DNA of 63,302 nucleotides, counting the filler, from Choristocarpus tenellus KU-1152 (lineage: Eukaryota > Protista > Phaeophyceae), in assembly GCA_964200185.2 (NCBI GenBank). It is 12 parts of 12 records of this genome, joined end to end, with 100 filler letters (N's around TTAATTAATTAA, not from the genome) between each part and the next. Parts side by side here need not be neighbours in the genome. Positions count along the whole stretch, not along the records: positions 9,863 to 15,410 come from CAXNAD020010454.1; 11 more parts are not named here. One strand, written 5' to 3'. The position numbers and the translations under genes are program-made. Numbering within the stretch: the stretch's first letter is position 1; each line of letters begins with the position of its first letter. This document shows positions 1-63,302 of the stretch, one piece after another. The notes beneath the pieces are model-generated. The model searched no databases. It was not told where the DNA came from and saw only the letters and a list, made by a program, of their open reading frames with translations.

Positions 1-1291
1 ATCAGCCAAAAAAAAAAAGGTTTGACCGAAACAGATGCCCCCTCACAAACCACCCCCCTCAGATACTTTGACCTCTTGTCAAGAGATTAACGCAGCAATG
101 TCTGCTCTACAGATGTGCTCTGATTCTCTAGTGGTTTCAATCTGTCTCTTGCATACTGATTTTCATTGTTAGAGCTCTATAGTTCTTCTTGAGGGAATTT
201 GAACCCTGTTTTTGTTTGCAACACTTTTAATTCTCCCCCTTCTCTTAGAACAAGCTATTCATACACCGCTGACCTATAATCTCATTCTTGTTACGATATT
301 TTCTTTTTTGATTGCAGATGACGCTTGCTGCTAGACGAGGCAGAGAGACATGGGAGCAAGCTGTGCAAGCAGGTTATGAAGCACCGCACCTGGGGACCTG
401 TTCAAGCAGAGGTGAAAGGTGTGCCATCAAGAGTAAGAAGAGGGCTTTGTGTTCGTGTGTATTGAATTTTTTGCGGTTGCACACTATGTTCCTTGTGTTA
501 CCTTTTCTAAGCTTGCTGCTCTCTGTGCTGTTGGTGCTTGTTCCAGAAGGCGTTTAGAGTGTGTTGAGATTTTGAGGATGATATTCAGTGTTATTGCCAC
601 CATAGTGGAAATGAAAAGGATGAAAGGAGATGATATAAAACACCCATTCCAACCAATCAACTCCATACTACTGATGCAAGGCAAGACTATGCTCCCTTCA
701 CTCTTGTTAGCCACGAGAGGTTTCAGGAACTCCCCTCAGTAATGCAGCATGCCTTGAGAAGCATGTGGTCTTTTTTTAATGCCCGTCAAGGGGTCCAGTT
801 CGTTTTCCATGTACCTCAAACCAGTAGTGCTGGGTGCAAGGCCTGTTCTTGTGGGTTTGAGTAGTACTTTTTGGTTTACCTACTGCAAGGATTAGAGAGA
901 TAGTAGTAGCCGCAGTGGGCATCTTCCCCTTTGTCTCTACCATTTTCAACTTTTGATTTCCTACTCCATTTCATCCCCTCGACCCTTATTGGAGGCCTGC
1001 CTGCTTCATCCAACTTGCTGTGACTGCATAAGAGAGTTGTGACTTTTTCATGTCACTGCTCATTCTCTTGTCTGTCACCCTTACCCATTTTCCAACTGCC
1101 AACTTATTACCAAGCCACAAGTATGCCTGCTCAAGGACTGCAAGCTTTTCCCTCCCTCCTCCTCCCACCCCCCGAAGACTATGAACTTCCCAGATCTAAA
1201 CATTCCTGAGAACAACAGCTGCACTAAACTCTACCCCTCCCCTGACTCCCCACCCTCTCCCCAACTCCACTTCTGGCATTGGACAAGGACA

Positions 1292-4037
1292 GCCCAGTTG
1301 TTCGACTTTGCAAGATGCATGGATTGGAGGCCACCAAGTCAGCAGCAGGAAGGGATGGGCGAGTACCTGTTCTCCCCATTGTAATAGCAGAAGAGGCTAA
1401 CTGGAAAACAGGATGGCCATTGCCACCTGAACGGGCTCGTGCCAGTGGGGTGCTGGGGGTAATACCCCAACCCTCACATCTCCAGGTTTCCTCTAGTAGA
1501 CTTTTCTCGCCAGAGGAGGGATGGAAGCCGATAGCAAAATCAGCTGTTGCAGCAATTTCAAAATCGTCGTTGGGAGGGGGGGGAACAATGGTGGTAGAGG
1601 TGGATGCAATGTCATCAGGGAGGCCACAGTCCCTCCTACTTCCCTTGTATGTCGATCCAGAAGGAGATGAAGGTGAAAGGAAGAGTGTGAAAGAAAAGAT
1701 AATAGCAATGTTAGCAATGTTAAGGTTTGCTTGCTTTTATCTTGCTTCCAGGTCTACATCAGGGACTTCTCCCAGGACTTTGAGGATGGACACAATTGGA
1801 GGAGACCGACTTCCCCAAGGAATGCTTGGTATGGACCAGGCAATGTGGGGTTTGATGGCACTGAGGGAGGCGTGGAATGGTCGTGTTGCTGTGAGCATTC
1901 TCTCTGGTGCCATGAGGCCGTCTGTCATGAAGAACGAAAGAACCCGAAATTACGGAAGCCATGTGGCAGGTATGGGAGAGGAAGTGGTTTTGATAGATGC
2001 CAGAGCGGCTATACTATCCTCTGTGCTCACCTGGGCTCAGCAATGTAAACAAGATGAAGAGAGAGAGATAGAGGCCAGGGCCAGGGCCAAGGCTGAGGTT
2101 ATGGCCGCTAAGGCAAAAGCAGCAGAAGCCAGGGCAGCTGCGGCAGCTGCTTCGGCTACTGCTGCTGCTGCAGCAGCAGGAGGAGGAGGAGGAGGGGTAC
2201 ATGCTAAGCAGCATAGATCAAGTGTACCCAGTGGTGGAGGAGTCGGCATGAGGGAGGAAAGGAATGGGGACTCTCAGGATGTCACTGCCCATGTTGGCTC
2301 TGCAGAGGTTTGGGGGGGGAGTGGCTGGTTGAGGGGCGATGGGGAGAGAAATGGGATCAAAGGTGGGGAAGGAGTTGTTACTACAAGGCCTGATACTCAA
2401 CTTCTAGATGCGATGGGCCTCGTGGGTCAAACGCTTCGGAAAGTTCTTTCTCCAGGTTGGCTTCTACTTGGAGGCGTTGTGCGTCCCATTGGATCAGCTT
2501 GTGATTGGCTGGGCAGCAACTGGAGGAAAGGAGTGAGGGATGGAGGTGGTAACAGGACTGATGAGGACAAGGTTTTGCAGAAGGTGCTCGTTTACGACAC
2601 AGATGATGCTGGCTCTTTTTGGTATGTGAAAGAGCAGGTGAGATGTTTGAAGGGGAGGCTAAGAAATTGATCCCTGGTGAGTCATGATTACACTGCTTTA
2701 TGTAGGGGGCAAGCAGGAGAGGGTTATATACTCAAGCTTCCCCTGGACACCAAGAATGTAGCAATATAAGGCGGTGTGGTTCTTGGTGAAGGTGTTCCTC
2801 AAAGTCTACGTATGCAAGGGTAGGTGTTCTTTTTTGTGTGCACGTGCTTGTGTGTGATATTTTGGCCTCTTGAAGGATGTAATGATGTTAAGTCAAGGAC
2901 ACGAAAAACACGAGGTAGGGGGGCTCTGTCTGATTGGGCAAAAACCCTCTCCTTTTGCTTGTTAAGAAGAGATCCTGGAGCCTCTGGAGGTGTCAGAGAG
3001 TTCACATGCAAACAGGAGTCCCCGGAGAACAGCATTCGCTGTAGATGAGGTCTACAGTAAACCTCTCTGAACTCGCTTTACCTACAGATGGCATCCCAAG
3101 GGTGGACTGTGCTGCTCCCGCCGAGTGATTCACAGGGTCTGAATCAAGCAGTCGCAGGAGGAAAGGCGTCATCTTCTAATAGACCTGAGAGTACACTTGG
3201 TTCCCTCAATGGAGCAAGGCAGCAAACAACAATGTTGGTGGTAGGCAATGGGAGTTCCTATGGTGCTGGTGGCGATGCTGGTGCTTCACCTCCTGTCCTG
3301 GTGCACCGACACACAGATGAGGCCACCCTGAGGGTGGCTGCCCAGCATCTTGCCGGACCTGGTCAAGGTGCAACCCATGTAGTTGAACTGCAGGGATGAG
3401 AATTCATGACGACTTGTGTGAGTTTTTCTTCAAGGCGAACTATACAGTGTGAATTTTCCCTCTTGTGTGTGTTGTTCGATTGTCAGCTCCAGACTAAAAT
3501 TGCCCTTTCTGCCCCCAATGCCATATCCCGTTTCAACTGGATTTCCCTCTTTTCACAACAGCTCTACTGTGGACCCAATCACTCCCTTCTCTATCTCTGT
3601 TTACTCTGGCACTAGCCCTAGTCCATCAACTGGGATCGTGTGTTGTGTTGTTGAGTTCAAACAAGGACTATGTGAAGGGGTAAGCAGCTCTCAAAGGACA
3701 CCCTTTTTCCTCTCCCTCCTCTCCTGCGCTCGATTTTCGTAATCAACTGCTTGTGCAACCAGCTCCACCTGTGTGTGTGGTGGTTCACAACTGGAACTGC
3801 GGGAGAGAAGCCTATGGTCTTCTCATGAATGCGTCTAAGGCAAGAAGGGTTTTGGTTGGAAGGACAGTCATCAATGAGGGAGCAGAAAGTCAAAGGGAGG
3901 CAGGGGGTGTAGATCTACAAGAAGAGATGCAAGGATTGGGGCGTGTCCAACATGCTACACCTACCGTGGTTTGTACTTCAGAGGTTGGGGAGGATCTGCT
4001 TGAGTTTTCCAGGAGGTCAGTGTATACCCCCGGTTGA
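1292..4037 (+). CDS. 3' exons of a multi-exon hypothetical protein (approx. 1292-2637, 3088-3367, 3763-4037); 5' end uncertain
   Basis: 463-aa open frame with an Ala/Gly-rich insert. Splice sites GAGCAG|GTGAGA, cctacag|ATG, CAAG|GTGCAA and aaccag|CTCC are phase-compatible. No family recognised. Confidence 0.6.
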
Positions 4038-5676
4038 TCGAGCCCCCTTTTCATGTTCTGTGTGTCTGGCCTGGACTTGGACCCTCTCTTGGACATTCCT
4101 TTATGGTAAGATTTCAAATTCATTCGAACACCTTGAAGTTTGGAGTTGTTAATGTCCTCACTTTAGTCTGGGGACTTATTCTGACTCGTGGTCCGAGTCA
4201 CTACACACTGACTGCAATCACATCTCCTTTGTCACTGAGAGCCACCTTTCGTCAGTGCAGTTCCTAGATATTCAGGGAATATGGACACTACACACTGGTT
4301 GAACTGAGCAGTGAACATGCCCACCCTCTGGGAACAAACACACTACTATGTCTTGTTTGGATGTTTCGTTTTGTAAGCACCTTCATGAGTACTTCAAATT
4401 ACAAACCTACATCTATAGGGCTCTTCCTGTCGTCCTGATGATGCCCAGATTGACTATAGTAGTCCTTTGGGAGTACTTTGTGAGGAGCAAGACCCCACTA
4501 TTTCCACCGCTACACATAAGTACATACCTCCTACGCCCTCTGTTGTGCTGTCAGTGTCCAGAACATTCAAAACCACCAGGAGTTGAAGTAGTGTGTCATT
4601 TGGGCTTGTTGAGCAGTCATTGTGGCGGGGTCACTCATTGGCCGCAAGAAACTGTTCCATTCACCAAACCGTCTCACCATGTACATCCTGAGGTTAACTA
4701 TTTGTTTAATTAAGTGGGAGTCCACCCTTAATCACTGAACCAAGAGGACCCTTGAAGTACACGGTGTTGCAGATGATAGGGGGATATTTTTGCCTGCAAA
4801 TGGTTACAAATTTGAGGGGTAGGAGATATGGTACCAGGGGCATTATTTGCTTGAATAGATTAGTCTGAATCTTCTGAGTGAGGGTTTCTTGATTGTGATT
4901 GTGTTCCCTAGGTGTCTCCTGTTACCCTCCTCTTGATGCCCATATTTAAAACTCACACCTGTCCATGTTCTCTCTCTCTTTTTTTTGAAGCATGTGGTAG
5001 GAAGTGAGTGGTGAAAAGTGTAGAAGATACAAACATGTCTAACATTGAGATTGACATGTGAACAAACAAGATGCCATGATCACATCATAATAGCAAGCTC
5101 CCCAGGCATACACCCCCTTTACCTCAACGGACTAATGAAAATGCATCCCTCAACCTGACAGGAAGCTTCAGGGTGGTGCAACAGCTGTTGAAGTCCAGGA
5201 GGAACTGGACAAGCACATTGGACGTTTTTATTAATGTCATTGTAAAGATGTGCATATATGCACACAAGACCCGTGTTTGCTAGTTGGCTCATAGGAGCTG
5301 GACTGAGGGAAGTCAGCGAAGCTCAGGGTATCATGCGATGTAGTACTACATTTCATTTCTACCTCTCTTGTCCTTTAGATACAACTTTCTTTACGTGAGC
5401 TGATTTAATATTCCCAACCACGTCAACAATGTGGTCAGGCCATCCATGATGGTTGTACAATCTTGTCAGTATTTCACTAACAAACTTCATAGTAGCAGTA
5501 AGGAAATGTCAATGAATAAATAGCAGGGCTTTCTTTGTTGCTTGGACAATGGGACCTTGCTCTAGACTTCTCTTTGTTGTGTCACACAAAGGAGTCCCAC
5601 AAATACCAAATAATGGAAACATTTCCCCCCCCCCCCCAATCCAACATCACAGGCACGATGTTTCCGGTTCGCTAAA

Positions 5677-5776
5677 NNNNNNNNNNNNNNNNNNNNNNNN
5701 NNNNNNNNNNNNNNNNNNNNTTAATTAATTAANNNNNNNNNNNNNNNNNNNNNNNNNNNNNNNNNNNNNNNNNNNN
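5677..5776. other. Artificial contig linker N44-TTAATTAATTAA-N44 (also at 9763-9862, 15411-15510, 23664-23763, 27602-27701, 35909-36008, 38660-38759, 42452-42551, 51673-51772, 56197-56296, 60687-60786)
   Basis: An identical 100-nt spacer occurs 11 times and carries stops in all six frames. Adjacent contigs are not necessarily neighbours in the genome. Confidence 0.98.
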
Positions 5777-6340
5777 CCCCCCCTCCCCCCCCCCCCCCCT
5801 TGCGGCCCCCCCCCCCCCCCCCCCCCCCAGATACTTTGAGCCTGAAGAAGGTGCACCTGTTCAAAGGTTGTCCACTATAGCTCTATAGAGCTAGAGAAGA
5901 GTTTAGGCAAGGAAGTTGGGAGCAAGCCTGTCCAAAGAATAAAAACTTGAGCATAGAGGAGGGGATTCAGCGGCAGAGTACTTGCACTCCTGGAAGGTTT
6001 TGTTGTTCACATTTACAACAAGGGCTGGCTCTTTTTTCCTTTTTTCTTTTTTTGTCTGAACTGTATCTCGCAAATTGTTGTTCGCATTGAGTATACGTTC
6101 AGGATGGCCATAGATCCCATCATCTCTCCCATCTTCCTGCCTCTGGGAAAGGACTGTTTCACATTGCAAGAAGTGCGTCGAATCCGTGAGTTCTGCTTTG
6201 GCACTACATAGGCTGTGCAGGCCTTCAAGTCACTGTAATTCTACTTAGTTGCCACCCCTGCTTAGGAGACACCCCTCTTCACGTTCTTGGGAGTTTTTTC
6301 ACAACTTAAGGGCTAGGACTACGGTAGGATTGGTGTAGGA

Positions 6341-6601
6341 GAGTGAAAGTATCTTAGAGTGTATGAGTTTTTCCCTGTTTGTCCATTTGGGACTTGGCTC
6401 CCCATGATTTTTTTTAAGACATTTACCTACACCGAAATGTGTCGGAGTAGGTAAAATGTGTACGTTATGAAAAAGTGTGTCTGGAATAAGGATATTGACT
6501 CTTCCTAACAAACACGATAGTCAAAAATTACACCAAAATCTGAACATCGGATTTTGGCCCCCCAAACGGACGCGGTCCTACCCTCTAAGGTACTTTGACT
6601 C
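6341..6601. mobile_element. MITE family 1 (~260 bp), complete, TSD AGGA
   Basis: Terminal inverted repeats (TIRs) GAGTGAAAGTATCTTAGAG...CTCTAAGGTACTTTGACTC, with AGGA on both sides. Confidence 0.92.
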
Positions 6602-7078
6602 AGGAGTTAGGGGTAGAGTTGCGCAAATGTCCAGGAGGTGTCTCCAAAGTATAGAGGGCACAGCTCTACCTTAACGTAACTACTGGCATAACCCTAACCG
6701 TAACACTATCCCTTAAGTTCTGGAAGTTTTTTACAAATGTTAGGAAAAAAATCTCAAAAAAAAAATTCATTCATCAAAAAGACGGGTGTGGTATCACCTA
6801 GGTGTGGAATGATGACTAAAGCACTACACCATACCGAGACTTACCACGTAGAAAAAACAAAATGAAAAAACAAACACACTAGGGTTAGGGAAAAAACTGT
6901 GCCAGATTCGCCAATTTTAATTGCACGCTACAGTTGTACGTGATGCAGCACAACATGGAGTGAGCGAGTATAGGATGCACTTCACGCAATGAAACAACTT
7001 CTTCACCACTTCAATAACAAACAAGCTTAGGCCAGCTCGAAGGGTGGGAAGGAAATGAGCAGTCCAAATTCATCTCAC

Positions 7079-8208
7079 CTGTCCCACTGATTAACTCGTA
7101 CGCAAGTGTCGATGGCAGCCTTGGGGTCCCCTTGGCGGAGCAGTGCCCTCACTGCATCTTCTCCTAGCCCAACCGACTCAAACATGGTTCCAATCTCGGC
7201 CAGCTGGGGAGATCCAGCGGGCAGATCGTCCACCATGTCGCTCAAATGCATATACTCCTCGAGCCTGTTGCATGCCGGATCGTATTTTAACTGATTCGAT
7301 GAGTTGCCCGTCGTATTCAAGCTTGTGAGACACTTCCAATCTTCTTATGTGGGCATATGACGCTGCCATCTACTGGCACGCTCTACACTCTTCCAGTGGC
7401 CTCTACAAGTGAGCAATGAAAGGCAACAAAAGCGTGTTGCCCTACAAATGCAAACAACCCTAAGCCCTGAAACCTAAACCCCAACCCTAAGTACGAGCTT
7501 CAAATAAACTTGCACATGCAGTAGACTTTCACAAAGCTAATGCCTCCCTGCAAGTTCAGATAATTTGTATGGGAGATTGAGTCAAAGCGTTTTAGAGGGT
7601 ACAGCCGTGTCCATTTGGGAGGCAAAATGCAATGTTGCGATTTTTGATGTAATTTCGGGTATCGTGTTTGTGGGTAAGTGTCGATATCCTTGTTCTGGAC
7701 ACACCTTTTCATAGTTGTATACATGAGACCTACTCCAAAATGTAAACATTTTATCAATTCCGAAACGTTTCGGGGTAGGTAAAAAATGTCATTAAAAAAA
7801 AACGGTGGGGAGCCAAGCCCCAAATTGACAAACAGGGCCAAACTCGTACCCTAACCCTAAGATACTTTCACTAATTGTGAAGTAAATGGAAGTCGCACTC
7901 AGTACTATGCATGTCTTCGAAACGTTTCTTACAATTTTCTGAGGTAGCACTGTAGTATCAAGGTTGTTGCCTAGAACCTACTCCTTGGAAAGACCACATG
8001 CATGAAAAACGTTAGACAAGCAATACCCTCCTCAATCCTAACCAAGACACACACACATGTAGAAGCAGTAAGCCATCTTGGGCATATCCTTGGACTGCTT
8101 GTAGTATTGCACAGCCTTGACCCAGTTGCCTTTCTCAAGGTAGAAGTCACCCACCTGTCCCCAAGCAAAAGACAGCTGTTCATCGTTTCCCCCACCCTGC
8201 TTCATAAG
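7079..8208 (-). CDS. WDR35: WDR35/IFT121 (IFT-A subunit), two internal exons: 8208-8057 and 7264-7079
   Basis: The spliced peptide LMKQGGGNDEQLSFAWGQVGDFYLEKGNWVKAVQYYKQSKDMPKMAYCFYM|LEEYMHLSDMVDDLPAGSPQLAEIGTMFESVGLGEDAVRALLRQGDPKAAIDTCVRVNQWD resembles the WDR35 C-terminal TPR region. GT-AG sites are in phase. Confidence 0.88.
7579..7873. mobile_element. MITE family 1 copy in a WDR35 intron, with its central palindrome partly duplicated
   Basis: GAGTCAAAGCGTTTTAGAGGG...GATACTTTCACT. The TSD is degenerate (GATT/AATT). Confidence 0.88.
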
Positions 8209-8248
8209 CTAATAAGGAGTGTGCAGAGAGAAGAAATTTGATAGCAAA

Positions 8249-8507
8249 GAGTCAAGGCATCTTAGAGGGTAGAGCCGCGTCCATTTGGGGTCCAAAATCA
8301 AAGGCAGATATTTTGATGTAATTTTGGCTATCGTGTTTGTTAGGAGATGTCAATATCCTTGTTCCGGACACAACTTTTCATAACGCATACAGTTTGCCAA
8401 CTCCAAACCGTATCGAATTAGGTAATGTGTCATTAAAAACCCGTGGGAAGCCAAGCCTCAAATGGACAAACAGGAAAAAACTCGTACCCTTTAAGATACT
8501 TTCACTC
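8249..8507. mobile_element. MITE family 1 copy in a WDR35 intron
   Basis: GAGTCAAGGCATCTTAGAGGG...AAGATACTTTCACTC. Confidence 0.9.
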
Positions 8508-8905
8508 AAAGTTAATCGGCAGCCATAGAGTAAAAAGGGGCAGTTGCTAAGAATGAATATCATTGGTTCCATTTTTACGTACTTGTCATTCGAATGGAGG
8601 ATATCTTTCCATCCTCACAATATTCCACATCCCTTAATCCAGGCACGACATTTGAAAAACAAACTGGGGAACGTATTGAGCCTAGAACCTGAACCCAGAT
8701 GGAACAAAAGGGTGTACAGGATATTAATTGCTTCATGCGAAATTGCAGTATTAGTACTACTCTTGAAAAATGAGAAACAGCACTGTGATCCAGGAGTGGC
8801 AAGTAAGTAATGGTAGAAATTGTGGTATTTTTTAGCCATGGATACAAATACCAGTTTGGTCTTAGACCCAATGTGTATGCTATGATCCTCCTGATAAACA
8901 CACAG

Positions 8906-8940
<35 letters not shown>

Positions 8941-10007
8941 AGGGCGTGTGAATCTTGTTTGAATAGATCTTGCTCCCGCCTGCAGAGATTTATTTTCATA
9001 CAAAACTGTGAAAGGATGATAAATCATGTTTGCGGTGGTGGAGTGAAGTAGACGTTCGACTATCACAACTGAAATTTCTAGATTGAGGCCACCTCGTCCG
9101 CGAAAAAACGTTAGAGTCAGATGGTGATTGCTCTTCTGCCGTGAGCTCTCTGAGGGGCAGAGAGCACGCTTTGACTTACTACCAACCACTCCCACCCATT
9201 GATTGATGTATTAGACTCAATAGTGCCAAGTTCTTCGTACTACTGGACATAGCAATTCTCGCTTCCTCCCTGAAGGCCAAATGCATATTCCGCACTATGT
9301 GCTCTACTTTAGTACTTTGGAGTACATAGTACCAAGCATAGCGCATTAACCTTTCAGTGAGCACCTCACACCATTCTCCAGGGTCAGTAGCTACAGTTGC
9401 AAGCACTTCAATCCTTGAGACACATATCTCGTGAGTGAGAGACTCTTTCAAACCCTTACAAGATTGATGAAAGGTGTTTTCATGACCCCTCCCAGGTAGG
9501 ATATTGAACGAGGAGTCCCTGCAACAGTGGTATTTTCTTAGGGGTTGCAGAGGTTTTCCCTTCAGGTCTATAAAAGCTAAGCTAAAAGAGAAGGTAGACT
9601 CTCCTCTATTAAGGGCACTACTTGTCGATACCAGTTGTTTAGCACTTTTTATCGGTTACTCGTGGCTCAAAGTACCTGGGGGAGGGGGGGGGGGGGGGGG
9701 GGGGGGGGCGTCTTTTTTTGGGCAATTTTTTTTTTTTAAAATTTTTGGGGGTTTGTTTGGATNNNNNNNNNNNNNNNNNNNNNNNNNNNNNNNNNNNNNN
9801 NNNNNNTTAATTAATTAANNNNNNNNNNNNNNNNNNNNNNNNNNNNNNNNNNNNNNNNNNNNCCTACTTGCATACCTTGGAGGTCATTAAGGAAGGGAGG
9901 GGGGGGTGGAGTGGGGGCACCAGGGGCGGAAGAATAGGGCTTTTTGTTTGATTTCTTGAGGAAAGCTCGATGTGTGATCACTGCCATGTCTTTCAGAAGG
10001 AGAGCAT

Positions 10008-10175
10008 TACAGTATAGCATAGTTCAGTATAGTACAGTATTGTATAGTATAATTCAGTACAATATAGAATAGTACAGTATAGTTCAGTATAGTAGGTATA
10101 ATACAGTACAATACAGTAGAGTATAGTTCAGTATAGTATAGTATAGTATAGTACATTATAGTACAATATAGTAGG
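10008..10175. repeat. Degenerate (AGTAT/AGTAC)n pentamer microsatellite
   Basis: Directly visible. Confidence 0.9.
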
Positions 10176-10868
10176 TAAAAAAAAAGTACAAAAATTATAT
10201 ATTATATATCTTATTTCTGTGAAAATGTTTCCATTCATAGAGAAATCAACACTATCAAGTTGATTTTAGCGCTTCATCCATAGAAGTAAGGGTGAATGTA
10301 GCACAAGATGAAAAGAGTAGCTTAAAAACTAAAACGGCCGAAACCTGGATACCCTCAGTACTTTAGCTTCCACCTGTTTCAAGACTATTTTTGTTGTTCT
10401 GGTAGATTTTACATGCAAATACAAATTATATATTTCTTGTACCACTATGCCATATCTGTCCTAAAACTTGGACTGTTAAGACCGTTGAATTGGAATAGTG
10501 CAATACTTCTCTTGTTTCTTCCGTCAATACAATCTCCCATGCTACCATACTTTGCTGCCATACTACGGAGCAAGGTCACACAACTCCCTCTTCACTTCTT
10601 TACTCAAGGTTTTCCAAAAATGGGTCTTGCTTCAGTGCTGCCTACACTGTGACGTATATACCATACGTGATGTTGAGTTGTGGGAGACCTTCCGATGCAT
10701 TGCTGCTGCTCAACTGTTTCGCCCCTCACTGTTTCCTCATACATAAAAATAATATATATATATATATATGGTGGTAATGGAGATATAACACTTGTCTGCC
10801 GCTCTTCTAAGCATTAATAAGAAGTGGTGGTGATGTGAGAAATAAGGTGAGGCCGAATAATGGATCAC

Positions 10869-13595
10869 CTGAGAGATGTCATGGTCTGGTGGAAGAAGGC
10901 AGGGGCGGCCCTGATTGCACACACCATGAGTGTCTTGCAGTTGCCTCCTAGTGAATCCTTCAGCAGGTATGTCAGCTTTGAGTTTCGATAAGGAATGAAA
11001 GGCCGTTCCATTGAGGTTGGGGGTGGTGGTAGGACTGATTCTCCGCCCAAGTCTGCTTCCATCTTTTCCCTTGCCACCTTCGTGGCCATTGCCTTGGTTG
11101 CTGCCCTGTGATACTTGGAAAGGGCATTGAGTACATCCCCAAGGAGAGATAGGGACAGGTTGATGTTCTGAGCTTCTGCTAGCGACCTGCCTTCAGCACC
11201 AGACATGGTCACTCGCTCGGATCCTGCAAGATCAATCACCTTTGATCGCGGTAAGGGGAGGCGGGATTGGAAGTTGATTAAGGTAAAGGGCATGATAAAA
11301 AAAGAGTACAGGGCTATCTATTGATGGTGATGAGCATGACAGTTACTGCTAGTGCAGTAAGGTTCTACTTGCAACCCATCGAGACAGATCAGTAAACTTC
11401 TCCCTTTTCAATGACCGTTCATCCTCTGGTCAGCCGCTTCTCACACTTGCATCTCCAATCCTCACCTGAGTGAAAGTATCTTAGAGGGTATGGATTTTGC
11501 CCTGTTTGTCCATTTGGGGTTTGACTTTCCATATTTTTTTTAATGACATTTTCCTACTCCAAAATGTTTTGAGTAGGTAAAATGTATTCGTTATGAAAGG
11601 TGTGTCCGGAACATGGGTATTGACACTTCCTGGCAAACACGATAGCCAAAATTACACCAAAATCGCAACATTGGATTTTGCCTCCCAAATGGACACGGCT
11701 CTACCCTCTAAGATACTATGGCTCACCTGCAGTTTTCCAATGCTTACATACTCTGCCATTGAAGTCCTCCGCTGGTATCCTGATGTCAACCTATCAGTTG
11801 TGACTCCAAGTCCTACCCCTGCTCGCGCCCCTGAACCCAACCCAGTCCCCACGCCTGTCTTCATATCCAGGGTGCACTCTTCGTTGGCTTCAATCTCCAG
11901 AATGAGAATGGCATGACTCCGGCTGCTGCGGTCATTAAGGCTAGTTGCAGCTGTTGTCCTTGCCTGTATCCCTTGTTCAATCAGCTTCATCACTGCCGCA
12001 GCTGATGTGACTGGGACCCTAAGTCCACCACCCTCAACCCTGCTGCCAGTCTTGTTCCTTCCACCTTCCCCTCCGCCCTCAGCAAGGAACACTCCCCTGG
12101 ACGGATGTTCTCGAACCTCTATTTTGCTGGTGTGACGTGCGGGTGCCATTTCTCTTTCTGATTTGCCCCTGTGATGCTTGGCACCCTTATCAAAGGGTTT
12201 GGCATATCATGGGAGTCAAATACAGCAAAAGGATGAAACGAGAAAGGTGATAGGGTGATAGGCTAACCCTCCTTGACTAGTGCTGTCTTTGAGTCAATGT
12301 TAATGTGTACAAAATATGTGCAACTCTGTAAGGTATTTTATGCATCCACAAGGCAGTCGAGATTTCTGCTATTCTTTCTGTGTTGGCTATATGCACTGGT
12401 AACAGAGATTGTAAGTATTTCATCTTAACTGTGTGCTGTATGTAAATGAGGTCTCACTTTATGATGTCAGGACAATGACAAATACGATGTATTGGCAGTC
12501 CACACGCACCCGTTTGGCAGAGGAGGAATCCCCACTCTCACTTGTTCTCTCTCCACCGCCACCACCACTTCCATCACTGTTTTTGCTGTTGGTTTGACCC
12601 CGTCCTTCACGTGATTGTATTTTACTTTTTTCAAGCAGGTTGTAAAACTTGTTGTTGTAGATTTCAACATACCTTCAACATTGGGAAGGAAGAGGTGAAA
12701 TGTTGCAGGAATAAATAGGTGGTGCTCTTTATCCAGGAGGTATAGGGTGAGGAGATGTATGCCCATTCATTGCCTCTTTGATGTGGAGGGTGGACCTAAA
12801 CTAGTATTAGGTGAGACATACTTATGCCCTTTCGGACGATAGAATCGGCTGAAGCCAGGTTGACCAGGGATAACTTGATGCTATGAGTGTGACCGACTCT
12901 TCTCACATAATTTTCTCCAAGCCATGTTCCATTGTTACATATTTATAAATACCTTACCTTTCAAAGTCGAACTCACGTGAGGAAGACCATGAAGGCCCTA
13001 TCTGATCCTGACGCAGCATCGACTGCCAGGCGTTCGAATAGGAGACTCACGGCTTGAGGTATTATCCCAGGCTGTGTATCTGCACCGCTAATTGTATGGG
13101 TTTTTCCAGCACCAGTGCTACCATAACCAAAAACGGTAGTGGTATATCCTGCCAGTGAAATGCACGGGAATTTTTATTCGAGCTGGGTTTGTTCGAGAGA
13201 GGGTGGCGAGAGGGAGAGTTGGTGAACATTGTTAGCCAACCCACCTCCAGCACGGCTTGGAATACTCTCGCAGAGTGACGAGCAAGGTCTCGAATCCTTT
13301 CAGTCGACTCATGAACACAACAATATAGCATGTCGTACTTACCCTCTACCGCAGCATGCACAAGTGGCTTGACTTGTTCAAACACCTCGGCCTGACTTGC
13401 ATCTGTGCCGAAGACTTTGTCGAAGGTAAAATCATGGGCATTATTTCCCTCGACCGAATGACTAGCTGGGGGTAATGGATCGACTATAGTCAGCTTGGTG
13501 TCTTCGACAGATAGTATGCATGACCCAGAAAGGTCTTGCTTGTCAGTGTTCTCCTCCTGAGGTCGAAGTCTAACAATGACCTTGACGGACTCCAT
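10869..13595 (-). CDS. Kinesin motor-domain protein, 5' part (exons 13595-13343, 13148-12977, 12672-12510, 12185-11727, 11239-10869)
   Basis: Motifs [17 protein letters not shown]-loop [17 protein letters not shown], switch I NDRSSRSH, switch II DLAGSER and [22 protein letters not shown]. All introns are GT-AG and in phase. Confidence 0.95.
11468..11724. mobile_element. MITE family 1 copy inserted exactly at a kinesin splice donor, TSD ACCT (AGGT on the gene strand)
   Basis: ACCT|GAGTGAAAGTATCTTAGAGGG...CCTCTAAGATACTATGGCTC|ACCT. Confidence 0.93.
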
Positions 13596-13989
13596 TTTTG
13601 CAGAAGGGTGCGCTAGTAGTCACCTGCATCCCCTCAACTATTCGTTTTTTCGTTGACTTGACCTCGCCAAAACTTGAAATACGCGGGAGATATATTTTGG
13701 GAGTGGGTATCAGAGGTGGCAGATATCCTCTGCACCACCCGTCTATCCCGTGGGAGTAGCTGAAAGATGTCAAATGAGCATGAAGGGTGTCTCCTTGCTG
13801 GAAAGGATTCCTCCTGACGTTTTGGTTGTTGTGATGCAGGTTCCGTTTCGCAAAACGCTCTGTAGCACCCTGAACGATATCATCTTCTTCTGGTAAACAA
13901 TGTTCAACCAGTACTGCATACAATTATACATGTGATCAATATCCGTGCTTGACATTTGACTCTTGAGCATGCCACTAGGGATATCAGCC

Positions 13990-15320
13990 ATGGCTGGTCG
14001 AAAATGGTGGGGAGGATTAGCGGTGAGGCAGGTATACGTGGTCTCAGTTGCTGCCCTGTGCATGTTCTACTGTGCATTCGGCAAGGATGCCAAAGGACCT
14101 CACCCCCATAACGGCATGGTTAAGGTGCGGATTCTGTAGTAGTGTCCAGCACTTAGAGATAGAGACTCCTCTTCTCTACTGCTCAACATGGGAGCAGGAG
14201 AGTGAGGTTAGCGTCATTGCCCACTCACAACCGTCTTCGACCAAACGTTAGGGGTCTGTCCAGACCCTCCCCACTTCTTTCTGTGACTGTCTCTGCCTCT
14301 CGCTCCCTCGTAGCTTGCCCTATCCTTTATATGCCACCATCTCTCGAACCTTTGTGTGCCTGAACTCCATGTGCCTCAGCCGTACCAGCCGGGACCGCCA
14401 TCCTTCACTCTCACCAAACGCCAGCTGTCTGATCTTGAAGAGGGAAAATTGGTAGGTCCGGCATGGTCTATTCACAGAGTTTTGCAAGCTTGAAGAATCT
14501 CGGAAAGCTTCGATTTCGAGTATGTATTCTCCTCAACCTTGAGCTACTCCACGGTCAAGCCTCTCAAGTTTAGAATGACTCCATGACCCCCTTCAGCAGA
14601 TCTTTGCACAACCCATTGATTTTTCCTTATGGAGGTAAGCCTTCCAATTCTCTCCTTGTCCTTCTCTCTCTTTAAGGTAGAGGATATGTTAAAAGGGAAG
14701 AATTCGGAGGATGGTGGAAAGGCCGGCCGTGCACTTGCAGTACAGGATGTAGATGCACCTCCCGAGTATGTATGGGACCGCATCAAGGACTTCAACAACT
14801 ACAAGAACATGGTAAGTGATTAAATGGTTCAGAGAAGGTTGGTTGGGACTGAAATGATGATGAAACAGGTGTAACTGTAACTTCCCTCACTCTTGAATTT
14901 CTGAATGTGCCTTGTTTTGTTAAAAGAGTAAAGACTGGAGTCATTCTTAGTCACGGTACTTGATTACGTCCCACTAAATCGTGCGTTTTGGTTGTGGCAA
15001 TGGCAGTTGGGTGAGGTACTGTAATAGTTTGCACAGAACTTGGAAACAACCTCTGCTATGGTTCCTAAATGAAGCTCACATCAAAAAATGCTCTTACCCC
15101 CAGCCTTGGTGGGTCACTTCCTAAATAAGGGCAATATTTGTGGTACCATTTTTAACACCATGTCCTTCTGTGACAAACTGCAGTTCAAAGGGATTCCCAC
15201 TGCTTTACCCAGCCTCCCCCCCTGAATTACTCTCACTGCCATGCTACAACTGCACTGTGCCTTCTGCAGGTGCCCAAAGTGGTTGAGTGCTACAACTATG
15301 ACACAGAGACCCTTAGAAAT
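13990..15320 (+). CDS. Putative secreted SRPBCC/START-like (polyketide cyclase-fold) protein, 5' exons 13990-14124, 14380-14451, 14677-14811, 15270-15320
   Basis: Spliced peptide MAGRKWWGGLAVRQVYVVSVAALCMFYCAFG...PHPHNGMVK|PYQPGPP...GKL|...GRALAVQDVDAPPEYVWDRIKDFNNYKNM|VPKVVECYNY. The V.AP...VW..I.DF..Y..M.P pattern is SRPBCC-like, and the N-terminus is hydrophobic. Confidence 0.75.
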
Positions 15321-15340
15321 GTGAGTCGTTAACTATCTAT

Positions 15341-15376
<36 letters not shown>

Positions 15377-15550
15377 GCCCCCCCCCCCCCCTCCACTCTC
15401 GTTGCTGCGTNNNNNNNNNNNNNNNNNNNNNNNNNNNNNNNNNNNNNNNNNNNNTTAATTAATTAANNNNNNNNNNNNNNNNNNNNNNNNNNNNNNNNNN
15501 NNNNNNNNNNGGGGCCCGTCTGTCCTTATTCCTTTGGCTTGGTCGAGGTC

Positions 15551-15745
15551 GCTTCCAAATTGTAGCGGTGCCCTCCACAAGCACCGAAATATCTTTGAAC
15601 AAAAATATATCCCATTCAAAAAGGGGCCCTTAAAAAAAAAGAGTGCCGCAACATTTACAAAAAAAACATATGGGCACTTTCCGTGCACCATTTTGGGTCA
15701 AACCCATCCTCCATAGTATGCTCCATCCTCAATTTGGTGACATCC
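15551..15745. repeat. Dispersed repeat, reverse complement of 35752-35908; probably the internal part of a longer family-2 element
   Basis: The shared segment TTGAGGATGG...ACTATG(G)AGGATGG also follows a family-2 TIR at 38605-38640. Confidence 0.7.
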
Positions 15746-18423
15746 TGTTTGTAGATTATGACCTCACCATAATATGTTCCTATCAACAATTACATTTCTC
15801 TTTTTGACGTTGTTAGGGTTACAATTGTTGTTGTATTGAGTTGACGTTCTAGTTTGGGTTTTGATAGACAGTAGTACGACGGTTGCGATTGTGCCTGTTT
15901 CCGCATCAGGTCAATGATGACAACATGACACTTCATCAAACGAACGGTTGCGGGGTCTCTAAACCGTTCCTCCTAGTACTTACATAACTATACACACATC
16001 ACACATCAAAAATGAATAATATTGTTAGATAAAGAATAAAATGCCTCATAAAACTAGAGAATGCGTTGAAGCGCCAAAACTGTGGGTGGACGGGGACCAT
16101 CGCTAAACTTGCCACCTTGGTGAACTTGAATAATCTGTACTGCAAAAGGAGTGCTCTCTTGGCATGTTCAGCACCAACTTCGAAATAGTCAAGTCCAAGG
16201 TGTTGTTTGTACGTTGCTTGTAGGGTGTCGTCTTGTGTTTTGGTCCTGTTGGATTGATGCTTGGGTTTACAATTGCGGATTTGACCAAATTTGGTATTGT
16301 TGGTCTTCCCTCGATGAGGTGTGTAGAAAAGGATTCGAACAAAATAAGTTCTAAATGGAGTGCTCTCAACGTTGACCAGATTCATTCTTGTGATGTGCGC
16401 TTGGCAACAGGAGGATTTTGGTGTCGGGTTCATAACAGGGACTGTAGATTGCATGCTAGTGTGTTGTGGTTTGTTTCGCACAACAACAAAGGGAGTGATA
16501 GGCGATGCTCAACACAATGTGTGTCCAAGGCATTTATTTTAGACCAAACAGGCCGCGTAGGGGATTTCAAGGAAGACCACATTCACGAAAGAACACTTGT
16601 TTACATCTTCGAGACTTTGCACTGGCTACGCAAGATGATTTTGTGCATGCAGGCCCGAGCGTAGAGTCTTCATTCGTAGGGTCCATACAATCTGTCGATG
16701 AGGGTGTAGACGCCAAAGTCTCACGTCATTGAATACTGGCATGGCAGGTAAGCAAGAAGGCATTGTGGAACATCGTTGGATGTGTACTAGGTAGAGGCAT
16801 TGGTGAATTTATTTCTCACATGCGCCTGTCGCAACAACTCAATGTTGGGCTATATGCGGAGAAGGGGTTGAATCAAGATCCTAACTCTGAACAAGGAGAG
16901 GAAAGCACTTGTTTGCAGGTTCCTGGTTAAATACTAGGGGGCCCTTAAGGAGGAAATTGCATGGGGGAAGGATTGACCAAGTGAGAGATCAAATTAGGCT
17001 GGGGTGGTAAGGTGACCCTAACTGGGATCGGATTGAGGGTGGATGAAAACCAGCAGAATGTGCTAAACTGGTTGCCCATGCCCAGAGAGAGATGGAAAAA
17101 TTCATCGAGACAGAGGACAAGATATTGGAGGGAGACATGTTTACATATTCCAGACGATCTGAAAGACACGGACGAGTTAGCAAGACCAATGTACGCAGTA
17201 GAGAGAGGAGGGAGTAGGTGAGATCGTACAGGAGGATTATGAGGTGGAACTCATGATGGAAGATGGTAACAATTGATCACAACATCGAAGCTGACGAACC
17301 TAAGCCTGTATTTATATGTAAGGGAATACCAAAAGACAGACCCAGAAACATTACAAGTACTCCACGCATTATTTTTCATTAAATGTTCTGGACTACTCAC
17401 AAGAATGACTTGAGCTACCAAAAACATATCTTGTGACTGCTGTGCATAACAGCCTTCCAATGATATAGGTCTCAAGTCATCAACAAGTAGTAGAGTGATT
17501 GTGTAAACATGAAAACAACAAAAAACCCTCAAAAACATAAATGCTCTCCATATACAGATAATTATGTACACACTGTATTGTGATTCGAAGATGTACTCGA
17601 GCTTGATTTAAGCGCTAGGACTTCAGCTTTTAATCCATACATTTTTGATGGGATGGATCAACCAGTAACAGATCTTAGACCAACCACATTGAACGCTTCA
17701 GGTCCAGCTCGTGGGACTGAAGCATTTTTCTTCAATTTTTTTCTAAGACGGAACCTATCTTGTACGTGTGTACGTGGAGTTAGGACCTGAAACCAATTGC
17801 ATTAGATCGGGTTTGCCCCCACGATTCAGAATATAATTTTCTTCCCTAACACGAAAATTCCTCAAGGTTTGTGAACAATCTTGGGATATTACTTCCCTCC
17901 GTAAATACTACCGATGATAGGGCGATGGATTCGGTGCCGGTGTGGTGGCTTTGTCGACATGCATATGTGATACAGACAGGCAAATGTGGTGTAGGCATCG
18001 TGGATAGTGTGCATAGAACTCTGAGACGATTAGTGTTGGGCGCGTTTGGCGTTTGGTGTTAGACACGTGTTTAGTAGTAGTTGGTTGGGAGGAGCGCAAG
18101 CGCAACCTCCCCGGTAAAAAATTATACGGTAGAGAAGCTTCCGAAGAAACTTTCTGCAGGGATTACAGCACTCCATGGTCAAGCCAAGTGCAAGAGCCTG
18201 CTCCCCCTGCGGTCACCAGTCATCTTGACCACTGGCAAGCCCCTGTCAGGTAAGTATGCTCTTCACATTGCAAAAATAAATATATATAAATAAACGAATC
18301 AATAAACCACAAGGGGTTGGGATATTTTGACAATACAATACATCTACTCTAAGTTGCCCTCCTCAATCACCGACTTGTCCACAATAATACTAGTGATGTG
18401 ATCCAAAATCCAAGTATTTTTAT

Positions 18424-18513
18424 TGGCGACACTCGGTGAGATTCAAACTCACGCGTGGAGAGCACATCACAGAATCACAGGAACCATTCCTGTACCACTT
18501 GTATTACTATGTC
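18424..18513 (-). pseudogene. Degenerate tRNA-Ser-like sequence with an encoded 3' CCA
   Basis: The minus strand reads GACATAG...AGTGGT...TGTGCTCTCCACGCGTGAGTTTGAATCTCACCGAGTGTCGCCA, giving a Ser-type variable arm, T arm and acceptor stem. The D and anticodon arms are damaged. Confidence 0.6.
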
Positions 18514-18949
18514 GTTTTATTTAAATGTGCATTCACGTATATGCGAAGGTGTTCCTAGTGAGCAATAAGCATGTTGTAGGTAAAGAGTTAAGGATGGTAT
18601 AATATTATAAAATTAGTATGCCCTTAGACATTTTGCAGATGTATCAGGGGGAAAACCAATGAAAACTATACATATGTCGTTATTAGCCCTAATAATGAAA
18701 TATAATATCCTAAACGTGAGAACACTATAAAACACTGTAACTGTGGAAACCACTAATCTATCAGTTACTTCACCACTACTGTCTTCCTGTGCTTCCCATG
18801 TACCTACTCCTGTGCCCCAGGGGGGGATATTATCGTAACACCCTTCCACGGTATATTTGTACAGCTCCACTTATGGGCCAAGATTCAAATATCTAACCGC
18901 ATGCTGCAGTATATGTCCGATTCTCAATACTTTTCTTGTCAAGGAAATA

Positions 18950-21690
18950 ACTTGTTTCTTTGCCACAAGTAAAGTAGAAGCAATTTCTCCAAGTATACGT
19001 ATTACATCCTACCTTGATATCAGACTACTCTATCGTGCGGATATTGGTCAGAGTTCAGAGTCAATTTGCCAACATTCGCAAGAAGTGAGTCCAGAAGGAG
19101 CGGGGGTGTTGCTCAACCGACAGGATGTCCTGTCAGTCCACCCCTGAGGGTTGCATTGGCACATCTTTTTACCAAGAAAATTTCTGTTACTGATCTCCTG
19201 CTTGAACAACGGCAAGCAGCAACAACAAGCTATCTCAGAGCGGTACTATCTTAAAGGGGAGTTGTCTTAAGGGTATTCGCGACCCCTGTGATTACTTCTC
19301 GTACTTGCGCTTCTACCACTCTGAAGAACATTTTTTCGCTTATGCAAACAAACCTTCATCTGTTCTGCTACTGCCAAGCCCTTCTGGAAGGAGTTAGCTG
19401 CATTTCAGACGTGGGAATGAGATGTCTGTAGAAGGAATAAAAAGCCAAAGTACGGTAATATAAAAATATAATATTAAGGGCAAAAATGTACACCCTTCTA
19501 ACGAAGGATTACCACCCTCCTTGAGCCTGAACAGGAATTCTCTGGGATATTGACGCATAGTATGTGGCGACAGAATTCTAGAAGGAATCGCATTATTCAC
19601 AAAAAAAATTGCCCACTGATACGTCCTTGGTACTGTGCTGGTGTTCGGAGTTGTTTGTAGTGGTCCTGTGGATATGCTTTGCTCGCTTTCTTTTCTTCCT
19701 CTTTCTCTTGTGGTTATTCTCTGGCGTCTTGTTTCAACTCGTTTCTGAATGTAAGGGCAACATGTACCTTCGTATTTAGTTCTGGTGCATACTGGCCACG
19801 AGGTGTGCAATAAGAAGTGGCAGTTCAAACTCAGCAATGGCGGCAGAGGCATCCTCAGACCATAACCTACCCTCTACCCCCTGAGTCCCCCCTAGGGAGA
19901 AAGGAATAGGAACAATCTTAAACATGCCAGTCGAAAGTTGATTCGTATACAACCCTCGTTGAATTGGGGAAATCACACTTTGGACGCATTCCCAATTGGC
20001 ACACCAACACACGAAAATCCTCCAGGCTACGAGCAAAGAGGGGCATCAGGTTTGATTGTACCTCAGATCCTCTGCCTCAAGGAAGGGTGAACGGGGGACT
20101 TAAGCAAAAAGGAAAGGGAGGTGGGACGAAAAATGCGGGGAATGAACTGTCAACATCAGCCACGACGACCTGTGGGTGTTTTGTCCACGAAGTTCCTGGA
20201 GGGGCTTTACTGCCTCCACCACTGTTGGTAGGGTGACGTTTAACTCACTGATCTGATACTCCCTGACTACAGACGTTGTCAAGGTGAACGCAATTCCCCA
20301 CATATCGACCTGGCTCATGGAGGATGTACTGGACAACGAAGATTTCAACTCCGAGGGTAAGGACTGCACAGATGGAGTGTTTCTCTCGACTCAACACTCC
20401 CTGAAGTTGTGCTGTTGGACTTCCTAGCACTCTCTTGGACCTAGCAACATTCTCTGCGTAGGAAAGTGGATCTGAGTCCTAGGACTACTAAACTCTGTCC
20501 TCCAGCGTGCTCCTCAGGGATTTAACTCGCCCCCTTGCAGACTCGACAGGTGTGATTACTGCGACTCGTTGTGACTTGGGCTTCTTTTTGCACATTGTTC
20601 CACACCAGGTCTTGCTCCAGGAAATGTGATTCACCCAGAACTTGGAGTCCTACCTTGTGACAGCAATATCAATGACCCAGATATCTGAATGTGGGTGGTG
20701 ATGACAGGGTCATGTTGAAGGGACAATTATGAGCATGCGAGGAGAGACAAGATAGGAATAGAAGCACTCACAGCCAATAAAATAATACATAATAAATTAA
20801 TTTTGTACATTATAATTGTTCTGCCAATAGAGCTCTGATATGAAATGCATTGATGACCCAAGTAAGGAAGCGCTCGCCCATAGTTCAGCAACTGGGTAAC
20901 ATACTGCAGGCACATGGGTGTCCCCTGCACGTTGGAGGACATGACAGCAGCCCCTTTACAATCCATCGCAATTTCCGTATGGATGCAGTCTTCCGGTCTC
21001 TCCAGTAGGTACTGCCCCGTAGAGGGAAAAGGAACTACTTCTGGATGTGGCCTTCGCTGAAGTACAAGCAGACTGCACCTCCTCAGCGCATCAAACAACC
21101 ATGGTGTTGCCACTGCTGCAGCAGAGGTCCGTAAGCATAACCCCACTGTGAGGGATCTTTTAAACCATGTAGTTTTAACCTCAACACCTTCGCAGTATAA
21201 AAGGATCGGACATGCTGACACATACAGGCAGAGGTATTTCTAGATGAGCTAGGAGCTCATGTTGTAGGCGGTAGGGAGAGAGAGAGGGTTCCAGCAGAAA
21301 GGGACCTGTAAAATCACGTTCAAGACAGATTGCTTCAGTTACTCCACTGTCCATCTCCAGAAGAGTTTTGCTATTTAAAATTACTGACTCCAGTCGAGGT
21401 CGATGGTCTAGGGGAGGTTTGACAGATTATTAATCGGATTCTTTCCTTCACTCTCACTGGCCTCTATAGAGTCAGTTTAGAAGTGTTGGCTATTGATAAT
21501 TTATTGTCTGTTGTTTTACTTACACGTACTTGTGTGGTTGGTGTATCTGATATTTTGTAGTAGTAGTCCTTTCTTCTGTGGTTTCGTCGTATTCCTACGT
21601 GATATTTTCTCCTGTCAGTGTTGTATTACAATGTTCTCCCCTACATATCATTTATTGTTTTCCTACATAGCAATCTCTATTTGTTAACAT
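18950..21690 (+). mobile_element. Fragmented RLE LINE: reverse transcriptase (RT)-like remnant approx. 18980-19150 and RLE approx. 20890-21250
   Basis: ITSYLD...GVLLNR resembles RT YLDD...G..LN. YCRHMGVPCTLED...RNFRMDAVF...LDVAF...AAAEVRK is homologous to the other copies. Confidence 0.55.
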
Positions 21691-21829
21691 GTTACTAGGT
21701 ACAGCAATGTAGACAACCACATTAATGCATTTCGACTACTACTGCTACTAGTACAACTACTGGTACTACCACCTTGGTCGAAGTCCATTTTAGTAGTAGT
21801 ATTATTGATAGTGTGTATACTGGGTGTAC

Positions 21830-21873
21830 CTATATAAGAGAGGTCGATATAAGAGAGGTCGATATAAGAGAGG
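21830..21873. repeat. 15-bp tandem repeat (TATAAGAGAGGTCGA), about 3 copies
   Basis: Directly visible. Confidence 0.85.
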
Positions 21874-22429
21874 GCAAATTGCTTTCTCACACTTTCCAGA
21901 CTAAAAGAGAGGTTTCAGTATTTTCCTTTCAATTCTCTCTCATATCGAGCAAACACACATTTTTTCACTATTTGATGAAGAAGGTTTTCCAATAAGTCAT
22001 ACATAAAGTTAAGCAAAATATAAGTCACAAAGTTGCTCTAGATCAGCAGTAGACAGGATAGTAATCTTTATATCTCAGTACTGCACAGTACGATACATAC
22101 AGTATATCGCTTCAAGTTTAGACGACTGCATTGTGCAGATATAACGATGCCCTACGCAGCGATATCCAGCTGCAACGTACAGGGTAATAATACTCCTGGT
22201 CTGCCGCACTATACATGCCATAAGTGTCGCGGTGGTAGCGCCTATCTTCATGGCATTTGCGGCGTCGAGGATCTTTTTTGGTGCCAGCGAAATGAAATGC
22301 GAGTATAACTCAAGGCTTGTAGTCCTCCAGCCAGTAACAAGGCTTCGAAGTCCCCCAAGAACAAGAACAAGAACAAGGGGCAAGAGGGAAGGTGCTGCCA
22401 AATATATCTATGGAGAAAGTCGCGTCTTA

Positions 22430-23320
22430 CAAGCCTCGCGGTGCCGGCAATCGCAAACGCTTGAGCTTTGTAGAGAAGGTGGAAGCGTTGGCACTCCTGA
22501 AGATCACGACGGGAACTGCAGTTGCTCAAAAGGTTGGGATCATCGCAGCACCACCCACTGCAAGTTGAAGAAGGAGGCAACAGCCATCATGGAGAAAACG
22601 CAGACGCTGAAGCCTGACGCCAAGTCTACGAGGGGTTCCAAACATGTCGAGGCGCATCAGCGCGTGGATTAAGGTCTGAAAGTAGGTTGATTGTGTGATC
22701 GTGATAGAATTTTCTTTCTACATTGTCTGCTGATGAGGATCATGAATGATTTTTTTGAAATTTTGTGCGACGTTTCTGTCATACTGTAATATCTGTACTG
22801 TGTACTGTATGTAGTATCACGGGTAGCCATTTTTCTCGTAGAGGTATGACCCACAAAGTGTCACTATATATTAATGAGGATCTCTCCAATGCTCTTGACG
22901 CTCTGCACCTCAAACCCGGCGGAAAACCGTCTCAGGGTTCCATCGACGCAGCGAGAACGTGGATCGGTGTGGAAGACAATGGTGAAGTGTTCAATGCGAT
23001 ACTAGAGGAAATGAAAGACCAGCTGCTCGAGGAATCCTTGTACCAGTCCGACAATGAAAGCTCGGGTGACGAGATTGATGATGGGTTTATGGGAGGGGGC
23101 AGCACATCAGGGACCGTGAAGAATGGAGCAGCCTCTTTAGTGTTCTTGATTCCTTCACCGCCGTACTCTCCACTAGCTGATGAGTTGGCAAGCTTAGAAA
23201 TAACCGCCGAAGAGTGCAGCATGAATGATATTTCGTACCATCTCCAGAAAGCAAAGCTGGCTTGACTCAGCGCAATCGGGGCAAGGGCAATCAAACAAGC
23301 GGACACCCGCGATTTTTTCA
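22430..23320 (+). pseudogene. Internally deleted pogo/Tigger (CENP-B-like) transposase
   Basis: N-terminal HTH RKRLSFVEKVEALALLK...AVAQKVGI/HRSTT (frameshifted). The acidic C-terminus reads through a TGA into KQADTRDFF, a PIP-box-like end typical of pogo transposases. The DDE core is missing. Confidence 0.68.
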
Positions 23321-23763
23321 GCAGTCGCGATTTTTTTATTAGCGAATAAGTTGTTTTACTTAGTGCGTGCAATGGGGGGTGGATGGCGGTGCAGTTGCAT
23401 TTGATTCACGGTGGTGTTTTGATATTGTACTGTAAAATATCCTTGTAGAGAGTGCAATTGAATACCCAGAGCAGGCCATCAGAGGGAAATTGACTTTGAA
23501 CGTTGATTTGATTTGAACTTCGAGTCGTCGTCTGTCCAGTCATCCAACGACTTGCGGATGCTCTTCTTGGGAAGGTGTACTATACATATGAGTGAATACA
23601 TCGTAATGAGTGTAACTTTGCCCAAGTTAGAGGGTCAAAGTATCTGGGGGGGGGGTGTCGGCGNNNNNNNNNNNNNNNNNNNNNNNNNNNNNNNNNNNNN
23701 NNNNNNNTTAATTAATTAANNNNNNNNNNNNNNNNNNNNNNNNNNNNNNNNNNNNNNNNNNNN

Positions 23764-23860
23764 GTGTTACAGCCTTTTGACGGATGTGTATCCTGGCGGC
23801 GTGTTTAGCCTTTTGACGGATGTGTATCCTGGCGGCGTGTTTAGTCTTTTGACGGATGTG
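23764..23860. repeat. Minisatellite with a ~36-bp unit (GTGTTTAGCCTTTTGACGGATGTGTATCCTGGCGGC), about 2.7 copies
   Basis: Directly visible at the contig start. Confidence 0.9.
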
Positions 23861-24759
23861 ACCTCGGCGAGTCTAGTCAGCTGACTATCTGCTCGGTAGC
23901 TCAGGGGTTTACTGGTGTTTCAACAGGCGGCTCTCCTTGTCTCACCATTGTGGTTCATGTTGCTGTGTAAGTCACGTGTGTGTGTGCTCATAGAAAGTCT
24001 GCAAAAGGCGTTAAAACGATGTCTGTAAACTTGAGTTTTTTTCTCGGTATCGCCACACCGGCCAAACTTGGTCAGCGACCTATCTTGGACCAGGTTTTTG
24101 CAAGGAGTTCAGTCACCCACTCCATTTTTGTCCGTTTTGAAGTCGTGATCTTCAAAATTTCGTCAGAGTTATTCCCCCGCGTCTTTGCCATTATTTGATC
24201 GGGACATAGCACCTGTTCCCCAAAGCCTGGACATTCTTGGATACAAACCTTGAAACGCTTTTGTTATACCCTTTCATTTGATATATATATTATTGTATAA
24301 CTATTGTGGGGATACGATGAAAAAACAAGATTGCCACAGAGGGCGAAGCTACTGGAACAGCTTTAGTGCTATTTTACGATTTAGTCATGATCATGCCCTG
24401 AGGTGGTACATCGTTGCCAGTTCCTTTTTATACAATGATATTGATACTTATGAAGGAAATAATCCAAGTGAGAAATCCAGCATACTTGACTTGTGCACCA
24501 GGAGTCCTGTACGTGCATCAGCACCATCTGTAGGCTTGTGGACTGGAGCTATACATCGCGTGGAGGCAAGCTTTGGAGCGTGCTGTAACAGGATAGGGAG
24601 GACTCTCTGCAAGTAGGCGACGCTAACTTCATCGAGGGAGAGAGTGTGGCTGAAGAAGAGGATGTCAAGGTCAAGAAGCTGTCTGGCGTCCTGTAAAGGA
24701 GCACCAGCGACCTCTAAAGGTGCATTGTCCGCAATGCAATTTCACCCTACAAGGTGTCG

Positions 24760-25980
24760 GAAGAGGTCTGGCTGCAAAAGTTGGTAGTGAACACCAAGAT
24801 GCACATGGGTCAGACCCTCAGATCACCTTCAATACGATGATGAACTGGGTTGGACAGATGGCTATGTTGGGGCACGAGATGTCAGAACAAGTCCTACAAA
24901 TTGCTATGCTGGATTGTTTGCATGATGATTATCAGATCATCAAACACTACCAACAACATCATAGTAGTAGAGAACGAACGAGAGAAACTGTACAACGCAC
25001 TGCTCATTCGAGGTATTTTCCCTCCAACGAGAGGCGGGGAACCGCGGAGAGCCTGGGAGCACTCTCTTACCGCAAAGACACTGAAGGTCAACTGAGGAGG
25101 TGGCTACTACACGACTAGTCACAGTGCGACTGTTTTTTTACTACAAGGACGTAGAAAACGTGGAGAGCCTTGGAGCGCTCTGGCCACAAGGACTTTGATT
25201 TGTCGAGAGTCTGGGAGTGCTTTACGACAAGGACAGTGAAGGCCAACCGATGAGGCGACCACAGCGTGAATAGTCATTGCGTGAACCCTGGTACGACCGG
25301 ATCACGCGCCAGGTATGAGACCAAGACTTGTGAAAGATGTTTCAATTGTGGACTGATCAAGCATGCTGCTCCTTGTTCATTTGAAAGTCTGTGTATCGAT
25401 TGTGAGGGAAAAGGACACTTGAAGTACGTTTGTCGCCAGGAGAGGGCGACCCCATCTATACACACGAAGGTATTGGTTGGTCCAGGGTTGGAGCCAGCAA
25501 AGAACAATAGAGGAGCTGATAACAGTAAAGTGAGAGTGTCTGGATTAGAGAGTTGGTGCTGTGATCCAGGATAATCCAGCAGTGTGACCAATCTTCAGAC
25601 TAACATGTACAATGTCTTAAAGAATTTAAGAGGGTAGGAGTTTTGCTCTGTTTGTCAGTTTGGGGCTTGGCTTCCCACGGGTTTTATATTCCCTTGTTCG
25701 GTTTTCTGTGTGAACACTGTTACCTACTACGAAACATTTCGGAGTAAAACTATGAAAGGAGTACCCGGACCAAGGATATTGACACTTGCTAACAAGCATG
25801 ATAGCCACAACTCATCAAAATCGCAACATTGGGTTTATGACCCCGGACGGGCGCGGCCCTACCCTCTTAATTGTTTTGGCTCAATAATAGACCGTGTCCT
25901 GAAGGTAAAAAAATTACAGTGGTTGATGTTGCATCGTCATTATCATGGGAAATGATATGCTCGACCTTAACTTCAAAGTA
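24760..25980 (+). mobile_element. Ty1/Copia gag-protease remnant
   Basis: UBN2-like LGHEMSEQVLQIAMLDCLHDDY, knuckles CFNCGLIKH and CIDCEGKGHLKYVC, and protease-like WCCDPG. Confidence 0.68.
25614..25882. mobile_element. Degenerate MITE family 1 copy inserted in a Copia protease remnant
   Basis: The internal sequence is similar to the other copies and the ends are eroded. Confidence 0.8.
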
Positions 25981-26239
25981 GGTCAGGATGAGAGCCTATC
26001 ATTCAACCTCCTATCCTCACTCTCTGCCTGTAAGGCCGATGAAGTCACTATAAAGGAGGACTGGTGTTGCCTTTTACATACTTGATGGGTAGGGTCTTCC
26101 GCATTTTTTTTAGTGGGATGGTGATATGTACTCAGCATATGCTGTGCGCTTGAAACCCTTCTAAATATTTTTTCCCCCGTTGAGGAAGGGGAAACTCCTG
26201 TCATCTACATTCGTTTAACTTTCAAGGTATCCTGCGCGA

Positions 26240-27410
26240 AGCTTGAGCAGGGAGGGCACAGCACAAAATCAATCGCTTTCTGAACAAGATCCGATTCGAC
26301 TTATTTTAAACAAAACTGGCCAACCTTCAAGAGAGGGATGTCCTTCATTAGTGCTAGCTTACCACGAGAACCAGGGTGGGGAAGGGACCAATGCATGGAC
26401 TTTCACACAACCTTTAGAAGCAGCACACTGGATTCTTCCTGTGGAGTTTACACTCGCAGTTGGCATATCTCTAGGGAGGGAGGAGGCCCTATCCAACAGG
26501 TGATAAGTGGCAGGGTGCAGGAGGCCGAATGTCGACACATGACATGCCCAAACCTGCCCTAGGTGAGAGGACAGGTACGTCAGCACACGCCTATGATAAT
26601 ACACCTACAACAATTCCACGAGTTCTACAGGGCAATGGGCATCCCTTGCACTACGGAGGATGGCAGCTTTTTTACACTGGACAGAAACTTCCGCATCATG
26701 GATGTGACGTTCCATTCTGGGACACTTTCAGACATCGGCTCAGCTCTAAGGGCTCTTCTGGATATTTCTTTTGTATATGTCCAACCAGGCTGTTTTTGCC
26801 CCATTCATCAACCAACAATGGTGGAGTGCTACGACAGCTGAGGTGTGAAAGCACACCCACCATGAGAGATCTTTTGACCCTCGTATTATTAATCTCAACA
26901 CCTTCGCGGTGGAAAGTTTTGGGCGGCTTGGTAAGCAAGAAATAATATTTCTGGATGAGTTGACTACACGTGCAGTCTGGGGGAGAGGGGGGGGAGGTTA
27001 TACCAGGAATTGGACTGTCAAGTCCCATTTGAGGGTGATAGTGTCCGCCACTGCACAACAAGGGGCTCTCTTGAGATGCCTTATGCAATGTCAAGTTAGA
27101 GACATTGGGCAGGTGGGGCAAGAAGAGACCTGACAGATTCTTGGGATACTTCGCTAGTTCCTGGCCCACCTTTGTAGGGCTATGTTTTATAACCATAGCA
27201 GTGCACACATTACCTTTTTATTGGGCAACCTCTAGGGACATTGTCTTAATGTTAGTTTTTTAATAGTATGTATTTTTTCGAGATGTATGTTGGCATTGAC
27301 AACACTTGTCTTTTGTATTTACAGCAGTCGTCCTTATGTGTATGTATGTTTCCCCCTGAAACATCTACAAGATATTAGAGGGCATATGTGAAAAATATTG
27401 AAATAGGCAG
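26240..27410 (+). mobile_element. Decayed RLE LINE copy (Cys/His knuckle, RLE and 3' UTR)
   Basis: MGIPCTTEDGSFFTLDRNFR.MDVTF...LLDISF is homologous to 42947-43303. It ends in the family 3' motif TTCCCCCTGAAACATCTACAAGATATTAGAGGGCAT. Confidence 0.72.
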
Positions 27411-27801
27411 AGAGGTTCTTCAGACTGAATGGGAGTGGGAAGACCCACAGGGTCAAAGTATCTGGAGGGGGGTGGCGGCTGTCCATTTGGGGTCAATTTT
27501 TTCATATCGCGTTTTTTTGGGTGACTTGGTTACATACATCTAATGGATAATGTAAATGCACTTTACCTTATTTTGACCCAAATGGACACCCAGGTGTGGA
27601 CNNNNNNNNNNNNNNNNNNNNNNNNNNNNNNNNNNNNNNNNNNNNTTAATTAATTAANNNNNNNNNNNNNNNNNNNNNNNNNNNNNNNNNNNNNNNNNNN
27701 NCCCCCCCCCCTCCCCCCCCCCCCCCCTCCTCCACCCATTTTTTTTTTTTTTTTTTTTTTGTTTCCCCCCCCCCCCCCCCCCCCCCCCCTTGATTTTATA
27801 G

Positions 27802-30800
27802 GTCATGCGCCCCAATGGTGTGAGTCATATGACAGTCAACGACGACCAGGAGGGGGTGGAACAAATCCTGAAGTGGCTCTCGTTTGTACCTAAGACCGCC
27901 ACTGGCAGCCCTCCTCTTGTACCAGTAACAGACCCTGTCCATCGGACTGTGGACTTCTACCCCACCAAGGCTGCATATGACCCAAGGGAGCTCTGTGCAG
28001 GGAAGCTGGGGCCGGATGGGTCTTCGTGGGTGTCTGGGTTCTTTGACAGGGGGTCATTCCAGGAGTACCTTGCTGGCTGGGGCAAGTCTGTAGTTGTGGG
28101 GAGGGCCCGTCTGGGCGGCATCCCGATGGGTGTGATCTGTGTTGAGACACGTCTCAGTGAGCAGGTGGGGGGGGTGGGGGTGAATGGAATTGGTAGAGTG
28201 CATGGGGGGATGATTGGGAATGCTTTGTGTGGTGTTTTGTTTTGTTTTGTTTTTGTTAGGGGGATTTTTGCAGGGGGATTTTTGCAGGGTCTCTTCATTG
28301 GGAACTGATTTTTTTGGTGTGAAAGCTGTGTTGTAGATGTGTACGATTTTTTGTTTTTGAAAACATGAGTGTGGCTTGCTATGCTGTACTGAACATACAT
28401 ATGTTTACAAAGATCTGTGCCCCCCTCTTTGGCTTCTCTTTCTTCCTCCCTCGTCCTTGATAATCTGCAAACTTTTGACATGTTTTTTTTTTCAAGATTA
28501 TCCCTGCGGATCCAGCCAACCCTGATTCTCGTGAGGTGATTCAGGCTCAGGCGGGACAGGTGAGGAAAGCATTTGCCTGTAAGCATTCATCTCTCATTTG
28601 CCTGTCGCTACTCTCTTGGACCTACTATCTAGTGTATGCATCAATGCAGGTTTCATTTTCAATCCCTCCCTTCTCCCATTCCACACTCTCACACCGATTG
28701 ATCATCGATCTCATTTATTTAGTTTGTAGAGGTAACACCTTTGAACTACAGTAATTACTGTGAGGGTTAGGGTTAGTCTAGTTTGTCAACCCCACCCTCC
28801 ACCCCCTTTCTCAAACCACTCCTTTGTGTGTATTTTGATGGTGTGAATAATTATTTGTTTCTATAGGTGTGGTTCCCAGATTCTGCCTACAAGACTGCCC
28901 AGGCGATCAGTGACTTCAACCGGGGGGAAAATCTTCCTCTGATCATCTTTGCAAACTGGAGGGGATTCAGTGGCGGAACTCGAGACATGTGGGAAGGATT
29001 TGAACATTGTTCTTGTTGAGAGATGTGTGGATATTGAATTTGATATTTGTTTGGTTCATTTGTGAGGATGAGAACATATTCTTTCTTTGTCTTGCAATTT
29101 GAAGTGGTTATGTGCTCGTACGTATGTTACATATATATATATATATATATATACCATTTGATCTAGTTTTATAGAAAAACGCTAGATACTCATACAGAAG
29201 GTCTAGGCCTTGAAACATACGTTCTCGTGTAGTTCAGTTTCTAAAAGGATGGGTTATGCTCGCATGCGAAGTCTTTTGCTTCAATTATGGATACAATTTA
29301 CCCATCCTTACCTTTATATAATTGTTCAGATTATATTTATTGGCTATTCTTATTGTATGAGTTATGGATAAGAGACTGCAGCAGTCACTAATGCTCCTTC
29401 GAGAGTGACGTTATTCTTTGTCACCCGCGAGTGAATGCATGTCATCGCGAGCGCTAGCGCGGCGATCCAGGGTTGTAGGCGCGTTATGTCGCGGAAGTAT
29501 TTGGCAGAAGACTCGCCACAGTCGCGTTGCTCCTTCGAGAGTGACGGAATTGTTTGTCACCCGCGAGCGAATGCGCGGCTATCTATAGGTGTAGGCGTGT
29601 TATGTTGTGGAATATTAAGGAAAAGAGATTGACGTATTACTTCTTTCTTTGCAAAGGAATAATATATTTCTCATACTTATTTTTTTCATCTTTATATTTA
29701 TCAGCGTCGGGTAGAGGGTCTTTTATTTTTTGTGATATTTGGTCCTATTTCGGATAGTTCTTCAATAATTTCTACCCATCTTATAAGATCAGGAGATTCT
29801 TCACTTCTAGCATCTATAGGGCACTCTGGTACACATACTCCGCAATCGATGCATTCATCTGGATTAATTACTAGCATTAATTCATGCTCATAAAAGATAC
29901 ATGTATATATGGAGGTGCTGCTGATGTTCCACTCGTTGCGCTGTTGCTATTTTATATTTATTGTTGCTTTTGACAATACAGGAGCAGAAGATGTACAATG
30001 CATTATCAGTACCTACTGTTGGCGTATTTCAGATAGGTTGAGGGGCGTAGTGCGTGTATATATTGGGATGGCGTTTATTCTTTTTTTATGTTTTACTGTT
30101 ATTTTCTGTGCGGTGTTACACCTTGGTACAAAATACACACTAGTGTGATTTCTTAATTTCTTACCAAGTACGAAATCCACATACGTAGTCTTTGAAGGTC
30201 ATGCATACCTGCTCTTGTATGTACTGTATATGATGTAATTGTGAGTATGCCTCCAAGATTGACTCCGCTTTTGTCCTCTGAATCAAATTTGTTTTTTGTT
30301 TTTTACTGGTAAGGTACGGAGAGATTCTTAAGTTTGGAGCACAGATTGTGAATGCACTTGTTGACTACAAGCACCCTGTCTTTGTGTACATCCCACCCAA
30401 TGGAGAACTCCGAGGAGGGGCTTGGGTGGTGATTGATCCTACCATCAACGAAGAGGTAAAGAGAGGAGGGGTTAGTGTTTTTTTGTTTTTATCACTGCAT
30501 TATTTATTTAGTTTTTGGGGTACAAGCGGTGGTAGATTGCAGGGGGTGTTGGTTTTGCCCTCTGGAGGAAGTGCACGTGTTTGCTATAGTGTATTTTACT
30601 TTATTTTTGCTATTTTACGTTTGCTTTAGTGTATTTTATTTTATTACGTCTCTTGTGGTGTATGGCATTTTATTTCTTATTTGTTAGGGTGTACGGTGTG
30701 GAGCTGGTTTGTGTGGGAGTTAAGGGTTGGGGCTGTGTTCGGTAGAGTGTGAGAGACTACATGTTCTGATGTGTGTGTGTGTGTGTGTTAGATATCTCTG

Positions 30801-33528
30801 GTAATGACTTTTGATGCATTCAATTGTTGTATTGTTTTGTGTTAGGTGATGGAAATGTATGCTGATGTGGAGTCAAGGGGAGGTATCCTGGAGCCACCTG
30901 GCATCTGTGAGGTCAAGTTCCGAGGGGCAGACCAGATTGCGAAGATGCACCAGGTAGGAGTGATAGGAGATCAGTTGCTCCGGAGTGCTCTGGAGCCTTG
31001 TTGTATCCGGGGTTGTTTCCACCACCGGTACAGTTGTAGGTCTAGCAAGTATGTCTTTGAATGAAGGGTGGAATGATGTTGTGGGACACATCCCGGAATA
31101 CAATTGGTTCAACTTGTGTTTTGATAATCCTTTGATGCTTGAGGGGGAGGGTGAAAGGTGTTGTAGCAAGAAATGGGGATGGTCTGCTTGATACAGGGTG
31201 TGGTTTATTTCCTCACAGATGTTTTTGTTCCGTAGTGGAAAGTTCTTCAAACTTGTGAAGTTCCGCCCTTTTAATCCCATGTGTGGACTGAAACCTTTTT
31301 TTCTGAGACCTATTTGATCTAGCATCGGTCTATTTTACTTGTAACATATTTTGCATGGTTAAGGTGTACCTCGATTGTACACGAGTTTAGTGATTTTTAG
31401 TCTTTCTAAACACAAGTTGCAATTGTTAGGAAAGAGGGCAATCCCCAAATATTTTCATGTCAATCTACCTAGGCCACCTGTTGCATAGTATTTGTTATCT
31501 CCAACAAGAGCGCACTTGTGACCTATTTGACATTTTGTGGTGTACCTGAATGTGTTAATCAGCTTGATGAAGTCCTGAAGGGGCTGGACTTGGATGTGGA
31601 GGCGGCAGTTTCAGAGGACGATGCACAACGGCTACGGGAGCAGATCAAGCAGCGGGAGGAGGCCCTCATGCCAATGTACCTTCAGGCAAGTAGGATGGAA
31701 ACTTTTAAAAGTTTGTTGATGTTAGCAGCAGTGTCGTGCTGTAGATGGATTGCCAACAGCTGGATGGACTGAGTGAGGTAGACAGGGTCAGAGGGACTGC
31801 AAATTTCTTGTGACTCTTTTCACCGGTGTGCCGTTTTATTAATTGTTTTGGTACGTGTGTGTATGTGTGTGTGTCTGTTCTGTGTATTCAGGTTGCTCAT
31901 GAGTTTGCAGATCTCCATGATCGTTCAGGGCGTATGAAGGCTAAGGGTGTTGTACGGGATATCCTTGACTGGAGCACCTCTAGGGAGTACTTCTACTGGA
32001 GGACAAGGCGTCGTCTGGCTGAGAATGAGGTGTGGAGGAGGAGGCTGAGAGAGAGTATGTATGCTCTGCTGGTTGGGTTTCTTTGTGCGTTCGTTGTTCC
32101 AACGTGCCTGTCGTTGCGGTGTTTTGAGAGTGACATGGATTTCACGGGCACAGGGGGATGTGGAGGGGGCAAGCGTGTTGATTTTGTAGTGAGTTGGAGG
32201 GTGAGGGTGCTTGTTGTCGACCCTGTGGGGTTGGCATTGATTGGTGTTTGTGGTTGTTCCTCGCCCTCCCAATGAAGTGGTTGCCTTTGGTTTCTGTTGT
32301 AATCAAGTATTTTTTTTTTTCTCTTGAGTTTTTTGGGTTCGGGAAGAATTTGGTATAATGCTTTATTTGATGTTTTTTGTGCCATATGTTTTGATTTGTT
32401 TTTTACTTAAAAAGCTGGAGTGAGATTTCTGCAATGTCTTTTGTGTTTCTGATATGACGTCCCTGTTCTTGTTGTTTGTTGTCTTCCGGTTGGGGGGGGT
32501 CTACTCACAGGTCCGCAAGGTGTTCAAGGAAGCGGATCCGTTATTGACCTATGATGATGTCACCAGAGCTATGCAGGTCAGTGATTTTAATTCTTTTCAT
32601 TTCTTTTGCACTTGTTTTCTTTCTTTTTTTCAAATGCTGCATAGTACTCTATTGTATTGTGTCACATCTTATACCTCCTCTTCATCCATGCTGTGAGACT
32701 ATGACATTTCAATATTGGGACTTGTAATTCTTTTGTACATTTTTCCACCTCTTATCAACCACCTCGTTGGTTTGTATACCCTTATGTCCGTATCCTGTTC
32801 CTAGGGCATGTGCCCAGAGTGGGAGGATGACAAGGCGGTGCTGAAGTGGACTGAGGAGGACAAGGAGGTCATTGGTACCAAAGTCCAAGGACTGCGCTTG
32901 TGAGTTGATTGCCGTTACCATAGCATAATGGGTACCCAGAAAACAATCTTCCATATTTTCCTTTTGTATTTGGAGATGGTGAGATGTTAAGAATGTCTTG
33001 ACTGCCAATACTGCTACTGAGGATCACTCATGTGTAGTGATTGATATCTTTTCTGTATAATGCATAAAAATATGTAAGGATTCATGTGTCCCTACTACAT
33101 AGGGATACACATTCCGTCGATCCCCCTTTACATTTAAATGTAAATTTACCCCAACTGCTGTTCATACTGCTCTCAGTGATCATTGTTGTTGTGACATAGA
33201 CGACTGCTTTGATATCACCATGATCTGGTTCTGGTAGGCTTGGTTCATTATTGATCTTTTTTTATTCAATCAAGTCCACTATTTCTGTACTAAACAGCAG
33301 CAAATCGATGTTTTGCTGTCTCATCTCCTTGTCTCTCTTTCTTCTACTACTATATATGCCCACGTTGGGCTACATCTTTCAACTCCGATATCTTCTGAAA
33401 CTGTACCCATGGGTGGTGGATTCCTGGTCGGTTTCAGCGAGGCTGCGTTACGGGACGCCCAGGGGATTTTGAAGAACCTCACGCCGGAGATGAAAGAACA
33501 GGTCATTGACTCACTCAAGAGTGGTTAA
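27802..33528 (+). CDS. ACC1: Multidomain acetyl-CoA carboxylase, C-terminal carboxyltransferase part (exons 27802-28164, 28497-28559, 28867-28988, 30314-30455, 30846-30953, 31563-31685, 31892-32029, 32511-32576, 32805-32899, 33438-33528)
   Basis: Conserved ACC motifs [74 protein letters not shown] and [15 protein letters not shown]. The exons splice in phase to a TAA. Confidence 0.96.
29393..29620. repeat. Imperfect direct repeat (two units ~136 bp apart) in an ACC intron
   Basis: GCTCCTTCGAGAGTGACG...TTTGTCACCCGCGAG.GAATGC at 29393 and 29529. Confidence 0.8.
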
Positions 33529-34419
33529 ATATAACCTATTTGAGCGAAAAATAACAAGGGGGGCTGTGGGATGGAGTTGGGTGGGGGGTGGGGGGGAACA
33601 GATTGCACAGACATTTGTTTGGATTGGAGGTGATTTGACTGAGAGGCAGGCAAGGTGTTCTCACCATGATAGCATTTGTCTTTGTTTTGGATGAGGTTTG
33701 TTCATCGATCTGTTCGTGAGGTGTAACGATTGAGACAAAATGGACTTTGTTTGAGCTTCTGTGTGTTAGCCATTGGCAGCACCCTTGCCAGTAGTGCTAG
33801 GTTTCTTGAGGAGATGTAAACGACTCCTTAAGGTGTGCAGGGGCGCCGATGTCACACAAGAGGTTGTACAGGCCTAGTTGCAGGTAGAGATGGGGCATCT
33901 ATGTTTTCCTATTTCATTGGTTCAATGTGTCGTGATGGATAGTGCCAGGATGTATTCACATGGCGCAGTGTTAGCTATCCAGGTGTAGTCTCTGTCTTAT
34001 CCTCTTTTTGTTTTTTTTTCATGATCATGTAGTTTATGTGATTGAGTGAACCTTGGATCATGGGTGCTGAGTTTGGCAGCCTCGAAGAGCTGATTGTGGA
34101 TTGGACATTTATTGTGAGTTCATGTCATGTGACTGCCACCAACTGAACCAACTGGATGTAATCTAAAACCTGGGAGTCCTTGTTGGGGTAAATTAACAGA
34201 TTAGACTAGATGAGAGTGGTAATGGTACCACTAGGTAGCCTGGTAGCGCCTGAGTGTCAACTCTGGAGGAGACCTAAGTGTGCTTAGGCAGCGAGATGTT
34301 GATCCTTCAAGGGTATCAATTACCTGTCAGGTCAGTATCTACGTGCTTTCAGTGGGGGGAGGGTAGTTAAATAGGAAGCCCATCTGTGCCTAATCTATTG
34401 CGCCAACGTGTTACTGTGG

Positions 34420-34800
34420 TACACAATAATACAGTATAGTTGTGTATTGGTTCGAAGAAGTGGGAATATTTCATATTGACATATGGTTTGTTATCACCAG
34501 TCAGCCTACTTGCTTTTTCCATCCGTGGGTGTCTTTTGGGAGAGTAGTGGGGCAGGTGCATGGGAGTTTGTGGACTAGGTTCTATAGTGGGTTGGAGACG
34601 AAAGGCGAGCTGGACTTGACACTGGGATTTGGAATGGAATGGGTTGTGGCCGCAAAAATATTGGAGTATGTAGGATTCTTACTGCTCTTGAGTGGCTCAT
34701 CTTTCTGGGACAATGAGGATATCATTGATTCTAGTATTGCAACTGTGTACTTGACAGTAGTGGGTACTGCTTGTCTGGTTTTAAAGCACACGTACCATTT
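34420..34800 (-). mobile_element. Possible Penelope-like GIY-YIG remnant
   Basis: NLVHKLPCTCP resembles N.VY.I.C.C. It is heavily degenerate. Confidence 0.25.
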
Positions 34801-34996
34801 TGTGAGGATTCCAACAGACAAGTAACTGTTGTAATCGATGATTGTCCCGCCAAGCCATTCCTGTCGTTAGCAGACAGAAAGGTTGGTAACCTTTCTTGTT
34901 ATATCTTCCTCGTGTTTTATTAGCACCTGCAGAACAAAAACGCGATACACGATATGGTACGATATGAACCATAAATTACTTTCTTCAACACCAAAA

Positions 34997-35256
34997 GAGT
35001 CACAAAGTAAACGAGAGGTGCCCAGATTTGGCCGTTCCCCTTTTAAAGCCAGTTTTTTTATTCTTTACAATTCACCCATCTTTCTAACAACAGATGAAGT
35101 ACTAAGAATGACTTGGGATTTTCGATTTCCTTAGATATTTTTTGACAGAGTTGAGAAAGTGTCCTACACGCATTTGGAAAAGAACTGGCGAATTTTACAC
35201 AAATCTCTTAATATCCTTGAAATGCAACCCTGTGTACCCCTCTCTTACTTTGACTC
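34997..35256. mobile_element. Third ~260-bp MITE type with the same GAGTCAAAGTA terminus
   Basis: GAGTCACAAAGTAAACGAGAGGTG... and ...GTACCCCTCTCTTACTTTGACTC are imperfect inverted ends. Confidence 0.55.
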
Positions 35257-36992
35257 AATGCAATGACTCAAAAATATTTGGGGTCGGGTGAAGGCTGTCC
35301 ATTTGAGGTCAATTTCTTCATGTCGCGATTTTTGCATAAAGGTGGATAATAAAAATATACTTTTCCTGAAGATCTTGGTCAAATGGACACTGGTGGAGAC
35401 CCCCCCCCAAGATACTTGGGGTCCAACAGCAATCAATTTCAACGCATTTAAGCCCAACTTGTGAAATAGTGGAAATTAAAAGAGGGTTGTTGCAGAAATC
35501 TATTTGTTTTCTTGTATATTAGGAGGAACAAAACTGATCGGCATATTCTGGCCCTGGTGGTACTTCTTGTTGGCAAGGAGGCTGAGTTGTCCAGGCAAAC
35601 CACTAGAGCTCAATTTGGTATGATTATTTTTATTGCTGTGCACTACTCGCGTTTCATTTTGAGAGCCTTAGAAATGATAGGAGATGCCTTGTTCGCTTGC
35701 CAACAGTAGCATAAAAACAATCGTATGTCCACTTCACTGCGCATTCCCGTCATTGAGGATGGAGGATACTATGGAGGATGGGTTTGACCGAAAATTGACC
35801 AGGAAAAAGTGCCGATACGTTTTTTTTTGTAACTGTTACGGCACTTTTTGAGGGCCCCTTTTTGAATGGGATATATATTTTGTTCAAAACTATTTCGGTG
35901 CTTGTGGANNNNNNNNNNNNNNNNNNNNNNNNNNNNNNNNNNNNNNNNNNNNTTAATTAATTAANNNNNNNNNNNNNNNNNNNNNNNNNNNNNNNNNNNN
36001 NNNNNNNNAAACAATATAAGGGTGAGATGGATGCACTCGGGTGAACCTTAATTGGGAGATGGAAGGGGGAGGTAGTTGTATAATGTGGGATTCAGGGGGG
36101 GGGGTGAAGGCAGCGGTCATCTTTGTTCCAACTCCTGTGGAAAGTGCAGTTGTTGTTTTTCTTGTTCAATGTGTGTTTATCCAGATTGGTCAAGTGCTCC
36201 CAAATGTGGGATAACAATGTGAGTATTATATAGCTGTTGCATTCCCCGGGAAATGTCCTGTGCGTATGTATCCCAACTTCATTGCAATTAGTGAACAAGG
36301 TGCATTAAAGGTAGCAACGGGGTAGGTGGTGCTGCTACTGATAGTTTTGATCTAAGGTGTCGATTGTAGTGCACGTAGAAGCTATATTCGAAAGGGTTCT
36401 TCTAGCCTGTACTGAGCTGTACTGAAATGCATCTCCCTTTTGGTTGTGAAGAAGAAAATCGGAGAATGAGTACCTACTTGGTCAACACTAGGGCAATATG
36501 TGTAATTTTCTGTGTAACAACCCGGATGTGTTTTGGTTGGTGTTGTGAATCATAGTGAATGGATCGCCAAAATTTGATGTCAAGTCTCGATTTTAATCAA
36601 AATCGAAAAAACCAAGGAGATAATTTTTCGGTCGTTATTTTTTCTCGTGCGTATGTGAGCTGCGTGCACTTGGCGCTTTTGCATGTGATTTAATTATAGT
36701 CTGAGTGAGTGCGCCCAATGTTTTGTTTAAAATCAGATTTAAATTTTACTTATACCCGCTTTTGATTCTCAATACTAGGGGGAAGGAGAGGGGAAAGCAC
36801 TGGGGTTCCAAATGTTAAAGATTGACCCTCTGTTTTAGACGTCAGTACCTGCGCTTCACAAACAAACCAAATAAAAATATAACCAACCTATGTGCCCCCA
36901 TCTCTCTCACTTGCCCTCCCCCACCCCCTCCCCTTCCAACTTCTTACACAAATGATCTTCCTCTCTAACTCTTGTATGGGTCTGGCACAAAG

Positions 36993-38124
36993 GTGACACT
37001 GCCCATGCAAACTGCACGTGTTTGTGAAGCTGATGTGGAGTGGGTGAGGGGGCAGTTGGAGGGACGAGGTTTGGCTGCAGGGTCACTGGTGAGTGCTGAG
37101 TATACTTGGACAGTGTGGCTCAATTCAGTGTGTGCGTTACATTTTTTGCTCCATATGACCTTGTTAGTTCTTCAATGGCATGTTACCTCATGCCCAGCAG
37201 TGACATGAAGTATACTGCTTTTTTTTGGTGGAAGGAGATTGATACGTTTGTGCTTACAAACTGCTGCTGCTGCTGCTGTTGCTGTTACATATATCTAAAT
37301 TCTGGTCCTCTGCTCTCAATAGGTCATCCCAGAGAACTTTGAGATAACCGCACCCCCAGAGGGGCAAGCATCTGGAGAAAAGGTCAGACCGTTATGTCAT
37401 GATTTGCCTTGTAAAAACTGGGTTCTTCCTCAAAAGAATGAGTTTATCTTCTGGCAAGATCAATGTGGTCTCCCAACTGATGCGTTTCTAGTGTTTGTAG
37501 TTGTTTGTTATGCCTAGAGATTTTTTCTGGCCATATCAAGTTCATGTTGACCATGCAATGCTTGTAGTGCAGAAAGGATTGTACTGGTTGCTTTGAATGA
37601 TTGGTGACAGTGACAATAGTGTCAAACAATTCTAACTCAGTTCAAGCTGTATGTTCAATCCTCCTTTTTTTTTATTGGTGTAAAGTGCACTTTTAGATGG
37701 TGGTAAGGGGAAGGAATTCTAGCAGAATTGCCATGGGAGTATAGTCTCATTTGATGCTATAGAAATTTGGACCAGTTTTGATTTTGCATGCCCAAGATCC
37801 TGCCAACTCTTCCTAATGTGTAACACAAACACCTATCTAACCAAGTCACCCAACTTTCTCTCTCAATGTTTTCCTTCTAAAAAGGACATGCGCAAGGGTC
37901 TCTTGTCCAATCCTCAAACAGATGCACTGCTGGCACTCCTTGATCTTCCGCATGTAGTTACTGTTTGTGGCTGCACACCCACCCCAAGTTTTTCCAGCAA
38001 CAATGTGCGCCCCATCGCAGCTCCTTCTGCAGAAGGGGCTAGGGAAGGGGGAGGCGTAGCAGAGTTAGATGTCAACGAAATTGAGCTTGGTGATCCCAAC
38101 GAAATAGACCTGGAGGACCTGTGA
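36993..38124 (+). CDS. DBR1: Lariat debranching enzyme, C-terminal exons 36993-37088, 37323-37382, 37885-38124
   Basis: Contains IPENFEITAP...NPQTDALLALLDL and an acidic tail DPNEIDLEDL, typical of the DBR1 C-terminal domain. Splice sites are in phase. Confidence 0.72.
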
Positions 38125-38949
38125 ATTTGATGCTGGGTTTAGTTGGTTATGTGTGCATGTGCTTGATGTTCCACATCCTGTGGAAGGTTGTTAATACAGG
38201 TTTAGGTGGGAATGTTCTTGCATCGATGGGCCTGCAGCAGACCATGGTAGAGAACCTCAATACTTTACCCTACAAAACATGGTGTGAAGTGGTGGTATCC
38301 ACGTAGACCTATTCGTAGAGGAGAAATAGATAAGTTCGTAAATGGCTAATGCAAGGAGGTAATGTACAGCAATCAATAGTGGAGATCAAGACTTCCTACA
38401 GCTTATTGCCGCCTATGTCTACTTTTACCCTTGACCGCCTGATAACAAGCTTTTGACTCGTCTGACATTCTTAATGCTATATTGAGATGTTTGAGGCTTT
38501 AAGTATCTGAAGGGGTGTGGCGGCTGTCTGTTGGGGTCAATTTTTTCATGTCGCGATTTTTGGGTGATTTGGTTGCATACATCAGATAACAGGTCTTTCT
38601 CAAAATTGAGGATGGTGCAGGACTATGAGGATGGTTGTTTTGCGAAAACGGTCTTAAAANNNNNNNNNNNNNNNNNNNNNNNNNNNNNNNNNNNNNNNNN
38701 NNNTTAATTAATTAANNNNNNNNNNNNNNNNNNNNNNNNNNNNNNNNNNNNNNNNNNNNGTTGCTCTACAATGAAATTTCGACCCCATCCTCCCCCCCAC
38801 CCCCCACCCCCCACCCCAATCTCTGTGTCACGACTCCTAAGCTGATTATGACCATTACCATCCCCTCACCTGTCTCTGTTTCCTCTATGCCACTTCTACA
38901 TTGCCATTGTGCCCCTGCTGTCAAATTTCTCTCTCCCTTTACGTCCAAG

Positions 38950-40540
38950 GTATGGAGGGTATCAATGTACAAGAGACAACCTTCTCGTGGCACATGCTTC
39001 CGAATGCCCCTGGGGGATTTACCACAGCAAGTGGCAGACCAGTCGGAAATAAAAATATAAACTCCCCTGGCCTACACCTGCTGGACGAGGAAGGCATGGA
39101 GGGGGCAGAACTCCCCCCTCCACCATCGACTCTGAGTGATTCTCTCGGGACTAGCTTAGAAGGGAATAGTGTAGTTGCTATCACACCTAATACTCCAGCC
39201 ATTCCAACCACTCCACGTGGAATGTCACCCCATCTGTTGGATCTCCCCTGCTCTCAAGCTCCTTTCCAGACCAGAGTACAGGGACAGCTCCCTGGGCATG
39301 GGGAAGCCGTATCCACCCCTGCGGCCTTTCCAAAAACTATCATCAGTGAATCGAGTGAGAGCACTAGAAGCAGCAATGGTGGAGCTGGTAGTGTGGCGGA
39401 AGCGCTTGACAGGGCTGCAGTGGCAGCAACAGAGGCAACAGTGGCGGTGATCCGAGCGGGTCACCCCAGCGTGAAGAGGAGAGGGATGGTTAGGAGCCAG
39501 GGGAAAAAAATCACAGCGACCAAGGTCCATTCTGTCACCCCCTCCCCCTTAACCGGAGTCAAAACGTCGCTATGCCAATCGCCATTTATAGTTAGGAGAG
39601 TACCGAGCGAGAAAACCCAACAGATATTACAAAGCTCAGAGGTCCGGGGGCAAGGGAAAGAGGCAAATGATCAGAGGGGTACAACTGCAAGTCGTATCAT
39701 AAATAATTCAGTTGGAGGAGCTGCTGATGTGGGAGATGGGAAGGATTGTAGGATGCTATGTGGTGTCGGACCTGTGAGTCCAGGTCTGACATCTGGAGGG
39801 TCAAGGAGTGGAGCCAGAGGTACAGAGAGGGCAAGGGGGATAGGCAAAGGGAGAAGGATAGGCAGAGGAGAAGGTAGAGGAGATGGTGGGACCGAAGCCA
39901 TTTTCTTACCAAGTACACCGCTCCGTTCGAGCGAAGGTGAAGATGAACAGGTGCTACAGTTGAAACCAGTAACTGAGACAGAAGGGAAGTTGACTGGGGC
40001 TGCGGTTGAAAAAGGGATGGGGAAAGAGGCAATAGGAGGGGGAGGGGTATCGGTGGAGGCTGTCAAAGCACCATCAGAAGCACAGCAAATCTTGCCACTG
40101 TTGCCAGTAGACTCAGATGATGGCGGCAGGCAACAACCTCTGCAGGGACAGCAAGAGTTGGCCGGAAGTGAGAAAGGCAACATTGAACAAGGAGTCGTGG
40201 GGCGAAAGAGCCCCAATGAGGAGGGTGTCACAAGACCAGACGAAGGACTGTCAGCAGGGGAGAGGGAAGAACAAAATCTTGGAAGGGATGTTGTAATGGA
40301 ACTTACTCCTCCTGTGACCGGTATCAAAGTGGTCTTTGTGGCACAGGGCAGTCTTGGCATGGGGTTGGGTGAGGATGACGATGAAAATATGATTCTGGAA
40401 GGAAAGGCTCCAACCTGCCCTGCCGCCCATGTCCCCAACGGGTGGCACATTGCCGAAGTGGACGGCAAAGATGTCACTGGTCAAGGAGGTAGGCGTGCGT
40501 ATGTGAGATCATGTGTATCTGCTTAGTATTGTCTCTCTCT

Positions 40541-40583
<43 letters not shown>

Positions 40584-41117
40584 GGAGCAGAAAGAGAATA
40601 ATCTAGTGTGCTGCTGATTTAGCTAGTAGGGACATTAATACCATCCCAACATTGCAGAAACAAGCACTACTGCTTCATCACCCATCTATGTGCCCTACCT
40701 AGCTAAATGTCCCTTCCATTGCACTCATCATCGCCTTGTTTCGATATATATCCTGCTGTGCAATTACTCTCAGGAGAGGTGGTCGCAACCCTGCTACAGG
40801 AGCGCCCCGTGGAAATACATTTCATGCCTCCTGCCACCTACATCGTGCCAGAAAAAGAAAATTACACTTCAAAGTGTGTTCAGGATGATCCCATTACCAA
40901 GGGAGCCCACCAGCCCAGGGCTAAGCCCAGGGCTAAGCCTAGAGCTAAGCCCAAAGCCAAGGGTAAAGGTAAGGCCAAGGTGTTGACACCCCGTGGCAAG
41001 TTCAAGACTCAAAAAGTGAGCCTGCCAGTTGTGGGGAAGGGGAGACGAGAAGAAGACAATGGGGCAACCGATGAGGGTCTAGAGTTACCTGGTGGGGCAC
41101 TTTCAGCAGCAATTTGA
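38950..41117 (+). CDS. 3' exons (approx. 38950-40488, 40774-41117) of a large low-complexity protein with a PDZ-like domain and a Lys/Pro-rich basic tail
   Basis: 541-aa open frame. VVFVAQGSLGMGL...WHIAEVDGKDVTGQG|GEVVATLLQERPVEIHF is PDZ-like across an in-phase intron. The tail has PRAK repeats. Confidence 0.7.
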
Positions 41118-42033
41118 ACATGTTGGGAGTGACGTAATTGTTTGAGGTAGAACGTTTGGGGTGTTGTCATACCCTTGGAGTTCAGAATTTATTCTACTCA
41201 TCAAAAATACTTCTCCAAGTTGAGGGTTGGGTCTACACCCTTGTCATGCATAGAGATTGCTTTGGGCATGATCTGTCCTTGGTAGTTCGTGCCTTGGGGG
41301 GTAAGGTACAATTGTTTGTAGGAAGAGCCTGAAACTCGGCCCTTTTAATGTTTAGGACCTGTGGGGTGGTGGTGTTGTTCCAGTTGGCCATAAGACTTGC
41401 CAAAGAGTTGGTTTAAGTTCGTGAAGACAGGTACAGGAGTATTGACATGCCGATGGGGAATCTTTGAGAGGTGTTTGGTTCTGATCACCCCCACCATGGA
41501 CACTGGTGTTGAAGACGATGTGCGCAACACCATTCAAACATTTTTGTACAGGGGTTACACTTCGTTTTGTACTACTACCAATGTATGGGTACTGATGTAC
41601 TACGTATACTTGGATCCCACTTTGTTTGGTACCATAGTGTGGTTGGACTGCAGTACGTTTGGTACTGCACTCTAGTGCTTTGATCATAATGTGTTTTGTA
41701 TGTACTGGGTGGTAGTACTAGTGTATACCTTGTGCCACAACTTATTTGATACTTTACTCTAGTACCACCATGTGTTTTGATCGCCAATATTGTTATCTGG
41801 TACGGTACTCCAGTACCACTGCGGACCTCAAAGCATATTGGAAGTACACCACTACTGCAACATAATAATCATCACACACACATTTCCACGTGGTGGTTTC
41901 CATGCTTACCAAAAGAGTGACATGCAAGAAGGGTGATGTATGTATTTCCATCTGCTCTACTACAGTACAATAGGTCATACTTATGATGTAGTCCCCTCTC
42001 ACTCCCCCACAGCTTTGTGGTGTCATGATACCT

Positions 42034-42451
42034 GAGTCAAATTATCTTAGAGGGTAGAGCCGCGTCCGTTTGGGGGGCCAAAATCCAATGTTGTGGATTT
42101 TAATGTAATTTTGACTAACGTGCTTGTTAGGAAACGTCAATACCCTTGTTCCCGACACACCTTTTCATAACGTATATATTATACCTACCCTGAAACATTT
42201 CGGAGTAGGTATAATGAGTGAAAGTATCTTAGAGGGTACGAGTTTTGGCCTGTTTGTCCATTTGGGGCTTGGCTTCCGATGTTTTTTTATGACATTTTCC
42301 TACTCCAAAATGTTTAGGAGTAGGCAAAATGTATACACTATGAAAGGTGTGTCCGAAACATAGATATTGATACTTCCTAACAAATACGATAGCCAAATTA
42401 CAACAAAATCGCAACATTGGATTTTGACCGCCAAATGGACGCGGCTCTACC
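42034..42451. mobile_element. Nested MITE family 1 copies: the second starts at 42216 inside the first, in the opposite orientation
   Basis: ACCT|GAGTCAAATTATCTTAGAGGG... is interrupted just after the central palindrome by GAGTGAAAGTATCTTAGAGGG. The contig ends inside the element. Confidence 0.9.
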
Positions 42452-42749
42452 NNNNNNNNNNNNNNNNNNNNNNNNNNNNNNNNNNNNNNNNNNNNTTAAT
42501 TAATTAANNNNNNNNNNNNNNNNNNNNNNNNNNNNNNNNNNNNNNNNNNNNCCCCTCACAAACCACCCCCCCCCCTCCAGATACTTTGACCCACAAACGC
42601 CACACACACCCAGATACTTTGACTCAAAGTAACAGTTGTCGTTAATGTGAAAGATATTTTTCTATCATCTACTTCATAAATACTATTCTGCCACCAGCTA
42701 TGCTAAACCACTGCCCTCCTCTGCCTCCAACCTGAATTAGTTTTGCACC

Positions 42750-43303
42750 TCAGGGTGAGGAGCTAGGGAAGCATCCCAAGAATCTAACAAGTCCTTCCCC
42801 TCTCCCTAGTGTCTCCAGCTTATAATGCATGATACGTCTAGATGGAGCTACTTCTGTTGTGACAGACACTGTATGTCGTAGAATGGGATTAACAGTCCCT
42901 TTCCTGCTGTAGCCTCCTGCCCCTTTCCCCCCCACCGCATGCATAGTCAACTCATCCGGAAAACCTCTGCTTTCTTACTGAGGCGCCCAAAACTTTCCTC
43001 CGTGAAGGTGTTGAGGTTATTCCTACAAGGGTCAAAAGAACTCTCGTAGTGGGTGCACTTTCGCGCCTCAGCTGTAGCAGCAGCTACACCATTGCTGGTG
43101 AATGTGTGAGGCAGGTGGGAAGCTGCTTGTACATCTGTGGACGTAACATCTAGGAGGAAGCCCTTGTCTCGGTAGGGAACTGATCCAGTGTCTGCAAGTG
43201 CCTCAGCATGGAAGACCAGATCCATGCGGAAATTTCGGTCCGCTGTGAATGGACTACCATCCTCCAAAGTGCAAGGGGTGTCAATTCCTTTGCAATATCT
43301 CAT
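42750..43303 (-). mobile_element. 5'-truncated non-LTR retrotransposon with a restriction-like endonuclease (RLE), CRE-like
   Basis: FRMDLVF...LLDVT...AAATAEARKCTHY...FDP...ESFGRL fits the PD-(D/E)xK-type RLE pattern of early-branching LINEs. Confidence 0.75.
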
Positions 43304-44134
43304 CCATTACGCCACAGTGTTTACACAACAGTATATATTTCAAATGAGAAACAAAACTAAGATGTTTAGCCCAAATGGAAAGAGTGAGTACGTTATCTGT
43401 AAAGGTGTCGTAAAATTCGACACCAACATGAAACCAGTCAATGAATGGAGCAGGGTGGAGGGGTTGATGGCGGGAATTGAAGGATCGGTTTTGTGGTTTA
43501 GAATCAGACAAATACGGATGCCGAGTCCTTGTACACAGGCAAGAATGTAACCTCATGTATTGTATGCATTGGCATGTCATTTTGTGGGTGTGCAGGGTTG
43601 GATGCCTGGGAATCAGGTTGAGTTGAAGTTACATAATTTGATCGAGTGAAGGTGTACTTGTATCTGTATTTCCGGAGTATAGTATTGATCTTCATCTTCA
43701 CATGCGCTGTTGGTATAGGGTCTTAGGACTTGGTCATCCTCCCCAGGTACTTGCACAATGTACCGGATGATTGCAGATAGCGGGAAGCAACACTCCAGAA
43801 GTTCGACACTCATTTTTGCACCAGATGCAAGCAAGGGAGCCCTCCACTTGTAAAAACTTCAATACCAAGGAAAGGGTGTGTTTTAAGTGTGAACCAAACA
43901 CGCTCTTGTACAGTGAAGACCACTATCAGCACTATGGAACCATGGCTTGATTAGGAAAAGAACAACGAGATTGCTTAAAGGTGGGCACAAGGAAAAGTGA
44001 AACGAGCTTCAGTCGCATCCTAAATCCCCTTTCTCAAGTAGTTGGAAATGATTCATCGTGCATTGCATGCAGGTTAATTCATCTCACGAGCTGTCTGGAG
44101 CTGGAAGCGTATATGCAAAGACACAGTTCATAGT

Positions 44135-44500
44135 AATTATTTTATTATCATGCCCTTTGACATTTTACAGATGTATCAAGGGAAAAACTAACGAAAACTA
44201 TTTGCATGTCAGTATAAGCCCTAAGTAAAATTTGTCACAAACGTGAAAAACACTAGTCTATTTGTTTTTCACTATCTATGTTGTACCACTGCCTTCCTGT
44301 GCCTCCAATCTACCTATTCCTGCACCCCAGGGTGAGGAGCTAGGGAGGCATCCCAAGAAGCCAAAAAACACCTCCTTCCTTGCCTATCTTCCTGGTGGCT
44401 CCAGCTTATAACGCATGACACGTCTAGACAGTGCCACCTGCGTTGTTACCCGGACTATTTGACTTAGGCGGGATTTGACCGTCCCTTTCCTGCCATAGTA
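44135..44500 (-). mobile_element. Short 3'-end fragment of the RLE LINE family (further copies at 18600-18830 and 53700-54090)
   Basis: Shared GACATTTT(G/A)CAGATGT(A/G)TCA...CCTACTCCTGTGCCCCAGGG block. 44328-44495 aligns to 42751-42910. Confidence 0.75.
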
Positions 44501-45039
44501 ATTATCGTACATATGGACATTTGCCGGAGGCACTTTAATCTCTTGTGCTCCCCCTGTTGATTAGAGTATTGATATCGTGCTAGTGGAATGAAACGATCCC
44601 ATCTTCACATATAACAAATAATAACTGCAAATATTAACCGATGTTTGAAGTAATAGATCCTACTACTAATAGTATAACATTTGAGCTTTTATTCATTTAA
44701 TAAGTTGATAAAAAAATATATATCATGTGCAAAATATCTCTGTATTTAGTAACATTTATGAATCTTGGGGGTTTACCCACTATACCATCATGGTTATATT
44801 TCAATTATACATTAGATTATTGATGCCCAATCAAGTTCGACGAATCGATTATGCAAACAGCACCTTCACCTTATCATTTGTGGTACAGGTTTGAGTTCGT
44901 TGTAGCTTCAAGAGACTAAATGTTACATTAGTGTCAGCCACTCAAACTGGTTGTGTATGGTCCCGTTTGATGAATCATGATGTTGCTAGGTTTCCAACTT
45001 TGGCATACTGATGTGTGGTTATATTTATCCTCTACGATT

Positions 45040-45395
45040 AACAGTATGTTCGTGAGATCAGGAACGGATTATGATTTAAGGAATGAGAAATATTTCGAAA
45101 CCATCCTGCAGGCCGCCAATCAATTTCAGTGTGAAAGCTTTCAAATGGCCAGATTAACAAAAGCATATCTCACTCCACAAGCAACAGCTTACAATTTTTG
45201 GCGATTTGAAAGCTTAATATCGATGAGCTCTCCCTCTTGTGTTCGCAAGCTTTCACTCCAAAAAACCGACGACTTCAAGAATCTGGCCATTTGAAAGCTT
45301 TCACACTGAAATTGATTGGCGGCCTGCAGGATGGTTTCGAAATATTTCTCATTCCTTATCTCATCATCCGTTCCTGATCTCACGAACATACTGTT
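45040..45395. mobile_element. Fold-back element or MITE with ~116-bp near-perfect inverted arms (45040-45155 / 45280-45395)
   Basis: The arms are reverse complements with few mismatches, which gives mirror-image ORFs in the track. Confidence 0.85.
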
Positions 45396-46138
45396 GTTTC
45401 TGTACAATACTTATCATGTACACTCCGGAGTATACATGTAGTATATATATGCATGTAATGAAACGGGTATACATCATGGGGCTATTGAAGAACTCCTAAC
45501 AGCTAAAACAAATTTTTTAACACGATTTGAGGCAGCATCATCTCAGATTTGGGACAAGCCTTATCAATGCAGGTAAGAAACTTCTCAGCGCAATACATAA
45601 TCAAGTTGTAACATAACGATAGAAACAGTGGCAAAATATCTCCGTCTCGTGCATGCAGATGATTTTCTCAACAAATATCATCATTTTAGATATATCCAGG
45701 CAAAGCACCTTTCATCTTCTGTGTAAGCTTACGGGCTCAAATGCTACGAAAGCGAAGCTGGATAAGTTAATATCTTCAAACAAACACTGCGACAGAAAAA
45801 ACAGACATACTTCGAAGTATTGAATTGGTAACAAATATCTAAATTCTACTTCTCCAAAAATGATACTACGTAGTACTACACTTCAAAGTATATACACTTC
45901 ATAAATATAACATGAACTAAAGGAGGGATACAACCAACAACACCCAGCATACAAGGAAAATCGATCTGTTTACTTGTAGTTGAATTTCTTTAAAGTAACA
46001 GCCAGTACATAATATGCAACAACTAGCAAAATACTATGGTGTAATGTAGGCTTGGCAGAAGACCAAATGTATACCTACTGCTGCCCAATATTATTGCACG
46101 TGCTAAACATTTACTCTTCCATTTTCCTTGTAAAGCTA

Positions 46139-46321
46139 GACATAAAGTATCTGGGGGGGGGAGGGAGGTCTACACCAGGGTGTCCATTTGGTCCAAAATC
46201 AGGAAAAGTACATTTATATTATCCATCCGGAGTACTAAACCAAATCATCCAAAACTTGCGACACGAAAAAATTGACCCCAAATGGACAGCCGCCACCTCC
46301 CCCCCCCAGATACTTTGGACC
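46139..46321. mobile_element. MITE family 2 (~160-185 bp; G-tract TIR GGGTCAAAGTATCTGGGGG). Other copies or ends at 1-74, 5821-5842, 9664-9710, 23632-23663, 27450-27601, 35265-35423, 38495-38659, 42552-42625, 51628-51672, 56297-56351
   Basis: Inverted ends AAAGTATCTGGGGGG / CCCCCCAGATACTTTG, with the subterminal GTCCATTTGG motif shared with family 1. Confidence 0.85.
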
Positions 46322-47562
46322 TTAGTGCCACTACCATCAATGCTACTACCAACACCACTACTGCTGCTGCTGCTGCTGCTGTGTTCCCTACATTCCCATC
46401 TACATAACTGCTACCAGTAGCCCAAATTGTATAGAAAATTTAATTTGAAGTTAGAGGCAAACCTCGACCAAAAAAGACAGACGACTTATTTCGACTATCC
46501 CCAAGAAGGTGTGTCTATTTGTTTTTGTCGCCCCTCTAATAATTCCACTTGATGACTTTCACACGTTGCAGGCATCAATGAGCATGGCAGTCAAGTCTCT
46601 CGAGCTACGGTGTCGATATAACGTCAGGGAAAGAGCTCAATACGCGCAATTAAGGACCTGCATGTATGCTCCGACAATTTGATTATAGCTCAAGAGAGCC
46701 TTTACCCCTTCAACTACATGATATTGTGAATCGTGCGATTCTGTGGTGGCGCGGTTCATTTTGGCAAGGCCGGTGGAGAGAATCACCAGGCAAGATGGAC
46801 CAAACCGTTCCAGACAAACCTTAAGTTAGAGGACCAAGTCAAGGCTGAATAAGATGACAAGAAATTAGTAGTGGGGAAGATCACGGGTCCGATGATGTTC
46901 AGAAAAAAAAACCCTTCAGAGATGGGAGATCCGCTTTCGGAAAACATTCTCAAGAAGAGATTTCATGGGAAGTCACTGAAACATATCCTCCCAAAGATAC
47001 TCTGCAGCTGGACCAAAGTCCTTAGAAAATAACCCTTAAACGGTATGTCGGTATATGGCATAGGACACACTGTGTTTGCATAGGTGACACGTAGGTGCCC
47101 AAAAATAGTCTTGAAAAAATCACAGGTCTCACAGACCACACCCAACCCAACAATTGCTTCGAGTCCAACATCCAAACATGTGCATGGCGCTCGCCACGTA
47201 CATTGATTGCTTGTCACCTGGTCCTTCAGTTTCGTCTCCCTGTCTGTAGATGGTTCCTCAATGTACTCGACAAGCCCATTTGCCAATTTTGGTTGTTGTA
47301 GTACCATAAGGATTTAAACATAATTCTTCCTAATAGTATAGCGTATGATGTATCTTACCCACACGGCCTTATGTGAAGGGTCATGCGCTCGACCCCCAGT
47401 GCTGGCCATTTCCCTCTTGCTCTTATGTTTAGTAGTAAGGTTTATTGTGGATTTTGTCCCTCACAAAACAATAGTATAGCGAGCAGCGCACGATTGTACA
47501 ACGCGCACAGAGAGTCCTTGTTGTTTAACACAACTCCACAATCAACGTAATATCTGCAAGTG

Positions 47563-49421
47563 ATGGAACCTTCTCGATACGCCCAAGTGCGTGATGGCGA
47601 ACCAGGGCAGGTACAAGGTACTAGGATTGATAGCATGTCAATCACAGCTCCCCTGGTCTTTCAGTGCGCAAAGTGCAGACAGGTAGTGGGAGACAGCTGG
47701 TCATTCGTCTCCAGCAACGAGGAGACCAAGTCCATAACGCTACGAGGTACACTTCTTGGGTGAAGACAGCGTAGACAAGCAGGAAAATTGACAAGCATCT
47801 TGCTTTTGCTTGTTGAGTCTCATTTTGCAATAGTTGCACCACCCATCCTCCTTGCCAATTAACCGCCTGTGTTTTCAAGGTGCTTCAAACATAACCAAAG
47901 CCAAGAAACACACAACATCCAAGGCCGATGACGATCTTGGTAGCACATTTGCTCAGCTCTCATGTCGTCAGTGCCAGGTTTGTCTCTCCTCAATAGTGCA
48001 GTAGCCTCCATGCGTTCTTAAAGAGGGAAGTTGAGCCTGCGACAAGAAAACCGGCTCGCAGGTCAAGAGAAGGTCTGGATCCCACTTCCATTAAAATCCA
48101 TCAACTTAGGTATGGACATTGACCACCTCAAAAGCTAAGCCCCTCTTGCCGACCGTTTGGCTTCTGTTGACATGACATACGCCCACCCTAATTTTATCCT
48201 CACAAGACCAACATTGGAAGGTGCTACTTGACCACACCCCGGCATCTCGACCACCAAAGGGACCTTCTTACTTTTTACACTGATAATCTATGCAGCTATC
48301 AGCTAGGACAGTATGATATCGCCTCCTCAGTGCCAATGACAGATATAGAGGCCCATGCCCCACGGTCAAATGGAGGAGAACATGGCAGAGCTAGTCCCAC
48401 AACTATGGGAGTTGATGGTGGGGACAAAGTTGCAGATCATTTGGGGTACGAGAACTTGCAGGATATTTTGAAGGTGAGCACGAATCACAACAATGCCAAT
48501 CAGGTTTTCTAATCACTTTTCTAAGGATAAGTATGTACTGAGCCTGAACAGGTGCTGAAATTACAATAAACCAACACCATGCAATGCCACCAGGCAGGAA
48601 TATGTAACAATCTGATAGAACGTCTAGGCATGGAACATGTGTAGAACACGGCCCACCGCCTGCTAATGACTGTGTGATAGTTGTTATGATTACTAACTCA
48701 AAGCAAGCAGCACAGGGGATAGAACAGCTATCTTTGGCTCAGCGATCTACATAGGCCATGCCGTTTCCCTTGAGTTGTGGAAGCCACTGTCAAGGCAAAC
48801 AGCACAGGGGATAGAAAGCCACCTTTGCCCCAGTGATGCATGCACATAGGCCATGCCATCTTCCTTTGTTTGTGGAGGCCACTCTCGCCCCTAGAAGGGG
48901 TACCCAACTCCCTGACAATTGGCATGCCACTTGTTTTGTTATCAGATCAAAGCTATCATCCTAACCCTGCATGAGCGAGTTGCTCATCTGGAGGGACTGA
49001 ATCATGTCAAGCTCGTGACGAGCACCCCTTCGCAGAGTGGTGTTCAAGAGGGGGAGACAGACAGACTAAGTGGCCAGAAACGAAAAGGTGCACGGTGTTG
49101 TCTCACCCCTCACGACTCATTCTTGTCGTTGGTTGCTTCTGCTGCAGAACACTATCTGAAAAACTGAGCCCGTTAGCAGGTTCCTCGACACCCGCCCCTC
49201 CCATTTTGACACTTTTTTTTGTTCAGGATAATTAGATCATGTTGACTGCTTATGCCCATGGTTCAGTGTGATTGTGTCTGCTGATAATTTTTTCTTCTTA
49301 TTTTCCAGTTGAAGCGTCAAGCGCTGACTGTGTCCTGCATGCCGTGAATGATGATGATACCTTTACTCCAAAAAGGAACTCACACAAAGCTATGATGGAA
49401 GAGAATTCCTACAAGAGTTGA
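47563..49421 (+). CDS. MIS18: Mis18 (Yippee-Mis18 domain plus C-terminal helix), exons 47563-47746, 47880-47977, 48207-48473, 48946-49087, 49309-49421
   Basis: PLVFQCAKCRQVVGDS...GSTFAQLSCRQCQ|TNIGRCYLTTPRHLDHQRDLLTF...SYQLG has two CxxC pairs, followed by the coiled-coil LKIKAIILTLHERVAHLE. GT-AG introns are in phase. Confidence 0.85.
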
Positions 49422-50774
49422 ACACTCTCCTTGCCTTGCTCTGCACCTCATAATGAGTGAGGAGAAATTGTGCTACTGTGGTATGCAAAATACCACTCTA
49501 CAGCATAGGGCACAGGAAATGGTGTTTGGCAAACCCAGCTTTCGGGCTTGTTTTGAAACAGTTTTCCTGATTTTTTTTCTTTTCTACAATCAGTATTTGA
49601 ACGCACATTGAGCCTTATAGTTTGGAATTGGAAATTGTAGTCGAAACAATTATGATATCAAACGTAAATGAAGGCGCTAACTTTAGCTCTGCCCTTGCAG
49701 GACAAAGGGAATCAGCAGCCAAGACCAGCAGGCGCAGGTGATTAGATAGTGATCCGGATATGATCTTAAGTGTACTGACCAAGCTCTAGTGCTGCATTGG
49801 AGAGGCGGGAGGGATATGATGGCTAAGTTGGACTTTGCCAGCTGAGTTTTTGTGTTTTGCATTCTACTGTCCATCTGTATGCTCAACATAGTTTGTTCAG
49901 TAGCCTTGTCCATACCTCCTGCTTGTAGCTTAGCTGATCAAGTCGTTTGTTCTTAATTGTCACTAGCTCTAGGGGCACCACCATGCATGGAGCATATCAC
50001 ACTATGAATGAGTAGCGCTCAACGCTAATGTTACTCTGTAGTGCTCAGAGCTCATTTCCTCTTTAGTGTATTTTGTCTTTTGTCCAGGGCCGATATTGGT
50101 TACGTATGTGGACCCCAGGACCAAACTCCTGTATAGTATTCCACCCCGCCAGCATGCAGCAACTTGGATTCGTTTGGAGATGGAAGTTCTAGGTACTCTG
50201 TAGGTAGAACACACAACACAGGACATTGCACATACATCACAGGTGATGTAGAGCACCATTCACACCCACTCACCATGTTGAGAGCCAGAAGTAGTTAACT
50301 AGATTCTCCCTTAAAATGTGTGTGGGAGTAGTTTGGCTACTGCTGATGGGGTGTTAGAACTCATGTTCAGAGGGCATGTGTCACAGGTATCACATATGGA
50401 GATTGAGTCTTCCAAGTTATAGTGGGACTTGGGTTCGTTCCTAACAAAGACGTCAGGTGACAGGTCACGGGGCGAGATTTCTCAAGCACTGGGCAAGCAG
50501 ACAAGGGTGTTTCAGTCGGCCTCAACTGCTTGGAATGCCTTCCCGTATTTGTGGAAACCTTTGTATATATTTTACATTCTACATCACGTTATTTAGTCCA
50601 CTCCACAAGGCCAAGCATACAAACCAACACTGTACACCAGGGCAACAAACCAACCACAAACCTGTAAACTGCAAGCTAGCAACCTTCAGAATCATGAGGC
50701 GGCAATGATTCAGCACACTCATCATTTTCTGACAGCATCATTGGTGTGAAACAGTGTGCGTCACCAAAGCCAGG

Positions 50775-50820
50775 TCCACCTGCGCAAGGAGTTCACTCAG
50801 TTCTTGGGCATCACACCTGG
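50775..50820 (-). CDS. Possible isolated terminal exon (CDAQELSELLAQVDLALVTHTVSHQ*, extending to approx. 50743)
   Basis: A ttgaccag acceptor followed by a protein-like amphipathic peptide. No upstream exon was confidently identified. Confidence 0.25.
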
Positions 50821-52599
50821 TCAAGCTAGAACTTACACCTCGTAGATGGGAACACACTCCTTCTAGAAGAGTTAGAGGAGTAGGTCAGGCCCAGTTTCCT
50901 GGTGTTTTCATAGCACATTGATAATCAACTATTGTGATTGAAAATATTTTAATATCCATCATTACGATAGACTAAATTAGCACTCGAGGGCGGCAGGCAA
51001 GGCAAGAAGTCACTAGCAGGCAGTCAAAGGTCAACGTAGTTGTTGCCTGACATCTTTGGTTCCTAATGTCATGAAGATTGTTCGTTCGAGACCAAAATGA
51101 TCGTAATGTAAAAAGATTATGTACACAAAACAGCCCGACCAAACGAAAAATTATTGTCAACATTTGCTTTTCCAGAGTTGCTGGCAAAGGCTTGTACCAG
51201 ACACACCACAAACGTGCATATGAAACTGCTACTCTTTGTTTATGCTTGTGCCAGCATAGAGAGCATAAGCAAAACACAGTTTACTGCGATAGAAGTCCCT
51301 GCTGGTTTCACATTAGCCCGTCCTCATCTTCACAACCCTTGCAGTGGGACTCATCTCCTGACTGCCCAATTCATTGAATGGGTAAAGCAGAGTCTCAAAC
51401 ATTGTAACAGCGTTCTTCATAGATGGGGAATTCTTTCTGTCACCAAGTGTTGTGGCTATTTTACTAATCCTTACAATGTGTCGTGTTGACAGGGTATCAA
51501 TGAGCTTGGATCAAAGGACTTGGTGCAGATTTGCAGACTGCTATTTGTGAAAGTAGTGAAAAATTGATCAAGCTGTAAATCAGGAGAAGGAAGGAGATGG
51601 GAGCCTCACACAGTCCCCTTGGGAAAAGACCCAAAGTATCTGGGGGGGGGGCGGTCTACACCAGCGTGTCTGNNNNNNNNNNNNNNNNNNNNNNNNNNNN
51701 NNNNNNNNNNNNNNNNTTAATTAATTAANNNNNNNNNNNNNNNNNNNNNNNNNNNNNNNNNNNNNNNNNNNNAAAGAAAAAATGTAGAACAGGAAGGGGT
51801 GTTGGGTGGGGGGGGGGCAAAAAAAAAAAAATATCTTTTTTTTTTTGGGGGGGGGGGGGGAGGGGGTGCAACATGAAGAGCACTTTGAATCACAACAATT
51901 CATTTGAGCCAATTCATGCAATCGAGATCACTATCACAACCTTTCGATCTTTTTATTATTTTGACACACTTACGCGCGTTTTTCCTGTGAATTGCTGTGA
52001 AGTGAAAGGAAGAGCAACAGGTGCAACAACCTCAAATGAGTACATTGGATGCGGCCAGTGAAACCAAATCTTAAGGGAAACTACTTAACGTTCTTTTTAA
52101 AATGTAGACACGGTAGTTTGTAGCTGGAAAAGGAAGTCGCGAGTCCTACGCACAATTGAGATCAACCCAGCAGCTGTAGAACACGGACTCGATATTATTT
52201 TGCTGTGTCCTAGGGGACTCATATCAAAACGTAGTCCAGGGTGGGGAAACTACATGGGGCATGTGGGAGCAGTAGGCAAACTTTGCCGTAACACTTCAGA
52301 AGTTCAGAGTCGGAAACTAACCCTTGGCCAGACAGGAGGGGAAGTTGGAAGTCAAGAACTTTGATTTCATAAGGGTTACACCTAGAAATGAGGGGTCATA
52401 TTCAACACAAGCAGAATGGGGCGTCACAATAAGGTTAGGTGTGCATTTTTTGCTCTGAATGGATGACTGTTTGCATCACACTCACGACTAGGAGGGCGGT
52501 GTGCCCTGCCAGAATTTGCAACATTGCAAGATTTGCATACCATGCAAACAGCGTTGCAGTGGAAGGAGTGAGGGAAGCTTGATATCTCTTGTGCCCTGG

Positions 52600-53150
52600 A
52601 AAGTGTGCCGAAAGTCAAGACGAATCTAATAACGGGGTGGATGAGGAGTGAGAGAGCCAGCAGGGTTGCACCTTTCTATACGAGGGCAGCACGATGTTCG
52701 TGAGAGTACACCTTCTAATAGGCAAAGAGGTAGGATGCGAGCAAAGATGGATGATAAACAACACGAGATGTGCATGGTCGCTCACAAAACGATCAGGAGG
52801 TAAGGATAACACTATACGTGGACTCAACATTAAAGATCGACATGAGGGTCGAGATGTTATCTGCCTCAAAGAGATTGAATTATCGCACTGCACAATCGAA
52901 GAAAAGTCTGAGAACAGCTTACAAGAGGCATAGGAGTCGTGTCGGAGACATTATCATAATTTTCAACTCCTTGCAGATGATGAGTGGTGGAGGGTGTCAA
53001 TACCTTGACCCTGAATCCTACATTCTGGTAACTAACCAAGCATCGATCGGGATCACCCTATCCTGGTCATCAGTGCTCTCTCAGTCAGTAATTGCAAACT
53101 CGATATCGAAATGAGTTGGGATTTAAGGGTACCAGATATATCATGTTGCT
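52600..53150 (+). mobile_element. Possible highly decayed Copia reverse-transcriptase remnant
   Basis: VRITLYVDSTLKI resembles the Copia LYVDD motif, amid many stops. Confidence 0.3.
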
Positions 53151-54933
53151 AGCAGGGTGGAGTAACGCTGAGGGCATAGAAGGAATGCGGATAGAAGTCC
53201 ACATTCGAGTCACTGGTATGATCAACTCTCCCAACAAACCTTACACCCAACTGTCCCTCACACCACTATCAACTCTCTTATTGATGCTCCAACCTCCTCC
53301 CTCAATCCTACACCTTGGGTCTCCATATTGTCTCTGCAAGGTGTTACGGCAATAGGACCGAGGTCATTAGTTTGGGCAAGTTGCATATTTTAAAGAAGGA
53401 ACTTGGTTTATACCAAAACAAACCCAATCTTGCCTGCCACTTGCACGCCGTCTATGATGCCTCAAAGCCGATGGAGACCAGCTAGATACTCCAAGCCAAT
53501 CCAATAGCCCGTTCAGCAAGTATGAGGTATCGTCCCTTGCTTCTCCGTTGCAGAAACTCACAGACCTGTGTGATACATTGATGTCAGTTTGTCTTTTATC
53601 TTTGCATTCCTGATCAACAGTTTCTCAAAAGGCTTCATTTCATATCACATATCTTCTATCATACCGATTACCCCACACTATCCTTTTTTCTAACAAGGTA
53701 TTTTTATTATTTTACTCTTTGACATTTTGCAGATGTGTCAGGGAAAACAAATGAAAACCGTACGTATGTCAGTATAAGCCCTCCAGAAATGAAATATCCT
53801 AAATGTGAGTACAATATAACACTGTTTTCCCCTGACACATCTGCAAAATGTCAGAGGGCATAATAATATAAAACACTGTAAGTGTTGAAACCACCTATTA
53901 GTTACTTCAACTATCAGATATTGTACTACTGTCTTCCTTTGCTTCCCATCTACCTACTCCTGTGCCCCGGGGGGGGGGGAGCTAGGGAGGCATCCCAAGA
54001 ATCCAACAGACCCCACCATGCCCATCTCCCTGGTGACTCTAGTTTAAAGCGCATGACACATCGAGAAAATGCCACTTGCCGTATATCATTGGCCTAAACT
54101 GGAGGAACAAAATGTCATGTCTGTTTACACACAACTAATATTTTTTGCGATATCATAAAACATGAGATCTTTGTTTGTGATTCCCACATGTGAGGGTTTG
54201 AAGAGGTGGCATTAAAGACCCAGTCTGTTCCAAAAAAGGTATCCTCCCATAATGTAGCCCTCTTCTTTCACATAAACAAACGGTTCAACATATCATAAAT
54301 GTAATTACAACCATTTTTCCCGCGCAACCTATACTCCACACCAAGAAATCTTCGATGTGGTAGAGTGACTAGGACTTAGCGTGTTTTTTTTTATACACAA
54401 CAGTTACACTCAACTTTGCCCAAACCACTGCCCCCCCCCCTTCCTCATAAATCTCATCCACCCAGCCAATGTTTAACCAACGAAAGTGAACATTTTAGAG
54501 CATTCGCTGCCGCCATTCAAGGAGAGGACGCTGACAACCGCACAACACAGGTGGGATGGACACCAGACAGACACTGGGGGAACTGCCCAACACAGGAAAT
54601 GGACTAGTGGACTCCAGAGGGCTAGGTCTGACGCCACCCCAAGGGTAAGCGCAGGTCATCATCGCCATTAGACATACGTCAAATACAGTCCAGGCGTATC
54701 CTAAATATGACAGTGAGGGATGTAGGTTCCTAGAATCTACCAAAATCGAATAAAACAGTCTAACCGACAACATTGAACGTCACGACAAACCCCTCCCCAC
54801 GTTGAACATTACATCCGATACACCATTTCTGATACTTTTCGATACCCAGAAATGCCCTGACCCTAACCCTAACCCTAACCCTAAATCCAACCCCAACTCT
54901 TCAAAGTCCTTCCATTACAACCCTGACCCTGGC

Positions 54934-56118
54934 CCCAGCCCTTCACACACCGAGTCAGTCACAAGACATACATCCAGCTTCTTAAGTAATATATTATCAC
55001 ACTTTCAAAGATCTTTTGCCGTACGACAAAGGACACCAAATTTAGTCCATTTTCAAGTTCACATTTTTGGTGGTACACTCCTTCATCATACTTTCGTCCC
55101 TTCATTAGCCGAGAAAGCAACTACAACCTGTCTTCTCTCGTACGACAAAACTCGTCAACTCGTCTCGTTTTGTCCTAGCCCTTCACACACCAAGTCAGTC
55201 ACAAAACATACATCCAACATCTTTAATGAAATACTATACACTTTTTAAAACCTTTTTTGTCGTACGACAAAGGACACCAAATGTAGTCCATGTTCAAGTT
55301 CACATTTTTGGAGGTACACTCCTCCATCAACCTTTCGTCCCTTTATTAGCCGAGAAAGCAAGAACCTGTCTTCTGTCGTACGACAAAACGCGTCAACTCC
55401 TCTCGTTTTTGTCCTAGCCCTTCACACGCCAAGTCAGTCACATCACATACATCCAGCTTCTTTAATGAAATACCATACACTTTTCAAATCTTTGCCGTAC
55501 GATAAAGGACACCAAATTTAGTCCATGTTCATGTTACTGTCATCCCTTCATTAGCCGAGAAAGCAACAACAACCTGTCTTCTGTCGTACGACAAAACGCG
55601 TCAACTCTACCTCGTTTCTGTCCTAGCCCTTCACACGCCAAGTCAGTCACAACACATACATCCAGCTTCTTTAATGAAATACCGTACACTTTTCAAATCT
55701 TTGCCGTTCGATAAAGGACACCAAATTTAGTCCATGTTCATGTTCTCATTTTTGGAGGTACACTCCTCCATCAAACTGTCGTCCCTTCATTAGCCGAGAA
55801 AGCAACAATAACCTGTCTTCTGTCGTACGACAAAACGCGTCAACTCTACCTCGTTTCTGTCCTAGCCCATCACACACCAAGTCAGTCACAATAAGACATA
55901 CATCCAGCTTCTTTAATGAAATACTATACACTTTTAAAAATCTTTTGTTGTACGACAAAGGACACCAAATTTAGTCCATGTTCACGTTCACATTTTTGGA
56001 GGTACACTCCTCCATCAAACTGTCGTCCCTTCATTAGCCGAGAAAGCAACAACAACCTGTCTTCTGTCGTACGACAAAACGCGTCAAGTCTACCTCGTTT
56101 TTGTCCTAGCCCATCACA
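54934..56118. repeat. Tandem satellite, ~240-bp unit, about 5 copies (one ~209 bp), preceded by (CCCTAA)n at approx. 54860-54884
   Basis: The unit start CCTAGCCCTTCACAC recurs near 54934, 55174, 55413, 55622, 55861 and 56105. Confidence 0.93.
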
Positions 56119-56563
56119 TGTTACAGGCGCCCCTCAATGCTCACCTTGCAGGATGTACAACTCAAATCCAACGATCTCAAAACGACGCTACGAGGGNNNN
56201 NNNNNNNNNNNNNNNNNNNNNNNNNNNNNNNNNNNNNNNNTTAATTAATTAANNNNNNNNNNNNNNNNNNNNNNNNNNNNNNNNNNNNNNNNNNNNAAAA
56301 AAGGGTGAAAAACAGACGCCGGCACCTCCCCCCCCTCAGATGTTTTGGCCCCCAACAAAACAAAGATCAAGGTCTAAGGGGTCAGGAGGTCTCTCATCCA
56401 CTTCCTCCAGAGTGTTGCACATTTCAGAGTGTTGCACATTTCCTATGGAGGTAATAGTCATGACAACAGTACTTAGTATAAGGGAGCTGTGAGCATCGGA
56501 AGAGTGGCCATCTGAGTTCACATCTGTATTCCTCCTTTTTTGGAACTCCCTTGACAGAATTCA

Positions 56564-59500
56564 GAACAAGATTCGCTTCAGGCTGGCAAGGCTAGAGGCA
56601 AACACACGGCGGCAGCAACATGCAGCTACCATCCGCATACAGTCCAGGGCTCGAGGGCGACTAGCAAAAAGAAACAAAAACCGTCTGCTGGTTGAGCGGA
56701 AAAGTGTGGTAAGTATCATAGAATGAAAGCTCAGATATATCAATATTTCTGCCAAGAATCTCCTAAACATGTTTTAATGGTAGGATTTTCTTTTGTGTAC
56801 CAAATGCACAGTTTCCTGATATGCACAGAGATCGACATTTCCTAAGCAAATGCGAAAATGTACGAACTTGAGTGGCATATGGAGAAAAAAATTTAATTCA
56901 GTGAGAAAGTGTGCCATAATGATCATAACCCTATACAGCATGCTCGATCTGCCTGGGTACCCTGGAGTAAGGGCGTGTGATTGATTTCATTTCTTGGCAT
57001 TGATTATCTCAGGTCATGATCCAATCACACGCTCGCTGTCACCTAGCTAAATCTGAAGCTAGAAGAAGAAGGGAGGCAATATGGCGGATACAGCGAACTG
57101 AACTACAAAATGAAAAGACCCGGAAGGAGGAAGAGGAAAGGTGTACATGCCCTATCTGATGCCAAATATGTGTTTAGCATATATTTCCACCAAACTGAGT
57201 GTAGGTGATTACGAAGTCAAGATACATTATATGCTGTGTAAAGCCCCGCCTGTAGCACGTGCTCCCACACTTATTCATACAAAGCAGAAAAGCAACTCCT
57301 TTGCACAGTCTTACTCTCTTGTCTCTAGTCCTTGAAGTGCATGCTGAGGTCGATTATTCAGCTAGAAGTTTGCATAGTCATCACAATAGCTAATAAAATC
57401 CTTCATTGAATTGATAGGAAGTTGGTGGTCCGGATTCAGGGCTTTGTGAGAGGATCACTGTCCAGGGTCTATGTCAGGAGCATGAAAGAAGGGAGAGAAG
57501 AACCATTTTCCAAGATACAGTCCAATGAGAAGGGAAGGCAACCCAAGGTACTACATTATAAATAAGACACCAAAACAGTAGGTGGAGCTACTGACAAATT
57601 ATCTTGCTTGGTTCCGTAAAGGTGTAAGAAAATTTGCCAAAATTAACCAAAGATGTCCTATCCATGTTTTTTTGCTGAACTACAACTGAGATAAACGAGA
57701 GAAGTGTGAACCTCTTCTATCGCAATCAACAACAACCAGCAACGATTCACACCTATGATGACACTGATCATCACCTACCAACAAATGGACCCCGTCTCTT
57801 TAGGTGCAAGTTGATGGTCTAAATGAGAAAAAAACTGCTGTTGCTAGCATAATAGCATCTACCCACAGGGGTTACAATGAAGGAGTTCAAGCACATGAGT
57901 CAAAGCATCTTAGAGGATAGAGCCGTGTCCTTTTGGCATCCAAAATCTAATGTTGAAAGTTAAATATAATTTTGGCTATTGTATTTGTTAGGAAGTGTCA
58001 ATATCCTTGTTCCAGGTACACAATTTTCATAACATATACATTTTACTCCTCCCTATAACCTTAAAACACATACCAAGTGGCAGGGGAAGATTGGTGATGG
58101 AGTAGGAGAAGAGAAAGATTTGTCTGTATTTTGTCTTTGAGATCAATCAGTTTCTGAGTTTTGACTGTGTGTATCTTTATCTATAAATGGTTGAAATAAT
58201 GATCTGCGGTTCACTCATACCTGTAGCTTTAGGAATGCCTGGATCACTGGTTGCTGTCCATACTCATGCCACGTCTGTTCTTTTCTATGCATGTTCAGAA
58301 TGAACTCATCGACCAAGAAGACCAAACAAGATTTACCACAATCTTTTGCTGATTCTAGTGCTTGCATCAAAGGTTTCCATTGTGTTGTAGTCTGTGCTTT
58401 ACTGATTATGCTCACTTTCGTTTTTTTGCGTCACCTTGTAGGCTAGATCAGCATTATCATAGGTTCTGCAGCAGTCCACACTAAATGGCTTGACAGTAGT
58501 CTACTTGCAATCACACTTGCACTATATATTCAAAATGTGTTCACTTACTCTTTGTTTTAAAATGATGCCCCACAGAGAGCAACAAGTGTGGGATGGTCAA
58601 CCCTCCTAGGAACTTCATCACACCCCAATGATTGATCCACTGCACATTTCATGGCCGTATGCGGGTAGTACTCATGCTCACAATGCCACTACTTGTGGAC
58701 ATGTATTCTACTCCATGCCAGCACAACACAACTGCCTCAAACATACATTTTGCAATGAAACTACCTGTTTCTTCACTCCATCACTACCCTGCGTCTTTTC
58801 CCAAGATTCACAAGTAGTATTAAACTGAGGGGAACATTTCCCTTAATCATTGTGTTGTTTAAGTTTCGAATTGCTTTTTTGTACTTTCCAGTATTCTAGA
58901 TTATTTGGTCGACCGCAGTGTTCTTAGAGCTACTAGAAGGAAAGTTCAGGGGTTTAATAAAGTTCCAATACCATGCAATCTCAAATGGAGCAGGTCAGCT
59001 TTGACAGACATAAGTCTTGCGTATCTTGTGGGGTGACTACCACTGTGAGGACGGGGGGCCCATGAGTTGGGCATGCTAAAAATATGGGATTGGCACCCTT
59101 ACAACAGTACTATTTTCAAATATAGTATAAAATGCCTTGGGATTTTTTAGTTTTCATTTCTCCAAAGAGTGAGATTGTTGTAAAGTCAACAGTTATTTCC
59201 CCCTCACCCTTGAAATCATTCTACTTGAAAGCAACATACAACTGTCAGGTGTACCCTGTAAGGCTTCGTCTGACAAAGTGCTAACGCCTTGCCTGTGTCA
59301 ACAGCTGCCTTATTGGAGAGACTCTTCATCAGGTCCATCAAGTTAGGATATGGCACGAATAAATCAGTTGTGAAAATATATGTATCTGCCCCCTGCCATC
59401 AAGTAAAGGTTCATTCGATGGGTAAAGATTGACATAATGTTGCCTACACACTAACACTACCACGATTTTTTGTGGCTCTGATGCAATCAAGAAGGTGTTG

Positions 59501-60686
59501 AGAACTGAGGAAAACGATGAGCAAACTCCGAAGGAGACAGAAGTGCAAGACTCAGGAATACTGGAGTTGATTGGTATTGTTCCTGCGGAATGTCAAGATG
59601 ACTTCAATCCAGGGCCATCATCAACATATGTGGAGGTTGTACAGGCAAGGGAAGGGATGCAAGAAGCAGCAATGGAGCCTTACAAAGCATCTTACTGTGA
59701 GGAGACAGAGACAGGGGCCCAGGGTTGTAGGAATACGGAATTGCAGGGAAGGTCTGCAGTCATCATTCAATCTGCACAGCAGCCACGATGTGCAAGGAGA
59801 AGACTACAACCAATGAAAGTAGAGAACGAGCACTTATTGCTTGGGGCCCGGGAGGCACGAGAATCTGCATTTAAGATCCAGTGTGCAGTCCATCCACACC
59901 AACCCAGGGAGTTTTTATCACACAGAAAAGCAGGTCAAACACAACATCAACAACATGATAGTGTACTACTTGATAAGGAAATGCAAACATATACAGTCAC
60001 TATCCAGTGTGCACAACGGCAGCGAATGGCAAGGATGAGAGTGCGGGCAACTAGAGCTGAGCGAGACATGGTACGACTCAAATACAGCAATGAAAGGGAA
60101 GCCGCCACCAAGATCCAGTGTGCAGTCTGCCAGCACCAGGCAAGGGGTCGTGTGTTGCAGGTTAGAATGGATCGACAACAACGACAACAACATGAGGATG
60201 TGCTATGTAATGAACGGAAGGGAAAATCAGCCATTGCAATCCAGTGTGCACAGCGGCAGCAAACGGCAAGGATGAGAGTGCGGGCGGCAAGAGCTGAGCG
60301 AGACATGATACGGCTGAAGTACAGCAATGAAAGGGAAGCGACCACCAAGGTCCAGTGTGCAGTCCGCCAGCACCAGGCAAGGGGTTGTGTGTTGCAGGTT
60401 AGAATGGATCGACAACAACGACACCAACATGAGGATGTGCTTTGTAATGAACGGACGACAAAATCTGCCGTTGCAATCCAGAGTGCACGACGGCAACGAA
60501 TGGCAAGGATGAGAGTGCGGGCGGCAAGAGCTGAGCGAGACATGGTACGGCTCAAATACAGCAATGAAAGGGAAGCCGCCACCAAGGTCCAGTGTGCAGT
60601 CCGCCAGCACCAGGCAAGGGGTTGTGTGTTGCAGGGTAGAATGGATCGACAACAACGACAACAACATGAGGATGTGCTATGTAATG
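56564..60686 (+). CDS. IQ-motif (calmodulin-binding) repeat protein, internal exons approx. 56564-56708, 57013-57140, 57420-57547, 59495-60686
   Basis: IQ motifs IQSRARGRLAK, IQSHARCHLAK and IQGFVRGSLSR, plus many IQCAxRQxxAR variants in the 415-aa frame. Confidence 0.75.
57897..58050. mobile_element. Truncated MITE family 1 copy
   Basis: GAGTCAAAGCATCTTAGAGGATAGAGCCGTGTCC... Similarity is lost near 58050. Confidence 0.82.
59995..60686 (+). repeat. In-frame 237-bp (79-aa) tandem repeat, about 3 copies, two IQ-like motifs per unit, truncated by the contig end
   Basis: Near-identical units begin near 60001, 60238 and 60475. Confidence 0.93.
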
Positions 60687-60852
60687 NNNNNNNNNNNNNN
60701 NNNNNNNNNNNNNNNNNNNNNNNNNNNNNNTTAATTAATTAANNNNNNNNNNNNNNNNNNNNNNNNNNNNNNNNNNNNNNNNNNNNTCTTTTATCTTTTT
60801 ATTTTCCACCCCTTTCCTTTTCCTCTCTTCCCCTCCCCCTATCCTCCCTCCT

Positions 60853-60886
<34 letters not shown>

Positions 60887-61272
60887 CCGAACGCTATCCT
60901 ATTGAATGGAACTTGCCCATATACTGGTTCCCGTAGACAATACACACCCATACCTGACACTAGGATTGGTCTTAGATCTCAGTGCAATGTAATCCTAATT
61001 TTAGGTTACTATTAATGTAGTTTTAAAATTGGTAGCATGATAGCATCATACAATTCTACTAACTGGAATGTTGGGGTTTATAAATCCTTCCAGGAGTCAA
61101 GTATCAAGTGTGAATACCTTCAATAAAAGGATAGGATAGGGACTTGAACGATTACATATTTACAACTCTACAACTCTACAACTCTGATAATACTCTACTG
61201 TATGATATATATAATACTATATATCTGTGCCTGCCGCTTTGTCTTATTTTGTGCTGGAAAAATATCTGTCAG

Positions 61273-62268
61273 GGAAACCTGGAACTATGGGTCGACATCA
61301 TCCCCTCCAAGGATGTTGGCAAGTATACGCCATTAGATATCTCTGCTCCTCCCAAGTCCAAGTTCCAGCTGCGGTTGATTGTGTACAAGGTGACAAGGTT
61401 GTCTCTGGTCTGATTTATTGCAACAGTAGAATAATTATTTTGTCCTCGTTCTGTAAAGTGCTGCTATTCGTCCTGCGGGATGTGGAGGGAGGGAGGGATG
61501 TAGTACAATATCTACATCGGGTATATCTATGTTTGTGTCTGGATGTGAGTGTCTGGATGTGAGTGTCTGGATATTTGTGTGTGTCTGGATGTTTATGTCT
61601 TGCTAAGATCTTTTGTCCACATGCTTTGTGAGATGGATTGCCTGCATGTAGTGATTTTTTGTGTTGAAATGCACTTGTTATATTCTTATTAATACTAGAA
61701 GAGAAGCAAAAAGGTCTATTCCGGGCCAGCAATTGTATTTGGATGTCATCCTTGGTTGTAGAGGGTCCAACATGACTGTATGGGATGAGGGTGTGTATTG
61801 TAGGTATCTTAGTACCCTCCCCCTACTCCTTTGTATAGCACCTCTTGTTCTGGCGCGTTTTGGCTGCATAGTGAGAATGGGTAGTTTGAGTTCTATAGGG
61901 AGGGATGGAGTGCTATTAATTGAAAGTATTAATATTGATGCATACTGCATTGATATCATTTATCCACATATCAATAGCTTTTTGTGTGCAATAGGTAGGT
62001 CAAATTCAATCAAATTTTGACTAGAAGGTGTATAACGTTTTTTACTTTCAATTTGATTTGTAAGAAAGGAATGCTCACTGGTAGTCCCATTGTCAAAGCA
62101 AGCAATACCTGTACAAGACAGTATTGATTGGATTGCGCTGATCCTGTTGTCTTTGACCCTGATCCCTACCTCAATTTAAAAAAAAAAGAATCCTAACCCT
62201 AACCCTAATACATTGCAGATCAAGGACTGGCAGTTACCTGGTGATTCGTTTACATCGATGACTGATAT
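61273..62268 (+). CDS. Ferlin-family C2-domain protein, internal exons 61273-61389 and 62219-62268
   Basis: GNLELWVDIIP...PLDISAPPKSKFQLRLIVYK|IKDWQLPGDSFTSMTDM resembles the ferlin C-terminal C2 junction (G.L.MWVDI.P...DI.P.....ELR.II). Confidence 0.72.
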
Positions 62269-63302
62269 GTGAGACCAGACCCCTATTTAAAGTCATTGTT
62301 GGGACTGCTATTGATAACAATTTGTATCATAGTACTATATGATAATTATGGTGATTAAATATCGATGACTGACATGTGAGACCAGAGACCTAGTTAAGGT
62401 TTTTGTTAGGAATCCTATTGATAGCCTTGGGTATTACAGTATTATAGTATATGGTTACAGACTAAATTGGGTTGTGGTTTGTTGTGACTTGAGTATCGCC
62501 TTGTTTCTGTACTAGGGTGTTTTTGACATCTGATCTCAAGAGGACACCTGAATTGCCTATGCACATGTCAAGAATGTTTCTTGATGTGTTTTGTATTCTG
62601 TATGTGATTTGTAATCAACCTTAACCTTTTTTGGTGTATGATGTTTTTGTCATGGTGTTTATACTGCAGTAGCGGTTGTTGCAAATTGTACTGTCTGTGC
62701 ATTAACTTTTATAGTAGTTTTTTTAACAATTAGTCTTCTGGTGACGTATTTGGATCTGCCTACAAAACGAGGGTTTTAGGTCGGTATTGTTTTAGGTATG
62801 TGTACTTTTGTAGGTATTCCTGTGGAAAGTGTATTGCCTGGTATTGGTAATAGCTGTGTTCCTGTTTGTCTTGCCTTGTATCAGCTATGCAGGTTGTGGA
62901 TAGGTAGAATTTGAATGTGATACAATGTTTTTGTCTAATGTTTCTAGAGACAAGTCATGTTCTTTGATGTGTAGACTTTGGAGGGGTTGTGTTGATCTCC
63001 TGTCCAACCTCTTCCTTATTCCCTCCCTGCCCTGGCTCATGAATCCCAAGCAGACCTCTGTCTGAGAGGTGTTTTATGTGTATATATATATATATTGAAA
63101 TGTGACAAGCATGGGTGGTTGGATTAATCAATCGATTTTTTTCATCTCCTCATGTTGTTTTCTTGTAGGTGTCACTGGTACATTGGGATCTATCTATTTG
63201 TAAATTCAAAAAAATTGGTTAGAGTTTTTTCATGGATGGATTTTGAATGCCCCCATGGACACCTTTATTAATACACGGCTTCACTTCCCATACCATAATA
63301 CC

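Follow-up and report, generated by a model that had tools for sequence, protein, structure and literature searches.

The systems closest to the one described here are short elements that become introns by drawing splice sites from the place where they insert. In Polarella glacialis, the two splice sites of ILE classes 13 and 14 derive from an AGGH duplication of 4 nt (10.1101/2020.10.14.339549), and in Florenciella both sites are likewise co-opted from the insertion site (10.1101/2022.06.06.494994). The Micromonas element IE1 carries one splice site within itself and gains the other from the duplication (PMC11282704). Introners described to date are mostly enriched in genes and at GC-rich motifs (10.1101/2022.06.06.494994). 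A nested arrangement is found in fungal [D1,2] stwintrons (PMC12403724), in which one GT...AG intron lies on the donor of another that surrounds it, and removal of the inner unit regenerates the outer donor.

Against this background we examined a MITE copy of 257 bp (11468-11724) that lies in an intron of a kinesin gene of Choristocarpus tenellus KU-1152, in the CAXNAD020010454.1 part of the window; by window we mean the whole stretch of DNA analysed, 63,302 nucleotides with filler, and all positions count along it. The kinesin copy shows the same AGGT-duplication geometry as the P. glacialis ILE classes 13 and 14. The evidence assembled below nevertheless makes it probable that we are looking at an ordinary old insertion of a high-copy MITE on an ancient kinesin donor, tolerated because the donor was rebuilt.

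The kinesin motor gene is carried on the minus strand. Its exons were searched one by one, and the translations of three of them match Pfam Kinesin (E = 3.6e-6, 5e-11 and 1e-28); the solved chains closest to the exon at 10869..11239 are KIF18A motors. The limits given for the upstream exon in Table 1 enclose the part supported by its ORF, and the true 5' edge lies further upstream at an uncertain position. With slashes marking actual or candidate splice junctions, the gene (minus) strand at the insertion reads CTGCAG/GTGAGCCATAGTATCTTAGAGGGTA ... TACCCTCTAAGATACTTTCACTCAG/GTGAGGATTGG, while on the plus strand AATCCTC ACCT is followed by the element, GAGTGAAAGTATCTTAGAGGGTA ... TACCCTCTAAGATACTATGGCTC, and then by ACCT GCAGTT. 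Without the element and one TSD copy, the intron would measure 226 nt.

Table 1. Coordinates of the kinesin exons, the intron and the parts of the inserted element, in window positions.
Feature	Position	Strand	Description
Kinesin motor exon, upstream	11727..12149	-	Ends ...SIGKLQ; Pfam Kinesin E=5e-11; orthologues
Intron with element	11240..11726	-	487 nt, phase 0, between GKLQ and VIDLAGSER
Next kinesin exon	10869..11239	-	Pfam Kinesin E=1e-28; starts just past AG 11241-11240
TSD copy, exon side	11725..11728	-	AGGT on gene strand; AG 11728-11727 are the last 2 exon bases; GT 11726-11725, upstream donor, runs on into element GAGCCA
Right TIR	11702..11724	.	Reverse complement GAGCCATAGTATCTTAGAGGGTA
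Imperfect internal palindrome	11556..11580	.	CCTACTCCAAAATGTTTTGAGTAGG; stem in predicted RNA fold
Left TIR	11468..11490	.	GAGTGAAAGTATCTTAGAGGGTA
TSD copy, intron side	11464..11467	-	AGGT on gene strand, ACCT on +; AG 11467-11466, candidate internal acceptor; GT 11465-11464, duplicate donor, leading into old intron GAGGATTGG

The remainder of this part of the window holds a few features of its own. Downstream of the kinesin exons there is a degenerate microsatellite, (AGTAT)n / (AGTACAGTAT)n, at 10011-10173, with approximately 16-33 copies. A plus-strand ORF at 14629-14823 has a weak match to Polyketide_cyc2 (START-like; E = 0.002, below the Pfam cut-off) and may belong, as an exon, to a neighbouring gene that runs divergently. 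The piece carries a long poly-C run at one end (15342-15401) and a complementary G-rich run at the other (9896-9917); these runs may be true homopolymers of the genome or a by-product of the way the piece was cut. A search for a relic of the dinoflagellate spliced leader gave no match.

The element has the anatomy of a MITE: it is short and non-coding, it is bounded by TIRs, this copy has a 4-nt TSD, and many dispersed copies are found with unrelated flanks. A repeat finder places inverted arms of 24 nt, 88% complementary, at 11467-11490 and 11702-11725; the TIR proper is 23 nt long, and its left and right versions agree at 20 of these 23 positions. Two inverted occurrences of the 16-nt TIR core are present where 0.04 would be expected by chance, a result reproduced in none of 200 shuffles. 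Only short ORFs are found within the element, the longest of 51 aa, for which a protein search returned no homologue. As RNA, the element with its TSD is predicted to form a long terminal hairpin (-89.2 kcal/mol, z = -6.2). A known RNA or a tRNA-derived SINE is ruled out, there being no Rfam or tRNA match. Target duplication at TTAA is a feature of piggyBac/Kolobok-type transposons; the TSD of the kinesin copy is ACCT, which does not fit that feature.

The extent of the duplication can be read from the flanks, which share ACCT (4 nt) and nothing else: lengths of 1-3 and 5 mismatch. Because the two flanks, where they meet the element, have only these four bases in common, the target duplication is 4 bp. 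The full direct repeat around the element is longer, 8 nt (CAGGTGAG, gene strand), because the old flank (GAG on one side and C on the other) coincidentally matches the element termini. An initial annotation of this DNA had described CTGCAG/GT...AG on the gene strand and a 257-bp element flanked by duplicated AGGT. The layout is confirmed by direct reading, and for the element the TIRs, the shared ACCT and the ends defined by contigs all agree; the 4-bp TSD also stands, and the one small correction concerns the direct repeat as a whole, which is 8 nt.

The insertion falls exactly on the splice donor, such that the exon ends in CAG, the TSD supplies the GT and the element continues the signal, and a second copy of the signal, the original donor CAG/GTGAGGATTGG (GT 11465-11464), stands 261 nt further downstream. 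The two donors are identical from -3 to +5 (CAG/GTGAG). Neither splice dinucleotide, GT or AG, is carried by the element itself. At its far edge, the candidate acceptor CTTTCACTCAG/G is no worse than the acceptors the gene uses elsewhere (cag/G and aag/G), all of them followed by G. The proposal that TSD GT plus element GAG makes a donor, and the element end plus TSD AG an acceptor, is therefore correct at the level of sequence, where the unit is a formally complete GT...AG intron. Read-through to the downstream donor adds 261 nt and meets an in-frame stop after 25 codons, inside the element. Since the downstream exon is intact and strongly matching (E=1e-28), productive splicing must occur, and because that conserved exon survives while the alternative donor leads to a stop, we infer that the upstream donor (11726-11725) is the one in use. 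It is also possible, judging from the splice signals, that the element and one TSD copy may be removed first, which would regenerate the old donor and make this a case of nested two-step splicing.

The age of the intron was assessed from orthologous sequences. Searching with the upstream-exon ORF returned 13 kinesin fragments at approximately 43-61% identity, and in all five of the orthologue ORFs examined the motif ...SIGKMQ gives way to non-coding (intron) sequence. Orthologous loci, approximately 50% identical and from other samples, were retrieved from an ENA assembly (L001) and from Logan runs (L008 and L009). In all three the intron occurs at the identical position and in phase 0, between GK[LM]Q and [VI]IDLAGSE; the donors in L001, L008 and L009 are CAG/GTTAGG, CAG/GTGAGC and CAG/GTGCGG, and the intron lengths are 281, 650 and 220 nt, respectively. 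No TIR element was found in any of these three orthologous introns. Because the position is common to three element-free orthologous loci, the intron long predates the insertion. The MITE did not create the kinesin intron, and no intron was gained here, so that one of the features by which an introner is recognised is absent from this locus. The initial annotation had itself cautioned that this copy lies at a pre-existing donor and had suggested comparing intron positions among orthologues; the comparison bears the caution out, since position and phase are shared and hence not new.

Elsewhere in the same gene, in-frame stops occur at 12186-12519 (minus strand, approximate limits), a region across which the ORFs of the orthologues stay open all the way from YVEIYNN, past KIEVREH, to GKMQ. 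These stops probably imply a lineage-specific intron (CGG/GTGCGT ... GATAAG/GGTGCC), which could represent a gain in the Choristocarpus lineage or a loss in its relatives. The 6-nt sequence GGGTGC is present at both candidate junctions; the region is single-copy by depth up to 12400, and no TIR was seen in it.

The interval 10900-12400 was compared with two contig sets from the same organism (X1 and X2, both DNA-like) and with a DNA run of another species (X3). Contig pieces matching the element number 19101 in X1 and 13939 in X2, and the summed word depth in X1 rises to approximately 0.66-1.9 million over the element from 15-19 in its flanks. Summed depth is not a copy number, and we therefore read these values only as copy equivalents, on the order of 10^4-10^5, but the family is clearly very abundant. 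The boundaries of the element are also fixed by other copies, whose left loose ends start at 11468 (345 contigs) or 11467 (246) and whose right loose ends lie at 11724 (218 contigs) or 11725 (165). These unrelated loose ends establish 11468 and 11724 as the family boundaries independently of the kinesin copy. Bearing indirectly on the remark in the initial annotation that both termini begin GAGT in other copies, no variant is listed among family contigs for 11468-11492, and one contig has the right end ...GATACTTTGACT. The most variable segment of the family is the internal palindrome, where the indels and skips of X1 and X2 contigs are concentrated.

The flanks of the other copies do not resemble the kinesin site. 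In the summary of contig ends, their consensus reaches an agreement of only 0.33-0.37, with an A/T plurality at almost every position, and no AG/GT or ACCT signal is visible. None of the best-supported X1 rows, each with at least 78 contigs and accompanied by 629 further rows, falls at 11464-11466. It is likely that copies sharing ACCT are a small minority at most. These flank statistics come from a table of contig ends and not from a list of individual copies, and a modest enrichment of AGGT would be compatible with them, but as they stand they suggest a family that has no AGGT preference. The 4-nt AGGH duplication supplying both splice sites is accordingly something that the kinesin copy fits by its sequence and that is not the typical flank of the family in this summary. 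The broader proposal that the family acts as an intron generator is left unsupported, and the evidence at hand tends to count against it, given that flanks of other copies are heterogeneous, have an A/T plurality and in most cases cannot share ACCT.

The kinesin copy is also not a recent arrival. It differs from the depth-weighted family majority at no fewer than 18 of 257 sites (at least 7% diverged), and this divergence indicates that the copy is old. Both of its junctions are spanned by X1 and X2 contigs with not one difference, from which it follows that the insertion is real and present in both samples. No empty-site allele or joint is listed in the X1 and X2 contigs, which drop rare variants. 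Across the family, every CG that the element contains shows C>T and G>A as minority variants, and for the 9863-15410 piece and the element family the observed/expected CpG ratio is 0.46-0.49; the ratio and the variants indicate that CpG sites in this genome decay through methylation. In dozens of X1 and X2 contigs one element is joined head to tail to another, with 11724 followed by 11467 or 11468, or 11726 by 11468, and such end-to-start joints mean that the family also occurs as head-to-tail dimers or arrays.

Outside this organism the family was scarcely encountered. In X3, approximately 1.9 billion letters yielded a single element-matching read, which carried the family-majority variants; either the other species all but lacks the family or the lone read is carry-over within the study. 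A DNA pattern requiring both TIRs had 0 matches in metagenomes. The 19-nt TIR pattern matched at 5 loci in metagenomes and at 1 in a bacterial MAG, none of which proved to be a copy by BLAST, the alignments being chance matches of 19-23 nt and one of 39 nt at 82%. The TIR pattern had 0 matches in viral contigs, and a literature search for the TIR strings found no paper.

The history that best fits these observations would begin with a transposase making a 4-bp staggered cut around the AG/GT of an existing 5' splice site, with repair then duplicating AGGT. The exon-proximal AGGT, joined to the terminal GAG of the element, would have recreated a donor indistinguishable from the old one over the positions compared above. 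Splicing of this upstream donor to the native acceptor (AG 11241-11240) would excise the whole intron, element included, and with the gene still functional the insertion would be tolerated, a matter of survivorship that calls for no specialised intron-making activity. At 10^4-10^5 copies, chance alone should place a few insertions exactly on donors, and only those that rebuild the donor would survive. Two details sit less comfortably with a tolerated insertion: the terminal GAGT fits a strong donor after GT so exactly that the fit could have been selected, and CACTC/AG resembles the kinesin gene's own acceptors. A rival reading is that the family is a true introner, in which an exonic AGGT is hit in either orientation, the TSD provides GT and AG, the TIRs provide GAGT...CACTC, excision is exact and the kinesin copy is incidental. 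We regard this as unlikely. The sequence logic does hold for the kinesin copy, the same principle is documented in P. glacialis ILE classes 13 and 14 and in Florenciella, the strong pairing predicted for the RNA ends would bring the splice sites together, and at 10^4-10^5 copies even rare AGGT hits could give some introns. However, the sole intron open to examination is ancient, the element contributes neither GT nor AG, and the flanks of other copies are heterogeneous and A/T-plurality, not AG/GT, whereas described introners are mostly gene-enriched and found at GC-rich motifs. That the family makes introns at any exonic AGGT, in either orientation, with the kinesin copy itself a nested and possibly two-step-spliced intron, we consider unlikely as well.

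If the two donors, identical as they are from -3 to +5, were in competition, the insertion might instead have a regulatory effect, with use of the downstream donor adding 261 nt and a premature stop, inside the element, to give an unproductive isoform. Transcription reaches the upstream donor first, however, and that donor is sufficient; we judge such an effect very improbable. The 8-nt repeat CAGGTGAG leaves the boundary formally ambiguous within a single copy, and on that ground the inserted unit could be taken for a complete intron (GTGAGC...CACTCAG) that entered an AG/GT proto-splice site without a TSD, as reverse splicing or intron transposition might bring about. Across the family, however, similarity breaks off within the GT and the AG, at 11468 and 11724, in hundreds of A/T-flanked junction contigs, and TIRs and head-to-tail joints are typical of DNA transposons. 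The junction contigs largely refute a TSD-free intron insertion, to which we attach hardly any probability.

Set beside the described systems, a tolerated MITE insertion shares some features with each and departs from all of them. The P. glacialis ILE classes 13 and 14, to which the kinesin copy is likened by description and not by sequence, amount to hundreds of introns at new positions, whereas the kinesin copy sits at an ancient intron and the flanks of other copies are A/T-rich and non-AGGT. Those A/T-rich flanks are the opposite of the GC-rich motif preference of introners in general. Micromonas pusilla IE1 and the Aureococcus introners are likewise short and MITE-like, with TIRs and a TSD that contributes a splice site (PMC11282704; 10.1101/2022.06.06.494994). 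These elements have one splice site of their own and mainly form whole introns in genes, in contrast to the Choristocarpus MITE, which has neither GT nor AG. In stwintrons (PMC12403724), the inner intron splits the donor between nucleotides 1 and 2 and the two-step reaction is obligatory, whereas at the kinesin locus one step suffices. Ordinary intron-resident MITEs are also short and non-coding, carry TIRs and a short TSD, and exist in very many copies, chiefly in non-coding DNA that is rich in A/T; the kinesin copy differs from them in lying precisely on a donor and rebuilding it, which is unusual in a single case and expected by chance in a family of this size. We therefore regard the MITE family as new and its behaviour as of a known kind, the AGGT-type mechanism itself having already been described.

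Were the family nevertheless to make introns, a very large MITE family would join the few cases in which both splice sites come from the TSD; it would be the first AGGH-type introner reported in this lineage, and the organism would be useful for studies of intron gain. As it stands, the locus matters chiefly as a caution: in a family of 10^4-10^5 copies, chance alone should produce a few insertions that look like a "perfect intron". The kinesin locus itself is a clean natural example of a transposon landing on a splice donor and being tolerated because its TSD and first bases rebuild the signal.
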